A DNA stretch of 38,448 bases from a virus. Lineage: Duplodnaviria; Caudoviricetes. Under the pieces are notes generated by a model. It was given only the letters and a program-made list of their open reading frames with translations. It was not told the origin of the DNA and did no database searches. Numbering within the stretch: position 1 is the first letter of the stretch; the number at the start of each line of letters is the position of its first letter. The translations under genes were made by a program, and so were the position numbers. The stretch is taken from the IMG/VR virus record IMGVR_UViG_3300037313_000254, positions 1 to 38,448 of that record. The stretch is one strand, 5' to 3'. Of the stretch, positions 1 through 38,448 are shown one piece after another.

Positions 1-335
1 CCTGAAGTTTCGTAAACGCCGCCCGCGATCGTCACGGCAGTGTTAGCGGATGCAAGCGCCTGCAAAGTCATTCCCGCTTCAAGTTGCAGGCCGATCGCCT
101 GAGGCGGTACATACGTTTGGCCGGCCGAAAGAGAGAAGGCCGACATGATCGTGTTGGAGGCACCAGCTGATCCTGCTGACGGAACCCGGTAGAGCGTCAC
201 CGTCACTGGACTTCCCGACGTGTTCGTGAATGACAGGTTATTAACCGTCGAAGTCGTACCCGTTGGCGCTGTGTAATAGGTCGCCGCAGAGGTGGTCAGT
301 TGAGCCGCTATGATGGCTTTCGGGATGCGCTGCAT
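1..335 (-). CDS. Small Thr/Ser-rich beta-sandwich virion protein (113 aa when completed across the junction; stop TGA at 38311-38309)
   Basis: Missing from the ORF track because it runs off the end. ATG at 335 directly after the upstream stop. Reads MQRIPKAIIAAQLTTSAATYYTAPTGTTSTVNNLSFTN...LEAGMTLQALASANTAVTIAGGVYETSG(S*). Confidence 0.85.
   Translation of the reverse strand, partial: MQRIPKAIIAAQLTTSAATYYTAPTGTTSTVNNLSFTNTSGSPVTVTLYRVPSAGSAGASNTIMSAFSLSAGQTYVPPQAIGLQLEAGMTLQALASANTAVTIAGGVYETS
13..133 (+). repeat. Terminal overlap, copy 1 (121 bp, identical to 38328-38448)
   Basis: Base-by-base match TAAACGCCGCCC...GGCCGAAAGAG. Positions 1-12 do not match 38316-38327. Confidence 0.97.
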
Positions 336-875
336 TTATCGAATTCCTTTCACGTAGACCTTGCTCACACCGACCGGGATCGCACTTGTGAACGTTAGCG
401 TCGTGCCAGAAAGCAAATATTGGTCATCGCCTTGGAAGGCAGCGTCGAAGAAAACCCACAACTGCGCGGCATTGGCAAATGTGTTGCTGAGCGTCAGCGA
501 TGTCGTGACGCCAGGAGTAAAGTCCGAGCCGCTCGAAAACGTCTGATCAGCGATGCTGATGCCACCCGTCGATGACGAAGCGCCTATCGGCGCGAAGATC
601 ATTTCAAGTAGCGCGGCTTGCTGTGATCCAGACGCAAGCGTCGTTGCGTTCGGCTCAACATTCGGCGCATTGACAGACGTTGCAAAACTTTCTTCAAGTG
701 CCAGTACATCAGAAATCGTCAGAGACGTCGGTGTCGTGCCGCTGCTGCCTCCCGTACGGCGCCATAACTGAATCAGGAACAGGAACCATGCTTCCGTGAC
801 ATTGCCTGTCTTCGGATCGGTAAATGGCACATTGACCAGCGGCACATCGGTCTGGATAGTCGTCGCCATGGTCAT
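336..875 (-). CDS. Tail protein in the P22 gp26 position, with a C-terminal adaptor-like domain also found in the tailspike
   Basis: ATG at 875 overlaps the nozzle stop (ATGA); alternative ATG at 869. N-terminal P-F-T-D-P-K-T-G...W-F-L-F-L motif. C-terminal DFTPG...FFD..FQ.DD...LSGTTLTF...IPVGVS domain. Confidence 0.75.
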   Translation of the reverse strand: MTMATTIQTDVPLVNVPFTDPKTGNVTEAWFLFLIQLWRRTGGSSGTTPTSLTISDVLALEESFATSVNAPNVEPNATTLASGSQQAALLEMIFAPIGASSSTGGISIADQTFSSGSDFTPGVTTSLTLSNTFANAAQLWVFFDAAFQGDDQYLLSGTTLTFTSAIPVGVSKVYVKGIR

Positions 876-2287
876 TGATTGTTCGATTCGGCCTGGACCC
901 ACGCTCCCATGAGCGCTGTCTTGACCGGTGCAGACCACGAAAGCTCAAAGACGCGATCGCGCGCCATGCCGAGCCGCTGAAACTGCAATGACGTCAGGTA
1001 TTCCCCTTCCTTACCAAGACTGGTCTTGACTGCATTACCCCACGACTTCCCGCGCGTATCGCTCCAGCGCAGAAATACCCACACCGGACCATTATTTGAT
1101 CCGTTCCCGACTTCCATATTGGCGATGAATTCTCGGTACCTGATTCGGTCGCTGTTGTCGTCGACGCTATGCATGAACGATCGTATGCGCGGGATAGGGT
1201 TGCCGTTATCCGTGAGGTTGTTCACGTCCCATAGATACAGGTTCCCGTTTTCCCAATCCCCGACCACAGGCTGGCCGTATGCCGATGCGTAGCAATTCGC
1301 GCGGTGGCGGTGCAGGTTTCCGTTATCGTCGATCCAGTTCAGTTCGTTCCACTGCTGCGTCGACAAGTCGTACTGCCAGGTCTTGTCTGCTGTCGGGAAC
1401 GTGATCACATAGAAAAAATGACCTTCCAGCTGGTACGTGAAGCCGATAGCGTCGTCGACGCGTTCATACGTAGCGATCTCACTGTCCAGCGCAAACGTGG
1501 AAATCTGGGAGGCATTGAACTGCTGGCTTCGATTGATGTAGCACGTCCCCTGCTGCGACTGAGCCAACCAATAGATTTCCCCGTCCATCTGCGCAATTGA
1601 TCCGGCGGCAGCGCAGCCGTGCTGTATAAACACGCCAGGCAAACGCTCAAATGGAAACGTCGTGTCGCCCGCGTTGAACCAGACTTCGGTCGTCTCGGCA
1701 CCAAGCAGGTACACATAACGCTTCGTCACGCCGACGCCTATCAACTTGTCAGAGAAGCCTGATTTAGACGCAAAATCCGTCGCATCAAAGGAAATCTCGT
1801 CATTCAGCGATATGTACCATTCGCGCGTGCCGGGCGAATTGAGCACAAGAAACCCATCGACGAAGTTGACCGTGTTGCCGCCTACAAAAGCTGCATCAGC
1901 GAGAAGCGCAAAAGTATCGTCTGCCAGCTTGATCGTATATCCGCTCGTTGACCCATCGACGATTACTGCATACGTTGCGTTGTCGACGATATCTACAGGA
2001 CCTGTTCCAGTGCCAATCGAGCCGAGCAGCTTGAGCGTGAAATCGGAGTTGATGCGATAGACGGACGACCCGCAGACGCCATATGTGATGCCGTTGGAAG
2101 CTGCGTACAGGCCTCGCCACCCGCTATCCGTCGCTGTCGTCTTGAGGGTCAGCCCGGGCGTCAGATAGTAAGTAAATGGAAACGGGGAATCCTTCGGGTT
2201 CTGCTCCCCGTAGAGATTCACGCATCGCTGTGCTTCCGCGACGAGACTCTTGGCCGAATAAGCCCCCGTCGTCAGCGGCACCTTCAC
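872..2287 (-). CDS. Tail hub / nozzle (P22 gp10-like DNA stabilisation protein)
   Basis: About 471 aa, beta-propeller-like. Motifs TTEVWFNAG...FPFER, TWQYDLSTQQW and LRWSD.RG.SWGN...LGMARDRVFEL. GTG at 2287 overlaps the HNH stop and has a GGAG SD. Confidence 0.88.
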   Translation of the reverse strand: MKVPLTTGAYSAKSLVAEAQRCVNLYGEQNPKDSPFPFTYYLTPGLTLKTTATDSGWRGLYAASNGITYGVCGSSVYRINSDFTLKLLGSIGTGTGPVDIVDNATYAVIVDGSTSGYTIKLADDTFALLADAAFVGGNTVNFVDGFLVLNSPGTREWYISLNDEISFDATDFASKSGFSDKLIGVGVTKRYVYLLGAETTEVWFNAGDTTFPFERLPGVFIQHGCAAAGSIAQMDGEIYWLAQSQQGTCYINRSQQFNASQISTFALDSEIATYERVDDAIGFTYQLEGHFFYVITFPTADKTWQYDLSTQQWNELNWIDDNGNLHRHRANCYASAYGQPVVGDWENGNLYLWDVNNLTDNGNPIPRIRSFMHSVDDNSDRIRYREFIANMEVGNGSNNGPVWVFLRWSDTRGKSWGNAVKTSLGKEGEYLTSLQFQRLGMARDRVFELSWSAPVKTALMGAWVQAESNNQ

Positions 2288-2784
2288 GGCGAACTCCACT
2301 CAGAGCGCGGCCGGCGATTGCGGATCTGCTCTGAACGCGTCGCCCAACGGCAGTTCGACTTCGAATATCCGAGAGAATTATCGACACGATCAAGCGTTAG
2401 TCCTTCCTGCCACGAAGGAGCCATATCTGCTTCAAACGTGGAGAAATCCCGCCATTCGGCGCACACAGTTATCCCACGCCCACCGTAGTTACGGTATGCG
2501 TTGTTATTAGGATTCGTGCACCGCTGGATCATTTGCCCCCAAACCCTATAAAGACGCGAACCATACTTCCCATGTTTCGCTTTCGACCGAAGGAAAGCGG
2601 CCTTCCAATGACCGCATCCACCCGATTTACCGTTCTTGAGACTCGTGCTAATTACTGCCTTTTCATTCCCGCATGCACACCGGCAAAGCCAGCACGTAAA
2701 GGCGCCATGCTTGTGTGAAAACCCCAATACGGTCCAATCACCAAACTTCTTTCCAGTCAAATCTTCTCTATAAGGCTTGTTCAT
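2284..2784 (-). CDS. Free-standing HNH homing endonuclease
   Basis: DLTGKKFG.WTV...WLCRCACG N-terminus, YGGRGITVC.EW..F and LTLDRVDN..GY...NCRWAT..EQ..N HNH core. SD GGAGGTGA before ATG at 2784. Confidence 0.9.
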   Translation of the reverse strand: MNKPYREDLTGKKFGDWTVLGFSHKHGAFTCWLCRCACGNEKAVISTSLKNGKSGGCGHWKAAFLRSKAKHGKYGSRLYRVWGQMIQRCTNPNNNAYRNYGGRGITVCAEWRDFSTFEADMAPSWQEGLTLDRVDNSLGYSKSNCRWATRSEQIRNRRPRSEWSSP

Positions 2785-2829
2785 TTCACCTCCGGCTAAC
2801 ATAGAAATCACGATAAGCCGGAAGTAAAA
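2785..2829 (-). promoter_or_regulatory. RBS-sequestering hairpin of the HNH gene; the 5' arm is late motif copy 3 (2814-2828)
   Basis: Minus-strand UUUUACUUCCGGCU pairs with AGCCGGAGGUGAAA (14 bp, two G-U) and covers the SD up to the AUG. Confidence 0.75.
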
Positions 2830-2853
2830 TATGTAAATTACGTCATGCTGAAT

Positions 2854-3603
2854 TTACGGCCCACTCGACCCGAGGTACATATCCCCGTAAACGTTATAGG
2901 CGGCCGCCCTGTTCCCTCTCAAAGCGGCAGGCATCTGGAGAAGCGGAATCTGCGCATTCACCTCTTCGATGATGCGCATGGACGCCTCAGCTTTACCCTG
3001 CACGACCGGATTCACCGGCAAGCCGTAGAAAGGATAAAGCTCAAGCGTCAGGTTCCACATCAACGCAGCCGCATATTCGGGCGGAAGCGCGATCTGGTCA
3101 TTGATCGTCTGGAACTGCTGCAACTGCTGCATGACCGTGATGTCTATCTCGTACTGCGTGTTCGGGATCGGCCACACGAACAGATTCGCCATCGGATAGC
3201 CTGCGTCGTAGTAGGCATACCGTGGGAAAGCGTTCAGATCCTTGATCGAGATACGGTCGTAGTCCTCGCGCGCCTTCAGGATTTCGAGCGGATAGCTAAC
3301 CGGAAGCGGCGTGCTGGCGTTCTGGCGGAAGTAGGCGAATTCGAGCTTAGAGGGCCGTGCGACGTTGAAGTCGCCGCCCGGCCCCACCGTATAGGAAATT
3401 GCGCCCGTGGCCTGCTTTGATACCGTGATGAGTTGATAAACCATGTAACGACGGCGCTGCCATTGCGCCATCATCATATTCATCAGGTTGAAAGCATCAT
3501 TCATATCCTCCGCAGACGCGACCTGCCCCACGCCTACGACGTTGGCCGTCTTCAGCGCGAGATTGATGATGTCAGATGGCGTCTGCGGAGTCGGGACGGT
3601 CAT
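2854..3603 (-). CDS. Head-to-tail adaptor (P22 gp4-like)
   Basis: DIINLALK..NVVG.G...AEDMNDAF..MN.MM..W and LPPEYAAALMWNL.LEL.P.YG motifs. Lies between coat and nozzle. Confidence 0.82.
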   Translation of the reverse strand: MTVPTPQTPSDIINLALKTANVVGVGQVASAEDMNDAFNLMNMMMAQWQRRRYMVYQLITVSKQATGAISYTVGPGGDFNVARPSKLEFAYFRQNASTPLPVSYPLEILKAREDYDRISIKDLNAFPRYAYYDAGYPMANLFVWPIPNTQYEIDITVMQQLQQFQTINDQIALPPEYAAALMWNLTLELYPFYGLPVNPVVQGKAEASMRIIEEVNAQIPLLQMPAALRGNRAAAYNVYGDMYLGSSGP

Positions 3604-3604
3604 T

Positions 3605-4024
3605 TTAATGATTCGTCCAGTTGAACGTTCCGTTGCTGTTCGTGCACATCACCTGCACAGCCAGCGTGCCACCACCCGTCGCCGTTGCCGCATACACAGG
3701 GCTTGCAGCGCCATCCGTCTCTACTGCGATGAGGCCGGAACTCGACGCATTGCACGTCGGAAGCGTGGCATTCGTGAACTTCGCGGGCTGCATCTGGACC
3801 GAGTCCGAACGCTGCGTGCTCATTGACGTGGCGCAATACGGCAACGTCGAACCGACCGAGACGCCCGAGCCGTTGTAATACGTCGTGCCTTGCAGGAAAA
3901 ACGATCCGCACTGGTTGGTGATGGTCTGGAAGCCGTTGCTCGGGTTGAACTGCGCCTGAGCGGGCGAAATCAGCGCTGCGAACATGCCAACGCTGGCAAT
4001 GACTGCGAGAAGAACCTTTTTCAC
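3605..4024 (-). CDS. Signal-peptide-bearing, Cys-containing head spike/fibre-like protein (139 aa)
   Basis: GTG at 4024 overlaps the upstream TGA and has a CAGGAG SD. MKKVLLAVIASVGMFAALISPAQA|Q is a typical Sec/SPI signal. C-terminus LPTCNASSSGLIAVETDG...V.V.C..NG..NW. Confidence 0.7.
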   Translation of the reverse strand: MKKVLLAVIASVGMFAALISPAQAQFNPSNGFQTITNQCGSFFLQGTTYYNGSGVSVGSTLPYCATSMSTQRSDSVQMQPAKFTNATLPTCNASSSGLIAVETDGAASPVYAATATGGGTLAVQVMCTNSNGTFNWTNH

Positions 4025-4290
4025 GATTTGCACTCCTGTTCGGAAATCATCTGTTTGAGTTTCTCGACGCCTGTCTTGTGATGCGGATTCAGTCCGAGAG
4101 CTTTCGCCTGATCCATCAACGCGTCCCGCAGTTGATCGACGCTCTGTGAGTCGGCCGATTCCTGGCCGATTGCTGCGTCTTCCTCTTCCCGGCTGTTGAC
4201 CACCAGACCGGAACCGTCTGCCAGCGTGACCCACTTCGGGTACTCCACGAAGACATACGGAGCGGTGAAATTGCGCATGTTCGGGTACAT
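4021..4290 (-). CDS. Hypothetical head-module protein (EYPKWV motif, short helical C-terminal domain)
   Basis: GGGAG SD, follows the coat terminator, translationally coupled to the next gene. Confidence 0.75.
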   Translation of the reverse strand: MYPNMRNFTAPYVFVEYPKWVTLADGSGLVVNSREEEDAAIGQESADSQSVDQLRDALMDQAKALGLNPHHKTGVEKLKQMISEQECKS

Positions 4291-4301
4291 CGAAAACTCC
4301 C

Positions 4302-4328
4302 AAAAAGGAGCCGGGAATCTCCCGGCCC
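4302..4328 (-). terminator. Rho-independent terminator after the coat gene
   Basis: GGGCCGGGA-GAT-TCCCGGCTC followed by CTTTTT on the minus strand. Confidence 0.8.
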
Positions 4329-4352
4329 AAGCACCACCCGGAGGAGACCCGG

Positions 4353-5558
4353 TTAGAGAACGTCAGCGACTGCAACGGCCCATTCCGGACGAATGGCCGC
4401 GAAGCCATACAGCACGTCCAGACGGGTGATCAGGTTGTCGCTCATCACGTCATACGCGGTGATCATCCGCATTGCGCAGCCGTCGAACTCCGCGCGCGCA
4501 GCCTCCACCACGCCACTCGTCGGCATTTCCATGTCGGCGGTCGCGAGCGTGAAGGCTTCGGGGTAGAACGCGAGGTTCTGGCGGTACTTCGTGCTTGCGG
4601 GGAGAACCAGCGCGATCGCTGCGCCGTTGGCGGGCGATGCTGTGACCGTGTTGAATGCGGCCGGCGCCGGAACGATTGCCGGGTAAATCGGGATCGACGT
4701 CGCACCGTTGGCGACGTTTGCCGTCACCACGAACTGACGCAACTGGCCCTGATCCTGACCCGTCAGGCGGTTGATACCGTTCACGCCAGCGATGGTGATG
4801 ATGTCGCCCGCGTTGAACGTGCCGGTGATGGCGTTGACCGTCAGCGTGTTGCCCGTCTGGTTCGCGCCGTTGACCGTACCACCCGCCGAGAACGTACCGT
4901 TCGTGTGGATCTGCACCGTCTGATCGCGATACCAGTCGAAGCCGAGCGTATCGGTCGTGATCATGCCCGTCTCGTACTGATCCGCGATCTTGCGTTGCGG
5001 ATTGAACAGACCGGCCAGCGACGTGACCGTGCGCGCTTCGGTCAACAGGTCGAGGATGATCGTGCGGTCCATGCCCGGCGCAAGGTTGAAGCCGAGCTTC
5101 GCGCCCGCATCCAGCCACGTACCAGCGTCCGGCGAGATCAGGTTGCCGCCGCCGTCCTGCTTGAATGACAGATTCGACGCAGCATTCGACACGCTGATCA
5201 GGTCGCCGGCCATCGATGCGGCCAGACGGTTGATCGCAGGAGCGAGAATGCGCTCGCTGTAGTCGTCGAGCGACATCGTCTTTTCAGCCGTGCCGAAGGC
5301 GACAGGAACGTTCTTCTGCGTCGCGACGGTCAGCGTCGTGTTCTGCTCGTTCGTGCCCTGCGGCGTGATAGCCGGTCCGTTACCGACGATGTAATCGTTC
5401 GGCAGACGGATACGCAGCGTGTTACCAATCTTCGCGCCGGTGCGTGCGAATTGGTCGTCGTACTGGCGATTGACGCGGCGAAGGAAGGCGTTGGTCTGCG
5501 AGAACAGACGCACCGCCTCGTTGGTGATCTGATTGATCGTCAGCAATGAATTTGCAAT
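4353..5558 (-). CDS. Major capsid protein (P22 coat family), probable ATT start
   Basis: (M)ANSLLTINQITNEAVRLF...QYDDQFARTGAKIGNTLRIRLP N-terminus and RLDVLYGFAAIRPEWAV C-terminus. SD GAGGA lies 7 nt before ATT at 5558. Confidence 0.92.
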   Translation of the reverse strand: MANSLLTINQITNEAVRLFSQTNAFLRRVNRQYDDQFARTGAKIGNTLRIRLPNDYIVGNGPAITPQGTNEQNTTLTVATQKNVPVAFGTAEKTMSLDDYSERILAPAINRLAASMAGDLISVSNAASNLSFKQDGGGNLISPDAGTWLDAGAKLGFNLAPGMDRTIILDLLTEARTVTSLAGLFNPQRKIADQYETGMITTDTLGFDWYRDQTVQIHTNGTFSAGGTVNGANQTGNTLTVNAITGTFNAGDIITIAGVNGINRLTGQDQGQLRQFVVTANVANGATSIPIYPAIVPAPAAFNTVTASPANGAAIALVLPASTKYRQNLAFYPEAFTLATADMEMPTSGVVEAARAEFDGCAMRMITAYDVMSDNLITRLDVLYGFAAIRPEWAVAVADVL

Positions 5559-5762
5559 TTTGGGTTCCTCTCTGAGGTTAAGTGTCAGAAAAATCAACAC
5601 GCTTGCCGGGTACACAAGCGGGCCTAAGCCCTTAACCCCGAAACCCTCGCTAGCTGGCGATACAGATCAGATTGACGGCTCTGAATGGCCTATGGTCACG
5701 AAGGAAGCGCTTAAATTGCCCCTTTCGGTGAGCCAAAGGGTAAGCCGGAAGTAAATTCCGGC
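5559..5762 (-). ncRNA. Candidate structured cis-regulatory leader of the coat gene (four-way junction 5562-5646 plus upstream hairpins)
   Basis: Helices read by eye: GGGUUUC/GGAACCC, GGGGUUAA/UUAACCUC, GGGC/GCCC, GCUUG/CAAGC, GUGUUG/UGACAC. Also UCGC/GCGA, CCCUUU/AAAGGG and GCCGGAA/UUCCGGC. Confidence 0.65.
5741..5755 (-). promoter_or_regulatory. Late regulatory motif copy 2 (TTTACTTCCGGCTTA)
   Basis: Identical to 2814-2828 and one mismatch from 12017-12031. All three copies are intergenic and in the same orientation. Confidence 0.7.
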
Positions 5763-5777
5763 CACCTATTTCTGAGA

Positions 5778-6497
5778 TCAACGGCGACGCGCGTTCTTGT
5801 TACGCCACGCCAGCCACTTCTTGGTATCGCTCGGATCAGGCTCGGTGCTGTCTTCAGCGCCACTCCGCCCGTCGAGCGCATCGATCGGCGGCGGCGCCTT
5901 GCTGATCTGCTTGCTTAGAGACTTTGCGGCTTTCGGCGCGAGCTTCATCATTTCAATGGCCATCTGCGTCGGTTCGAGTGAAGCGATACGCATGGCCTCG
6001 TTGATGTTCTCGCTCTTGCCGAGGTACGTAACCAGCTTCTCTGCGCCATCAATTGAGGTGAGAACTTTCAGGAAGTCGAGTCCACCGATCCCAGCCATGT
6101 TCAGATTCTGCGTGGCCTTGTCGAAATCCTCGCCGAATTCCTTGGCACCCGCCTCGTTGATGGCCGTGATGCGCTGGTTCAGCGTGCTCTGCGCGGTCTC
6201 TTCGGCAACCATGCGCTTTGCGTATGCCTTCGCCAGCTCTTCCACGGACTGATTGGATTGCGGCGCTTGTTGCGGCTGCTGGCCTTCCGTCGGTTGCGGC
6301 TGTTGGCGTGCTCGCGCGAGTTCGGCCTCGAGTTCAGCGACACGCGCTTCTGCCGCGCGGCGGGCTGCGGTGATCTCACTGATGCGCTTCGGCACCCATG
6401 AGGTATCAGGCCGCTGCTCGGTCTGCTGCTGTTCTACCTGCTCCGTTTCGGTCTGTTGTTCGACCTGTTGCTGCTGTTCTGCCTGCACGTCGCTCAT
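5778..6497 (-). CDS. Capsid scaffolding protein
   Basis: Between portal and coat. Q/E-rich coiled coil (KRISEITAARRAAE), SKAPPPI motif, basic C-terminal helix W.AWRNK..RRR. Confidence 0.85.
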   Translation of the reverse strand: MSDVQAEQQQQVEQQTETEQVEQQQTEQRPDTSWVPKRISEITAARRAAEARVAELEAELARARQQPQPTEGQQPQQAPQSNQSVEELAKAYAKRMVAEETAQSTLNQRITAINEAGAKEFGEDFDKATQNLNMAGIGGLDFLKVLTSIDGAEKLVTYLGKSENINEAMRIASLEPTQMAIEMMKLAPKAAKSLSKQISKAPPPIDALDGRSGAEDSTEPDPSDTKKWLAWRNKNARRR

Positions 6498-8668
6498 TGT
6501 TGCTCTCCGGTGGTTTGTGTTTCTACGGGTGCCAGTACGTTCTGAATGCCTGCGGCGTATAGGTTCGCCGGGTCTGCGTTATCAGGCTGGATTCCGGCGT
6601 CGGGATTGGGTGCGCGCAGGATTTCGGCCAGCGCCTTGCGGATGATCGGCTCCAGCGCCCCTTCTCCCATTGCTGGAACGATTGCCTTTAACCGGTCTGT
6701 CTCCGCCTTGAACGCATCGAGAATTGACCTGTTGTCATTTTCCATGCGAAGCGCGAGATGGTTCAGTGCATCCATGTCGACTCGCTTCTCCTGAAGCTGA
6801 TGCTCTATCGTCTTGTCGGCAAGCTGTTGTTGCAGATGCTGGATCAGGCCAGCAGCAGCCTTGAGTTGCTGATCCATCTGCTGGACCTGCGGATCAACCT
6901 CACCAAGCACCGCCGGATTCGTCGCCTTGATCCAGTTGCGCACGCGCTCCATGAGCTTGTCGGCAGCCGGGAAGTCGGCTGTGCCCATATACAGATCGCC
7001 GATGACGTTCGAAAGCTGCGGCTGCGCTGCCAAGAGTTGTGTCATTGCGTCGAATGCCTTCTCGCGGCGAGTGTCGAAGTTCGGGCCGCATTTGGCGATG
7101 ACATCGTACTTGCCCACTGCCGGATTGAAGATAGACGATGCTTGCGCTTCCCCCGCATCCGATTGCTGGTCAAGCGGCTTCTTTGATTCCGGATCGATCT
7201 GGATCTGATGTTCTTCCCCATCCTCGGCGCGGATGCGCAGCACGCGTTTCGTATCGTAGATCTTCGGGATCAGGTCAACCAACTGAACGCCAGTGAACCG
7301 GATCGCGTCAGCCATCCCATCCTGGAAGTGGAACGTAACCCGGCTGCCCTGCTTCTGGCGCTGCTCAATTGCTACACCACTGACTTCATTGCCCTGCTCG
7401 CTGAATGTAGCCTCGTACTGGCCCGAGGCCATCATCAGCTCATGCTCGGCAGCTTGCATGCCTTCCATGAAAACCGGAGCGCTCGATGGCGGCTGCTGTC
7501 GCGTTGGCTGAGGGATAGGATTCCCGTTCTCGTCCGCGTGGTTATAGGGCAGGTACGAATGATTCTGCGTATTCGCTGTCGCCCAGTAGTTCTCCAGCCC
7601 TTCGATGGCTTCGACAGGTGCTGTGTAAGGAGACTTCGACTGCAGCGCACCATATTCCAGCGCGGCTGACGCGTTGTAATTGAACGCGCGTTGAGCATCT
7701 TTCAGATAACGGACGAGGCCCTTGCGATCAAGCCGGTTCTCAATAACGACTTCCTCGCCAACCGCGCGGATGATCGGTATGTACTTTCCAGCCCATGTTG
7801 ATTGATCCTTGATCTCATCTCCGACGATCAGATACCACTGCACGCCGAACTTCGGCACGCGGCGACGCTGCGCTTTTCCCTCCTCCATCGCCCTGCCGAA
7901 CAGGTCGCGGTTCTCCGCAGGCAGATCCGACTCGCGAACAAGCGTGATCGATCCATCGTCACCCTCGATCGCATACAACCATTCCTTCGATTCCTCGCGC
8001 TCATAATATTCGGCCACGCGGATCGAATCCTTACGTGTCCAGGCTAGCTCGCCTTCGCCCATGACTGCTTTGCCGGCCAGTTTCCCGTATTTCTTCTCGG
8101 CCTGATCACGCGGCATATCATCAAAGATGAATGCAAACCGCGCATCCGATCCGTCTTTCTTTTTGATATGCGGGTCCATGTAGACCGACAACGGGTCATT
8201 CACAGGCCGGATGAAGATTTCCTGATCAAAACTGTCGTCGTCGACATAATCAGTGACGATGCGCCAGTAGCCGATGCCCCCACCAACCTGAAATTCCATC
8301 GCCTTCGAATAAGCTGCCTGAGCGTCCGAGATGTATTCGATGCGCCGGATGATCTGTTCGAAGACCTGTGCACTCTCGTATGTTGCCTCATCGCCGGTCG
8401 CGCTGATCTGGACTGATGGCTTGTTCTCCTTGCCCTCATTGACAACGTGCAGCCAGTGCGTGTGGGTCTTGTTGATCGTCACCATCGGCTGGCCGGCGAG
8501 TTGGCGCTGTGCTCGCACTGCAGCATTCCACTGGTCGCCATTATCGGGGTCAGCATACAAAAACCGAATGTCGTCCTTAAAACGACTCCGGGCATCAGAC
8601 TCCCACTCAACAGCAGCCGCGAATCGGTCGTGCGCCCTTTTGATAACGTCTTTTTTGCGCTCAGCCAT
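6494..8668 (-). CDS. Portal protein (P22 gp1-like)
   Basis: 724 aa. GDQW...TINK, GGIGYWRI..DY, W.GKYIPII, GLVR.LKDAQR..NY and SGVAI..RQ motifs. Confidence 0.93.
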   Translation of the reverse strand: MAERKKDVIKRAHDRFAAAVEWESDARSRFKDDIRFLYADPDNGDQWNAAVRAQRQLAGQPMVTINKTHTHWLHVVNEGKENKPSVQISATGDEATYESAQVFEQIIRRIEYISDAQAAYSKAMEFQVGGGIGYWRIVTDYVDDDSFDQEIFIRPVNDPLSVYMDPHIKKKDGSDARFAFIFDDMPRDQAEKKYGKLAGKAVMGEGELAWTRKDSIRVAEYYEREESKEWLYAIEGDDGSITLVRESDLPAENRDLFGRAMEEGKAQRRRVPKFGVQWYLIVGDEIKDQSTWAGKYIPIIRAVGEEVVIENRLDRKGLVRYLKDAQRAFNYNASAALEYGALQSKSPYTAPVEAIEGLENYWATANTQNHSYLPYNHADENGNPIPQPTRQQPPSSAPVFMEGMQAAEHELMMASGQYEATFSEQGNEVSGVAIEQRQKQGSRVTFHFQDGMADAIRFTGVQLVDLIPKIYDTKRVLRIRAEDGEEHQIQIDPESKKPLDQQSDAGEAQASSIFNPAVGKYDVIAKCGPNFDTRREKAFDAMTQLLAAQPQLSNVIGDLYMGTADFPAADKLMERVRNWIKATNPAVLGEVDPQVQQMDQQLKAAAGLIQHLQQQLADKTIEHQLQEKRVDMDALNHLALRMENDNRSILDAFKAETDRLKAIVPAMGEGALEPIIRKALAEILRAPNPDAGIQPDNADPANLYAAGIQNVLAPVETQTTGEQQ

Positions 8669-9155
8669 GGTAGAAGGCTCCGTGCGTCATTTGGGCAGCT
8701 AGTTCATATATCTCGCTGGCTTCTTCAGGCGTCGAGTAGTAACCCAGCGATTTTTGGATAGTCTTCCCGGCACGTCGATCGAAAAAGGACATGCGCGCTT
8801 GATACTTTCCATTTGGGTATAGACGCACTCCTCGAAAGCCGAGGGGATTCGGCCATTTGGCGTTCTTCATATTCTCTGCATGCGTAGCGCGACGCAGATT
8901 AATTAACCTGTTATCGCTTCGGCAGCGATTTTCATGGTCGATTTCGTGCAGTGGGTGACTGCCATGCACATAAATCCATGCCAGAACATGCGCCATATAG
9001 CGCTTCCCAAAAATACCAATGCGCACATATCCGGTGTCTTTATCAACGCTCCCGGCCTCTGAGCCTGCCAATTTCCCGCCTGTGGTCTTCTTCCAGTGGA
9101 ATTTGCCCGAAACGGCATCGTACGAGAGGATCTCTCTGAGTTGATCTTGTCTCAT
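8661..9155 (-). CDS. Free-standing HNH homing endonuclease with AP2-like C-terminal domain
   Basis: LSYD..SGKF.W, AH.LAW.Y.HG.....IDH.N...DNR..NLR.AT..EN, then GFRGV...KYQAR...LGYY.T.EEA. Overlaps both terL and portal. Confidence 0.92.
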   Translation of the reverse strand: MRQDQLREILSYDAVSGKFHWKKTTGGKLAGSEAGSVDKDTGYVRIGIFGKRYMAHVLAWIYVHGSHPLHEIDHENRCRSDNRLINLRRATHAENMKNAKWPNPLGFRGVRLYPNGKYQARMSFFDRRAGKTIQKSLGYYSTPEEASEIYELAAQMTHGAFYHG

Positions 9156-10525
9156 GAACCCATCCAGTAGCCGCCTTGGATCCGGCCAGTATTGAACACG
9201 CGCGGCGCGGTGGCCGGCTGCTGATGTTGTTTCTTCTTCTCGCGCACGAGCCCCGGGAAAAGTTCCGTCAATGCCCAGATAAGTGCATCCGCACGGTTAG
9301 GAGAGCGCGCGCCCATATATCCAACAGTAGAAAATGCGGTCAGCTCGTCCTCAAGCTCGCGGAAAACGCCAACATGACGCACTTTCCCTTGCTCATAGAG
9401 GGCTGAGAACGGTTCGGCACGCACTGCTTTACCTCTGGATGCGGTGACCTGCTTGAATGGCGTGCGCGGCCGCGCCGTCTGCACCACGTGCTGGACCATT
9501 GCGCCGCCGAAGTTGATTTCACCGACCACGACGTCTGCTGCATGGCGGTCGAATGCGCTGGTGGCAATCGCTCCCCACGTCGCCGGGCCTGCCTTGACCG
9601 TGCAGTCTTCGAGCAGATATGCGTTTCCATCCGTGCCCAGCCCTGCAACGAGGATGCCGATCTCATCGTTATCAGCGTTGTCTACGTCGCCTGATCCAGA
9701 AGGGTCAACGCCCACGACGATACGAACAAGATCAGGGACAGGAGAGCCATCATCGTGGCGCCACTTCTCGATCGTCTCGTCGGTGAATAGCTGGTTTGGC
9801 GTAGCGTCAGCAAACTCGCCGTCGAGAAAGCGCTTACGCAGCCGAGCAGACAGAGACCGTAGAGTATCGAGATAGCCATCCGACAGGTTCTCCGCGTTGT
9901 CCTGCGGGTTGATCTGGAAGAACGCGTAATCCGTCGGCTTGGCGAGTGGTAACTTTGTGTCCGGGTCGACGTGCTTGACGAATACCAGATATGACCAGTG
10001 CGCCTTGCTCGGCGGATTGCAGTCGTAATAGAGGCGCGGCGTCATAAGCCTGTCCGGCCGCCCCTCAATCTTCTGCGTCACCTTCTGCGCGAGACGAGTG
10101 ATAACGATGCCGATGGTGTTCCAGACGATCTGCGAGCACTCGTTCAGGTAGATCGTCACGAACTCCATACCGAGAATCTTCTCGGTACGTTCCTTGTCGT
10201 CCAGGCCACCGAACCAGATCTGGCTCTTCCCGCCATCTACCTCGATCTCAGCGAACCAGTTCGTCTTGTCGAGCTTGTACTGGACTTCCGGAAACGCCAG
10301 TTGCATGACCTTCGGGAACGTGTCGAAAATGATCGAGTTCTTCACTGCGTTGAAGCGGAAGCGAAGGATTGCGTGTCGGCTTCCCGGTGCCTTGAGGGCA
10401 CGCATCACCACGTTGCGGACCAGAAGGAATGTCTTGCCGCTGCGAGAGCCGCCAAAGAGCATGATGTGCGTCGCGTCGCCTGCAAGCACCCGTTGCGCTT
10501 CCTGCTGTTTGGCGTGGAGCTTCAC
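9152..10525 (-). CDS. terL: Terminase large subunit
   Basis: Walker A GGSRSGKT, Walker B IYLNEC, coupling motif DCNP. RNase-H nuclease domain VGVDP...SPNRADALIWA. Confidence 0.95.
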   Translation of the reverse strand: MKLHAKQQEAQRVLAGDATHIMLFGGSRSGKTFLLVRNVVMRALKAPGSRHAILRFRFNAVKNSIIFDTFPKVMQLAFPEVQYKLDKTNWFAEIEVDGGKSQIWFGGLDDKERTEKILGMEFVTIYLNECSQIVWNTIGIVITRLAQKVTQKIEGRPDRLMTPRLYYDCNPPSKAHWSYLVFVKHVDPDTKLPLAKPTDYAFFQINPQDNAENLSDGYLDTLRSLSARLRKRFLDGEFADATPNQLFTDETIEKWRHDDGSPVPDLVRIVVGVDPSGSGDVDNADNDEIGILVAGLGTDGNAYLLEDCTVKAGPATWGAIATSAFDRHAADVVVGEINFGGAMVQHVVQTARPRTPFKQVTASRGKAVRAEPFSALYEQGKVRHVGVFRELEDELTAFSTVGYMGARSPNRADALIWALTELFPGLVREKKKQHQQPATAPRVFNTGRIQGGYWMGS

Positions 10526-10956
10526 AGCGCTTCATCCTCGGGCGTGGCTGTCACTTTGACGCCAATAGCCCCGCTGTGTTCGTGGTCGTGCTTGTCCCGC
10601 CATTCTTCCTTCTTCCGGTTCTTTAGCCAGAAGATCGCGGCTGCCGTATCGGGTGGGTAGTACTTACGGATCGGCGTCTGGACCAATTCACCGCCCACCA
10701 CGCGAATATCCACTTCGTCGTGCTCATATCCCATAGCGCGCCGGTAAAGGCTTTGTTCAACGCGCTCGTCAGCCTCTGCTTTCGGCACCTTTATGGCTTC
10801 CGAAAACTCAGGGTATTGAACTTTCCAAAGGCTTACAGTTGAAATGGCAACTTCGAAGAAATCTGCGATCTGTGCATCTGTAGCGCCGAGAGCGCAGAGC
10901 TTTGCAGCTTGTTGCGCGTATTCCTCTTTGTATTTTGAAGGTCGGCCGCCAGCCAT
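10522..10956 (-). CDS. terS: Terminase small subunit
   Basis: MAGGRPSKY...GATD.QIA.FF HTH and PPDTAAAIFWLKNR...WRDK motif. Coupled to terL. Confidence 0.92.
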   Translation of the reverse strand: MAGGRPSKYKEEYAQQAAKLCALGATDAQIADFFEVAISTVSLWKVQYPEFSEAIKVPKAEADERVEQSLYRRAMGYEHDEVDIRVVGGELVQTPIRKYYPPDTAAAIFWLKNRKKEEWRDKHDHEHSGAIGVKVTATPEDEAL

Positions 10957-11135
10957 CACCGCCCCCGAATGTTGCCTGCGCTCACCCGGTTGGTCATGAC
11001 ATGCCAATGGATGGCGCGAGCCGCCATCTGGGCGGCCTGTTGCTTCGACTCTGCCTCAAGCAGCGAGTCCAGATCCTGCTTCATGAACTTGCGAAGCTCG
11101 GATCGGCGACGGATGTCAGTTTCCAATCGCGACAT
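10956..11135 (-). CDS. Hypothetical protein (59 aa)
   Basis: MSRLETDIRRR...; fills the gap and its stop overlaps the terS ATG. Confidence 0.5.
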   Translation of the reverse strand: MSRLETDIRRRSELRKFMKQDLDSLLEAESKQQAAQMAARAIHWHVMTNRVSAGNIRGR

Positions 11136-11580
11136 TGCTGAACCCGTAGGTGAAGGAGACGCGGATTGAGCCGGCCGTGAGTGCAACGCTGTTTGCAACC
11201 TGGATCGTGTCGCCCGGCTGGGAGCATGCAAAGAAGGCGCCCGGCGCATTGGTCTGGCGGATCACCGTTGGTTGAGCAGGCGTAGCAGGCGTGTTCGGAA
11301 TGTACGAGCGAAGCAGAGCGACCGTTTCACCGCCGTTCACCGTCGTCAGCGTCGTGTTGATCATGCCGGCCGCGCCGATCGTTGCAATCGGATCGATCGT
11401 GATCTGGATGCCGATGATGAATCCGTATTTGCCAGCAGGAACAGTCAGGACGGTCTGAGGCGTCGTGCCTGATCCCGAGTTGAGCGTCACAGCTGCGTAT
11501 TTGCTCGCGATGAACTGCGAGACGAGCTGGCGAGGATTGCCTTGTGGGTCAACGAACTGGACAGAGATGCCTTGGCTCAT
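11116..11580 (-). CDS. Beta-sandwich, probably virion decoration protein (154 aa)
   Basis: T/V/G-rich, TVLTVPAGK...PGDTIQV pattern resembling the 1-335 protein. ATGA-coupled. Confidence 0.65.
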   Translation of the reverse strand: MSQGISVQFVDPQGNPRQLVSQFIASKYAAVTLNSGSGTTPQTVLTVPAGKYGFIIGIQITIDPIATIGAAGMINTTLTTVNGGETVALLRSYIPNTPATPAQPTVIRQTNAPGAFFACSQPGDTIQVANSVALTAGSIRVSFTYGFSNVAIGN

Positions 11581-11792
11581 TTCTTTTTCCCCTTCCCGAG
11601 GATGCGATCGGCCTTGGCGTCGATCTTGGCCTTGGACGACGACGACAACTTGCCCTTGTGCTCCATCTCGCTAGCACGGGCTTTTGCGTTCCGTGCGTGG
11701 CTTTTGTCGGGCATTGGATAAGCGCGCTTCCCCGGTTCGCCGAATTCCGACTTCGGCAAGGACTTGCGCGCCTTCGTCGTGAGCTTGCTCAC
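11577..11792 (-). CDS. Small basic protein, DUF6582-like
   Basis: GTG at 11792. LTTKARKSLPKSEFG.P..RAYPMPD.SHARNA.AR motif. Confidence 0.7.
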   Translation of the reverse strand: MSKLTTKARKSLPKSEFGEPGKRAYPMPDKSHARNAKARASEMEHKGKLSSSSKAKIDAKADRILGKGKKK

Positions 11793-11965
11793 TTGCTCGT
11801 CCCGCGAATCTTCATAACGGGAACGCCGTTGAGCTTGTACGGAACAGGCTTGGGACCTGCCGGCGGCATGCCACCGTGATAGGTGCCAGCAGGAGCCGTG
11901 CGCGCGCCGTGTGCGCAACCAGCCGCTTTCTTCATGTCCGCGCCGTCTTTGAGTCCACCAGCCAT
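11789..11965 (-). CDS. Hypothetical basic protein (58 aa), probable first late gene
   Basis: GGAG SD before ATG at 11965; coupled to the next gene. Confidence 0.65.
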   Translation of the reverse strand: MAGGLKDGADMKKAAGCAHGARTAPAGTYHGGMPPAGPKPVPYKLNGVPVMKIRGTSK

Positions 11966-12016
11966 GACGTTCTCCGAAAAAAGGAAGTTCCGCCCGATGG
12001 CGGCTACGTGCGATGC

Positions 12017-12031
12017 TAAGCCGGTAGTAAA
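12017..12031 (-). promoter_or_regulatory. Late regulatory motif copy 1 (TTTACTACCGGCTTA) at the head of the late operon
   Basis: 14/15 identical to the copies at 5741 and 2814. Followed by hairpin CCGCC-ATCG-GGCGG and a T-run. Confidence 0.65.
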
Positions 12032-12036
12032 GCGAA

Positions 12037-12351
12037 TCAACTCCGACGACAAAGGCGAGCGTGCGAGAACAGGTCGTACTTCAACTCGCCACGTGGCGTG
12101 ACGATTTCCCTGCGTGCCGCACGCGTTTCCTGGTAGTCAGTGTTCAGTTCGTACCGTGGCTCCGTCTTGCGTGACGCCGGGTAGTACTTCAATGCTCCCA
12201 GCGCCACGCCGGCGCGTAACAGTTCTTCGACTTCGCGCAACTCTTCGCCGAAGGAAAGGCCAAGCTCACCCAACGTATAAGGCCGCTTGCCACCCAGCAG
12301 AAACCGGATGGTGTCAAGGTTCAGCGGCAGTTTGACCTTTCGCGCGCGCAT
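12037..12351 (-). CDS. Winged-helix-like protein, candidate late-gene regulator
   Basis: YTLGELGLSFG...VEELLRAGV..GAL......RY wHTH-like pattern. Occupies the lambda Q position directly upstream of the late motif. Confidence 0.55.
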   Translation of the reverse strand: MRARKVKLPLNLDTIRFLLGGKRPYTLGELGLSFGEELREVEELLRAGVALGALKYYPASRKTEPRYELNTDYQETRAARREIVTPRGELKYDLFSHARLCRRS

Positions 12352-12359
12352 GTCTGCTC

Positions 12360-12746
12360 CTACAGGTGGCTTTCCGCGTCCCTGAGAATCGCCTCCAACT
12401 CGCCGTCGAAGACGTTCCACTTGCGGCGGAGCGTTTCGGTCATGCGGCGGAGGATTGTCGTGTGGGGGTGTTCAGCCGTACCACTGTCGCCAGATGAGGG
12501 CGACGAAGATGGCTTCCCCGCTTCGCTACTAGCCGAAGCACCACTTTCCGATGAGATATCCGAGGCAGAAGATTGCAACTGTTCCGATGCCGGCGGCTGC
12601 TCCGACTGCTGGGGCGCAGATTGCGAGATAGGCGCTTGATATTGCGGCGATTGCTGCCCGCTCTGCTCCCCCGCCTGCGCGACCTCCGGCGCGCTCTGCT
12701 GCGTTTGATTGAGGGCTTCTGCTGCGTTTGCGATTGCATCGGTCAT
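12360..12746 (-). CDS. Low-complexity Q/S/E/A-rich hypothetical protein
   Basis: AAGGAG SD, ATG at 12746 overlaps the upstream stop. Confidence 0.7.
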   Translation of the reverse strand: MTDAIANAAEALNQTQQSAPEVAQAGEQSGQQSPQYQAPISQSAPQQSEQPPASEQLQSSASDISSESGASASSEAGKPSSSPSSGDSGTAEHPHTTILRRMTETLRRKWNVFDGELEAILRDAESHL

Positions 12747-13015
12747 GGTTGCTCCTTGGGTAATGGGAACTGCGGGGTTTGCGTGGCGCGAAATGCGGCT
12801 AATATGATCGGATTCGTGTTGTACGGTCGAATGAAGTCGCGATACCAAGCGTCATAGGCTTCTTTCGGTGTCGCGCCAGAGCCTTCGGCACCATGGCCTA
12901 CACATTCCCACCAACGCCAGTCAGGAAGAATCGCGCTCCAATCCATCCATCCGAACAAGCTGCTGTAGCGCGGGCCGATCTGAACGCGGATATGGGGGCG
13001 ATATGTGCGCTTCAT
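12743..13015 (-). CDS. Hypothetical protein
   Basis: ATGA-coupled chain; W.C.G....GSGATPKEAYDAW motif. Confidence 0.65.
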   Translation of the reverse strand: MKRTYRPHIRVQIGPRYSSLFGWMDWSAILPDWRWWECVGHGAEGSGATPKEAYDAWYRDFIRPYNTNPIILAAFRATQTPQFPLPKEQP

Positions 13016-13317
13016 CCCAACCCCTTCATAAATCGCTCGTGCTCGGCGCTATCGAACCGTTTCGCATGTTCCTCGACCGGCTCTGCTTCGGGAGAGTGGC
13101 CAAGCGCATTGCTCTTGTTGAAGAACTCAGCAGTAGCATTCGCAGCAGCCTGATAGTTGCAGCGTCGTTTTATCCCGCAGTCCATCCCCTGATGGCAATG
13201 ACCGCAGAACTTGAACCCGTCAGGGCTGTGCCCATAAATCCACCGCTGCGCCTCCTGAGACATCGGCCATGGCCATGAGTCGGGGGCGGCGATTTCGCGG
13301 GCTTCTTCGGGCTTCAT
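13012..13317 (-). CDS. Hypothetical protein with CxxC...C...C motif
   Basis: ATGA-coupled on both sides. Confidence 0.6.
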   Translation of the reverse strand: MKPEEAREIAAPDSWPWPMSQEAQRWIYGHSPDGFKFCGHCHQGMDCGIKRRCNYQAAANATAEFFNKSNALGHSPEAEPVEEHAKRFDSAEHERFMKGLG

Positions 13318-13547
13318 TTGGCGTCCCTGTACAGTTCATAGCCGCCCCGCTTGCCGTTGAAGCGAACGCATGCGGCGCTAGTTTTTCGCCCCAGCGCATT
13401 TGTCGCAAGATCGATTGTGGCCACACATACATGTGGAAATCCCTCGCTAAGAATCTGAACATAGCGATTGAATCGAGGATCGACTTCACGCCAGATTTGG
13501 CCAACCTTTATATATATTCCTTTCGTCTCTTTTTTATCGTTCATCAC
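13314..13547 (-). CDS. Hypothetical protein (SH3-like, VGQIW.E.DPR)
   Basis: ATGA-coupled on both sides. Confidence 0.65.
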   Translation of the reverse strand: MMNDKKETKGIYIKVGQIWREVDPRFNRYVQILSEGFPHVCVATIDLATNALGRKTSAACVRFNGKRGGYELYRDAK

Positions 13548-13735
13548 GCGCCCCTTTCCGCCAAAGCCTTGCGAACCCGCTGCGCCTGTTCCAGCGTCAG
13601 GCAGACGTATGTATTGCCGTTCAGGACCGTCGGCGTGTTCTCTGCTTCACACGTGCCCTGAATCTGCGTAGCCTCGAATCGGTAGCCGCCGTAGGCAGCG
13701 CCGATGAGAAGTAAAAGCGTGATGGTCTTGTTCAT
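13544..13735 (-). CDS. Small membrane-anchored/exported protein (63 aa, 2 Cys)
   Basis: AGGAG SD; MNKTITLLLLIGAAYGGY hydrophobic N-terminus. Confidence 0.65.
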   Translation of the reverse strand: MNKTITLLLLIGAAYGGYRFEATQIQGTCEAENTPTVLNGNTYVCLTLEQAQRVRKALAERGA

Positions 13736-13809
13736 ACCGTCTTCTCCTGTTGCTCGCACGCCCCATGGGCGCATTCAATGGGCGAAATAGTTTGATTTAT
13801 CGCCACGGT

Positions 13810-14193
13810 TTACCTAGCCTCGAAGAGGCTATCGGCCTTCTCCGAAATCATCACGTAGCATTCGCCGCCCTTAACAATTGGGCCGCGTAGCACTAGCAAT
13901 TCATCAATCTGCTCGTCATCGTCGAATACGCCGGCATGCTCCAGAGCGTCACAGAGCGCCTTCAGACGGTTGTCTAGATCCGCCTTCTTCTTGCTCCGCA
14001 TGCAAAGCCGGACAGCCATAAAGAGGCGAGATTCGCCGAATTTGAGGCATTGCTTTTCGGCGATGATCTCGGCGACCTGCTTGCGGAACTTCATGCCCTG
14101 TTCCGTGATGTACATGCCACGCGGCGACTTCCGCCAGTAGCTATTCACGGACGGCGGTAGCGGCAGCGTGATGAATTGGGACAGGCCGCTCAT
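13810..14193 (-). CDS. rusA: RusA family Holliday junction resolvase
   Basis: LPLPPSVNSYWR, DLDNRLKALCDAL and DDEQID motifs. ATG at 14193. Confidence 0.93.
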   Translation of the reverse strand: MSGLSQFITLPLPPSVNSYWRKSPRGMYITEQGMKFRKQVAEIIAEKQCLKFGESRLFMAVRLCMRSKKKADLDNRLKALCDALEHAGVFDDDEQIDELLVLRGPIVKGGECYVMISEKADSLFEAR

Positions 14194-14471
14194 GCGTTCA
14201 GCCTCGAAATAACCCATGCCAACAGGTCCATCTCGGAGCATTTCAACTGCCGCAGGATCTGCTTGTCGCCATGCACTCCGTGCTGCCCGCGATGGTGCTC
14301 GGGGCACAGACCGTAGGCGAGCCAGTTCGAAGCACGCTGCCCCATGCCTTCATCCTCGCGCGGGTGGTGAATCTCCGGCTGGACGTCCTGAACATCAAAG
14401 CCGAGCAAGTTGCAGGCTACGCAGCCAAGACGCGCGACGCGGCCGAGATATGTCGACTCGGCGCGAGTCAT
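14190..14471 (-). CDS. Ref-like (recombination enhancement, RecA-dependent) HNH nuclease
   Basis: VARLGCVAC...EIHH.R...GMGQRAS.....LCPEHHR...GVH. Confidence 0.8.
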   Translation of the reverse strand: MTRAESTYLGRVARLGCVACNLLGFDVQDVQPEIHHPREDEGMGQRASNWLAYGLCPEHHRGQHGVHGDKQILRQLKCSEMDLLAWVISRLNA

Positions 14472-14977
14472 TTCCCCTCCGTAGCAGCGATGATGGCGCG
14501 GGCGAATGGGCGCCAATCGAACCATTTGCCCTCATCGAATTGAGTGGCTATTTCGTCGATCTGCTCATCCGTCAGCCTGTTCGTGCTGGCGATCGGGTCA
14601 AGACACCTGCCCTTTTCCCAACATGCACCGCCCTTGTGACACACGCGGTGCTTACAGCCTTCCAACGGTGCGGCACCCTCGTTCGGCTCCCCTGCCTGCT
14701 CCGGAGCAGTGGCGAGAGCGGCGAGCTTATTTTCTAGGGATTTAGCGTGACGACTCAGACCTAATGCGGTCCATCCACCCTCAATCATTTCATCGGTTAC
14801 ACCAGCGCATATGCGCTCTAAAGTCATAAGTCGCTCGGCAGTGGATTCGGCGCAGCCTTGCCATGCCTGCCATTTACCGCAATCGGCAAGCCGAAGCGGA
14901 TCAGGCGCCCTTTCATATTCGCGCACGTACCACGCCTCAAACGCTTCCCGCTCATCCCGCTTTGTCGTTTCTGTCAT
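14468..14977 (-). CDS. Hypothetical mosaic phage protein
   Basis: GGAG SD; EREAFEAW...WQAWQ and LTDEQIDEI...FARAI modules common in lambdoid accessory genes. Confidence 0.7.
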   Translation of the reverse strand: MTETTKRDEREAFEAWYVREYERAPDPLRLADCGKWQAWQGCAESTAERLMTLERICAGVTDEMIEGGWTALGLSRHAKSLENKLAALATAPEQAGEPNEGAAPLEGCKHRVCHKGGACWEKGRCLDPIASTNRLTDEQIDEIATQFDEGKWFDWRPFARAIIAATEGK

Positions 14978-15011
14978 AGCGTTCTCCGAATATGTTCCGC
15001 TGAAAGCGTTT

Positions 15012-15926
15012 TCATTCCCGATCCTCGGCCGAAACATCCGCCCAATCCGTCCCGACCTTCGCCGGGATCAGAACGTCCTCGATCTTGATGCCGCGCATAG
15101 ACAGTTTCGAAGCCAGCGAATATGCGGCGTTCTGCCCCGCATAGCTCGCGTCGTTGTCACCGAATATCAGAACCTGCTCGACCCCGGCCGGCGCTTCCCA
15201 TTGCTGCATCCCGTTCGCCGAAATAGCAGCCCATACAGGAAGGTCAAACATAGAAGACGCAGCAAGTGCCGTCTCGATGCCTTCGGCAATACCAATGCGA
15301 GCAGCAACAGGAGACAGACGCACAGCGCCCGTTTTGATAGGCCCAGCCATGACTTTCTTCGCATCTTCGATCGGTGCCTTCCCGCCCTTTCCGTCCAGCC
15401 ATGTGCGATGAAGATTTGTTGGCGTGCCGTCGGGCATCGTCACGAGCGCCAGCATTGCCGGGAACGAATGTTCCTTGTCGTAGAAGAGATTCGGGTGAAG
15501 CCTGAGCGACTTCGGCACCGACTTGATGCCAGAGCGTTTGACCAGGTATTCCCAAACCTTGTCGCCACGAATAACGGGCGTCGCTTCCTTCCACACGCGG
15601 CGAATAGCCTGGCGCTTCTTCTCGTCCGGGAACTCGTGCTTTTCATCAACGTTTGAAAGGCCAAGCACACGCTCTACTTCGCGTGCGGCCTGCGGGAACT
15701 TCCATCCATTCAGTTTCAGGATCAGGCCGAAGCCGTCGCCAGAACCGCAATGGCTGCAAAACCATGAACCACGACCACCTTTGTTGTCCCACCTGTACCG
15801 GTCCTTGCCGCCGCAGATCGGACATGGGCCGTGCTTGTTTTCAAGGAAGTTTTCAGCGACGCCCAGCGACAGCAGGATCGAGCGCCAGCGCCCAACGCAC
15901 AGATCACCGATGGATTCACGCTGCAT
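15012..15926 (-). CDS. DNA primase (P4 alpha-type Zn ribbon + Toprim)
   Basis: HGPCPICGGKDRYR.D...G.WFCSHCG.GDG, IAEGIETAL and IFGDND...GQ motifs. Confidence 0.92.
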   Translation of the reverse strand: MQRESIGDLCVGRWRSILLSLGVAENFLENKHGPCPICGGKDRYRWDNKGGRGSWFCSHCGSGDGFGLILKLNGWKFPQAAREVERVLGLSNVDEKHEFPDEKKRQAIRRVWKEATPVIRGDKVWEYLVKRSGIKSVPKSLRLHPNLFYDKEHSFPAMLALVTMPDGTPTNLHRTWLDGKGGKAPIEDAKKVMAGPIKTGAVRLSPVAARIGIAEGIETALAASSMFDLPVWAAISANGMQQWEAPAGVEQVLIFGDNDASYAGQNAAYSLASKLSMRGIKIEDVLIPAKVGTDWADVSAEDRE

Positions 15927-17430
15927 GCTTCATACCCTTTGCGTAGGCGATATTGCGGGACTTGACGTAGTTCTTCGTTTCTTCGGACGGGTCGCATGCA
16001 TCTCGCTTCATTGCGTTAGGCCACACGCCGAACTTCTCACGAAACAGATTTGCAATACGGCCGTTCGAATAGCCTCGAATGCTCTGTAGCCCGAGCAGTT
16101 CGGAATAGAACTGCTGCTTCTCGGCTTGCGTCGCCTTCTTCTTCGCACCACGCTCCTGCCTGACGAGATGACCATCGGCCATTTCGACCGTGTTCTGTTT
16201 CTCCGGCGCGAAACCGCAAGACGGGCATTTGTGCGACGTCTTCATGTACGAACAGACCGCGCATGCCGACGGCAGCTTTTCTTTCTTCTTCGATTGGCTC
16301 GCCTTCTTCGGCTTGCCGTCGTCCAGTTCAAGCGGAAGATCGTCGGTCGGGAAGCCTAGGTGCTTGACCGTGCCAGAATGGTCGAGGATCAGCGCGCGCG
16401 TCTTGCCTTCCGACGGACGGAGAACGCGGCCCGCCATCTGCACGTAGCGGATCAGGCTTTTCGTCGGGCGCGCGAGGATCAGGGTCTGGCAAAAAGGCGC
16501 GTCCCAGCCTTCGGCGAGCAACGCGGAATTGCTGATGATGGTCGTCTGACCAGATTCGAAGCGCTTCAGCGTCTCTCGGCGCGCGTCCGTGTCGTCATAG
16601 CAGTCAATATGCTCGGCCGACACGCCAGCTGCCATGAACTGCTCCACGATGTGCTTGCTGTGGGCGATGTTCGATGCGAAAACAACCGTCGGCGTGCCCT
16701 TCGCCAGCTTGAACCAGTGAGTAACGATGTCACCGATCAGTTCCGGCTTATCCGTGGCCTCTCCGACGTCCATATCGGAGTAGTCCATCTCGCCGAAACG
16801 ATTCTTGACTTGCTTGAATCCGGTCATATCCGGCTCGCCCGGCGCGTAGATGTCGCAATCGACCAGAAATCCATCTTCGATCAGTTCGCGGATGCTCGAT
16901 GCAACCACCATGCGCTCGAACAGCGGGCCGCCGAGCTTGTCATAGACCTTCCCCAGACCTTTGGCGAACGGTGACGCGGAGAGACCGATTACGGGCTTTC
17001 CGGCGAACGTTTCGATGATGCCTCGGTAGTCCTTCGACCCAGCCACGCCGTGCGCTTCGTCGATGATGATGAAGTCGACATCCGGAATCCCGCGTTTGGC
17101 AATGGTCTGGATCGAGCAAACAAGCACGTTTTCGTATTCGCGACGGCTGTTCGAGCCTTGAATGACGCCGTGGTCAATGCCGTAGCGGCGGAACGTCTGC
17201 GATGCCTGCTCAACGAGCTGGATGCGGTTCGCGAGAAATGCCACGCGCTTTCCCTTCAGCCGGGCGCCCTTGACCAGACCAACGGAGAGTGCGGTTTTCC
17301 CGCAGCCCGTCGGGCCGTAGAGCATCTGGCGAAGATAGCCTTCTGTCAGCCCAGTGCGGAGCGCCTGAATCGCTGCGGCCTGGTACGGTCTCAGGTCAAG
17401 TTCCAAGGTGGTATAATTCGACATCTGCAT
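15916..17430 (-). CDS. SF2 (DEAH, RadD/YejH-like) helicase with C-terminal Zn finger
   Basis: LRPYQ, PTGCGKT, IIDEAH, LSASP, EGWD, QMAGRVLR and CAVC...CPSCG. Confidence 0.93.
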   Translation of the reverse strand: MQMSNYTTLELDLRPYQAAAIQALRTGLTEGYLRQMLYGPTGCGKTALSVGLVKGARLKGKRVAFLANRIQLVEQASQTFRRYGIDHGVIQGSNSRREYENVLVCSIQTIAKRGIPDVDFIIIDEAHGVAGSKDYRGIIETFAGKPVIGLSASPFAKGLGKVYDKLGGPLFERMVVASSIRELIEDGFLVDCDIYAPGEPDMTGFKQVKNRFGEMDYSDMDVGEATDKPELIGDIVTHWFKLAKGTPTVVFASNIAHSKHIVEQFMAAGVSAEHIDCYDDTDARRETLKRFESGQTTIISNSALLAEGWDAPFCQTLILARPTKSLIRYVQMAGRVLRPSEGKTRALILDHSGTVKHLGFPTDDLPLELDDGKPKKASQSKKKEKLPSACAVCSYMKTSHKCPSCGFAPEKQNTVEMADGHLVRQERGAKKKATQAEKQQFYSELLGLQSIRGYSNGRIANLFREKFGVWPNAMKRDACDPSEETKNYVKSRNIAYAKGMKHAA

Positions 17431-17471
17431 TGACTCCGTGAAAGTCTCTGTGGATCACCGCCCCGGACCAG

Positions 17472-17660
17472 TTAGCGCTGGTCGCGGGGTTTTCCTTTTC
17501 CAGCGACCGGCTTCTTCAGGCGGTCGTCAATCCACGCCATGAACGGGCGAAGATCCGCGACGTCCTCGACGTACCAGCGCTTGTTACCAGCCGACCAGCG
17601 AGCACCTAACCGCTTGGCCGTGTCTTTCTGAGAGAACGGCACGTTCAGCCAGACGATCAT
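17472..17660 (-). CDS. DUF5710-like protein
   Basis: WLNVPFSQKD.AK.LGARW....K.WYV; AGGAG SD. Confidence 0.8.
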   Translation of the reverse strand: MIVWLNVPFSQKDTAKRLGARWSAGNKRWYVEDVADLRPFMAWIDDRLKKPVAGKGKPRDQR

Positions 17661-17669
17661 TTGCTTCTC

Positions 17670-17975
17670 CTGGTAAGGAGGGGTTAAAAACGTGAAACAC
17701 TCCGCTCGGGCAAAAAGAACCACACCCGATGTGCGCCCGAAAAATTGCCTAAAAAATAGGCAAACTCGAAAGCGGTAGCGGCAGGTATATCCGGTCTAAG
17801 CAGACTGCCGCGCCTTTGTGCGGTGGCCATCCATCTGCTCCAAGGGGCTCACATTCAAGCTCCCCAAGTTCGACGCTGTTTATTGAGCCGGCGCTACACC
17901 GGTTCCTCAGGGCTGGGTTATGGCCCCCTGTCGGCTTTCTTCTATCCCGCGCTGCCTATTTGCGGTTAGTACAAC
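17670..17975 (-). other. About 310-bp hairpin-rich non-coding segment ahead of the replication genes (candidate origin or structured RNA)
   Basis: Inverted repeats TTGCCTA/TAGGCAA, TCGGGC/GCCCGA, GCGGCAG/CTGCCGC, CAGGG/CCCTG and CCGGTG/CGCCGG. No credible ORF. Confidence 0.45.
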
Positions 17976-17978
17976 TAC

Positions 17979-18182
17979 CTACTGCTTGTCCTGGTCTGTC
18001 CCGACTTGGCCCGTCTCGGCCAGTTTGTTAATGGCATAGATGACGCCGAAACAGGCTTGGCGCGTGCAATAGATGACAAAGTCAGTGGCGCTTATGCCCT
18101 GCTTCTTCGCACCGTCCTCGATCTGTTCAGCTTCTTCTGACTCGAACTCCACCGTGTACTGCTTTTTTTTGGTGTCACTCAT
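17979..18182 (-). CDS. Ribbon-helix-helix-like regulator 2
   Basis: YTVEF...E...IEDGAKKQGISATDFV pattern; ATG overlaps the upstream stop. Confidence 0.65.
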   Translation of the reverse strand: MSDTKKKQYTVEFESEEAEQIEDGAKKQGISATDFVIYCTRQACFGVIYAINKLAETGQVGTDQDKQ

Positions 18183-18394
18183 ACCCGTTCTCGTGGCCCA
18201 ACCCTTCCCATGTCGGCACTGACCGCTGCTCTCGGACGCGGAACAATGCCACACAACAGCATTCGGACTATGCGAGCGAGCGCAGCCGAATCGCTGTCGA
18301 TGTAGTTGAGTTGTTTGAAGTCCTGAAGGGCCTCGTAGACGTCGTCTTCGAGACGTGTTTTCACTTCGTTTCGGTATTCCGCACGCCGTGTCAT
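18179..18394 (-). CDS. Ribbon-helix-helix-like regulator 1 (CII position)
   Basis: EVKTRLEDDVYEALQ.......DSDSAALARIVRMLL; GGGGG SD. Confidence 0.65.
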   Translation of the reverse strand: MTRRAEYRNEVKTRLEDDVYEALQDFKQLNYIDSDSAALARIVRMLLCGIVPRPRAAVSADMGRVGPRERV

Positions 18395-18413
18395 GCGATT
18401 ACCCCCGTTGTTG

Positions 18414-18617
18414 TTATGCAGTTTCTGTTTGTATAGATGACGGCTGTTCGAGCCCTTCGAAAACGTCGGGGCGAGCAAGCCGCAGGAATTGAAGGCGGTA
18501 CTTCGGTATTCCGTCTGTGCGCCATTGGTGAACCGACGGCGGCCGGCACTCGCAGAGTTTTGCGACCGCCGATGTGCCGCCAAGACGATCAATGACTGTG
18601 CTGGCGAACTGGTTCAT
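18414..18617 (-). CDS. cro: Cro-like repressor
   Basis: IDRLGGTSAVAKLC....PSVHQWR..GIP; divergent from cI; AAGGA SD. Confidence 0.88.
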   Translation of the reverse strand: MNQFASTVIDRLGGTSAVAKLCECRPPSVHQWRTDGIPKYRLQFLRLARPDVFEGLEQPSSIQTETA

Positions 18618-18648
18618 GGATATGCGTCCTTTCGGTTGATTCCGTCTC

Positions 18649-18677
18649 ATTTTAGGCGCACCTATTTCGAAAAGCAA
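18649..18677 (-). promoter_or_regulatory. PR promoter
   Basis: TTGCTT-17 bp-TAAAAT on the minus strand, overlapped by operators. Confidence 0.75.
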
Positions 18678-18712
18678 GCCATACCTAACATGAAAAACAT
18701 TAGGCTCACCTA
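18653..18712. promoter_or_regulatory. OR operators, consensus TAGG-N3-ACCTA
   Basis: TAGGCGCACCTA (18653-18664), AAGCCATACCTA (18676-18687) and TAGGCTCACCTA (18701-18712), spaced 23-25 bp apart. Confidence 0.85.
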
Positions 18713-18713
18713 C

Positions 18714-19199
18714 ATGGAAACGTGGAACAAACGAATCGCCCGTCGGCGCGAAGAGTTGGGCATCTCGAAAGCTGAGTTCGCCCGGCGATGTGGCGTCTCG
18801 GCGCCGACCGTAAACGACTGGGAAAATGGCGACATCAAGGAACTGAGCGGTCCCAAGCTGCTGAAAGTATGCGAAGCACTTGATCTGGACCCATGGGAGG
18901 TAGTCGTCGGCAAACCGCGCGTCAATCCCCCGAAAAGAGAGGTAAACCAGCCTCTAAGCGACGAAGCCGAATTGTTAATTCAGTGTGTCATGCATCTGGA
19001 CGGCCTCGGCGCCACGGCCTCGCAAATGTTTGCGCTACATGCTTCCTTACTGAGGCTTGCAGAGCCAGCAATGGGGATGCAGGATGGTGAAGTGGTACGC
19101 GAACTGCATATTGAAGAGCAGAAATTGGCGTCCCACGTAGATCCACTGAGGACCCACAAACATGCGAAGCGAGATCACAAAATCAAAGGAAGTTATTGA
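18714..19199 (+). CDS. cI: CI-like XRE repressor lacking an S24 autopeptidase domain
   Basis: RIARRREELGISKAEFARRCGVSAPTVNDWENG HTH. No SD before ATG at 18714, so probably leaderless like lambda PRM. No SM.P/K catalytic dyad. Confidence 0.88.
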   Translation: METWNKRIARRREELGISKAEFARRCGVSAPTVNDWENGDIKELSGPKLLKVCEALDLDPWEVVVGKPRVNPPKREVNQPLSDEAELLIQCVMHLDGLGATASQMFALHASLLRLAEPAMGMQDGEVVRELHIEEQKLASHVDPLRTHKHAKRDHKIKGSY

Positions 19200-19347
19200 C
19201 CTGGCCGCTTACCGGTCCAGTAGAACAAGAGTCCCTATCCATATCAAAGAAGCTGGCCCGACGCCCAAAGACGCGGAGGAAGCCCTGAGCGAAGTCGCTC
19301 GTCATCTCCTGATGGCCGTCCGGGTCATCACGGCCCGAAAGAACTGA
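19162..19347 (+). CDS. Small protein co-transcribed with cI (61 aa)
   Basis: GAGGA SD; overlaps the end of cI; followed by a terminator. Confidence 0.65.
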   Translation: MRSEITKSKEVIDLAAYRSSRTRVPIHIKEAGPTPKDAEEALSEVARHLLMAVRVITARKN

Positions 19348-19366
19348 TCGAACCCTCACGAAATAC

Positions 19367-19391
19367 GAGCCCGCTGCGCGCGGGCTTTTTT
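19367..19391 (+). terminator. Rho-independent terminator of the cI operon
   Basis: AGCCCGC-TGCGC-GCGGGCT followed by TTTTT. Confidence 0.85.
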
Positions 19392-19404
19392 ATCGCCTAG
19401 GTAT

Positions 19405-19453
19405 TCGCCATACCTAAAAACTTCTTGACTGTAGACTTAGGTGCACCTAAGAT
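19405..19453 (+). promoter_or_regulatory. PL promoter with OL operators
   Basis: TTGACT (19425)-17 bp-TAAGAT (19448). Perfect palindrome TTAGGTGCACCTAA at 19437-19450 and TCGCCATACCTA at 19405-19416. Confidence 0.9.
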
Positions 19454-19493
19454 TATCTCAACACGTCGCCCAAGACGTACCGGAGATCACCAA

Positions 19494-19556
19494 ATGTCTA
19501 CGCCCTTCGTAATCCCACATAACCGCATGCTGCGCGATGCGACCTGGAGTATCTGA
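19494..19556 (+). pseudogene. 20-codon mini-ORF, probable orphaned N-terminus of the gene at 20036
   Basis: GGAG SD, first ORF after PL. MSTPFVIPHNRMLRDATWSI* aligns with MSTIPLVINKTMKYGEWIF. Confidence 0.6.
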
Positions 19557-19557
19557 G

Positions 19558-20034
19558 ATGCGCCAGATTCCTTTGTCGAAAGGGCGTGTCGCGCAGGTTG
19601 ACGATGAAGACTACGAGAGCTTGATTGGGTTCAACTGGTACTTCAACGACAACGGTCGAGGCTACGCAGTACGGGCGATTTACCAGCCAGCAACGAAGAC
19701 CAGCTACACGCAGAAGATGCACCGCCAGATCATGGGATTGGTTAGAGGCGATGGACTAGAAGTCGACCACATCGACGGCAACACCCTCAACAACAGCCGA
19801 TCGAATCTTCGAATTTGTACTCATGCCGAGAACATGCGGAACATTCGTCTCCGATCGGATAACAAGTCCGGACTGAAGGGCGCCTATCGGCATGGTAATA
19901 AGTGGGCGGCCTATATACGGCTGAACGGGAAAACCCGATTTCTTGGTTATTTCGGTACTGCTGAAGAGGCGCATACGGCATATCGGAAGGCGGCTGATGA
20001 ACTTCATGGCGAATTTGCCAATTACGGAGCATGA
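19558..20034 (+). CDS. Free-standing HNH-AP2 homing endonuclease
   Basis: IPLSKG..A.VDDEDY, MHRQIM......VDHIDGN.LNN.RSNLR.CT..EN, then SGLKG...W.A.I...LGYF.TAEEA..AY...A..LHGEFA. Confidence 0.93.
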   Translation: MRQIPLSKGRVAQVDDEDYESLIGFNWYFNDNGRGYAVRAIYQPATKTSYTQKMHRQIMGLVRGDGLEVDHIDGNTLNNSRSNLRICTHAENMRNIRLRSDNKSGLKGAYRHGNKWAAYIRLNGKTRFLGYFGTAEEAHTAYRKAADELHGEFANYGA

Positions 20035-20035
20035 C

Positions 20036-20335
20036 ATGAGCACTATTCCTTTGGTCATCAATAAGACCATGAAGTACGGCGAGTGGATTTTTGACCGCGA
20101 TCAGGAAGCGGCCGACGATGCTGCCGCTGCTGCATGGGACCGTCGCCGGAGCATCGAGCGCGCAGTGAGCTTTGCGGACGTCCTGGAGCAGATGGTCGAT
20201 TTCAGCGACGTTCAACAAGCCGAGTTCATGAAGGCGCTGGAGCGCGGCAATTCGCAGGACTTGCATCTCATCCATTGCTTGATCGACCAAAGCCGTGAAG
20301 CGATCGTCAAGCGCCGTCTTGCTGGGGGTGAATGA
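20036..20335 (+). CDS. Hypothetical early protein (99 aa)
   Basis: GGAG SD, ATG 1 nt after the HNH stop, coupled to the next gene. Confidence 0.75.
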   Translation: MSTIPLVINKTMKYGEWIFDRDQEAADDAAAAAWDRRRSIERAVSFADVLEQMVDFSDVQQAEFMKALERGNSQDLHLIHCLIDQSREAIVKRRLAGGE

Positions 20336-20673
20336 TGAGCGAGCAAAAATTTACTCCGGGTCCGTGGCACGTCTGCTTTACACGCATTGGCAAAGAGGTC
20401 ATCTACTGGCATGTCGCAGACTCAAAGAGCCGAACCTTGAACGCAATTGCATGCGCTGATGAAGGTCGAGGAAAGCAATTTCCATCGTCTCAATTGCAAG
20501 CTAACGCGCATCTAATATCCGCCGCTCCGGATCTGCTCGAAGCGCTGCAATCCCTAGAGAAGCGCTTCTACGCTTGTATTGAACTCGGACTCTCAGCGGG
20601 TGAGGCTTTCGACTCTTTCTACCAAGAGATCGTGAGAGAAGCTATTTCCAAAGCTCTCGGAGAGCAATCATGA
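20332..20673 (+). CDS. Conserved phage hypothetical protein
   Basis: FTPGPW...ANA.LI.AAPDLLEAL...AI.KALG motif. Confidence 0.8.
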   Translation: MMSEQKFTPGPWHVCFTRIGKEVIYWHVADSKSRTLNAIACADEGRGKQFPSSQLQANAHLISAAPDLLEALQSLEKRFYACIELGLSAGEAFDSFYQEIVREAISKALGEQS

Positions 20674-20813
20674 AGACCGGCTACGTCTCCACTTTCTTCG
20701 CGTTCCAGTACGCGATGCAAATCCTGGTCGAATACGTCTGCGCTGACGGTCACCGCATCAAGTGCCGTCAGGAGTCGATCGACTGGCAGGCCAAATGGAT
20801 GATCTGGTGTTAG
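20670..20813 (+). CDS. Hypothetical protein (47 aa)
   Basis: MKTGYVSTFFAFQYAMQILVEYVCADGHRIKC...; GGAG SD, ATGA overlap. Below the ORF-track cutoff. Confidence 0.55.
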   Translation: MKTGYVSTFFAFQYAMQILVEYVCADGHRIKCRQESIDWQAKWMIWC

Positions 20814-20822
20814 GAGCGCGAC

Positions 20823-21008
20823 ATGTACATGACCTCTGAGGAGCGCGAAGAAGCGCGCGAGCACGCGGACGACGACAGCCGATATGGATTTTGCAGCTAC
20901 TGCAACTGCGAGCAACCCGTTATTGAGCAGGATCAGGGGTTTGACCACGCGTTCGGCTTTTACTCTCTGCCTACCGAAGTTTGCGTCACGTGCGGCGAAA
21001 GGATCTGA
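20823..21008 (+). CDS. Small Zn-ribbon protein
   Basis: CSYC...CVTC; AGGAG SD. Confidence 0.7.
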   Translation: MYMTSEEREEAREHADDDSRYGFCSYCNCEQPVIEQDQGFDHAFGFYSLPTEVCVTCGERI

Positions 21009-21009
21009 C

Positions 21010-21102
21010 ATGTGGATCATCGTAATTCTCGTTCTATTCATCGGCTTCTGTGCATATGCGGTTGTGCGCGGAGGGACTACACGAAAGATGATCGGAGACT
21101 GA
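21010..21102 (+). CDS. 30-aa single-TM peptide
   Basis: MWIIVILVLFIGFCAYAVVRGGTTRKMIGD; AAGGA SD. Confidence 0.55.
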   Translation: MWIIVILVLFIGFCAYAVVRGGTTRKMIGD

Positions 21103-21103
21103 C

Positions 21104-21235
21104 ATGTGCCTGCTAGTCGAATACATGGAGTTCCGCTCCTGGTGCAGGCGCGAGGGTGTCGGCCATGTCAGTTACGCCGATTATCTGGACGTCCAATCTG
21201 GCGGTGCTTTTTGGGAAGGCTACTGGAGAGACTAA
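21104..21235 (+). CDS. Hypothetical protein (43 aa)
   Basis: MCLLVEYMEFRSWCRREG...; GGAG SD; TAATG-coupled to the next gene. Confidence 0.5.
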   Translation: MCLLVEYMEFRSWCRREGVGHVSYADYLDVQSGGAFWEGYWRD

Positions 21236-21372
21236 TGATGCCGACCCTCTACAGACGCCGTCAGTGGCGCGACAAGAACGAACCAAGCTGGCAGGACATC
21301 GCTCTTGCCTACACAGCTGGATTCTGGACATGCGCTATCTGCGCGCTGGTTATTGTGACTCTCTGGAGATAG
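21235..21372 (+). CDS. 45-aa peptide with C-terminal TM helix
   Basis: MMPTLYRRRQWRDKNEPSWQDIALAYTAGFWTCAICALVIVTLWR; GGAG SD. Confidence 0.55.
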   Translation: MMPTLYRRRQWRDKNEPSWQDIALAYTAGFWTCAICALVIVTLWR

Positions 21373-21374
21373 TC

Positions 21375-21560
21375 ATGCACAAGATGTACGACGCCCACGA
21401 AACCGCCCGAAAGGCCGCGCTGCGCGAGATGTACGAATGGGTCGATTCCCACGAAGAGCGCCTTGAGCGCGCCAAGGAAAGGCTTGGTGATCGGTATCTG
21501 CTCTCGCCGAACTACAACGGCCACTACGTGCCGGAACTGACGAAGAAGGTGACGTCGTGA
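21375..21560 (+). CDS. Hypothetical protein (61 aa)
   Basis: MHKMYDAHE...; GGAG SD; GTGA-coupled to the next gene. Confidence 0.65.
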   Translation: MHKMYDAHETARKAALREMYEWVDSHEERLERAKERLGDRYLLSPNYNGHYVPELTKKVTS

Positions 21561-21790
21561 GCGATATCAAGAGAGATTTCCCGGCTTTCCCCACGAACCC
21601 GAATTGGTTCGATCCAAAAACTGTTGCAGAGAGCGAGCGCTTGGCAGGCGGCATGTTGCTGCGTGACTACTTCGCAGCCCGTTTGATGGTTGCTGTTTGG
21701 AATGAACATCAGCCGCTGAACGACTTCGATTGCGCACGACGAGCGTATGAGATGGCCGACGCAATGCTTCGCGCGCGAGGTGCGGAATGA
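21557..21790 (+). CDS. Conserved phage hypothetical protein
   Basis: PAFP...GM.LRDYFAA...AYEMADAMLRAR motif. Confidence 0.85.
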   Translation: MSDIKRDFPAFPTNPNWFDPKTVAESERLAGGMLLRDYFAARLMVAVWNEHQPLNDFDCARRAYEMADAMLRARGAE

Positions 21791-21924
21791 AAACCCTCCG
21801 CGCTTTAGCTGAATGGATCGGAATGATTCTGCTTATCACGATCGGCCTCGCACTCACAGCCTATTTTCTGGCTCCCGTGGATGCGGCTATGAGGCCGCAG
21901 CAGATTTTCAGGACAACAACGTGA
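21787..21924 (+). CDS. 45-aa single-TM peptide
   Basis: MKTLRALAEWIGMILLITIGLALTAYFLAPVDAA...; GAGG SD, ATGA overlap. Confidence 0.55.
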   Translation: MKTLRALAEWIGMILLITIGLALTAYFLAPVDAAMRPQQIFRTTT

Positions 21925-21974
21925 ATGCCGCAGAACACGCTGCGGACACGCTTCTAGCTTACGAGGAAATGAAA

Positions 21975-23069
21975 ATGGGAATGCTCAAGCCCGCGACAAA
22001 CAAGCACGCCTTTGCCAAAGTCGGAATTTATGGCCCTGCCGGATCGGGGAAGACGCGCACTGCCGCCGAAATCGCTGTCGGGCTGCATAAGTTCGCCAAG
22101 TGCGACAAGCCTGTCGGTATGTTTGATACGGAGCCCGCAGCTTCGTACATCAAACCCCTTTTCGACGCCGCTGGTATCGAATTCCTCGTCTATGACGAAA
22201 GCCGCGCCCTGAAGGATCTGATGTCCTTCATGGACGAAGCCGAGAAGGAATGCTCGATCGTCATCGTCGACTCGATTACGCACGTCTGGCGCGACGCGCA
22301 GGATTCCTACCTTGCCAAGATCAATGAAGGTCTGGCACGAAAAGGACGCCGGCCGATCTACGCGCTGGAGTTCCACCACTGGAGGCCGATCAAGGCAGCT
22401 TGGGCGGAATTCACCGATCGTTTCCTGTCGTCGAAACTGCACATGGTCATCTGCGGACGAGCTGGTGCCGTCTACACGTACCAGGAGAACGCCGAGACCG
22501 GCAAGAAGGAACTGGTTACGGATGGCTCACGCATGGCTACAGAGAAGGAATTGGGCTACGAGCCGAGCCTTCTGGTCGAGATGCAGCGCAAACGCGAGGA
22601 TGGAAAGACGATCAATCGCGCCCTGATCGAGAAGGACCGTTCGGACCGCATCAACGGACATGAACTGGACTTCCCGAATTTCGAATCCTTCAAGCCGCAC
22701 TTCGAGTTTCTGAACATCGGCGGTCAGCATTTCGGCAGCATGGATCAGCGCGACAGCAAGGACCTGTACACGGAAGACGGTTCCGATTCATGGACGTTCG
22801 AGCAACGCCAACGGACCATCTACAGCGAGGAAATCGCCGAGCTGCTGAAGAAGCACTTTCCTTCCCAGTCGGCAGACGACAAGCAGAAACGCGCCGAGTG
22901 GCTCGAAAAGATCTTCAACACTCGTAGTTGGACGAAGGTCGAGAACACGCAGAGTGACGCATTGAAAGAAGGTTTGGCGCAACTCCGGTTCAGTCTGGAG
23001 CCGCCGCAGGCAGCGCAGGAACTCGAAGACGCCCCTGCTTTCGACAACCCACCCGCTGAGGCAGCATGA
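21975..23069 (+). CDS. AAA_24 / Sak4-like P-loop ATPase (probable single-strand annealing recombinase)
   Basis: KVGIYGPAGSGKT Walker A, FDTE, IVIVDSITH Walker B, KDR motif. GAGGA SD; alternative ATG at 21969. Confidence 0.8.
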   Translation: MGMLKPATNKHAFAKVGIYGPAGSGKTRTAAEIAVGLHKFAKCDKPVGMFDTEPAASYIKPLFDAAGIEFLVYDESRALKDLMSFMDEAEKECSIVIVDSITHVWRDAQDSYLAKINEGLARKGRRPIYALEFHHWRPIKAAWAEFTDRFLSSKLHMVICGRAGAVYTYQENAETGKKELVTDGSRMATEKELGYEPSLLVEMQRKREDGKTINRALIEKDRSDRINGHELDFPNFESFKPHFEFLNIGGQHFGSMDQRDSKDLYTEDGSDSWTFEQRQRTIYSEEIAELLKKHFPSQSADDKQKRAEWLEKIFNTRSWTKVENTQSDALKEGLAQLRFSLEPPQAAQELEDAPAFDNPPAEAA

Positions 23070-23458
23070 GCCGCACCTTCGTTCTTCGCGCCCCCGAACA
23101 CGGCCACGCCCTCGTTGATTATTTGAAGGCGATTGCAGGGCCTGCTGCGGCTGCTGGGAGGCCTCTTGTAGTCGAGGTAGGTGAGTACAACCAGCGCCGC
23201 AGCAGCGAGCAGAACCGGCTTCTATGGGCCTTGCTGACCGATATTTCAGAACAGGTCGAACTGGAAGGCAAGCGCTTCAGCAAGGAGGCCTGGTATGCCC
23301 ACTACAGGGATCTTTACGCCCCTAAGGAAGACGGCCCGCGCGGCCTGGTGCCGATCGGTACGAGCCAGATGAACAAACAGCAGTTCGCAGAGTTCGTCCA
23401 GCGCGTGGAAGTGAACGCGGTGTCAGAACTCGGTGTCGAGTTTGCGGCAGCAATTTAA
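23066..23458 (+). CDS. ninB: NinB/Orf recombination mediator
   Basis: RSSEQNRLLWALL.DISEQV...G......W and TSQMNK.QF.EF motifs. Confidence 0.87.
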   Translation: MSRTFVLRAPEHGHALVDYLKAIAGPAAAAGRPLVVEVGEYNQRRSSEQNRLLWALLTDISEQVELEGKRFSKEAWYAHYRDLYAPKEDGPRGLVPIGTSQMNKQQFAEFVQRVEVNAVSELGVEFAAAI

Positions 23459-23470
23459 TCGGAGAAAACA

Positions 23471-24007
23471 ATGGGACTTGATGCAACGGCATACCGACAA
23501 CTCAAAAAGATCGACTGCGTTTTCGACTCCAGCGGTGAGCCGATCAACCCAGAGACGCGCGAGCCGATCGAGGAATATTTCCGAGCGTACCTAAATTCTG
23601 ATTTCCCGGGTCGTGCAGACGATCTTGAGGATAGCGGCATCTACAGTTACGTAGATGCAGATGAAGCCTACTCAGGCGGATATGGACGATATAACGGATG
23701 GCGTGAAGCGCTCGCGAAGTTAGCTGGTTATCCGACTGTCCCTGTCGATCGGTACAAGACCGGAAACGTCGAGCATCGTCACGACTATGCAGCATGGCAG
23801 CGCGAGGAAGGCCCGTTTTGGGAACTGATCTGTTTCAGTGACTGTGAAGGCGTCATTGGTGCGACCGTGAGCGCCAAGCTCGCAAAGGACTTCGCCGAGT
23901 TCGACGAACGCGCGAAAGCCGTTGGCGATTCGTTCTACGAGACCTATCAAGTCTGGCGGAACGCATTCGAAATGGCTTCTGACGGCGGCGCAGTCGCCTT
24001 CCACTAA
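23471..24007 (+). CDS. Conserved phage hypothetical protein (178 aa)
   Basis: GGAG SD; MGLD...PFWELI.FSDCEG.IG...AKLAKDF. Confidence 0.8.
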   Translation: MGLDATAYRQLKKIDCVFDSSGEPINPETREPIEEYFRAYLNSDFPGRADDLEDSGIYSYVDADEAYSGGYGRYNGWREALAKLAGYPTVPVDRYKTGNVEHRHDYAAWQREEGPFWELICFSDCEGVIGATVSAKLAKDFAEFDERAKAVGDSFYETYQVWRNAFEMASDGGAVAFH

Positions 24008-24061
24008 GGCATAAGTGTAGGCACTCGCGCGGAGATCTCCGACGCGCAGGCTCATCGTGTT

Positions 24062-24093
24062 GGGGGCGGTTCGAAAGTCCCGCCCTCCTTTTT
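24062..24093 (+). terminator. Probable terminator within the PL operon
   Basis: GGGGGCGG/CCGCCCTC stem followed by CTTTTT. Confidence 0.6.
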
Positions 24094-24103
24094 CGAGATT
24101 GAC

Positions 24104-24541
24104 ATGACCACAAAATGCGCCGGCCTTAACTGCCGATTCCCCGAAGAGAACCACTCGCCCGAGTGCATAGCGGAGCATGCGGCTAGTGCTGCGGGCGGGA
24201 GGTTTGTGCCTTCCGCGATGGACGCTAGCGGGCAGAAGCTGACGTACCCTGAGCCTGCCTATAGCTGGTTACCCATTGAGTCCGCCCCTCGCGATGGTTC
24301 GAACATTCTGATCCGGTTCGGCCGAGACGGTGTTTCGCAAGCGAAGTATGTCGCCGGCACTCCGTTTCCATGGAAGTTCATCGACACGCACGACGGCATC
24401 ACTTGGATGATCAACACGGCGCGCGATGGCGAATACGGGCCTTCTCACTGGATGCCCTTGCCGTCTGCCGTTGGACCCGAACCCGACCCACGCGCCTCTA
24501 GCGCCACAGCCAGCGACAACGCTGATAAGGAACAGTCATGA
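24104..24541 (+). CDS. DUF551-like protein
   Basis: WLPIESAPRDG...PSHWMPLP. Confidence 0.75.
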   Translation: MTTKCAGLNCRFPEENHSPECIAEHAASAAGGRFVPSAMDASGQKLTYPEPAYSWLPIESAPRDGSNILIRFGRDGVSQAKYVAGTPFPWKFIDTHDGITWMINTARDGEYGPSHWMPLPSAVGPEPDPRASSATASDNADKEQS

Positions 24542-24789
24542 GTGACGAAGTTCGCCTGTACTACATGCGCGATAACCACACGTTCAAGCGGTTGACCGGA
24601 CATGTTGACGAGATGATGGCGCAATGTATGGCCGATTTCGACGATGGCTTTAGCGGCGGAATGCTTTGCACGAAGAGTATTCCAGACATGGGGACTGTCC
24701 ACGCACACGGCCCGTCAGAGCGAGATCAATTCATGACGGCTGCCAGAAAATGGCTGACGGCCGCTTATGTTAGGAGCAACCAACCGTGA
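24538..24789 (+). CDS. Hypothetical protein
   Basis: AAGGA SD; overlap-coupled on both sides. Confidence 0.7.
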   Translation: MSDEVRLYYMRDNHTFKRLTGHVDEMMAQCMADFDDGFSGGMLCTKSIPDMGTVHAHGPSERDQFMTAARKWLTAAYVRSNQP

Positions 24790-25538
24790 CCGACAACGCC
24801 AATCCTCATGACCTTATCGCTCTCCTGCGCACGTTCATCGGAGATACGCAGATCGTGCGAGCTGCGCGAGCGGCGGCTGACATGCTCGAAGAACTATCGA
24901 CGTGCAAACTGTGTCGCTCGACCGGACATGACACACCCTGCGCCTATCCGACTGAAATCAACCGGCAACAGGCGAAGCGCATCGCGGAACTGGAAGCGCG
25001 AAGCGATCTATTGAAGTTCATCCCGACGAGCGCCGACCAGATGATCGAGTTCATCGGCCCACACTTCAACTCAGTCAGCCCTGTTGGCGACGATGGGAAA
25101 CTTACTGGCGATCTTGAGAGCGTTACATTCTCGCTCACCGTCCACGACCTGCTGAGCGCCTTCGAATGGAGCAACCTTGGACCGGATGAGGTTGCTGCTG
25201 TCGCAGGGGCGCAGCCTGAATGCCAAGCATGCGGCGACAGCATCACGACGCATGATCCGGGCATATGCGGCAACTGTTTTGCGATGAAGTATCGGGACAG
25301 TTCGGTGGCGAAGGATGCGGAGGTATGGCGCAGCCTTCTGTCGATGCTGATTCGCGAGATCCAGCAACGTTATCGACGTGACGATAATCCAAACGCGCCG
25401 GGGCACGGACACTTGAGGCCTGGCATATGGGACAACGACAACGGATCATTGTCGGGGACGCAATGCGCATGGTGCGCTATCTGGAAAGAGGCCAAAGCCT
25501 CCCTCGCCGCATCCGAACCAAAGAACACGGGGAACTGA
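24786..25538 (+). CDS. Mosaic hypothetical protein with several CxxC motifs
   Basis: AGGAG SD, GTG start; CKLC, CQAC/CGNC and CAWC motifs. Confidence 0.7.
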   Translation: MTDNANPHDLIALLRTFIGDTQIVRAARAAADMLEELSTCKLCRSTGHDTPCAYPTEINRQQAKRIAELEARSDLLKFIPTSADQMIEFIGPHFNSVSPVGDDGKLTGDLESVTFSLTVHDLLSAFEWSNLGPDEVAAVAGAQPECQACGDSITTHDPGICGNCFAMKYRDSSVAKDAEVWRSLLSMLIREIQQRYRRDDNPNAPGHGHLRPGIWDNDNGSLSGTQCAWCAIWKEAKASLAASEPKNTGN

Positions 25539-25539
25539 C

Positions 25540-26013
25540 ATGGTATCCAGAAAGATCAAGCCAGTTTTGGCGAAGAATATGAATCTCGTCCAGGAAGCCA
25601 TCAAGGACGGCGGCAAATATTCGATCCTCGACATAGCTTTTTCGACTGGACTTTGCCGGCCGACCGTTGAGCGAGCGATGCATTTTCTTCATGCTGCCGC
25701 GCAGGTTCATATATGCGACTGGGGACGGGTAACCGAATGCAATCTTTTCAAGATTTATACCATCGGCCCCGGGAAAGACGCTGATCGCCCACCGCCGCTA
25801 CCCAAGAGCGAGGCGAACAAGCTATACAAATTGAGACGTCGATTGATCAACCAGAAAGCGAAACTCGATGCAGAGCTTGCGAAACCAGCTTTCCGCCATC
25901 CTCAGGACATAGCTCTGTTCGGTGACTGCAAAACTCCCCTTTCCAGGGAAGATGCATTCAAGGTCCACCGCCACTACATCACGATCGATGAAGACGAACT
26001 TGAAGCCGCTTGA
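25540..26013 (+). CDS. Winged-helix-like hypothetical protein
   Basis: SILDIAFSTGLCRPTVERAM..LH....VHICDW...Y..GPGKDA..P. Confidence 0.7.
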   Translation: MVSRKIKPVLAKNMNLVQEAIKDGGKYSILDIAFSTGLCRPTVERAMHFLHAAAQVHICDWGRVTECNLFKIYTIGPGKDADRPPPLPKSEANKLYKLRRRLINQKAKLDAELAKPAFRHPQDIALFGDCKTPLSREDAFKVHRHYITIDEDELEAA

Positions 26014-26186
26014 GGGTTTTAGCACCAACACCCTTGGAGAAAGGGAGCACGAGGGCTTGAGGCTTTATGCCCTCGTCGTTGATGGGTTTCGAGTTTGTTG
26101 AGAAACCCACAGACAGTATGTTAGCACTGCTTTTTTAGTCAACCCTCGCGGAGCCTTATTAGACAAGGCTTCAACCCTCTTGACAA

Positions 26187-26207
26187 TACTGGGTAAGGGT
26201 TTGCGGG
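26187..26207 (+). repeat. 21-bp direct repeat shared with attP (27604-27624); probable Xis/accessory binding site
   Basis: TACTGGGTAAGGGTTTGCGGG versus TACTGGATAAGGGTTTGCGGG. Confidence 0.7.
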
Positions 26208-26266
26208 GCGTTGTAAGAAAAAAATAAGCTTTACAACATTGTCAAAGATAAATCGGAGTTGGAAAA

Positions 26267-26485
26267 GTGAAAATCCGTCTCGATGAATGGCTCAAGCGAA
26301 ATTTCGACCCGCCGCCCGCGATCCGCACGGCTCGCCTGTGGATCAACGCGGGCAAGATCTATCCGCCGCCCGTCAAGGTCGGTCGCTCGTATTACGTCGA
26401 GCAAAATGCTGTGTTTCAAGACGGCATAGCCCGCCACTCACTCATCAAACGGATAGCAGAACATGGCAGCAAGACCGAGAATTAG
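26267..26485 (+). CDS. xis: Excisionase (lambda Xis family)
   Basis: L.EW.......P...T.R.W...GKIYPPPVK.GR.Y.V..NA; overlaps the int start as in lambda. Confidence 0.9.
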   Translation: MKIRLDEWLKRNFDPPPAIRTARLWINAGKIYPPPVKVGRSYYVEQNAVFQDGIARHSLIKRIAEHGSKTEN

Positions 26486-27566
26486 AAAACGTGCCAACTG
26501 GCCGGATAACCTTCATGAATCGAAGCCGGGCTATTACACGTACCGACATCCCATCACGAAGAAAATCCACGCACTCGGTCGCATTCCGTTGGCGCAGGCC
26601 ATATACGAGGCCCAACAGATAAATTTCGAGATTGCGCAGGTTGTGCCAAGAAAGACTTTGGCCGAAAAGATCAGCGCGCATACGAGCGCACAAGCGGTAA
26701 AGGAGACGATCTCCGATCTGTTGAAGAAGATGCCGACGACTGGGGTCAAGGAATCGACAATCAGCCATCGCAAGTATCGGGACCGTTTCATCGAGAAGGA
26801 ACTCGGCGCTGTCCCGTGCGCCGAGCTGACGACGAAGCATATCGCCGACATGCTTGAAAAGATCGAGGCCGAAGGCAAGATGCAGTGGGCCGTCCAGATC
26901 CGCAGCCGCATGAAGGCGATATGCCGCCGGGGCAAAGCGCTCGGCTGGATGAAGGAGAACCCGGCCGACGATACCGAGCGCGCCAAGGTGACGGTGCGCC
27001 GCAAGCGCATGTCGTTCGAGGTCTTCAAGGCGACGCTTGAAAAGGCGCCCGAGGTGGCAGTGTGGCTGCCAAACGCGATGCTGCTCGCGCTGGTATCCGG
27101 ACAGGATCTGTCGACGGTGGGTCGCTGGGAGCGGTCGTTTCAGGAAGACGGCTACGCGGTACTGACGCGCGGCAAGACGGGCGTGCGCATCGCGATCCCG
27201 CTCGAACTGCGCATGAATGCCGTCGGCCTGTCACTCGCCGATGTCATCGCGCGGTGCCGCACTACTGGCGTCGTCAGCAAATACCTGATCCACCACGTCC
27301 GTGGCAACGTCCGGGCGCCAAAAGGCTCGCCGATCAAGCTCAAGACGATATCTGAGAAGTTTCTGGAGGCGCGCCGGCTGGCTGGATACCGGGACGAAAC
27401 CGATCCGACGTGGCACGAAATCCGCAGCCTTTCGAAGCGGCTCTACATGGAACAAGGCGGCGTCGATACGAAGGCGCTGCTCGGTCACATGACGGATGCG
27501 ATCGCGGATATGTACGCCAATTCGCGCGGTCTGGAACCGATGAAAGTCCGTATCAATATCGGATGA
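26463..27566 (+). CDS. int: Lambda-type tyrosine integrase (first catalytic Arg replaced)
   Basis: Arm-binding N-terminus (R..R...PDNL....GYY.YRHP.T), KTG, HEIRSL, LLGH and catalytic Y present. Box I reads SGQDL instead of TGQR. Confidence 0.9.
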   Translation: MAARPRIRKRANWPDNLHESKPGYYTYRHPITKKIHALGRIPLAQAIYEAQQINFEIAQVVPRKTLAEKISAHTSAQAVKETISDLLKKMPTTGVKESTISHRKYRDRFIEKELGAVPCAELTTKHIADMLEKIEAEGKMQWAVQIRSRMKAICRRGKALGWMKENPADDTERAKVTVRRKRMSFEVFKATLEKAPEVAVWLPNAMLLALVSGQDLSTVGRWERSFQEDGYAVLTRGKTGVRIAIPLELRMNAVGLSLADVIARCRTTGVVSKYLIHHVRGNVRAPKGSPIKLKTISEKFLEARRLAGYRDETDPTWHEIRSLSKRLYMEQGGVDTKALLGHMTDAIADMYANSRGLEPMKVRINIG

Positions 27567-27776
27567 GTTTTACCCGAGTTTTGCCCGCTTGTTGCCCGCC
27601 ACTTACTGGATAAGGGTTTGCGGGCGATGGTCGGAGCCGAAGTGGTAGAGGCTTTGAAAATCTACGTAACCCAATACCAGCAAGGATTTCAGCCGATTTA
27701 ACGGGGCGTTTTCGGGCTGCAAAAACGTCCTATTGCGTCGTATACAAATCAATGACTTACCTAGCGGTTTTGCCCG
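27567..27776. other. attP
   Basis: Three tandem arm-type sites at 11-bp period (GTTTTACCCG 27567, GTTTTGCCCG 27578, TTGTTGCCCG 27589) and a fourth at 27767. IHF consensus AATCAAnnnnTTA at 27747-27759. Core not identified. Confidence 0.8.
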
Positions 27777-27845
27777 CTGGTGTAATATCCGGCAACTGAT
27801 AGAAATTGAAAGTCGGAAAACCGGCTGATCCAGAGGGCATGAAAT

Positions 27846-28046
27846 ATGAACCTAGCCATGCGTGCCTGCAAAGCAATCAGGACGTTTTTCCACGGCGAGC
27901 CGCGACCTGGGACGTTTGCTTATGAGCGAGGATACAAGTCCGCGAAGGATGACACCAACCCATACCATGCCGAAACGCGTGAGTGGCGCGAGTGGGAGCA
28001 GGGTCGTGAAGATGCCGCAATGGATATTGAAGCCCGCGCTTGGTGA
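27846..28046 (+). CDS. Small RMF/CrpP-fold-like protein (moron)
   Basis: AYERGY.SA....NPY......EWREW.QG.EDA resembles the RMF pattern A.QRGY.AG......CPY......W..GW. GAGGG SD; convergent with the late operon. Confidence 0.6.
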   Translation: MNLAMRACKAIRTFFHGEPRPGTFAYERGYKSAKDDTNPYHAETREWREWEQGREDAAMDIEARAW

Positions 28047-28061
28047 GCGCGGGCGTAGCGA

Positions 28062-28736
28062 TCAGCGGACGCGACGAGCGCGAATAAAACCGGTTGCCAC
28101 ACAGGAAGCTCCTGTATAAACGGCTTCCGCGACCAGATAGACTGTCGTCGTACTCGTTAGAGAAATGCGCTGGATTGGCGCGATTACGCCCGCCGCGGTG
28201 GTTGAAGGCGCGCTAATTCCGCCCATAAACGAATAGAATCCTGACGCGGGTAACGTGGCGGATGTCGTGCTTATACCTCCTAACGCGGCAGTCACGGTGG
28301 CCCCACTGCCGGCCTGATACTGAACATACCCGGTTACATCCCAATCTCCCGCAGTTAAGCTTATGCTTACCGCATTCGTTGGGGTTGCGTTCGTCACAGA
28401 CACGCTTGGGAACCCCTGCTGCACAAATTCTCCGATACTGCCGGCATTTGCATTGTTGTTGGTGGTCGTGCCGACAATGCCACCGGTTTGAGATGGTGTA
28501 ATAGTTGAGCTGAAGGTCTGAGACCCGGTCCAGGTGTTGTTACCACTCAGCGATGGCGCACCGGTCACGTTAGCAACCGGGATATTCCCCCATGCTGGTG
28601 CATTGCCGGGCCCGCTGGATACGATCGTTTGACCCGATGTCGACCCAGTCGGGTTCAGCAACTGCACCGGCACCGTCGTCGCGCCGAATGCGATCGAAGC
28701 GGTGAGAGCGATAATCGCAGCAAAGAGTTTCTTCAT
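28062..28736 (-). CDS. Signal-peptide-bearing fibre-like protein (224 aa)
   Basis: GGAG SD, ATG at 28736. MKKLFAAIIALTASIAFG|A signal; NTWTGSQTF fibre repeat; SISLTAGDWDV.G...TTTVYLV...IRARRVR tip domain. Confidence 0.75.
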   Translation of the reverse strand: MKKLFAAIIALTASIAFGATTVPVQLLNPTGSTSGQTIVSSGPGNAPAWGNIPVANVTGAPSLSGNNTWTGSQTFSSTITPSQTGGIVGTTTNNNANAGSIGEFVQQGFPSVSVTNATPTNAVSISLTAGDWDVTGYVQYQAGSGATVTAALGGISTTSATLPASGFYSFMGGISAPSTTAAGVIAPIQRISLTSTTTVYLVAEAVYTGASCVATGFIRARRVR

Positions 28737-28737
28737 G

Positions 28738-28977
28738 TCATTCTCCGTCAGGAATAACGGCGTCGTCGCCGATGGTTGATGTGAGTGCGTTATCGCAGTG
28801 GCCCGGATTGATGCGGTTGAGGACAAGGCACAGCAGGCAACCCCATTTGCGACCCGCGTTGCGCGCTTTCGCCGCGCGCTCGCTGATGGTTTCATTTGGC
28901 GAGCCGCCGAACACGGTATTCGCCGCCTCATCGAGTAGAACGGCGTAATTGAGCAGATAGCGTCCTATCTTGTTCAT
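28738..28977 (-). CDS. Conserved lysis-cassette hypothetical protein (79 aa)
   Basis: LD..AN..FGG.P.ETIS.RA.K......W...LC..L..I.P.HC motif; coupled to the 3TM holin. Confidence 0.75.
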   Translation of the reverse strand: MNKIGRYLLNYAVLLDEAANTVFGGSPNETISERAAKARNAGRKWGCLLCLVLNRINPGHCDNALTSTIGDDAVIPDGE

Positions 28978-29381
28978 TTGCTGACCCCTTTCACGCGCTC
29001 AAAAGAGTGCAGACCGCCAAGCCCGAGCATGCCGAGCAGGACAGGCATCATTTCGGATAGGTCAGCGGCGCTCATATTGACGGGATGCCCGAGCATCGAC
29101 AGCGCGAATTTAGCGACGGGCAAGCCGATCCAGTTCCATGCGCAGCCAGCTCCGCATACCCAACCGATGAACGGGCGCCATCCCGCAACGAAGCTGCTTT
29201 CATTCGCGGCTTCAGTTTTGTTGATCTCCAGTTGGCCAGTGATCTGCGCAAGTTCACCCGTCTGCTGAAGTTGGAGCAATTGCAGCTTTGCTTGCGCAGC
29301 CTGAGCAGGATCGGGCCAAACACGGTCGATGACCTGGCCGACGACGTTCGTTACTGCGGTGATTGGATCGAAAGCAGCCAT
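28974..29381 (-). CDS. GTA-type 3TM holin family protein
   Basis: IDRVWPDP...QLEINK.EA...S.FVAGWRPFIGW...LLGMLGLGGL.SFE..KG. Confidence 0.82.
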   Translation of the reverse strand: MAAFDPITAVTNVVGQVIDRVWPDPAQAAQAKLQLLQLQQTGELAQITGQLEINKTEAANESSFVAGWRPFIGWVCGAGCAWNWIGLPVAKFALSMLGHPVNMSAADLSEMMPVLLGMLGLGGLHSFERVKGVSK

Positions 29382-29382
29382 G

Positions 29383-29829
29383 TCATTCCCCTGTTTCCAT
29401 CATCTTTGCGAGTCGTTGCGCGCGCGCGCCGACCTGCGATGCCCACGCGGAATTCAACATGCCCTGCGCAGCGTCATCCCAACGGCCCTGACGCATCGCG
29501 GCGAGCGTGTTCTTGAAGCCAGAAAGTTTGCTCATGCCCAGGTTGAAGCACATATTGCAGATGACCCGTTGACGGACATCGTTAAGATCAGCCCACCATG
29601 AAAGATCTCGGTCAAGATCGTGAAATACGTTCTGGAGATCGCCGTCGAGCAACCCATCGACTTGCGAATCAGTGAGCGGATAAGACCATCCTTCAGGCAA
29701 CGGAATCGCTTGCAGATTGTGGCCTACGCCGACCGTCGGAATGCCTTTCGTGTCCAGATACGGAACATATCTGACACCTTCGTCGAATCGAAGCTCTTCG
29801 ACGAGTTGCGCTTTGTTTTCAGGAGTCAT
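29383..29829 (-). CDS. Endolysin, GH24 T4-type lysozyme
   Basis: Catalytic E-x8-D-x5-T (DEGVRYVPYLDTKGIPTVGVGH), NMCFNLG and S.WA.QVG.RA.RL. Confidence 0.93.
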   Translation of the reverse strand: MTPENKAQLVEELRFDEGVRYVPYLDTKGIPTVGVGHNLQAIPLPEGWSYPLTDSQVDGLLDGDLQNVFHDLDRDLSWWADLNDVRQRVICNMCFNLGMSKLSGFKNTLAAMRQGRWDDAAQGMLNSAWASQVGARAQRLAKMMETGE

Positions 29830-29990
29830 TTCTTGATCACCTTTTCATAGACAAACCAGATGATTTGCATCCCCGTGTAAATGGCAGTTAGAGCCATCAC
29901 GACATGCGGTAAGTCAACCCCCGCGAGCCATGCAGCGGACACGGAAACAGAAGGCGCGGTCTTGGCTGCGCTTGCCACTGCATCGTTCAT
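29826..29990 (-). CDS. Small holin (54 aa, T7 class II-like)
   Basis: Not in the ORF track. MNDAVASAAKTAPSVSVSAAWLAGVDLPHVVMALTAIYTGMQIIWFVYEKVIKK; GGGG SD; ATGA overlap with the endolysin. Confidence 0.75.
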   Translation of the reverse strand: MNDAVASAAKTAPSVSVSAAWLAGVDLPHVVMALTAIYTGMQIIWFVYEKVIKK

Positions 29991-30001
29991 AGAAATCCCC
30001 G

Positions 30002-31843
30002 TTAGAAACCGACGACCTCGTACCAGAAATCTGTCGCTGTGGCCGAGCCGTTGTTAAAATTGACTTGCGTGCCAGTCCACGTCGCGCTGAACGGCGAAAC
30101 CGACGAGCCATGAGGCGTCATCTGGATACTGCTGATACCAGTTGATACGGTGATACCGGCCGGAAGAGAAACGCCCGTTGTTGAATTGCCCGCTATGGTA
30201 ACCAGACCATAGACGTGGAATCGACCATTGGAGTCTACGTACCAGTTCGCGCCCGCGCTGAGTGTATCTTTCCGATTGCCAATCGATCCTTGATAGTTAG
30301 ATGACCAATAGAAAACAGAATTTGGACCGATGATCGGGTCGGGCGGCCCATTGCCCTTGTCATAAAAGAGGACGCTGTTATAGACCGAGGGGAACGTGCC
30401 GCGCTCGGTACCAGCCGCATAGACGCCGCCAGCACCCGGCGAAAGGTTGATGAACATGTTGCTCGCGGCGGGGACGGTGGAGGCGGTTGTCGAATCTAGC
30501 AATACACCGATGCCAGTTCCCGTCCCGCGAACCATCTGCACGGTCTCGAAGAGGTTGTTATCTGAACTGAGCATCCAGATTGCCGCTGTGATGTTGGCGT
30601 ATAGTGCCTTGATCAGCTTGAACTGGTTGAACGAGACATTTGCTGTCGCCGAGCCGCCGCACAGCAGGATCGAACCGCCACCGCCAGCCACCTGACGACC
30701 GCGAAGGCTGATCTCATTGCGCTGCGTATCTGCGGCCTCAGTCAGCGTCGTCAGGACGTTCATATCCATCATTGCGATGGTGAATTCCGAACCGGAGAAA
30801 TCGTAGACACCATCGCAGGATGAGCGCAGCGAAACACCGCGTCCTGCTCCATTCGCGATCAGGAAAATGCCCCGGAAGCCATTGCCGCGCAGTGCGCGCG
30901 CCGCTGTCGCTGTCGGCTGGATCTGGAACATGTCTCCGTTGACGGCACCTGTCCACTGGATGACAGTCGCGGCGTTGTTGCCGGTTCCGCTGTCGTGCGA
31001 GTCACCGTGACCTGCGCCGAGAATCTGGATGTCGCTGTTGTTGATGACTACTGTATTGCTCAATGTCCATTGCTGCGCTGACGGCGGGATGATGACAGTG
31101 CCACCATTGACCGAAGTCAGATAGGCAATAGCAGAATTCAACGGCGCATATAGGTCACCGCCAACTGTCGCACCGAAATCAAGCACCGAAACGATATCCG
31201 CCAGCTTGCTCTGAACCGTGCGCGAGACGGATCCCGCAGACGGGAAAAGAAATGCCAGTTTGTTACTCTGGATGCCAGCATTGAATGCGACCGTCGCGTC
31301 AGTGACGGAACTGTTTGCAGGCGTTCCAACTGGCAATGTCGAGCCAATCTTAACGGTCACTTCCGACACGCCAACGGGAATCGGGGATGAGAACGTGAGC
31401 GTCGTTCCGCTCAACGAAATCGCGTCGTCCGTCTGGTAGACGCCATCGAAGTAAATCCATGTATTGCTGACGGTGCCAGGGCTGACGGTCAGCGGGAGCT
31501 GAGTCGTAGTACCAGGCGTGAAGTCGGCGGGAGCATGAAAAAGGTTATCAACCATGTTCCCAATGAGGCCGCCGCTGGTATCCTCAGTGATCTTATCCCA
31601 GATAAGATTGCCGAACTGGTCATAGACAACCTGACGGTAGACACCGTTGCCCCAGATGACTGCTTGACCCGACGCATCAAGAACCACCGGGTTCGTATTC
31701 AGGATGGTTTGTCCAGCATCCTGCCACGTATTCTTGAACGTGGTCGTGTTGGGGATATAGAAGTAAACTGAGCCCCCGGCAAGCGGCTTGCCATTGCTGT
31801 CTATAAACTGCTGTTTTGCATTCGGCAGTAGAGTAGCCGTCAT
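30002..31843 (-). CDS. Tailspike (particle-binding N-terminus, beta-helix depolymerase-like body, C-terminal tip domain)
   Basis: QFIDSNGKPLAGG.VYFY...T...N.NPVVLD..G head-binding domain; RTVQSKLADIVSVLDFGA neck; GGTVIIP beta-helix start; W.VDSNG...YG...WYEVVGF tip. Confidence 0.88.
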   Translation of the reverse strand: MTATLLPNAKQQFIDSNGKPLAGGSVYFYIPNTTTFKNTWQDAGQTILNTNPVVLDASGQAVIWGNGVYRQVVYDQFGNLIWDKITEDTSGGLIGNMVDNLFHAPADFTPGTTTQLPLTVSPGTVSNTWIYFDGVYQTDDAISLSGTTLTFSSPIPVGVSEVTVKIGSTLPVGTPANSSVTDATVAFNAGIQSNKLAFLFPSAGSVSRTVQSKLADIVSVLDFGATVGGDLYAPLNSAIAYLTSVNGGTVIIPPSAQQWTLSNTVVINNSDIQILGAGHGDSHDSGTGNNAATVIQWTGAVNGDMFQIQPTATAARALRGNGFRGIFLIANGAGRGVSLRSSCDGVYDFSGSEFTIAMMDMNVLTTLTEAADTQRNEISLRGRQVAGGGGSILLCGGSATANVSFNQFKLIKALYANITAAIWMLSSDNNLFETVQMVRGTGTGIGVLLDSTTASTVPAASNMFINLSPGAGGVYAAGTERGTFPSVYNSVLFYDKGNGPPDPIIGPNSVFYWSSNYQGSIGNRKDTLSAGANWYVDSNGRFHVYGLVTIAGNSTTGVSLPAGITVSTGISSIQMTPHGSSVSPFSATWTGTQVNFNNGSATATDFWYEVVGF

Positions 31844-31871
31844 TTTTATGCACCCGAAGCGAGGAACACGT

Positions 31872-31891
31872 GCAGCGCGCCGGCGCGCTGC
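31872..31891. repeat. Perfect 20-bp palindrome GCAGCGCGCCGGCGCGCTGC
   Basis: Read directly; intergenic, upstream of the tailspike. Confidence 0.8.
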
Positions 31892-31951
31892 CTGTCTCTG
31901 CCCTCGAGAGACTCTTTAACGGGCGACTACCGCCGATAGGTTGGCTAGACC

Positions 31952-32137
31952 ATGACAACAGCACAACTCATTCACACCGCCTGCGTTTCGGCTGGCGTTT
32001 CAATCATCGCCATATGGCGCGACCTATCTGCTGCCAGAAAGAAGCGCCGGCAGACTCCCGGCTACGACTGGAGCGCCGAGACGGGATATCGCATTGCCTA
32101 TCGGCTGGGAAAACTGTGGGCGCGACGTCAGAAGTGA
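31952..32137 (+). CDS. Possible antisense small membrane protein (61 aa) in the P22 sieA position
   Basis: Hydrophobic N-terminus followed by RKKRR. Possible promoter TTTAAC-16 bp-TAGGTT just upstream. Overlaps the ejection gene by 114 nt. Confidence 0.35.
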   Translation: MTTAQLIHTACVSAGVSIIAIWRDLSAARKKRRQTPGYDWSAETGYRIAYRLGKLWARRQK

Positions 32138-34183
32138 TGCCGCCGCGCGCTGGCCTAGTTGCGTATATGGCAGCGACCCAAGTCCGATGCCTCCGAGTGT
32201 TGCCAGAGTGGCAGTCGGTTGCGTAGCCAGTCCCGCAGCGATCCCCCCCGGAGCCAAGAGCCCGAGCAATCCACGGCCTACCGTTCCTGAGTCTGGATAC
32301 TTCGACCCGAGAACTCGCTGCCCTGCGCCGGCCAGATCCTGCATCAGAGCGCTGCCCGTTGCCGTAGCACCTTTGCCTACGCTTTGATCGCCTGAACGGG
32401 CTGCGCGGCTCAACATAGCCGCAGTGAATACGCCTTCATTGTTTGCGGCACCCTGAGATGCGGCAGCCGAACGGATGCGAGTGAAACGAGCCCACGCGGC
32501 ATTTGCATTGGCAAGGTCTTGGGCAAGATTGGGCGCGTTCACGCGCGCCAGATTGTCATCAACCGCGCTGCGGATTTCGCTCAGTGCTGCACCAAGCTCG
32601 CGGTCGTCGAACGAACTGCTGCTTAAATATCCGTTTGCCTTGCGCGCGAGTTCGCTTTGCACACCTTTGAGCGTGTCGCCGTCCATATATCCTTGCGGCG
32701 TCATCTTCCCGAAGATTTGCGTCTTCAGGACCTTCATGAACGTGTTTGCCTGAGCATCCGGAAGATTCTGTGCGAGGTTCCCGAGATTCGTGATATCGGT
32801 CTGGAATTGCGGGTCGACCCGAAACTGCATTTGAGGCAAGACGCGATCGTAGGTATCGCTGATCGCGTTTCGGACAGCCTCAACTCCTTCCTGACCGACT
32901 TTACCGGCCGGGATTCTCTGTCCAATAGGCGCGAGTGCATCGTTATAGGCTGCAGTATTGAACTGCTGAACCGCGCGTTGCTGCGCATTCTTGATCATGT
33001 CTCCCAGCACTGGGACGCTGGTCAGCTTTTCTTCCGTACGCGCGAAACCACCGCCGAGGATCTGGCCGGGCGTGGGGGTAACCCCTTTGCTCATCAGCGT
33101 TTGAACGTCTTGTGAGACATTCGGCGAAATGAGTCGGCCGACACCATAGGCGGCAGGACCGAGTACTCCGCCAGTCGCAACGCCTGTTGCCGTTTGCGCG
33201 GCCTTATCAGCCCAATAGTTCTGGCTGTTCGGATCAACGGGAGCCGCAAGCGAGGTCAGGCCACCCGAGATACCACCCCGCAAAGCGGCGGTACCAAGCC
33301 CACCGACAGCGGGGCCGATAGCCGCTAGTGGGGCGGTTGCAGCAATGGAGCCGCCAATGTTCCCTGCCCCAGCCGCAATCGGATGCGCAGCCTGATAAGG
33401 CGCGTATTCAGCATTGCCGCGCGCAAGGCCCTGATTCGCGTCGTTGACGAGCCAATTTCCGATATTGTTCAGGCCGACCGCCTGCGCTCCATGACCGAGC
33501 AGTTGCTGAGCACCAAGCACCGTTTCCTGCACGCCATGCCCGAGGCCAGCAAGGAACGACATGGCGCCGCCAGGTTGATTTGCAGCGGGTGCCGGATTCG
33601 CACTTTGGGTGGCGGGAATCGCTCCAGCACTAGGGGCAGCGGTGGGAGCCGCTTTCGTCATCGAAGCGAATATTGCATCGTCAGATTGCGGCCCCTGCTG
33701 ACCTTGGGGCGGTGCTGCGCCCTTCGAGAACTGAGCGAAAATCGCGTCATCGCTCTGATCGCCGGCCGGCTGCGAGGTCGGGATGCCCGGAAGTGTGGCC
33801 GACGCTGCGGGAGCCTGTTGCGCGCCGATCCCGGCAGCCGAAAGAACCTTTCCGGGATATGCTGCATTCACCGGACCCCACTTCGACTGATCTTCGCCGC
33901 CCTGATACCGGCGCAAAGCCGTCGCCACATCGGGTGACGAATCGAGCAGTTGTGACAGGAGTTTGGCGCCCCCGAAGATATTCTGCTGCGGGTCAGTCGC
34001 GTCAGTGATACCGAGCGCCTTATAGTTCGACGGCATGATCTGCATCAGGCCGGTCGCGCCTTTATCCGAAACAGCCTTTGGATTGTTGGTCGATTCGGTA
34101 GCGATGACCCCACGAATCAACGCGGGATCGACGTTATATTGCTTCGCCGCAGCCTGAATTATGTCGTCATACTTGGCCATCAC
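32024..34183 (-). CDS. DNA ejection protein (gp16 position) with N-terminal SLT lytic transglycosylase
   Basis: AAKQYNVDPALI..VI..ES..NP.AVS.KGA.GLMQIMP; long A/G-rich helical body. Confidence 0.88.
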   Translation of the reverse strand: MMAKYDDIIQAAAKQYNVDPALIRGVIATESTNNPKAVSDKGATGLMQIMPSNYKALGITDATDPQQNIFGGAKLLSQLLDSSPDVATALRRYQGGEDQSKWGPVNAAYPGKVLSAAGIGAQQAPAASATLPGIPTSQPAGDQSDDAIFAQFSKGAAPPQGQQGPQSDDAIFASMTKAAPTAAPSAGAIPATQSANPAPAANQPGGAMSFLAGLGHGVQETVLGAQQLLGHGAQAVGLNNIGNWLVNDANQGLARGNAEYAPYQAAHPIAAGAGNIGGSIAATAPLAAIGPAVGGLGTAALRGGISGGLTSLAAPVDPNSQNYWADKAAQTATGVATGGVLGPAAYGVGRLISPNVSQDVQTLMSKGVTPTPGQILGGGFARTEEKLTSVPVLGDMIKNAQQRAVQQFNTAAYNDALAPIGQRIPAGKVGQEGVEAVRNAISDTYDRVLPQMQFRVDPQFQTDITNLGNLAQNLPDAQANTFMKVLKTQIFGKMTPQGYMDGDTLKGVQSELARKANGYLSSSSFDDRELGAALSEIRSAVDDNLARVNAPNLAQDLANANAAWARFTRIRSAAASQGAANNEGVFTAAMLSRAARSGDQSVGKGATATGSALMQDLAGAGQRVLGSKYPDSGTVGRGLLGLLAPGGIAAGLATQPTATLATLGGIGLGSLPYTQLGQRAAASLLTSRPQFSQPIGNAISRLGAPVVAGSLPALLSGSR

Positions 34184-35697
34184 TGGCCTCCCGGCTGGAT
34201 CAGTCCAGCCCGCACGAGATTTCCCAGATCAGCCTTGAACTTCGTGAGCTGCGCGGGCGACTGGCGCTTGATGAACGCCTGTTGCTGCGTCGGGTTCATT
34301 GAGGCGAATGCGAACGCATCAGGCGATACGCTCTTGTTCCACTGCGATTGCCACTGATTGAACTTATCCGTCGTCAGTCCGGAGTTCTGGAAAGCGTAAT
34401 CCTGCGCCGCTCGCATTTTCTCTGCTGCGATCGTCTTCGTCAGAATATCTTCATTCGCAAGGTTAGAGATGCCCGGATTGGCGTTGCCGGTGACGGCCGC
34501 ATTCAGACGCGCATCCGTGCCAGTGCCGAGCGAACCGGAGACCGAAGAAGCATAGTTCGTCAGGATCTTCTTGTACTCGTCATAACTGGCGATCTTCGAC
34601 GGATCGTTGACGCCCATCGCCTTCAGCGCATCGCCAATACCAGGAGTAGCCTGCAACGCGCTGGCGAACGTGTTGCGCCAGTCCGTACCCGGACCAGTCG
34701 TGATGTTGGCGAGTGCATCGCGCGCCGTATTGAGAAGGTTGAGGCGCATCGGCGCATCCGCTGCGGCATCGTGCAGGGTTTGCGCAGCGGTATTGGACGA
34801 TGCCCCTTGCGCAGACAAAGCAGCCTGTGCAGCCGGACTGATGGCGGTTTGAACGCCGGGACCACCGCCTTGTGCCGGGGCGTTGTAGCGTCCAGTGTAA
34901 CCACCTGCACCCTGTGCGCTGGGAACCTGAGCGCCGCCACCCTGTTGCATCTGAAGCCATTCCGCCGTTGTCACCTGACGCTGCGATCCATCTGGCATCG
35001 TGATCGTTTTCGGCGCTGCGAGATCTGCCGCCGTGAGTCCTCGTTGGACGAACCCGTTCGGCGTCATTTCGCCTGACAAAGGACTACGATTGAACATCGC
35101 CGTACCTTGGCCCGTGTCGATAGTGACGTTTTGCGGCATCAGCGCTTGCAACTTTGCCTCACCGGACAGCGAATTGATCAGGTGGTTCTGAACCCATTGC
35201 GCCTGGGACTTCGGATCTCCCGGAATCGACTGGATTTCGCGGATGCCTTGATCGAGCGGAAGAATACCGGATTGAACAGCGTCCGAAATCTGCCCGGCGA
35301 TCTTCGTCGATATGTCCGCTTTGCCGATATCGGGATCGACCGCCAGCGAACCAATCATGCCGCGAATGCCCTGCTGTTGCTTTAGCGCGAGATCGAGCTT
35401 GCCAGTGTCGTACTGCAACTGGCTATTGCGCTGCTGGGCGATCTGTCCCATGAATTGCGGCAGGAATGCGCCGGCACCGTTCTGTGCGGCCAGAGATTGG
35501 AGCTTGTTGAAGTCAACCGATCCATCCGGATTGACAGATTGCTGGTATGCAGCGGAAATCGCCTGGTTGGCGCCGAGTTGCATCTGATTCTGGCGCAGCG
35601 ACAGCAGACCTTGGGCAGTTTGCAGGGGTTGCTGGATAGACTGCAGGGGACTTTGCGGCGGCTGGATGCCGAGCGGGATGGACGGATCAATGGGCAT
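34180..35697 (-). CDS. DNA ejection protein (gp20 position)
   Basis: MPIDPSIPL start, Q/A/G-rich, middle of three ejection genes. Confidence 0.75.
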   Translation of the reverse strand: MPIDPSIPLGIQPPQSPLQSIQQPLQTAQGLLSLRQNQMQLGANQAISAAYQQSVNPDGSVDFNKLQSLAAQNGAGAFLPQFMGQIAQQRNSQLQYDTGKLDLALKQQQGIRGMIGSLAVDPDIGKADISTKIAGQISDAVQSGILPLDQGIREIQSIPGDPKSQAQWVQNHLINSLSGEAKLQALMPQNVTIDTGQGTAMFNRSPLSGEMTPNGFVQRGLTAADLAAPKTITMPDGSQRQVTTAEWLQMQQGGGAQVPSAQGAGGYTGRYNAPAQGGGPGVQTAISPAAQAALSAQGASSNTAAQTLHDAAADAPMRLNLLNTARDALANITTGPGTDWRNTFASALQATPGIGDALKAMGVNDPSKIASYDEYKKILTNYASSVSGSLGTGTDARLNAAVTGNANPGISNLANEDILTKTIAAEKMRAAQDYAFQNSGLTTDKFNQWQSQWNKSVSPDAFAFASMNPTQQQAFIKRQSPAQLTKFKADLGNLVRAGLIQPGGQ

Positions 35698-35706
35698 GGT
35701 CGCTCA

Positions 35707-36462
35707 CTATCGGAAGTAGATCGGGTTACCCGCTGCGGTCGTGCCGTAGATGTTGTTGGTACCTGCCGAACCTGCGCCACCGCCAAGCAGACCGTACAAG
35801 CCGGCTCCTTGCGATATCGAACCAATCCCGCCATTGATAGCGTTCGCAGTCCCAATCTGACCGGCCGCAGCCGCATTGGCGCCGGACGTCAGGAAATTCC
35901 CTGCCGAGTTCGCCGTCTGAAGCCCAGCATTGCCGACGCCTGCCGCCGAACTTTGGCCGAGCCCGACCAGACCAGCCAAACGGTTGTACTGGTCCGATTG
36001 CACGCCGTAGTTCGTCATGAAGTTCTGAAGCGCGTTCTGGTACTGCTGCTGATACGTTTGGTCAGCCAAGCCAGTCGTGTATTGTCCAATCCCCTTCGCC
36101 TGCGCGCCAGAGAGATTCAGACCTTTAGCCGACAGAGCGTTATCGACGCCCTTCAGGCCTTGCTGAAGCGTGAACTGGTAGCCCGGAGTCTGCTCAAGTT
36201 GCTGTTGCGTAGGATTAAATGAGAAAGAAGATTTCCCGAGATTGTTAGACTGCTCTTGCAGCCAAGGAATAGCCCATTGGCCCAGACTCATGTATGGCTG
36301 CAGATTCTGCTGCAATTGCTGGAACTGCTGCCATTGGAGACCTGCGGCGTTGTTGGCCGCCTGGGCCTGCGTATCTGCAGCACTCTTGGCCCCGCTTGCA
36401 CCGATGGCAGACGAGGCCACACCACCCACAATTGCGCCACCCGCTACCGCTGCTGCGACCAT
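35707..36462 (-). CDS. DNA ejection protein (P22 gp7-like)
   Basis: ATG at 36462. AAAVAGGAIVGG...AKSAADTQA.A leader, LQPY...G, PGYQF...QG and SGA..K motifs. Confidence 0.82.
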   Translation of the reverse strand: MVAAAVAGGAIVGGVASSAIGASGAKSAADTQAQAANNAAGLQWQQFQQLQQNLQPYMSLGQWAIPWLQEQSNNLGKSSFSFNPTQQQLEQTPGYQFTLQQGLKGVDNALSAKGLNLSGAQAKGIGQYTTGLADQTYQQQYQNALQNFMTNYGVQSDQYNRLAGLVGLGQSSAAGVGNAGLQTANSAGNFLTSGANAAAAGQIGTANAINGGIGSISQGAGLYGLLGGGAGSAGTNNIYGTTAAGNPIYFR

Positions 36463-36475
36463 TTTTAGCCCCTGT

Positions 36476-36928
36476 TTAAAGCCATTTTTCGTACGTCGTC
36501 TCGACCGGCTGGAAGTCGAGAAACCTGAATAACGCCGACGCATCGTGCGCGACCTTGCTGCCGACTGCCCAACGTTGCACGCCACGGCGTTTCAGTTCCT
36601 TTTCAACAAAGCGGAACATGCGAATACCGGCAATGCTGGTGCGACGCTCTGGCGCCACATAGAAGATGTCCGGCGAGCACGTCAGGCAAGAACGGTAGTG
36701 CAACCCCGGCGCGATGAAACACACGAAATACGCGACGATTTGTCCGGCCTCTCGACCAATGACCATCATCAGAGACCCATCCTGCTCGCGCGCGCGGTAG
36801 ACCTCGACCATCGGATCAAGCGGGACGTCATGGTCAACGTGCGTTGAAATCTCGCCGTAATGCTCCGCCAACAATGGCAAAAGTTCGGTGTAGACCTGCG
36901 AGAAGGGTTCGATAGCGAAAGTGATCAT
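36476..36928 (-). CDS. GNAT-fold acetyltransferase (P22 gp14 / T7 gp13 position)
   Basis: DIFYVAPERR...G..MF..VE.ELK.RGV...LF..L.F...E..Y.K acetyl-CoA motif A/B pattern. Confidence 0.82.
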   Translation of the reverse strand: MITFAIEPFSQVYTELLPLLAEHYGEISTHVDHDVPLDPMVEVYRAREQDGSLMMVIGREAGQIVAYFVCFIAPGLHYRSCLTCSPDIFYVAPERRTSIAGIRMFRFVEKELKRRGVQRWAVGSKVAHDASALFRFLDFQPVETTYEKWL

Positions 36929-37506
36929 CGCGAAGTCCTGATGTCGACGACCATCGAAATCCGGTCGCTCGCGCTGTTGTTCACCACCTCATGGACCTGG
37001 CTGTTGTCGAACCAGAAACAGTCGCCCGTCGTCATGCTGATCTGTTCGTCTCCACATTTCAGGATCGCGCCCGGCAACCCTTGCAGGACTACATGAAACC
37101 GCGTGTAGTAGCGCGTCTGCTCTGGCGTGTCGGCATGCGCGAAGATGCGCCCACCAGGGATGATCTTGTTGATCATCACCCGTCCTAGACGCTCGCCTGC
37201 GACGCGCGCCATGAGATTCATCACGATCGGACGAGCCTCATGCAACAGCTTGTACGACGGGTAATCAACCGCTTCGTACTGGTCGTAACCGGCAAGCTGG
37301 TTCTGCTTGTACAACTCGATCTGTTCTTCGGTCAGGCCTTCCACCTTCTCCGGGAAGCGAAGCATGATCGTTTCGGTCTCGCCAAACGGACCCTGCGGAT
37401 AATGGCGAAGGAACGTGTCTTCCTTCCACAACTCCGGACGGCGTTTGATGGCGAGAACGAGCGGATTGACATCTACCCCGCTTGCTAGAAGGTGGAAATT
37501 TCGCAT
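36925..37506 (-). CDS. 2OG-Fe(II) dioxygenase, aspartyl/asparaginyl beta-hydroxylase family
   Basis: PGGRIFAHAD (HxD), RFHVVL, WFDNSQVHEVVN (distal H), R.SMVVD. Confidence 0.87.
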   Translation of the reverse strand: MRNFHLLASGVDVNPLVLAIKRRPELWKEDTFLRHYPQGPFGETETIMLRFPEKVEGLTEEQIELYKQNQLAGYDQYEAVDYPSYKLLHEARPIVMNLMARVAGERLGRVMINKIIPGGRIFAHADTPEQTRYYTRFHVVLQGLPGAILKCGDEQISMTTGDCFWFDNSQVHEVVNNSASDRISMVVDIRTSR

Positions 37507-37847
37507 CAGCGAAGGCCCCCGACCTGATACGTTTCCGAGGCCGTCGGCGTGATCGGCGACGCCGTGTTGTTGCTGAACGTGATTGCCAGCGTATTTGACG
37601 CACTGACGCGCACGTTCACGATCCCGAGACCAGCTTGCGACGTCGGCTTGGTCACAAAGACCACATCGCCCACGCGCACACCCGTCAGCGTGAACGTCTG
37701 TTCTGCCGTCGTGTTGGCTGCGACCTGTGCCGGCGAAATCGTCAGTGGCATGTGATAGATCGAAGTCAGCGTATCGCCAGGAGGGTTCTTGAATGCCAGC
37801 GAGTTGACAGTAACGTCATCCGTTGCGACGCCAAGATAGTTGCTCAT
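37506..37847 (-). CDS. Small Thr/Val-rich beta-sandwich virion protein (113 aa)
   Basis: ISPAQVAANTTAEQTFTLTGVRVGDVVFV......GL.I...RVSASNTLAITF.N; GGGAG SD. Confidence 0.8.
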   Translation of the reverse strand: MSNYLGVATDDVTVNSLAFKNPPGDTLTSIYHMPLTISPAQVAANTTAEQTFTLTGVRVGDVVFVTKPTSQAGLGIVNVRVSASNTLAITFSNNTASPITPTASETYQVGGLR

Positions 37848-37850
37848 GCT

Positions 37851-38312
37851 TTAGCTCCCTGAATAATTCGAAAATTCACCGTGTAATTCCAGCGCTGCTC
37901 GCTTGTACGCTTCACTGGCCTGCTCATGAGTATCGAAAGAGCCTAAATACTTCCGATGCCCCCTGAAGGCGATTCGTGCCCGCCACCTCTTCCCATCCTT
38001 CGTTAGGCATACGCCTTTCGATTTACTCTTGCTGCGTCTGTTATGCGCGTTCTCTTCAGCCGTGCACAAACGTAGATTTGATCGTCGGTTATCTGATCTA
38101 TCTCCATTGACGTGATCCACTTCCATCGGATCGCCGTGTCCTAAACCGAGCAACAGTCGATGCATTCCCAAAGTAAAAAATCCGCCGTCTGGATGGCGCA
38201 TGTTTGTCGATGCATAACCATTTGATCCGATATGCCACGTATAGCCTGCGATCAGATCAAGGTCCGCTTCATCGATCCAGAAAGATCGTCCTTTTTTATC
38301 GTGAATTTTCAT
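37851..38312 (-). CDS. Free-standing HNH-AP2 homing endonuclease
   Basis: MHRLLL......VDHVNG.RSDNRRSNLR.CT.EEN, then KGV....RWRARI...YLGSF.T.E.A..AY..AALELHGEF. Lower GC than its neighbours; ATG overlaps the upstream TGA. Confidence 0.93.
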   Translation of the reverse strand: MKIHDKKGRSFWIDEADLDLIAGYTWHIGSNGYASTNMRHPDGGFFTLGMHRLLLGLGHGDPMEVDHVNGDRSDNRRSNLRLCTAEENAHNRRSKSKSKGVCLTKDGKRWRARIAFRGHRKYLGSFDTHEQASEAYKRAALELHGEFSNYSGS

Positions 38313-38327
38313 GAGCCACTTGTCTCA

Positions 38328-38448
38328 TAAACGCCGCCCGCGATCGTCACGGCAGTGTTAGCGGATGCAAGCGCCTGCAAAGTCATTCCCGCTTCAAGTT
38401 GCAGGCCGATCGCCTGAGGCGGTACATACGTTTGGCCGGCCGAAAGAG
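38328..38448 (+). repeat. Terminal overlap, copy 2 (circularisation overlap)
   Basis: Identical to 13-133. Confidence 0.97.

Follow-up and report, generated by a model that had tools for sequence, protein, structure and literature searches.

The leader of the coat protein gene in a P22-like podophage genome very probably belongs to a family of tandem-pseudoknot leaders that is uncatalogued in Rfam and that recurs ahead of several phage late genes. The four-way junction into which this leader also folds is real and above chance, but it is a lineage-specific rival fold of the tandem-pseudoknot leader and not the conserved unit.

The DNA analysed here, referred to as the window, is a stretch of 38,448 nucleotides that constitutes the complete 38.4-kb record of the phage, with terminase, portal, scaffold and coat encoded on the minus strand (Table 1). 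Its nearest named relatives are prophages of Cupriavidus, Paraburkholderia, Pigmentiphaga and Achromobacter, and as these are of Burkholderiales type we infer a Burkholderiales host. The window also holds four free-standing HNH endonuclease genes (2284-2811, 8661-9155, 19537-20034 and 37851-38312), cupin/beta-hydroxylase-like and GNAT-like genes between the head-closure and ejection genes (36476-37506, minus strand), and a basic 71-aa ORF (11577-11792, minus strand) with a weak DUF6582 match, assigned to phrog_16160 and present in 6 of 13 relatives. A sequence-only reading of this DNA had placed about 220 non-coding nt between scaffold and coat genes, and 219 nt were measured from the scaffold stop codon (5780-5778) to the coat start. 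Such a spacer was said to be unusual for P22-like phages, which is true in comparison with PAE2, whose coat is 63% identical to that of the window and whose scaffold-coat spacer is only 6 nt, but not within the window's own clade, where a long spacer is the norm.

Table 1. Coordinates of the features discussed, in the window unless another locus is named
Feature	Position	Strand	Evidence or remark
P22-like coat protein gene, 401 aa from AUU	4353..5558	-	PF11651, E 2e-34; phrog_283
Shine-Dalgarno 5570-5566, 7-nt spacer, AUU start codon 5558-5556	5556..5570	-	codon position as in relatives
Four-way junction, predicted OFF fold	5562..5646	-	MFE fold; same fold in L116
Junction basal helix	5646-5640 with 5568-5562	-	
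Junction closing helix	5639-5632 with 5581-5574	-	
Junction hairpins	5631-5620, 5619-5601, 5600-5582	-	
Junction bulge	5573-5569	-	
PK2, predicted ON fold	5601..5640	-	descriptor match; compensatory changes
PK2 stem 1	5640-5637 with 5610-5607		
PK2 loop GUUAA	5636-5632		
PK2 inserted hairpin	5631-5620		
PK2 stem 2	5619-5615 with 5605-5601		
Inserted hairpin between PK1 and PK2	5647..5660	-	common to L051, L116, L253
PK1, H-type pseudoknot	5667..5690	-	MI-APC, double-sided changes; compensatory differences from L116
PK1 stem 1	5690-5688 with 5679-5677		
PK1 stem 2	5684-5680 with 5671-5667		
PK1 A-rich loop GUCAA	5676-5672		
Variable 5' hairpin, not separable from chance	5697..5730	-	z -0.85; relatives' hairpins differ in sequence
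Putative internal promoter	5737..5765	-	weak -35 at 5765-5760, -10 at 5742-5737, inferred +1 at ~5729
Scaffolding protein gene	5778..6497	-	phrog_8865, E 3.5e-13
58-aa ORF, candidate trans factor	11789..11965	-	first gene after the promoter-like element at 12017-12031
Canonical PK1-PK2 copy (31956-31892) and RBS-pairing 3' part, before tailspike gene 30002-31843	31844..31956	-	CM R1
Motif in L367 (G006, 12.3 kb)	4717-4782	-	PK1 doubled
Motif in L368 (G007, 18.8 kb, terminal repeats)	11429-11494	-	TerS-like gene in the element
tRNA(CCU), L380 (G014)	15721-15795	-	between the 58-aa gene and terminase
tRNA(CCU), L549 (G023)	2919-2994	-	Pigmentiphaga soli prophage
tRNA(CCU), L550 (G022)	676-752		P. 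daeguensis prophage
tRNA(CCU), L440	2876-2950		
tRNA(CCU), L448	688-764		

The four-way junction had been described in the sequence-only reading with the correct sequence and coordinates, as minus-strand RNA from 5646 to 5556 folds exactly in this way, with an MFE of -37.5 kcal/mol, a centroid identical to the MFE structure and a mean pairing probability of 0.97 for the MFE pairs. None of 200 shuffled sequences was equally stable (z -3.85), and the plus strand of the same region reached a z of only -1.39. The accompanying claim that the junction buries the Shine-Dalgarno (SD) was half right: the GGA of GAGGA is paired, whereas its GA lies in the bulge with a pairing probability of 0.02-0.03. 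Opening the coat ribosome-binding site (RBS) costs 7.2 kcal/mol, inside the range of 2.7-10.3 found for 16 other genes of the same genome. Three more hairpins had been noted upstream; one of them overlaps a promoter-like DNA element that precedes the likely +1 (~5729), and the other two correspond to stem 2 of the conserved pseudoknot PK1 and to an inserted hairpin shared with three relatives.

Conservation of the junction is narrow. It is not kept in a set of 80 coat-selected IMG/VR relatives, and among the genomes found it is carried by two only, the window and locus L116, in which 46 of 48 cells are paired over 24 counted pairs. One double-sided change occurs among these pairs, which is not above shuffles, so that the covariation proposed as a check on the junction was not significant. 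Pattern scans of viral sequences for further carriers yielded one real match of 32, and the same genome once among 119; a metagenome scan gave one real match of 85, a contig equal to that of L116 in length (40,242 nt) and in leader sequence, and comparison of the leader with four sequencing runs returned one identical contig and no new variant, the RNA run among them having no coverage of the leader. The coats of the window and L116 are 78% identical and lie apart on a 38-row tree, and the shared leader has therefore probably been spread by recombination. Inspection by eye places the end of an HNH-like gene directly upstream of the coat leader in L051, L084, L116, L419 and L423, and this gene may be a mobiliser of leader variants.

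The conserved element is instead a core of about 65 nt formed by two H-type pseudoknots in tandem, PK1 and PK2, which the sequence-only reading did not see. Among the coat-selected relatives it was present in each of the 77 whose leader is covered. Of the 80 loci in this set, CM R1, trained on 53 copies and with many of its matches being training sequences, matched 77, and the remaining three are without the leader; on nine distant coat loci and PAE2 it had no match. A MAFFT alignment, not fitted to structure, was made of 65 distinct copies (45 from coat and 20 from tailspike leaders), part of them found by the PK2 pattern itself; it left out nine motif-less loci with coats 35-52% identical, and four insertion-bearing copies, that of the window included, are partly misaligned in it. 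Over the 17 PK1-PK2 pairs of this alignment 90.8% of the cells were paired and 13 pairs had double-sided changes, a level of covariation reached in none of 500 shuffles and by no slid control. Moreover, in a structure-blind MI-APC analysis of 61 copies, with the four insertion copies removed, the top four pairs all belonged to PK1 and came from both of its crossing stems. Double-sided changes across the 65 sequences affected all five stem-2 pairs of PK1 and one of its three stem-1 pairs. Covariation support for PK2 is limited to few variants or lineages, since most of its pairs are near-invariant.

PK1 and PK2 are built alike, each having the 3' strand of a stem followed by GUNAA and a single purine ahead of a 5-bp stem, and it is attractive to regard PK2 as a possible circular permutation of PK1. 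PK1 is duplicated in tandem before PK2 in the coat leaders of L062 and L072, and a PK1 duplication also occurs in L307. At the gathering score of Rfam 15 there was no match in the whole window or in 20 related loci; the coat leader had none at E<=10, so that no known family was matched, and the tailspike copy gave just two sub-threshold chance matches. The twister, pistol and HDV ribozymes were rejected as counterparts on topology and absent Rfam matches. With conservation, covariation, no Rfam match and a likely +1 upstream of 5646, the earlier proposal that the coat start carries a cis-regulatory RNA not described before gains support; such a unit exists, with the tandem pseudoknot and not the junction as its conserved part. 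Another structured-looking coat leader, alike in three prophages of acetic acid bacteria (L089, L090 and L092), lies about 170 nt before the coat start; the coat identity of these phages is about 50%, and R1 has no match in their coat leaders.

In the window, PK1 with its GUNAA loop is found at 5690-5667. PK2 was located with a descriptor that fixes a GUYAA loop, stems of 4 and 5 bp and linkers of 4 and 1 nt with no further sequence, and that matched exactly two sites in the window, at 5640 and 31924, against two in 60 shuffled windows. Seven of the nine PK2 pairs of the coat leader are altered on both sides with respect to the family consensus. The flipped CGGG-GUUAAG occupies the exact place of GCCC-GUUAAG in L051 and L253, and the matching flipped strand lies in the loop of what had been described as the second junction hairpin, with the spacing seen in the family. 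Owing to this stem flip and to insertions, the sequence-based CM R1 fails to score the coat copies of the window and L116. The closing helix of the junction uses the 5' strand of PK2 plus its GUUAA loop, so that junction and PK2 are mutually exclusive. The loop bases that form stem 1 are identical in the window and L116, although the adjacent loop base differs.

The element is not confined to coat genes. A canonical copy precedes the window's tailspike gene, whose protein matches tailspike head-binding domains at its N-terminus (E 3e-5 to 2e-4); this copy, absent from the training set, scored 56 bits with CM R1 (E 8e-14). In the window and several relatives a small opposite-strand ORF begins at the 5' edge of this motif (31952). 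PK1-PK2 was found before the tailspike in 8 of 13 related phage genomes, before a holin-like gene in one genome and before an unidentified reading frame in another; ahead of the window's scaffold gene, R1 and the descriptor found no copy. Two capsid-less, satellite-like elements, G006 and G007, bear it before their own ejection-protein operon; their gene content comprises integrase, primase/helicase, GNAT and DNA-ejection proteins, and one of them may be a fragment. Four of five host genomes searched had matches, seven in total, and those that could be placed sit at prophage positions.

We then considered access to the RBS. In most canonical copies the nested MFE fold is a long hairpin that pairs both halves of PK2 with the RBS, and opening the RBS costs at least 3 kcal/mol in all 65 copies. 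Holding out PK2 reduced this cost by 2 kcal/mol or more in 54 of the 65 copies, with the median going from 11.0 to 4.7; a control block in its place did so in just four of 65. Cognate PK2/RBS duplexes were better than swapped ones (-1.73 against a within-class null of -0.18 +/- 0.27, uncorrected for relatedness). As a family trait, the rival fold joins the PK2 strands directly to the SD, and PK2 relieves it. The coat leader of the window does not share this trait: holding out the PK2 strands in the nested model released the SD neither in the window (7.2-8.8 to 7.3 kcal/mol) nor in L116 (4.3-5.2 to 4.9), because the basal helix engages the linker that lies 5' of PK2, and hairpins arise locally. 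The cost reached 4.6 in the window only when the 6-nt linker was covered as well, and in L116 it was then still 6.2; in the window's tailspike copy it changed little (5.7 to 5.0). As ViennaRNA scores neither a pseudoknot nor a bound protein, these nested-model results neither demonstrate nor exclude switching. The OFF fold is predicted to lie about 13 kcal/mol below the fold with PK2 strands held out, pseudoknot energy not counted.

Transcription of the leader probably starts upstream of the junction. A 15-nt spacer/-10 element occurs three times on the minus strand of the window (2814-2828, 5741-5755 and 12017-12031) and in none of 100 shuffles, and it is also found at the late start and coat leader of G011. 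The consensus score of the coat-leader promoter is weak by itself (p 0.4), and a consensus promoter scan of positions 4000-7000 found none. Sigma70-like matches (p<=0.05) were detected in 21 of 44 leaders of coat genes but in none of 19 before tailspike genes. The likely +1 thus lies upstream of 5646, and not downstream of it, which would have counted against the leader RNA.

The coat start codon of the window is AUU, at the codon position where relatives have AUG, GUG or UUG. Among 48 distinct leaders there were 31 AUG, nine GUG, four UUG, two AUU and two AGG coat starts, the second AUU being that of L116. An assembly error was excluded by the AUU of L116 and by a 238-nt contig of another study that matches 5544-5781 without difference. 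We rejected an upstream in-frame GUG or UUG and the UUG at codon 5 as starts, since in L116 a stop lies 10 codons upstream and the corresponding position reads CUG. AUU initiation in E. coli amounts to 1-2% of AUG (10.1101/063800). No phage tRNA that could explain AUU was found in the window, where low-threshold calls fall inside genes and are noise-like.

AGG starts are a trait of some relatives. By heuristic start calls, they occur in 7 of 11 scored late genes of G014 and in 5 of 6 in each of the Pigmentiphaga prophages G022 and G023, at positions where relatives use AUG, GUG or UUG, and the genes include terminase, portal, coat, tail accessory, ejection and tailspike. In each of the three, the late region encodes an initiator-like tRNA whose anticodon is CCU and whose position 1:72 is unpaired; AGG starts are absent from all 15 genomes or loci that lack tRNA(CCU). 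Phage start-codon recoding is the likely meaning of this pairing of tRNA and starts. Two further loci, L440 and L448, have such a tRNA, and in L440 the scored starts are AUG. L441 carries a similar tRNA with CAU. The literature matches listed contain no description of AGG late starts with an initiator-like tRNA(CCU).

Among the window's non-virion ORFs, only the 58-aa ORF, which heads the late region, is common to nearly all 13 phage genomes. All 13 phage genomes and all five prophages that bear the motif have a homologue, and when 77 loci were collected through this ORF, all 44 that reached the coat start had the motif. Neither satellite had a match at E<=0.05, nor did PAE2 or seven genomes whose distant coats lack the motif. 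Motif-bearing phages all have coats more than 73% identical, and since one clade is set against outgroups the co-occurrence is confounded and constitutes a lead only. Satellites that carry the motif and lack the gene would fit a factor supplied in trans. The ORF, with 23 unnamed representatives, has no match in Pfam, PHROG or PDB, and Atlas leads were all under 0.9; its model is one helix with an extended tail at low confidence (pLDDT 64), in which no RNA-binding fold is seen. A GC-rich hairpin lies ahead of its RBS in at least five relatives. We regard the 58-aa ORF, from its distribution among genomes, as a candidate trans factor of the switch.

We propose, giving it about an even chance, that the leader acts as a rewired tandem-pseudoknot translational switch, with the junction as OFF state and PK2 held ON by a phage-encoded late factor. 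Of its parts, translational gating by the tandem-pseudoknot leader is likely, and the odds of activation by a dedicated phage factor are evenly poised. At equilibrium the RNA would adopt the four-way junction, PK2 being the ON fold. PK2 would be complete about 20 nt before the invading strand of the junction is transcribed, so that this strand would gain its toehold in the GUUAA loop and displace stem 1. A late phage product could bind the conserved PK1/GUUAA surface and block this displacement; the 58-aa ORF would be the lead candidate, and scaffold or another core protein could also serve. Leaky coat mRNA from the internal promoter would have to be restrained in translation, and the AUU start would serve as a second brake.

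A timer without a ligand is an unlikely alternative, in which the nascent RNA would fold PK2 first, giving a burst of initiation, and the junction would then silence older mRNA. The order of synthesis does put PK2 first, the OFF fold is the equilibrium fold, and the three-arm MS2 cloverleaf closed by an SD helix behaves in this manner (PMC4615214); such a timer leaves unexplained PK1, the near-invariant loop bases and PK2 sequence, and the reuse of the element by satellites, and coat is required in bulk, unlike the MS2 maturation protein. It is very improbable that the switch has decayed in this lineage to a static damper, with junction and AUU setting a fixed low initiation and PK2 a relic. 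The absence of modelled SD release and the restriction of the variant to two genomes with leaders of recent common ancestry are in its favour; seven double-sided changes have nevertheless restored PK2 in register, the stem-1 loop bases stay constant in both genomes while a neighbouring base varies, and PK1 still covaries.

The ligand could also be scaffold or coat protein itself, matching coat output to assembly, as the sequence-only reading suggested. Both core genes are present in 13 of 13 genomes, and we nonetheless hold this to be quite unlikely: the same element precedes tailspike, holin-like and satellite genes and has no copy before the scaffold gene, which weakens any coat- or scaffold-specific autoregulation. 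Action on transcription, as a put-like cis antiterminator, an attenuator or a 5' stabiliser at the start of a late transcript, has a very low probability. It could draw on the 21 coat copies less than 100 nt from a sigma70-like promoter, several at the likely +1, on the lack of a Q gene in the window genome, and on a hairpin with a U-rich tract in many copies, one terminator-like site (5620-5600) being at about chance level. However, all 65 copies end at the RBS, the U-rich tract is accounted for by PK2 pairing, and the promoter-proximal position expected of each copy of an element like the HK022 put antiterminator is lacking in the 19 tailspike copies. A small-molecule or ion riboswitch, compatible with a pseudoknot core, conserved loop bases and a variable expression platform, is scarcely likely for an element confined to late genes of phages and satellites, whose PK1 duplications look more like repeated protein sites. 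As for a packaging or assembly RNA, also put forward earlier, a stable multi-helix fold does adjoin head genes, but the element sits in mRNA leaders, non-head genes included, and contains the RBS, and the junction is unconserved; with no supporting evidence, this role is almost certainly wrong.

Compared with known systems, the leader does not have the full membership features of the MS2, the Com/mom or the gene 32 system. Its OFF topology is like that of the MS2 maturation 5' UTR (PMC4615214), in which three arms are closed by a long-distance helix holding the SD and an earlier fold is mutually exclusive with it. MS2, however, is an ssRNA phage in which the leader serves a low-copy gene, has no repeated copies and forms a hairpin as its transient fold, whereas the window's leader has a conserved pseudoknot as rival fold and only three of five SD bases paired. 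In its proposed logic the switch would resemble Mu Com/mom, where a small phage protein opens a structure that occludes the RBS of a late mRNA whose start is not AUG (PMC6483171). The operator there is a hairpin with one target, in contrast to a tandem pseudoknot with several targets in the window's group, and the window genome has neither a Com zinc-ribbon gene (PF10122) nor a gene of the Q family. The T4/T2 gene 32 operator likewise places an H-type pseudoknot in the leader of a phage gene, where a phage protein binds it (PMC3014915). It mediates autogenous repression over an unstructured RBS, whereas in the window's family the RBS is paired by default, being structured in all 65 copies, with the pseudoknot predicted to release it, and there are several unrelated targets.

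P22 gene 8 autoregulation has in common a P22-like head module and post-transcriptional control. It acts on the scaffold's own message (10.1101/2022.12.13.520362), whereas the present element follows the scaffold gene, precedes unrelated late genes and, by R1 and the descriptor, is absent from the scaffold 5' region. The window's family is like SAM-II and preQ1 riboswitches in combining a pseudoknot core with an exchangeable SD-sequestering platform. In those types the bound pseudoknot usually hides the SD; the window's family has no Rfam match and lacks a metabolic gene context. A 103-nt candidate before a P22 coat, DNAVirus_7287, is listed for 48 host-associated gut sequences and called a terminator in PMC10690425; on a comparison by table rows alone, its identity with the window's family is unlikely. 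The main text of PMC5737381 names no coat or capsid motif, and among the matches listed in a full-text literature search there was no description of a tandem-pseudoknot coat or tailspike leader. What the present analysis adds is the flipped PK2 variant and its competing fold, the junction, together with the coat start at AUU, the occurrence in satellites and the 58-aa ORF as a candidate factor.

Late-gene timing in tailed phages is usually ascribed to transcription, through Q, late sigma factors or phage polymerases. If the proposed model is true, an RNA switch present in several copies and governed by a trans activator would amount to a translational late regulon. A broader version, which we hold only tentatively and rate as rather doubtful, is that a single small phage peptide flips switches on coat, tailspike and lysis mRNAs, late genes thus being timed by translation; satellites would copy the switch and with it sense the helper, the window's lineage would have re-engineered it through inverted stems, a strand-displacement junction and AUU, and sister phages would add an AGG gate with an initiator-like tRNA. 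In any case, the window copy is a natural compensatory mutant with a new expression platform, ranks among the strongest evidence for PK2 as a real structure and offers a ready orthogonal switch. Moreover, AUU on a major capsid gene, together with AGG and tRNA(CCU) in relatives, suggests repeated start-codon control in this phage group.

What the first reader, a model, noticed from the sequence alone, without database searches (positions are those of the whole stretch)
5547..5571. Major capsid protein appears to start at a non-canonical AUU codon
Seen: GAGGA-ACCCAAA-ATT GCA AAT TCA TTG CTG ACG. ATT sits at optimal SD spacing, exactly where Met is expected in the M-A-N-S-L-L-T start typical of this coat family. 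The nearest in-frame alternatives fit poorly: GTG at 5615 lies inside the RNA junction and adds 19 unlikely residues, and TTG at 5546 is 19 nt from the SD. Known: AUU initiation is rare and IF3-sensitive (infC, pcnB). Inference: a weak start on the most abundant virion protein implies deliberate translational control, perhaps tied to the leader RNA. It could instead be a G>T mutation or a sequencing error.
Basis: partly seen in the sequence, partly recalled or inferred. Interest (0 to 1): 0.75.

Follow-up and report, generated by a model that had tools for sequence, protein, structure and literature searches.

The report
Phage virion genes with private starts
This phage's capsid gene has AUU where the start codon belongs, behind a folded RNA leader that likely keeps capsid synthesis low until late infection; in several relatives most virion genes have AGG there instead and the phage carries its own matching tRNA, likely a private start code.

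Summary
ATT (5558-5556, minus strand) sits 7 nt behind AGAGAGGA, at the homologues' Met. It is not a sequencing error. A second phage with a 78%-identical coat from another clade has the same leader type and ATT, and there a stop codon blocks the upstream GTG. A third variant appears to have ATC.

Upstream lies a diverged form of a covarying double-pseudoknot leader whose usual form folds over the ribosome site; the scan found this RNA before on other DNA (e1-5352945). AUU is likely a second brake on leaky capsid synthesis.

The larger result lies in relatives, not in this window. Five related phages start 30 of 43 anchored late genes with AGG (0 of 57 in four others; 0 of 6 early genes). All five encode a CCU-anticodon tRNA with initiator marks: 1-72 mismatch, G2-C71, C3-G70, A73, no A20. 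Internal AGG still aligns to Arg. An unrelated phage repeats the pairing at its capsid gene. This likely is natural start-codon recoding; ten literature searches found no report. The novelty label rests on it; the window's AUU alone is a new variant of a known kind. Nothing was bench-tested.

The parts
5556..5558 (-). ATT, predicted start codon of the coat gene
   Evidence: same codon in L160; apparently ATC in run X12
4353..5558 (-). P22-family major capsid (coat) gene, 401 aa
   Evidence: PF11651 E 2.4e-34
5566..5573 (-). Shine-Dalgarno AGAGAGGA; core 4 bp, up to 8 bp if the mature 16S keeps the UUUCU seen at the gene end of a Paraburkholderia genome
   Evidence: mature 16S end and true host unknown
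5559..5565 (-). 7-nt spacer ACCCAAA, identical in L160
5667..5690 (-). Leader pseudoknot 1: GGC 5690-5688 with GCC 5679-5677; stem A TCAGA 5684-5680 with TCTGA 5671-5667
   Evidence: family covariation; window parse; compensatory stem in L160
5647..5660 (-). Inserted hairpin TCGC-CAGCTA-GCGA, shared with ATG-start leaders L051, L125, L128
5600..5640 (-). Predicted pseudoknot 2 in flipped form: CGGG 5640-5637 with loop CCCG 5610-5607 of stem B (5620-5615 with 5605-5600); the usual family form is GCCC/GGGC
   Evidence: only window and L160, so no covariation within this type
5562..5646 (-). Predicted alternative helices: GGGTTTC 5646-5640 with GGAACCC 5568-5562, and GGGGTTAAG 5639-5631 with CTTAACCTC 5582-5574; they hide part of the SD
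   Evidence: (z -3.5); similar pairing in L160
5778..6497 (-). Scaffolding protein gene upstream of the leader, ATG start
   Evidence: phrog_8865
31883..31955 (-). Second, usual-type copy of the leader RNA before a 613-aa likely tail gene (31843-30002, ATG start, weak SD)
   Evidence: this copy was in the training alignment
5741..5755 (-). TTTACTTCCGGCTTA motif, three copies in the window; possible late-promoter element
   Evidence: 3 found, 0.03 expected; function inferred

Best explanation
The coat gene has AUU at its start position and likely initiates there with the host initiator tRNA, helped by a strong, well-spaced SD, at a rate that IF3 would keep low; this likely acts as a second brake, on top of a structured leader RNA, against making capsid protein before late infection. 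Shown: the codon, the SD, the lack of any shared canonical alternative, AUU in two phages with this leader type and apparently AUC in a third, covariation of the leader family, and no tRNA gene in this genome. Predicted: the usual leader folds into a rod over the SD, while this leader type hides the SD only in part. Inferred: that AUU/AUC makes up for that weaker lock, and that a late phage factor or high late mRNA lifts output to capsid levels. Relatives appear to gate the same step more strictly: AGG starts on most virion genes, likely readable only by a phage-encoded CCU initiator tRNA placed at the head of the late operon.
For: ATT aligns with Met1 of homologues. L160 has the same leader type (114 of 137 columns identical) and ATT, with a coat 78% identical and 76 of 140 four-fold sites identical. 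The two coats are not one clade (AU test p 1e-30), so leader and codon moved together and persisted. In L160 an in-frame stop lies 10 codons upstream, with no ATG/GTG/TTG/CTG between. Run X12 holds a third variant with 5556 A>G, i.e. ATC, 139 nt from the contig end, depth 7.45, with synonymous changes in codons 3, 5 and 6 that also remove the TTG. Leader family: 90.3% of cells paired against 78.9 in shuffles; 13 of 17 pairs with two-sided changes. Free fold: the SD pairs with stem B at P 0.58 or more in 67 of 73 parsed leaders; window and L160 have the least hidden SDs (0.52 and 0.70 unpaired, median 0.0). Conserved AUU/AUA starts with extended SDs gave about 10% of AUG output in S. aureus (PMC13009471, passages); infC (AUU) still yields about 5,500 molecules per cell (PMC5499595, section 23).
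Against: No ribosome-profiling, peptide or reporter data. Only three examples of this leader type, of shared ancestry. ATT/ATC is a transition and can be drift among tolerated codons. For X12 only 31 of the contig's 38 differences were listed, so the first two bases of the codon are inferred unchanged. In the fold with pseudoknots held, the window's SD became less open (0.52 to 0.10; L160 0.70 to 0.46), so an ON state is not shown for this type. Eight ATG-start leaders have free-versus-held energy gaps as small as the window's (12 kcal/mol or less), so a weak lock does not require a weak codon. The RNA model of the usual leader does not detect the window's coat leader or L160's. 20 of 93 leaders could not be parsed. 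A weak start on the most abundant virion protein remains odd, and no activator is identified.
Confidence: 0.65

Rival explanations
1. AUU is the true start but is merely tolerated: a strong SD and abundant late mRNA give enough coat protein, and the codon drifts (ATG to ATT/ATC) with no regulatory role.
For: The family start varies freely: ATG 71, GTG 13, TTG 4 of 95 contexts, with several changes on the tree. Three examples of one ancestry.
Against: None of the three variants has returned to ATG or holds GTG/TTG, across 17% leader divergence and two coat clades; one substitution would restore ATG.
Confidence: 0.24
2. Translation starts at the upstream GTG (5615) or at TTG (5546).
For: Both are canonical and in frame in the window.
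Against: GTG 5615 lies in stem B with no SD, and in L160 a stop blocks that frame. TTG is CTG in L160 and TTA in X12. N3, L5, L6, T7 and I8 are invariant in 83 of 83 close homologues.
Confidence: 0.03
3. Sequencing error, or a recent G>T change in a defective phage.
For: The deepest support comes from the run that may be the source; the X2 contig has depth 2 and ends near the codon.
Against: Identical ATT in X2 (another study) and in L160; apparently ATC in X12.
Confidence: 0.02
4. The pseudoknotted leader places the ribosome without an initiator tRNA (as dicistrovirus intergenic IRESs do, recalled), so the first codon is free.
For: Two pseudoknots before a capsid gene and an unusually variable first codon.
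Against: An SD at normal spacing is kept throughout. By eye the stem-B loop does not track the start codon (the same loop occurs with ATG, GTG and TTG). AGG is explained by a tRNA and also occurs on genes with no leader.
Confidence: 0.03
5. AUU/AUC is read by a dedicated initiator tRNA with a GAU-type anticodon supplied in trans, like the AGG system of relatives.
For: AUU and AUC share a GAU anticodon; relatives use a private initiator codon.
Against: No tRNA gene in the window or in G006; the window's two ends overlap by 30 nt, so little can be missing. Only the coat gene has ATT (the one other ATT call, G006 g154, has an ATG four codons upstream).
Confidence: 0.03

Closest known systems
AUU starts of E. 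coli infC and pcnB; S. aureus cvfC1 (AUU) and ccpN (AUA)
   Same: Near-cognate start with a strong SD; AUU or AUC interchangeable as in infC; IF3-limited (PMC5499595 section 23; PMC13009471 passages and reference title for pcnB).
   Different: Here on a phage major capsid gene behind a structured leader; IF3 dependence untested.
Translational riboswitch-type leaders with pseudoknot and anti-SD (kind recalled); the late-gene leader of earlier finding e1-5352945
   Same: Covarying pseudoknots and an alternative rod that hides the SD.
   Different: No Rfam family at gathering score in the window or 10 homologous loci; only chance-level hits at E up to 5. No ligand known; the window's coat copy is a diverged type.
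Engineered initiator tRNA(CCU) / AGG pair in E. coli
   Same: The same codon-anticodon pair; it gave the highest output of 12 pairs across strains (bioRxiv 10.64898/2026.04.16.719103, passages).
   Different: Laboratory construct. In the relatives found here it appears to be natural, phage-encoded and confined to late genes.
AGG-to-Met reassignment in uncultivated Bacilli (Shulgina and Eddy 2021, PMC8629427, passages)
   Same: tRNA(CCU) with A73, G2-C71, C3-G70 and no A20, read as Met-charged.
   Different: There a host sense-codon change. Here internal AGG aligns to Arg in 11 of 16 and Met in 0 of 16, the tRNA has a 1-72 mismatch, and it is phage-borne.
Phage stop-codon recoding with phage suppressor tRNAs, proposed to time lytic genes (recalled; paper not held)
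   Same: A phage-specific code and tRNA gating late genes.
   Different: Acts at termination; the AGG system would act at initiation.
P22 scaffolding-protein translational autoregulation (bioRxiv 10.1101/2022.12.13.520362, one passage)
   Same: Translational control in a P22-type head operon.
   Different: Controls scaffold, not coat; no such leader or start codon is mentioned in the passage seen.

Membership tests
P22-like coat protein (PF11651) | Profile match over the full length | tested here: met
   residues 2-394, 119.3 bits against cut-off 24
IF3-limited AUU/AUC start (infC, pcnB type) | AUU/AUC at the homologous start with SD at normal spacing and no canonical alternative | tested here: met
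IF3-limited AUU/AUC start (infC, pcnB type) | Conservation of the non-canonical codon | tested here: inconclusive
   3 of 3 variants of this leader type (ATT, ATT, apparent ATC), shared ancestry
IF3-limited AUU/AUC start (infC, pcnB type) | Initiation at the codon, and repression by IF3 | not testable with these tools
   needs profiling or reporters
Translational RNA switch | Structure supported by covariation | tested here: met
   on 44 usual-type leaders; the window's coat copy was not in that alignment
Translational RNA switch | Mutually exclusive fold that hides the SD | tested here: inconclusive
   predicted for the usual type (67 of 73); for the window's type the SD is half hidden and no open state was obtained
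Translational RNA switch | A ligand or protein that flips it | not testable with these tools
   none identified
Catalogued Rfam family | Match at gathering score | tested here: not met
Bacterial initiator tRNA (relatives' tRNA-CCU; not in the window) | 1-72 mismatch with G2-C71, C3-G70, A73 | tested here: met
   9 of 9 (C.A 6, G.A 2, A.A 1); features as in PMC5389676 and PMC9976931 passages
Bacterial initiator tRNA (relatives' tRNA-CCU; not in the window) | Three G-C pairs 29-41, 30-40, 31-39 | tested here: not met
   G30-C40 in 9 of 9, G29-C41 in 3 of 9, position 31-39 is C-G in 9 of 9. The middle pair is the essential one in E. coli, but a cg/GC/cg mutant worked poorly
Bacterial initiator tRNA (relatives' tRNA-CCU; not in the window) | Purine 11 : pyrimidine 24 | tested here: not met
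   pyrimidine at 11 in 9 of 9 (feature named)
Bacterial initiator tRNA (relatives' tRNA-CCU; not in the window) | CAU anticodon | tested here: not met
   CCU; so it works like, but is not, tRNAfMet
Bacterial initiator tRNA (relatives' tRNA-CCU; not in the window) | Charged with Met, formylated, used at the P site | not testable with these tools
   E. coli MetRS can mismethionylate tRNA-Arg(CCU) (PMC9976931 passage)
Ordinary tRNA-Arg(CCU) | A20 and paired 1-72 | tested here: not met
   of 26 viral CCU tRNAs, 20 have both features and 6 have neither
AGG-to-Met sense reassignment | Internal AGG at Met columns | tested here: not met
   0 of 16 at Met, 11 of 16 at Arg

The most novel reading that the evidence does not exclude
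Temperate phages have evolved a private start code. A phage-encoded initiator tRNA with a CCU anticodon, placed at the head of the late operon, unlocks translation of virion genes that begin with AGG, while internal AGG stays Arg and early genes keep AUG. It occurs in at least two unrelated phage families. The window's AUU-plus-leader is the tRNA-free way of guarding the same step.
Probability: 0.8. Interest if true: 0.93.

Novelty: categorically new. Interest (0 to 1): 0.85.

Why it matters
The label 'categorically new' applies to the AGG/tRNA system in relatives; the window's AUU start alone is a new variant of a known kind (interest about 0.55). If the AGG reading is right, it is a natural genome with a second initiator tRNA and its own start codon, until now seen by me only as an engineered device. 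It would give a switch for the timing of virion synthesis that can be tested in cultured lysogens (two Pigmentiphaga isolate genomes carry it), plus naturally evolved orthogonal initiation parts. It also shows a blind spot of gene callers: 10 of the best 120 coat homologues are called from codon 10 (some of these have GTG or TTG starts), the Pigmentiphaga coat is called one codon early, and the tRNA is labelled Arg. The AUU capsid start offers a test of whether IF3-sensitive codons can drive a highly abundant protein.

Tried and rejected
tRNA in the window: none by ARAGORN or Rfam; relaxed thresholds gave only noise. Sigma-70 promoter at 4000-7000: none. More leaders of the window's type: a pattern scan of viral contigs found only L160's contig; no match among GenBank phages. 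First idea for AGG, that its middle G strengthens the repressing helix (P about 0.99 in L074 and L188): may contribute, but set aside as the cause because AGG also starts genes without a leader. C33 as an initiator mark: rejected, ordinary phage CCU tRNAs have it too. Ten of 15 hits were tRNA 3' fragments, not tRNA genes. The homology-free AGG scan was too noisy and one search was swamped by antisense frames; counts come from the anchored table. One search found nothing because the pattern was mis-specified. The pseudoknot-1 parser failed and was replaced. Runs X3-X6 and X10 gave no contig over the codon. A third leader copy before the lysis genes was not found in this window. Activator candidates: the 71-aa basic protein (11792-11580) only resembles DUF6582 clusters and is found in 6 of 10 genomes; the 58-aa protein is in 10 of 10; neither was tested. 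An exact look-up of two coat proteins found nothing. Hecht et al. 2017 and the stop-recoding paper were not held. Only the main text of Weinberg et al. 2017 was searched (no capsid, coat, head protein or GP20 passage); its supplements and other candidate-RNA catalogues were not read and could list this leader.

Full report
Setting. The window is a 38.4-kb temperate P22-like phage record. It has integrase, terminase, portal, scaffold, coat, tail and lysis genes. Its two ends share a 30-nt overlap, so it is close to complete. The nearest named coat relatives are prophages of Cupriavidus, Paraburkholderia, Pigmentiphaga and Achromobacter (77-85%), so a Burkholderiales host is inferred.

Observation. 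ATT at 5558-5556 follows AGAGAGGA by 7 nt and opens a 401-aa coat frame. Contigs of the possible source run (depth 12.1) and of another study (depth 2, codon 12-14 letters from the end) show no difference.

Census. I searched 447 sequences (446 loci plus the window; the window's duplicate L095 was dropped); 446 matched and 7 lacked the N-terminus. Those at least 75% identical over the first 90 residues gave 95 distinct contexts: ATG 71, GTG 13, TTG 4, AGG 5 (one a codon upstream of the anchor) and ATT 2. The second ATT is L160. Its leader matches the window's at 114 of 137 columns, with compensatory changes in stem A, while its coat is 78% identical. The two coats fall in different clades (AU test p 1e-30), so leader, SD and ATT appear to have moved as one cassette, with the junction near the start codon. 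In L160 a stop 10 codons upstream removes the GTG option and codon 5 is CTG; it has an ATG at codon 10, where the window has CAG. An RNA-library contig (X12, depth 7.45) holds a third variant of this leader with 5556 A>G, i.e. ATC, and synonymous changes just downstream. Only 31 of its 38 differences were listed, so the codon's first two bases are inferred; the contig says nothing about expression.

Leader RNA. Close relatives carry about 75 nt with two H-type pseudoknots, each pseudoknot pairing followed by GUNAA. On 44 sequences, 90.3% of cells pair (shuffles 78.9, slid controls 27.5-46.6) and 13 of 17 pairs change on both sides. There is no Rfam match. In nested folding of 73 of 93 distinct leaders, the SD pairs with the 5' strand of stem B at P 0.58 or more in 67; holding the pseudoknots opened the SD in 33 and closed it in 8. 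The window's coat leader is a diverged type. Pseudoknot 1 is intact; it has an inserted hairpin shared with three ATG-start leaders and a flipped pseudoknot 2 (CGGG/CCCG). A model of the usual type does not find it. Its SD is the second least hidden of the 73 (0.52 unpaired; L160 0.70), and it is among the 8 where holding the pseudoknots closes the SD further, so a working switch is not shown for this type. A usual-type copy precedes the tail gene. I had seen the pseudoknots and anti-SD before reading it (notes); it prompted the search for a second copy.

Mechanism in the window. Most likely host fMet-tRNA reads AUU, aided by the SD, under IF3 discrimination, as for infC (PMC5499595, abstract and section 23) and S. 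aureus cvfC1 (PMC13009471, passages). No tRNA gene is present and the coat is the only late gene with ATT. I infer a second brake that offsets a weaker RNA lock (0.65). Tolerated drift is the main rival (0.24); eight ATG leaders with equally small energy gaps speak for it.

What the control revealed. Using the adaptor gene as a control, AGG appeared in the same four contexts as the AGG coats. I fetched those genomes. G002, G003, G004 and G005 each encode a tRNA with a CCU anticodon near the head of the late operon (for G002 and G003). A pattern scan added G012, G010 and G011. Anchored on window proteins, 30 of 43 late-gene starts are AGG in G002, G003, G004, G005 and G012, against 0 of 57 in the window, G001, G006 and G008, which lack the tRNA. 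Early genes are 0 of 6, a small sample (rule-based calls, rows without an N-terminal match left out). Portal, coat and adaptor are AGG in all five. G010 has the tRNA but only 1 AGG of 13. G011 and G414 are fragments with no clear AGG start. G007 has AGG starts but is a 5.8-kb fragment that was not tested for the tRNA. Internal AGG codons align to Arg in 11 of 16 and Met in 0 of 16. All nine tRNAs have a 1-72 mismatch, G2-C71, C3-G70, A73 and G30-C40 and lack A20. None has the full three G-C pairs or a purine at 11, so they are imperfect initiators. Among 26 viral CCU tRNAs, 20 have paired 1-72 with A20 and 6 have the mismatch without it. The pattern occurs in 2 of 401 genomes of the host family, the two AGG-prophage carriers. 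G413, a 54-kb phage with unrelated capsid and portal families, has such a tRNA. Its capsid gene reads AGG-ASTAFQ behind AAGGAG where homologues of 86-89% identity read M-ASTAFQ; its portal likely starts with AGG too. The engineered CCU/AGG pair was the best of 12 in E. coli. Whether the two AGG coat groups arose independently is not settled: the trees need two changes but do not force them. Rivals for this system are an Arg-supplementing tRNA (against: no A20, 1-72 mismatch, internal AGG rare) and host fMet-tRNA misreading AGG (against: IF3 represses AGG starts in E. coli, PMC6868393 passages, and the starts occur only with the tRNA).

Literature. Ten searches (listings and abstract starts) showed no report of a natural AGG start code, of a phage initiator tRNA with a changed anticodon, of this leader, or of an AUU capsid start. 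The library lacks most subscription journals and no supplements were read. Papers seen as passages: PMC9976931, PMC5389676, PMC6868393, PMC13009471, PMC8629427, and the two bioRxiv preprints. PMC5737381 was searched for four terms with no hit. Stop-codon recoding in phages and IRES-type initiation are recalled. Earlier-finding look-ups for the AGG system found nothing relevant.

Verdict. The window's AUU start is real and probably regulatory. The overall score of 0.85 rests on the AGG/initiator-tRNA system in relatives, which is strong on comparative evidence and untested at the bench.

Noticed in passing
L449:16721-16795(-), L451:6923-6997(-), L452:676-752(+), L461:918-993(-), L478:1280-1354(+): Phage tRNA(CCU) with initiator marks in genomes whose late genes mostly start with AGG. 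The main lead; not in the window.
   Followed up: yes
L485:9970-10046(+) and L514:629-631(+) (G413): An unrelated 54-kb phage with the same kind of tRNA and an AGG capsid start; portal (L485 about 14479) and terminase may also start with AGG.
   Followed up: partly
L467:2876-2950(+), L480 about 1619 (G010): tRNA(CCU) present but only one late gene starts with AGG: a possible gain or loss stage.
   Followed up: partly
L495:6018-6090(-) (G414): CCU tRNA with A1.A72 mismatch among replication genes of an AT-rich phage fragment; no clear AGG starts in 10 kb.
   Followed up: partly
P0005, P0014, P0118; P0156, P0202, P0222, P0231, P0234: Capsid proteins called short or from an internal codon, two of them from Burkholderia multivorans contigs; candidates for further non-standard starts.
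   Followed up: no
window 2814-2828, 5741-5755, 12017-12031 (-): TTTACTWCCGGCTTA three times, before the HNH/stabilisation genes, the coat leader and the first late gene (0.03 expected); one copy in G001. Possible late-promoter element.
   Followed up: partly
window 11792-11965 and 11580-11792 (-): Two small proteins at the head of the late operon (58 aa in 10 of 10 genomes; basic 71 aa, DUF6582-like, in 6 of 10): candidate activators of the leader.
   Followed up: partly
window 31883-31955 (-): Second leader copy before the likely tail gene, with ATG but a weak SD: the reverse of the coat arrangement.
   Followed up: partly
window 31952 onward (+); G003, G004, G006, G008: A short antisense ORF next to the tail gene start, with ATG or GTG at the same place in four relatives.
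   Followed up: no
window 13-40 and about 38325-38355: A 30-nt overlap between the record's ends beside an HNH gene; three HNH genes in the late region. HNH-like genes also sit just before the leader in L160, L125 and L130.
   Followed up: no
L483-L509: Many ordinary phage tRNA-Arg(CCU) genes found by this pattern have C at position 33 instead of U.
   Followed up: no
L018, L074, L188 upstream of the leader: Sigma-70-like TTGACA elements directly before the coat leader in several relatives, seen by eye; none in the window.
   Followed up: no

Follow-up and report, generated by a model that had tools for sequence, protein, structure and literature searches.

The principle of an endonuclease gene that replaces the end of its host gene is already known in eukaryotes. 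In yeast, WHO elements (Coughlan et al. 2020) replace the 3′ end of FBA1, and WHO6 cuts in an allele-specific manner (PMC7282813); the elements have since been called a third, rarer category (bioRxiv 10.64898/2026.08.13.744650). In fungal mitochondria, mORFs form gene hybrids in Allomyces macrogynus atp6 and in Glomus atp6, atp9, cox2, and nad3 (PMC3630166). Among phages, the characterized free-standing endonucleases of T4 cut hundreds to thousands of base pairs from their own genes (PMC2988022), and the out-of-frame HNH gene of ShiLan is another splicing-free arrangement (PMC11855218). Within the open-access literature, from which subscription journals are largely missing, no phage description of 3′-end replacement with capture of the old end was found.

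Here, we describe such an arrangement in a window of 38,448 nucleotides, which is one whole contig of a P22-like soil phage. As in a WHO element, a replacement 3′ end lies upstream of an endonuclease gene and the old end downstream, with no splicing. The two differ in several respects: the yeast enzymes combine LAGLIDADG and zinc finger domains, whereas HNH_3 and AP2 are the only domains found here; the host gene is FBA1 in yeast and a gene of the virion module here; and the replaced piece spans approximately 400 bp in yeast but only about five codons in the phage. Furthermore, the displaced end is a dead fragment in yeast, whereas here it is translated as the last residues of the nuclease and provides the ribosome-binding site of the next gene, and cleavage has been shown for WHO6, whereas cutting by the phage enzyme is predicted. 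The phage cassette thus works like a WHO element, yet it stands outside WHO by enzyme family and host gene.

The mitochondrial mORFs likewise consist of a free-standing endonuclease gene that arrives with a foreign C-terminal coding end, the native end being displaced behind it. However, their enzymes are of the LAGLIDADG or GIY-YIG type, neither of which the phage cassette encodes, their replaced ends cover approximately 50 to 300 alignment positions with amino acid changes in atp6, and the native end is described as unexpressed in atp6 and cox2 (PMC3630166). With the T4 seg and mob genes, the cassette shares an intron-free HNH gene placed between or overlapping core genes, a start coupled to the upstream stop, and different enzymes aimed at one gene. 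The T4-like genes, in contrast, are intergenic or split a gene into two polypeptides (Aeh1 mobE in nrdA, T4 mobA) and cut at a distance, and the sections of PMC2988022 available do not describe gene-end replacement. The HNN-AP2 enzymes of Xanthomonas phages (PHROG 99) have the same domain order and motif boxes; no conserved flanks were found for them and random spread was proposed (PMC2248197), whereas two nuclease lineages share one insertion base here. Like other free-standing homing endonuclease genes, the phage gene lies outside any intron or intein and is optional, with empty alleles in relatives.

Two alleles of one gene end

The first and last bases of the contig record two versions of the same locus (Table 1). 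The 121-bp overlap of its ends is exact, and it is the sole repeat of at least 20 bp in the window; just outside it the two copies diverge, with mismatch starting at base 7 against 37864 and at base 12 against 38327. On the minus strand, gene A finishes GTT TAC GAA ACT TCA GG at the left end and GTT TAT GAG ACA AGT GGC TCA TGA at the right end. The original prediction, made from the letters of this DNA, had noted this overlap, the match of bases 1 to 6 across the HNH gene, and a recoding of every codon from Tyr to Ser with the same residues. All of these hold, and the recoding reaches further, from Tyr to the stop: 7/7 codons and 11/21 nt differ between the occupied and empty alleles, including two TCN/AGY serine swaps, while protein A is identical in both (113 residues, ending Y-E-T-S-G-S).

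The nuclease ORF ends TCA GGG AGC TAA, followed by AGC and the ATG of gene B, with GGGAG 7 nt upstream of that ATG, in agreement with the proposal that it carries the Shine-Dalgarno sequence of the next gene. Because the codons at the stop of gene A are also the Shine-Dalgarno letters of gene B, any insert at this point has to supply gene A with a new end while the old one stays before gene B. Six letters of the empty allele (GTTTCG) align with 38327 to 38322, which sets the inserted DNA at 458 bp, preceded by two synonymous flank changes (38327 and 38324). The cassette had been predicted at approximately 37864 to 38327; the left edge stands, while the right edge falls at 38321, and the letters beyond it are flank. 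The insertion point is the third base of the gene A Thr110 codon, and the cassette has a G+C content of approximately 48% versus 57% for the genome. We read the 121-bp repeat as an assembly overlap on a circle, which would measure 38,315 bp when occupied and 37,857 bp when empty; its location within gene A, with its boundary at the allele bubble, makes a biological terminal repeat the less favored reading.

Table 1. Coordinates of the two-allele junction, of a second nuclease site, and of related alleles.
Feature	Position	Strand	Basis
Empty-allele stub; bases 7-12 unique to the empty allele, bases 1-6 = 37858-37863	1..12	-	contig ends, X1/X2 joint
Gene A, invaded; 111 codons visible before contig start	3..335	-	ORF, homologs, fold
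First copy of 121-bp overlap, inside gene A	13..133		repeat search
Second copy of 121-bp overlap; links gene A to the occupied allele	38328..38448		repeat search
Replacement end of gene A, occupied allele, Y-E-T-S-G-S-stop; all 7 codons synonymous	38309..38329	-	allele alignment
ATGA overlap: HNH start codon on new gene A stop	38309..38312	-	ORF list
Inserted cassette, 458 bp	37864..38321	-	allele alignment, G+C
HNH-AP2 endonuclease ORF, 153 aa	37851..38312	-	Pfam, PHROG 99
Captured old gene A end, 13 nt; now HNH S-G-S-stop; GGGAG at 37859-37855	37851..37863	-	empty-allele comparison
Gene B, downstream, 113 aa; ribosome-binding site in captured end	37506..37847	-	ORF list
Second nuclease gene (PHROG 374), adaptor/head-closure junction, same layout	2284..2811	-	relatives comparison
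Captured old adaptor end, S-S-P-stop with GGAG and overlapping head-closure GTG start at 2287; now the end of the second nuclease	2284..2297	-	matches nuclease-free L081, L084
Replacement end of adaptor gene; both Ser codons swapped TCN/AGY, one extra Gly, not purely synonymous	2854..2871	-	relatives comparison
HNH-free AGY-serine alleles with stranded old G-S-stop	just after gene A in L026/L110, L093, L174, L245, L319

Four of 18 listed sequencing runs (X1 to X4) were examined as contigs, not reads, with approximately 72% of X1 covered; the contig depths are rough and do not give allele frequencies. The junction was covered in X1, the likely source run, and in X2, a run of another study, and not in X3 or X4. 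In X1, a joint from 37863 to 38328 with GTTTCG between occurs at a depth of 4.7 (shorter side, 30 letters), together with a contig across the HNH gene at a depth of 8.4 and a shared flank contig (37382 to 37863) at a depth of 15. In X2, a 344-nt contig at a depth of 9.19 has this joint too, again with the six letters between; it shows 3 differences over 96 nt on one side and a single one over 116 nt on the other, that of gene A. An identical 21-nt empty site is also present in a prophage in a Paraburkholderia saeva record (L223/L322); it has no match within 3 mismatches in the window, which carries the occupied sequence.

Thus, the predicted empty site is real, as contigs of two studies contain it and a prophage matches it at every letter, and the further claim that both alleles coexist in the sample is borne out by X1, whose contigs contain both the empty joint and the HNH-crossing sequence. 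That bases 1 to 12 are adapter, chimera, or assembly error, so that no empty allele exists, might be proposed from their being merely 12 bases at a contig end; it is scarcely credible, as independent contigs from two studies and a bacterial genome carry the same site. In X1, one 482-nt contig serves both alleles on the side of gene B, and the 121-bp overlap is common to them on the side of gene A. With both flanks in common, the junction is the only local difference that a self-sparing nuclease could use.

The nuclease, gene A, and their relatives

The 153-aa product matches HNH_3 at residues 51 to 89 (43.4 bits; Pfam cutoff, 24.8) and AP2 at residues 96 to 145 (E = 1.7e-7; 31.9 bits, slightly below the cutoff of 33.3), and it belongs to PHROG 99 (E = 3e-41). 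Among PDB sequences, a plant AP2 protein matches best (E = 3e-8). The HNH motif residues D66, H67, N75, N79, and N88 are present and invariant in 22 aligned sequences; we take their catalytic roles to be those of the corresponding residues in I-HmuI, which matches weakly (E = 0.035). The gene is not part of an intron: the window has no Rfam match, and gene A stops in frame before the HNH gene and is full length without splicing. A search for sigma-70 promoter-like sites found none in 37700 to 38448, and we infer that the HNH gene is translated by coupling to gene A through the ATGA overlap. As the new TCA TGA holds the HNH start codon, one of the codon swaps (AGC to TCA) is explained.

The closest of 41 protein homologs has 46% identity, none of the 41 has the S-G-S C terminus, and the search of viral contigs found no close relative of the nuclease; accordingly, no second copy of the exact cassette was seen. 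By eye, a possible HNH promoter lies in a related occupied locus (L111, 4340 to 4372), where the new gene A stop opens a −35-like hexamer with TATGAT 17 bp on, and another (L124) has TG-TATGAT at the corresponding place. Plant AP2/ERF domains bind GCCGCC; this motif occurs 5 bp from the first changed base, a weak lead given its 57 copies in the genome.

Gene A probably encodes a virion protein, judging from its location in the virion module and from a predicted beta-sandwich/jelly-roll fold (pLDDT, 94) that matches phage proteins. The predicted fold matches 67 predicted viral proteins at an E value of ≤0.001, several of them labeled virion proteins; in the PDB, it finds generic jelly-roll matches, with TM scores of 0.57 or less among the matches listed. 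Thr110, where the insertion falls, closes the last strand and does not vary among 22 homologs. The original prediction that the insertion preserves the virion protein therefore stands for its 113 unchanged residues, while the virion identity itself is supported indirectly, by module position and predicted fold. Gene A had no match in 50,697 GenBank phage records, and gene B had none in Pfam or PHROG.

By its gene set (terminases, portal, scaffold, major head protein, head closure, ejection proteins, repressor, integrase, holin, and endolysin), the genome is that of a temperate P22-like phage. Relatives with this gene A end occur in records of Paraburkholderia, Cupriavidus, Burkholderia, and Achromobacter, which makes a Burkholderiales host likely. 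The region 36476 to 37506, situated between the small virion-module genes and the ejection genes, carries a 2-oxoglutarate-type hydroxylase (Asp_Arg_Hydrox) and an acetyltransferase-like gene; relatives swap among several genes of this kind directly after gene A.

Alignment of relatives with and without the HNH gene had also been suggested, and both kinds exist. The 376 loci compared gave 68 distinct gene A ends, 2 with an HNH gene downstream, 64 without a match to four HNH queries, and 2 too short. Pattern scans added one occupied allele (L124), and a scan for the HNH tail led back to the L111 contig and to no further gene A locus. By whole-genome search, gene A relatives turned up in 1/399, 3/213, and 2/301 genomes, and none added an occupied allele; two distant matches, L323 and L324, were set aside.

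In L111, a 171-aa HNH-AP2 gene is inserted at the same base as the window's HNH gene. Its replacement end starts with the same nine letters, ACA AGT GGC, which occur in 0/52 HNH-free ends, and it has the same 13-nt captured end (TCA GGG AGC TAA). The two nucleases match at 40% over 104 aa and fall in different parts of a 24-protein tree, in which a single clade for the three site occupants was rejected (p-AU = 0.013). Different HNH lineages thus lie behind the same replacement start, indicating that the site was invaded twice or that one nuclease replaced another behind the same end. That the HNH gene adopted the old gene end as its C terminus and supplied a recoded replacement, as first proposed, is therefore confirmed in the window and recurs with an independent lineage. 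The third occupied allele (L124/L253) suits the layout less well than L111: its gene A ends ACG TCG GGC TCT TGA, and only the Shine-Dalgarno stretch was captured, not S-G-S. Its nuclease is 70% like the L111 enzyme.

Against HNH-free alleles, the contrast between occupied and empty ends is extreme. The 38 HNH-free ends form 703 pairs; differences extend to all 7 codons in 18 of them and reach at least 11 nt in 11. When the gene body was at least 90% identical (16 pairs), 11 pairs differed by 0 nt, 2 by 2 nt, and the remaining 3 by 5, 6, and 8 nt. These last 3 pairs indicate that the gene A end is exchanged without an HNH gene, too. The occupied end lies 5 to 11 nt from all 38 HNH-free ends compared, and no donor for the new end was found among them.

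L110 and L111 have gene bodies that are 97% alike and ends that differ by 9 nt. However, the end of L110 is itself rewritten, and a stranded copy of the old G-S-stop comes after it; L110 is thus not a naive empty state, and the 9 differences compare two rewritten ends. Stranded copies of this kind follow 5/12 HNH-free AGY-serine ends versus 0/40 others (Fisher P = 3e-4, a post hoc comparison of related alleles). They may be scars of HNH invasion followed by loss, a lead rather than proof.

Proposed local homing and its alternatives

The two-allele structure is real and well supported. As to whether its recoding was selected for self-protection or imported from a donor, a homing reading would predict protection. 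We propose, with a probability of roughly 0.65 and on the strength of sequence comparisons, that the cassette is a local, self-sparing homing element, which would nick or cut the empty junction in co-infecting relatives while the rewritten end protects its own genome. The nuclease would be made late in infection by translational coupling to gene A, and its AP2 domain may bind near the junction. A nick or break at the empty junction of a co-infecting phage or resident prophage would then be repaired off the occupied genome, with gene A as one arm and the captured end plus gene B as the other. Such repair would copy the cassette together with the two flank changes, and no splicing would be needed.

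Local homing is favored by the concentration of divergence at the gene end (11/21 nt there versus 1/116 nt in the X2 gene A flank), and the recurrence of the layout at a second junction of the same genome also counts toward it. The sample is thin, however, with an HNH gene behind only 2 of the 68 distinct gene A ends in relatives, which weighs against homing. The target may also be a distant one, by analogy with the T4 free-standing enzymes that cut far from their own genes (PMC2988022).

The cassette could instead have moved without any cut at the junction, by recombination at a module boundary, by a distant cut as in T4-type intronless homing, or by co-conversion driven by a neighboring nuclease approximately 2.3 kb away, in which case the rewritten end would be the donor's version and not protective. 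Relatives differ in the gene that follows A, and the end of A differs in step with it; the 3 of 16 close HNH-free pairs that differ by 5 to 8 nt fit such exchange. Precedents exist as well: T4 seg enzymes cut far from their own genes (PMC2988022), HNN-AP2 genes have been argued to spread without sequence specificity (PMC2248197), and the virion module here holds three nuclease genes, neighbors that may mobilize each other (PMC10448857). Nevertheless, these routes do not readily account for two HNH lineages at the same base behind a nine-letter replacement start seen in 0/52 HNH-free ends, for flanks that the X1 alleles share with no nearby alternative difference, or for an occupied end with no donor among the ends compared. 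We therefore regard movement without a junction cut as unlikely, although it deserves serious consideration.

Translational needs offer a further explanation, in which the insert simply kept the ribosome-binding site of gene B and gained a coupled start, with the nuclease inactive or serving the phage otherwise (e.g., in recombination or host DNA damage). The TCA TGA that makes the HNH start codon, the captured Shine-Dalgarno sequence at 7 nt, and the same TCATGA coupling of the terminase-side HNH gene are all in keeping with this. However, such needs account for at most the last two codons and leave the recoding of Tyr, Glu, Thr, the first Ser, and Gly unexplained; moreover, the HNH motif residues are intact, and most relatives do without the HNH gene, so the phage does not need it. 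Translation as the whole explanation is thus improbable.

Returning to local homing, a broader and more tentative proposal, to which we give somewhat less than even credence, is that the cassette represents a miniature, splicing-free third kind of homing element in phages, aimed at the overlap of stop codon and ribosome-binding site. The five-codon rewrite would confer immunity, and the 13 captured bases would serve at once as homology arm, nuclease C terminus, and ribosome-binding site. Virion-gene junctions would then undergo repeated invasion and loss by unrelated HNH lineages, which would drive serine codon switching and leave scar alleles behind.

Homing of the WHO type, by replacement of a gene end, has so far been shown in yeast and inferred in fungal mitochondria; cutting of the empty junction by the enzyme would extend it to phages. 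Such homing would explain how optional HNH genes enter tightly overlapping virion operons without breakage and why gene ends diverge there. It would also narrow the HNH-AP2 target to approximately 20 to 30 bp, for which a resistant allele exists in nature. The open question of how nicking by HNH enzymes leads to homing (PMC2988022) could then be tested with a 153-aa protein and two short duplexes. What this case contributes to the known principle is that both alleles occur in one sample, that a second study bears out the empty allele, that two nuclease lineages occupy one base, and that the same genome has a second site.

Other nuclease sites in the genome

The second nuclease gene, which has no Pfam match, repeats the layout between the adaptor and head-closure genes (Table 1). 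The head-closure gene probably starts at the GTG at 2287, not at 2299. The third is an HNH-AP2 gene (8661 to 9155) between the terminase large subunit and portal genes, its start coupled by TCATGA; no captured end could be made out clearly, as no close empty relative was found. Its 3′ end overlaps the portal start codon in a different frame, and an HNH-AP2 gene in L351 ends likewise before portal.

Two relatives carry related nuclease-like ORFs at the adaptor/head-closure junction. In L011 (1101 to 1733), the ORF resembles the second nuclease and lies at the same adaptor junction without a captured old end; the adaptor end differs from that of its sister L009 at 7/30 nt, versus 19 of the preceding 300. 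L091 (1342 to 2200) shows a mirror layout, in which a nuclease-like ORF follows the stranded old 5′ start of the head-closure gene (approximately 22 codons) and precedes a rewritten start. The stranded start differs from three relatives at 6 to 12 of 66 nt, and the rewritten start differs at 24 to 27 of 66 nt.
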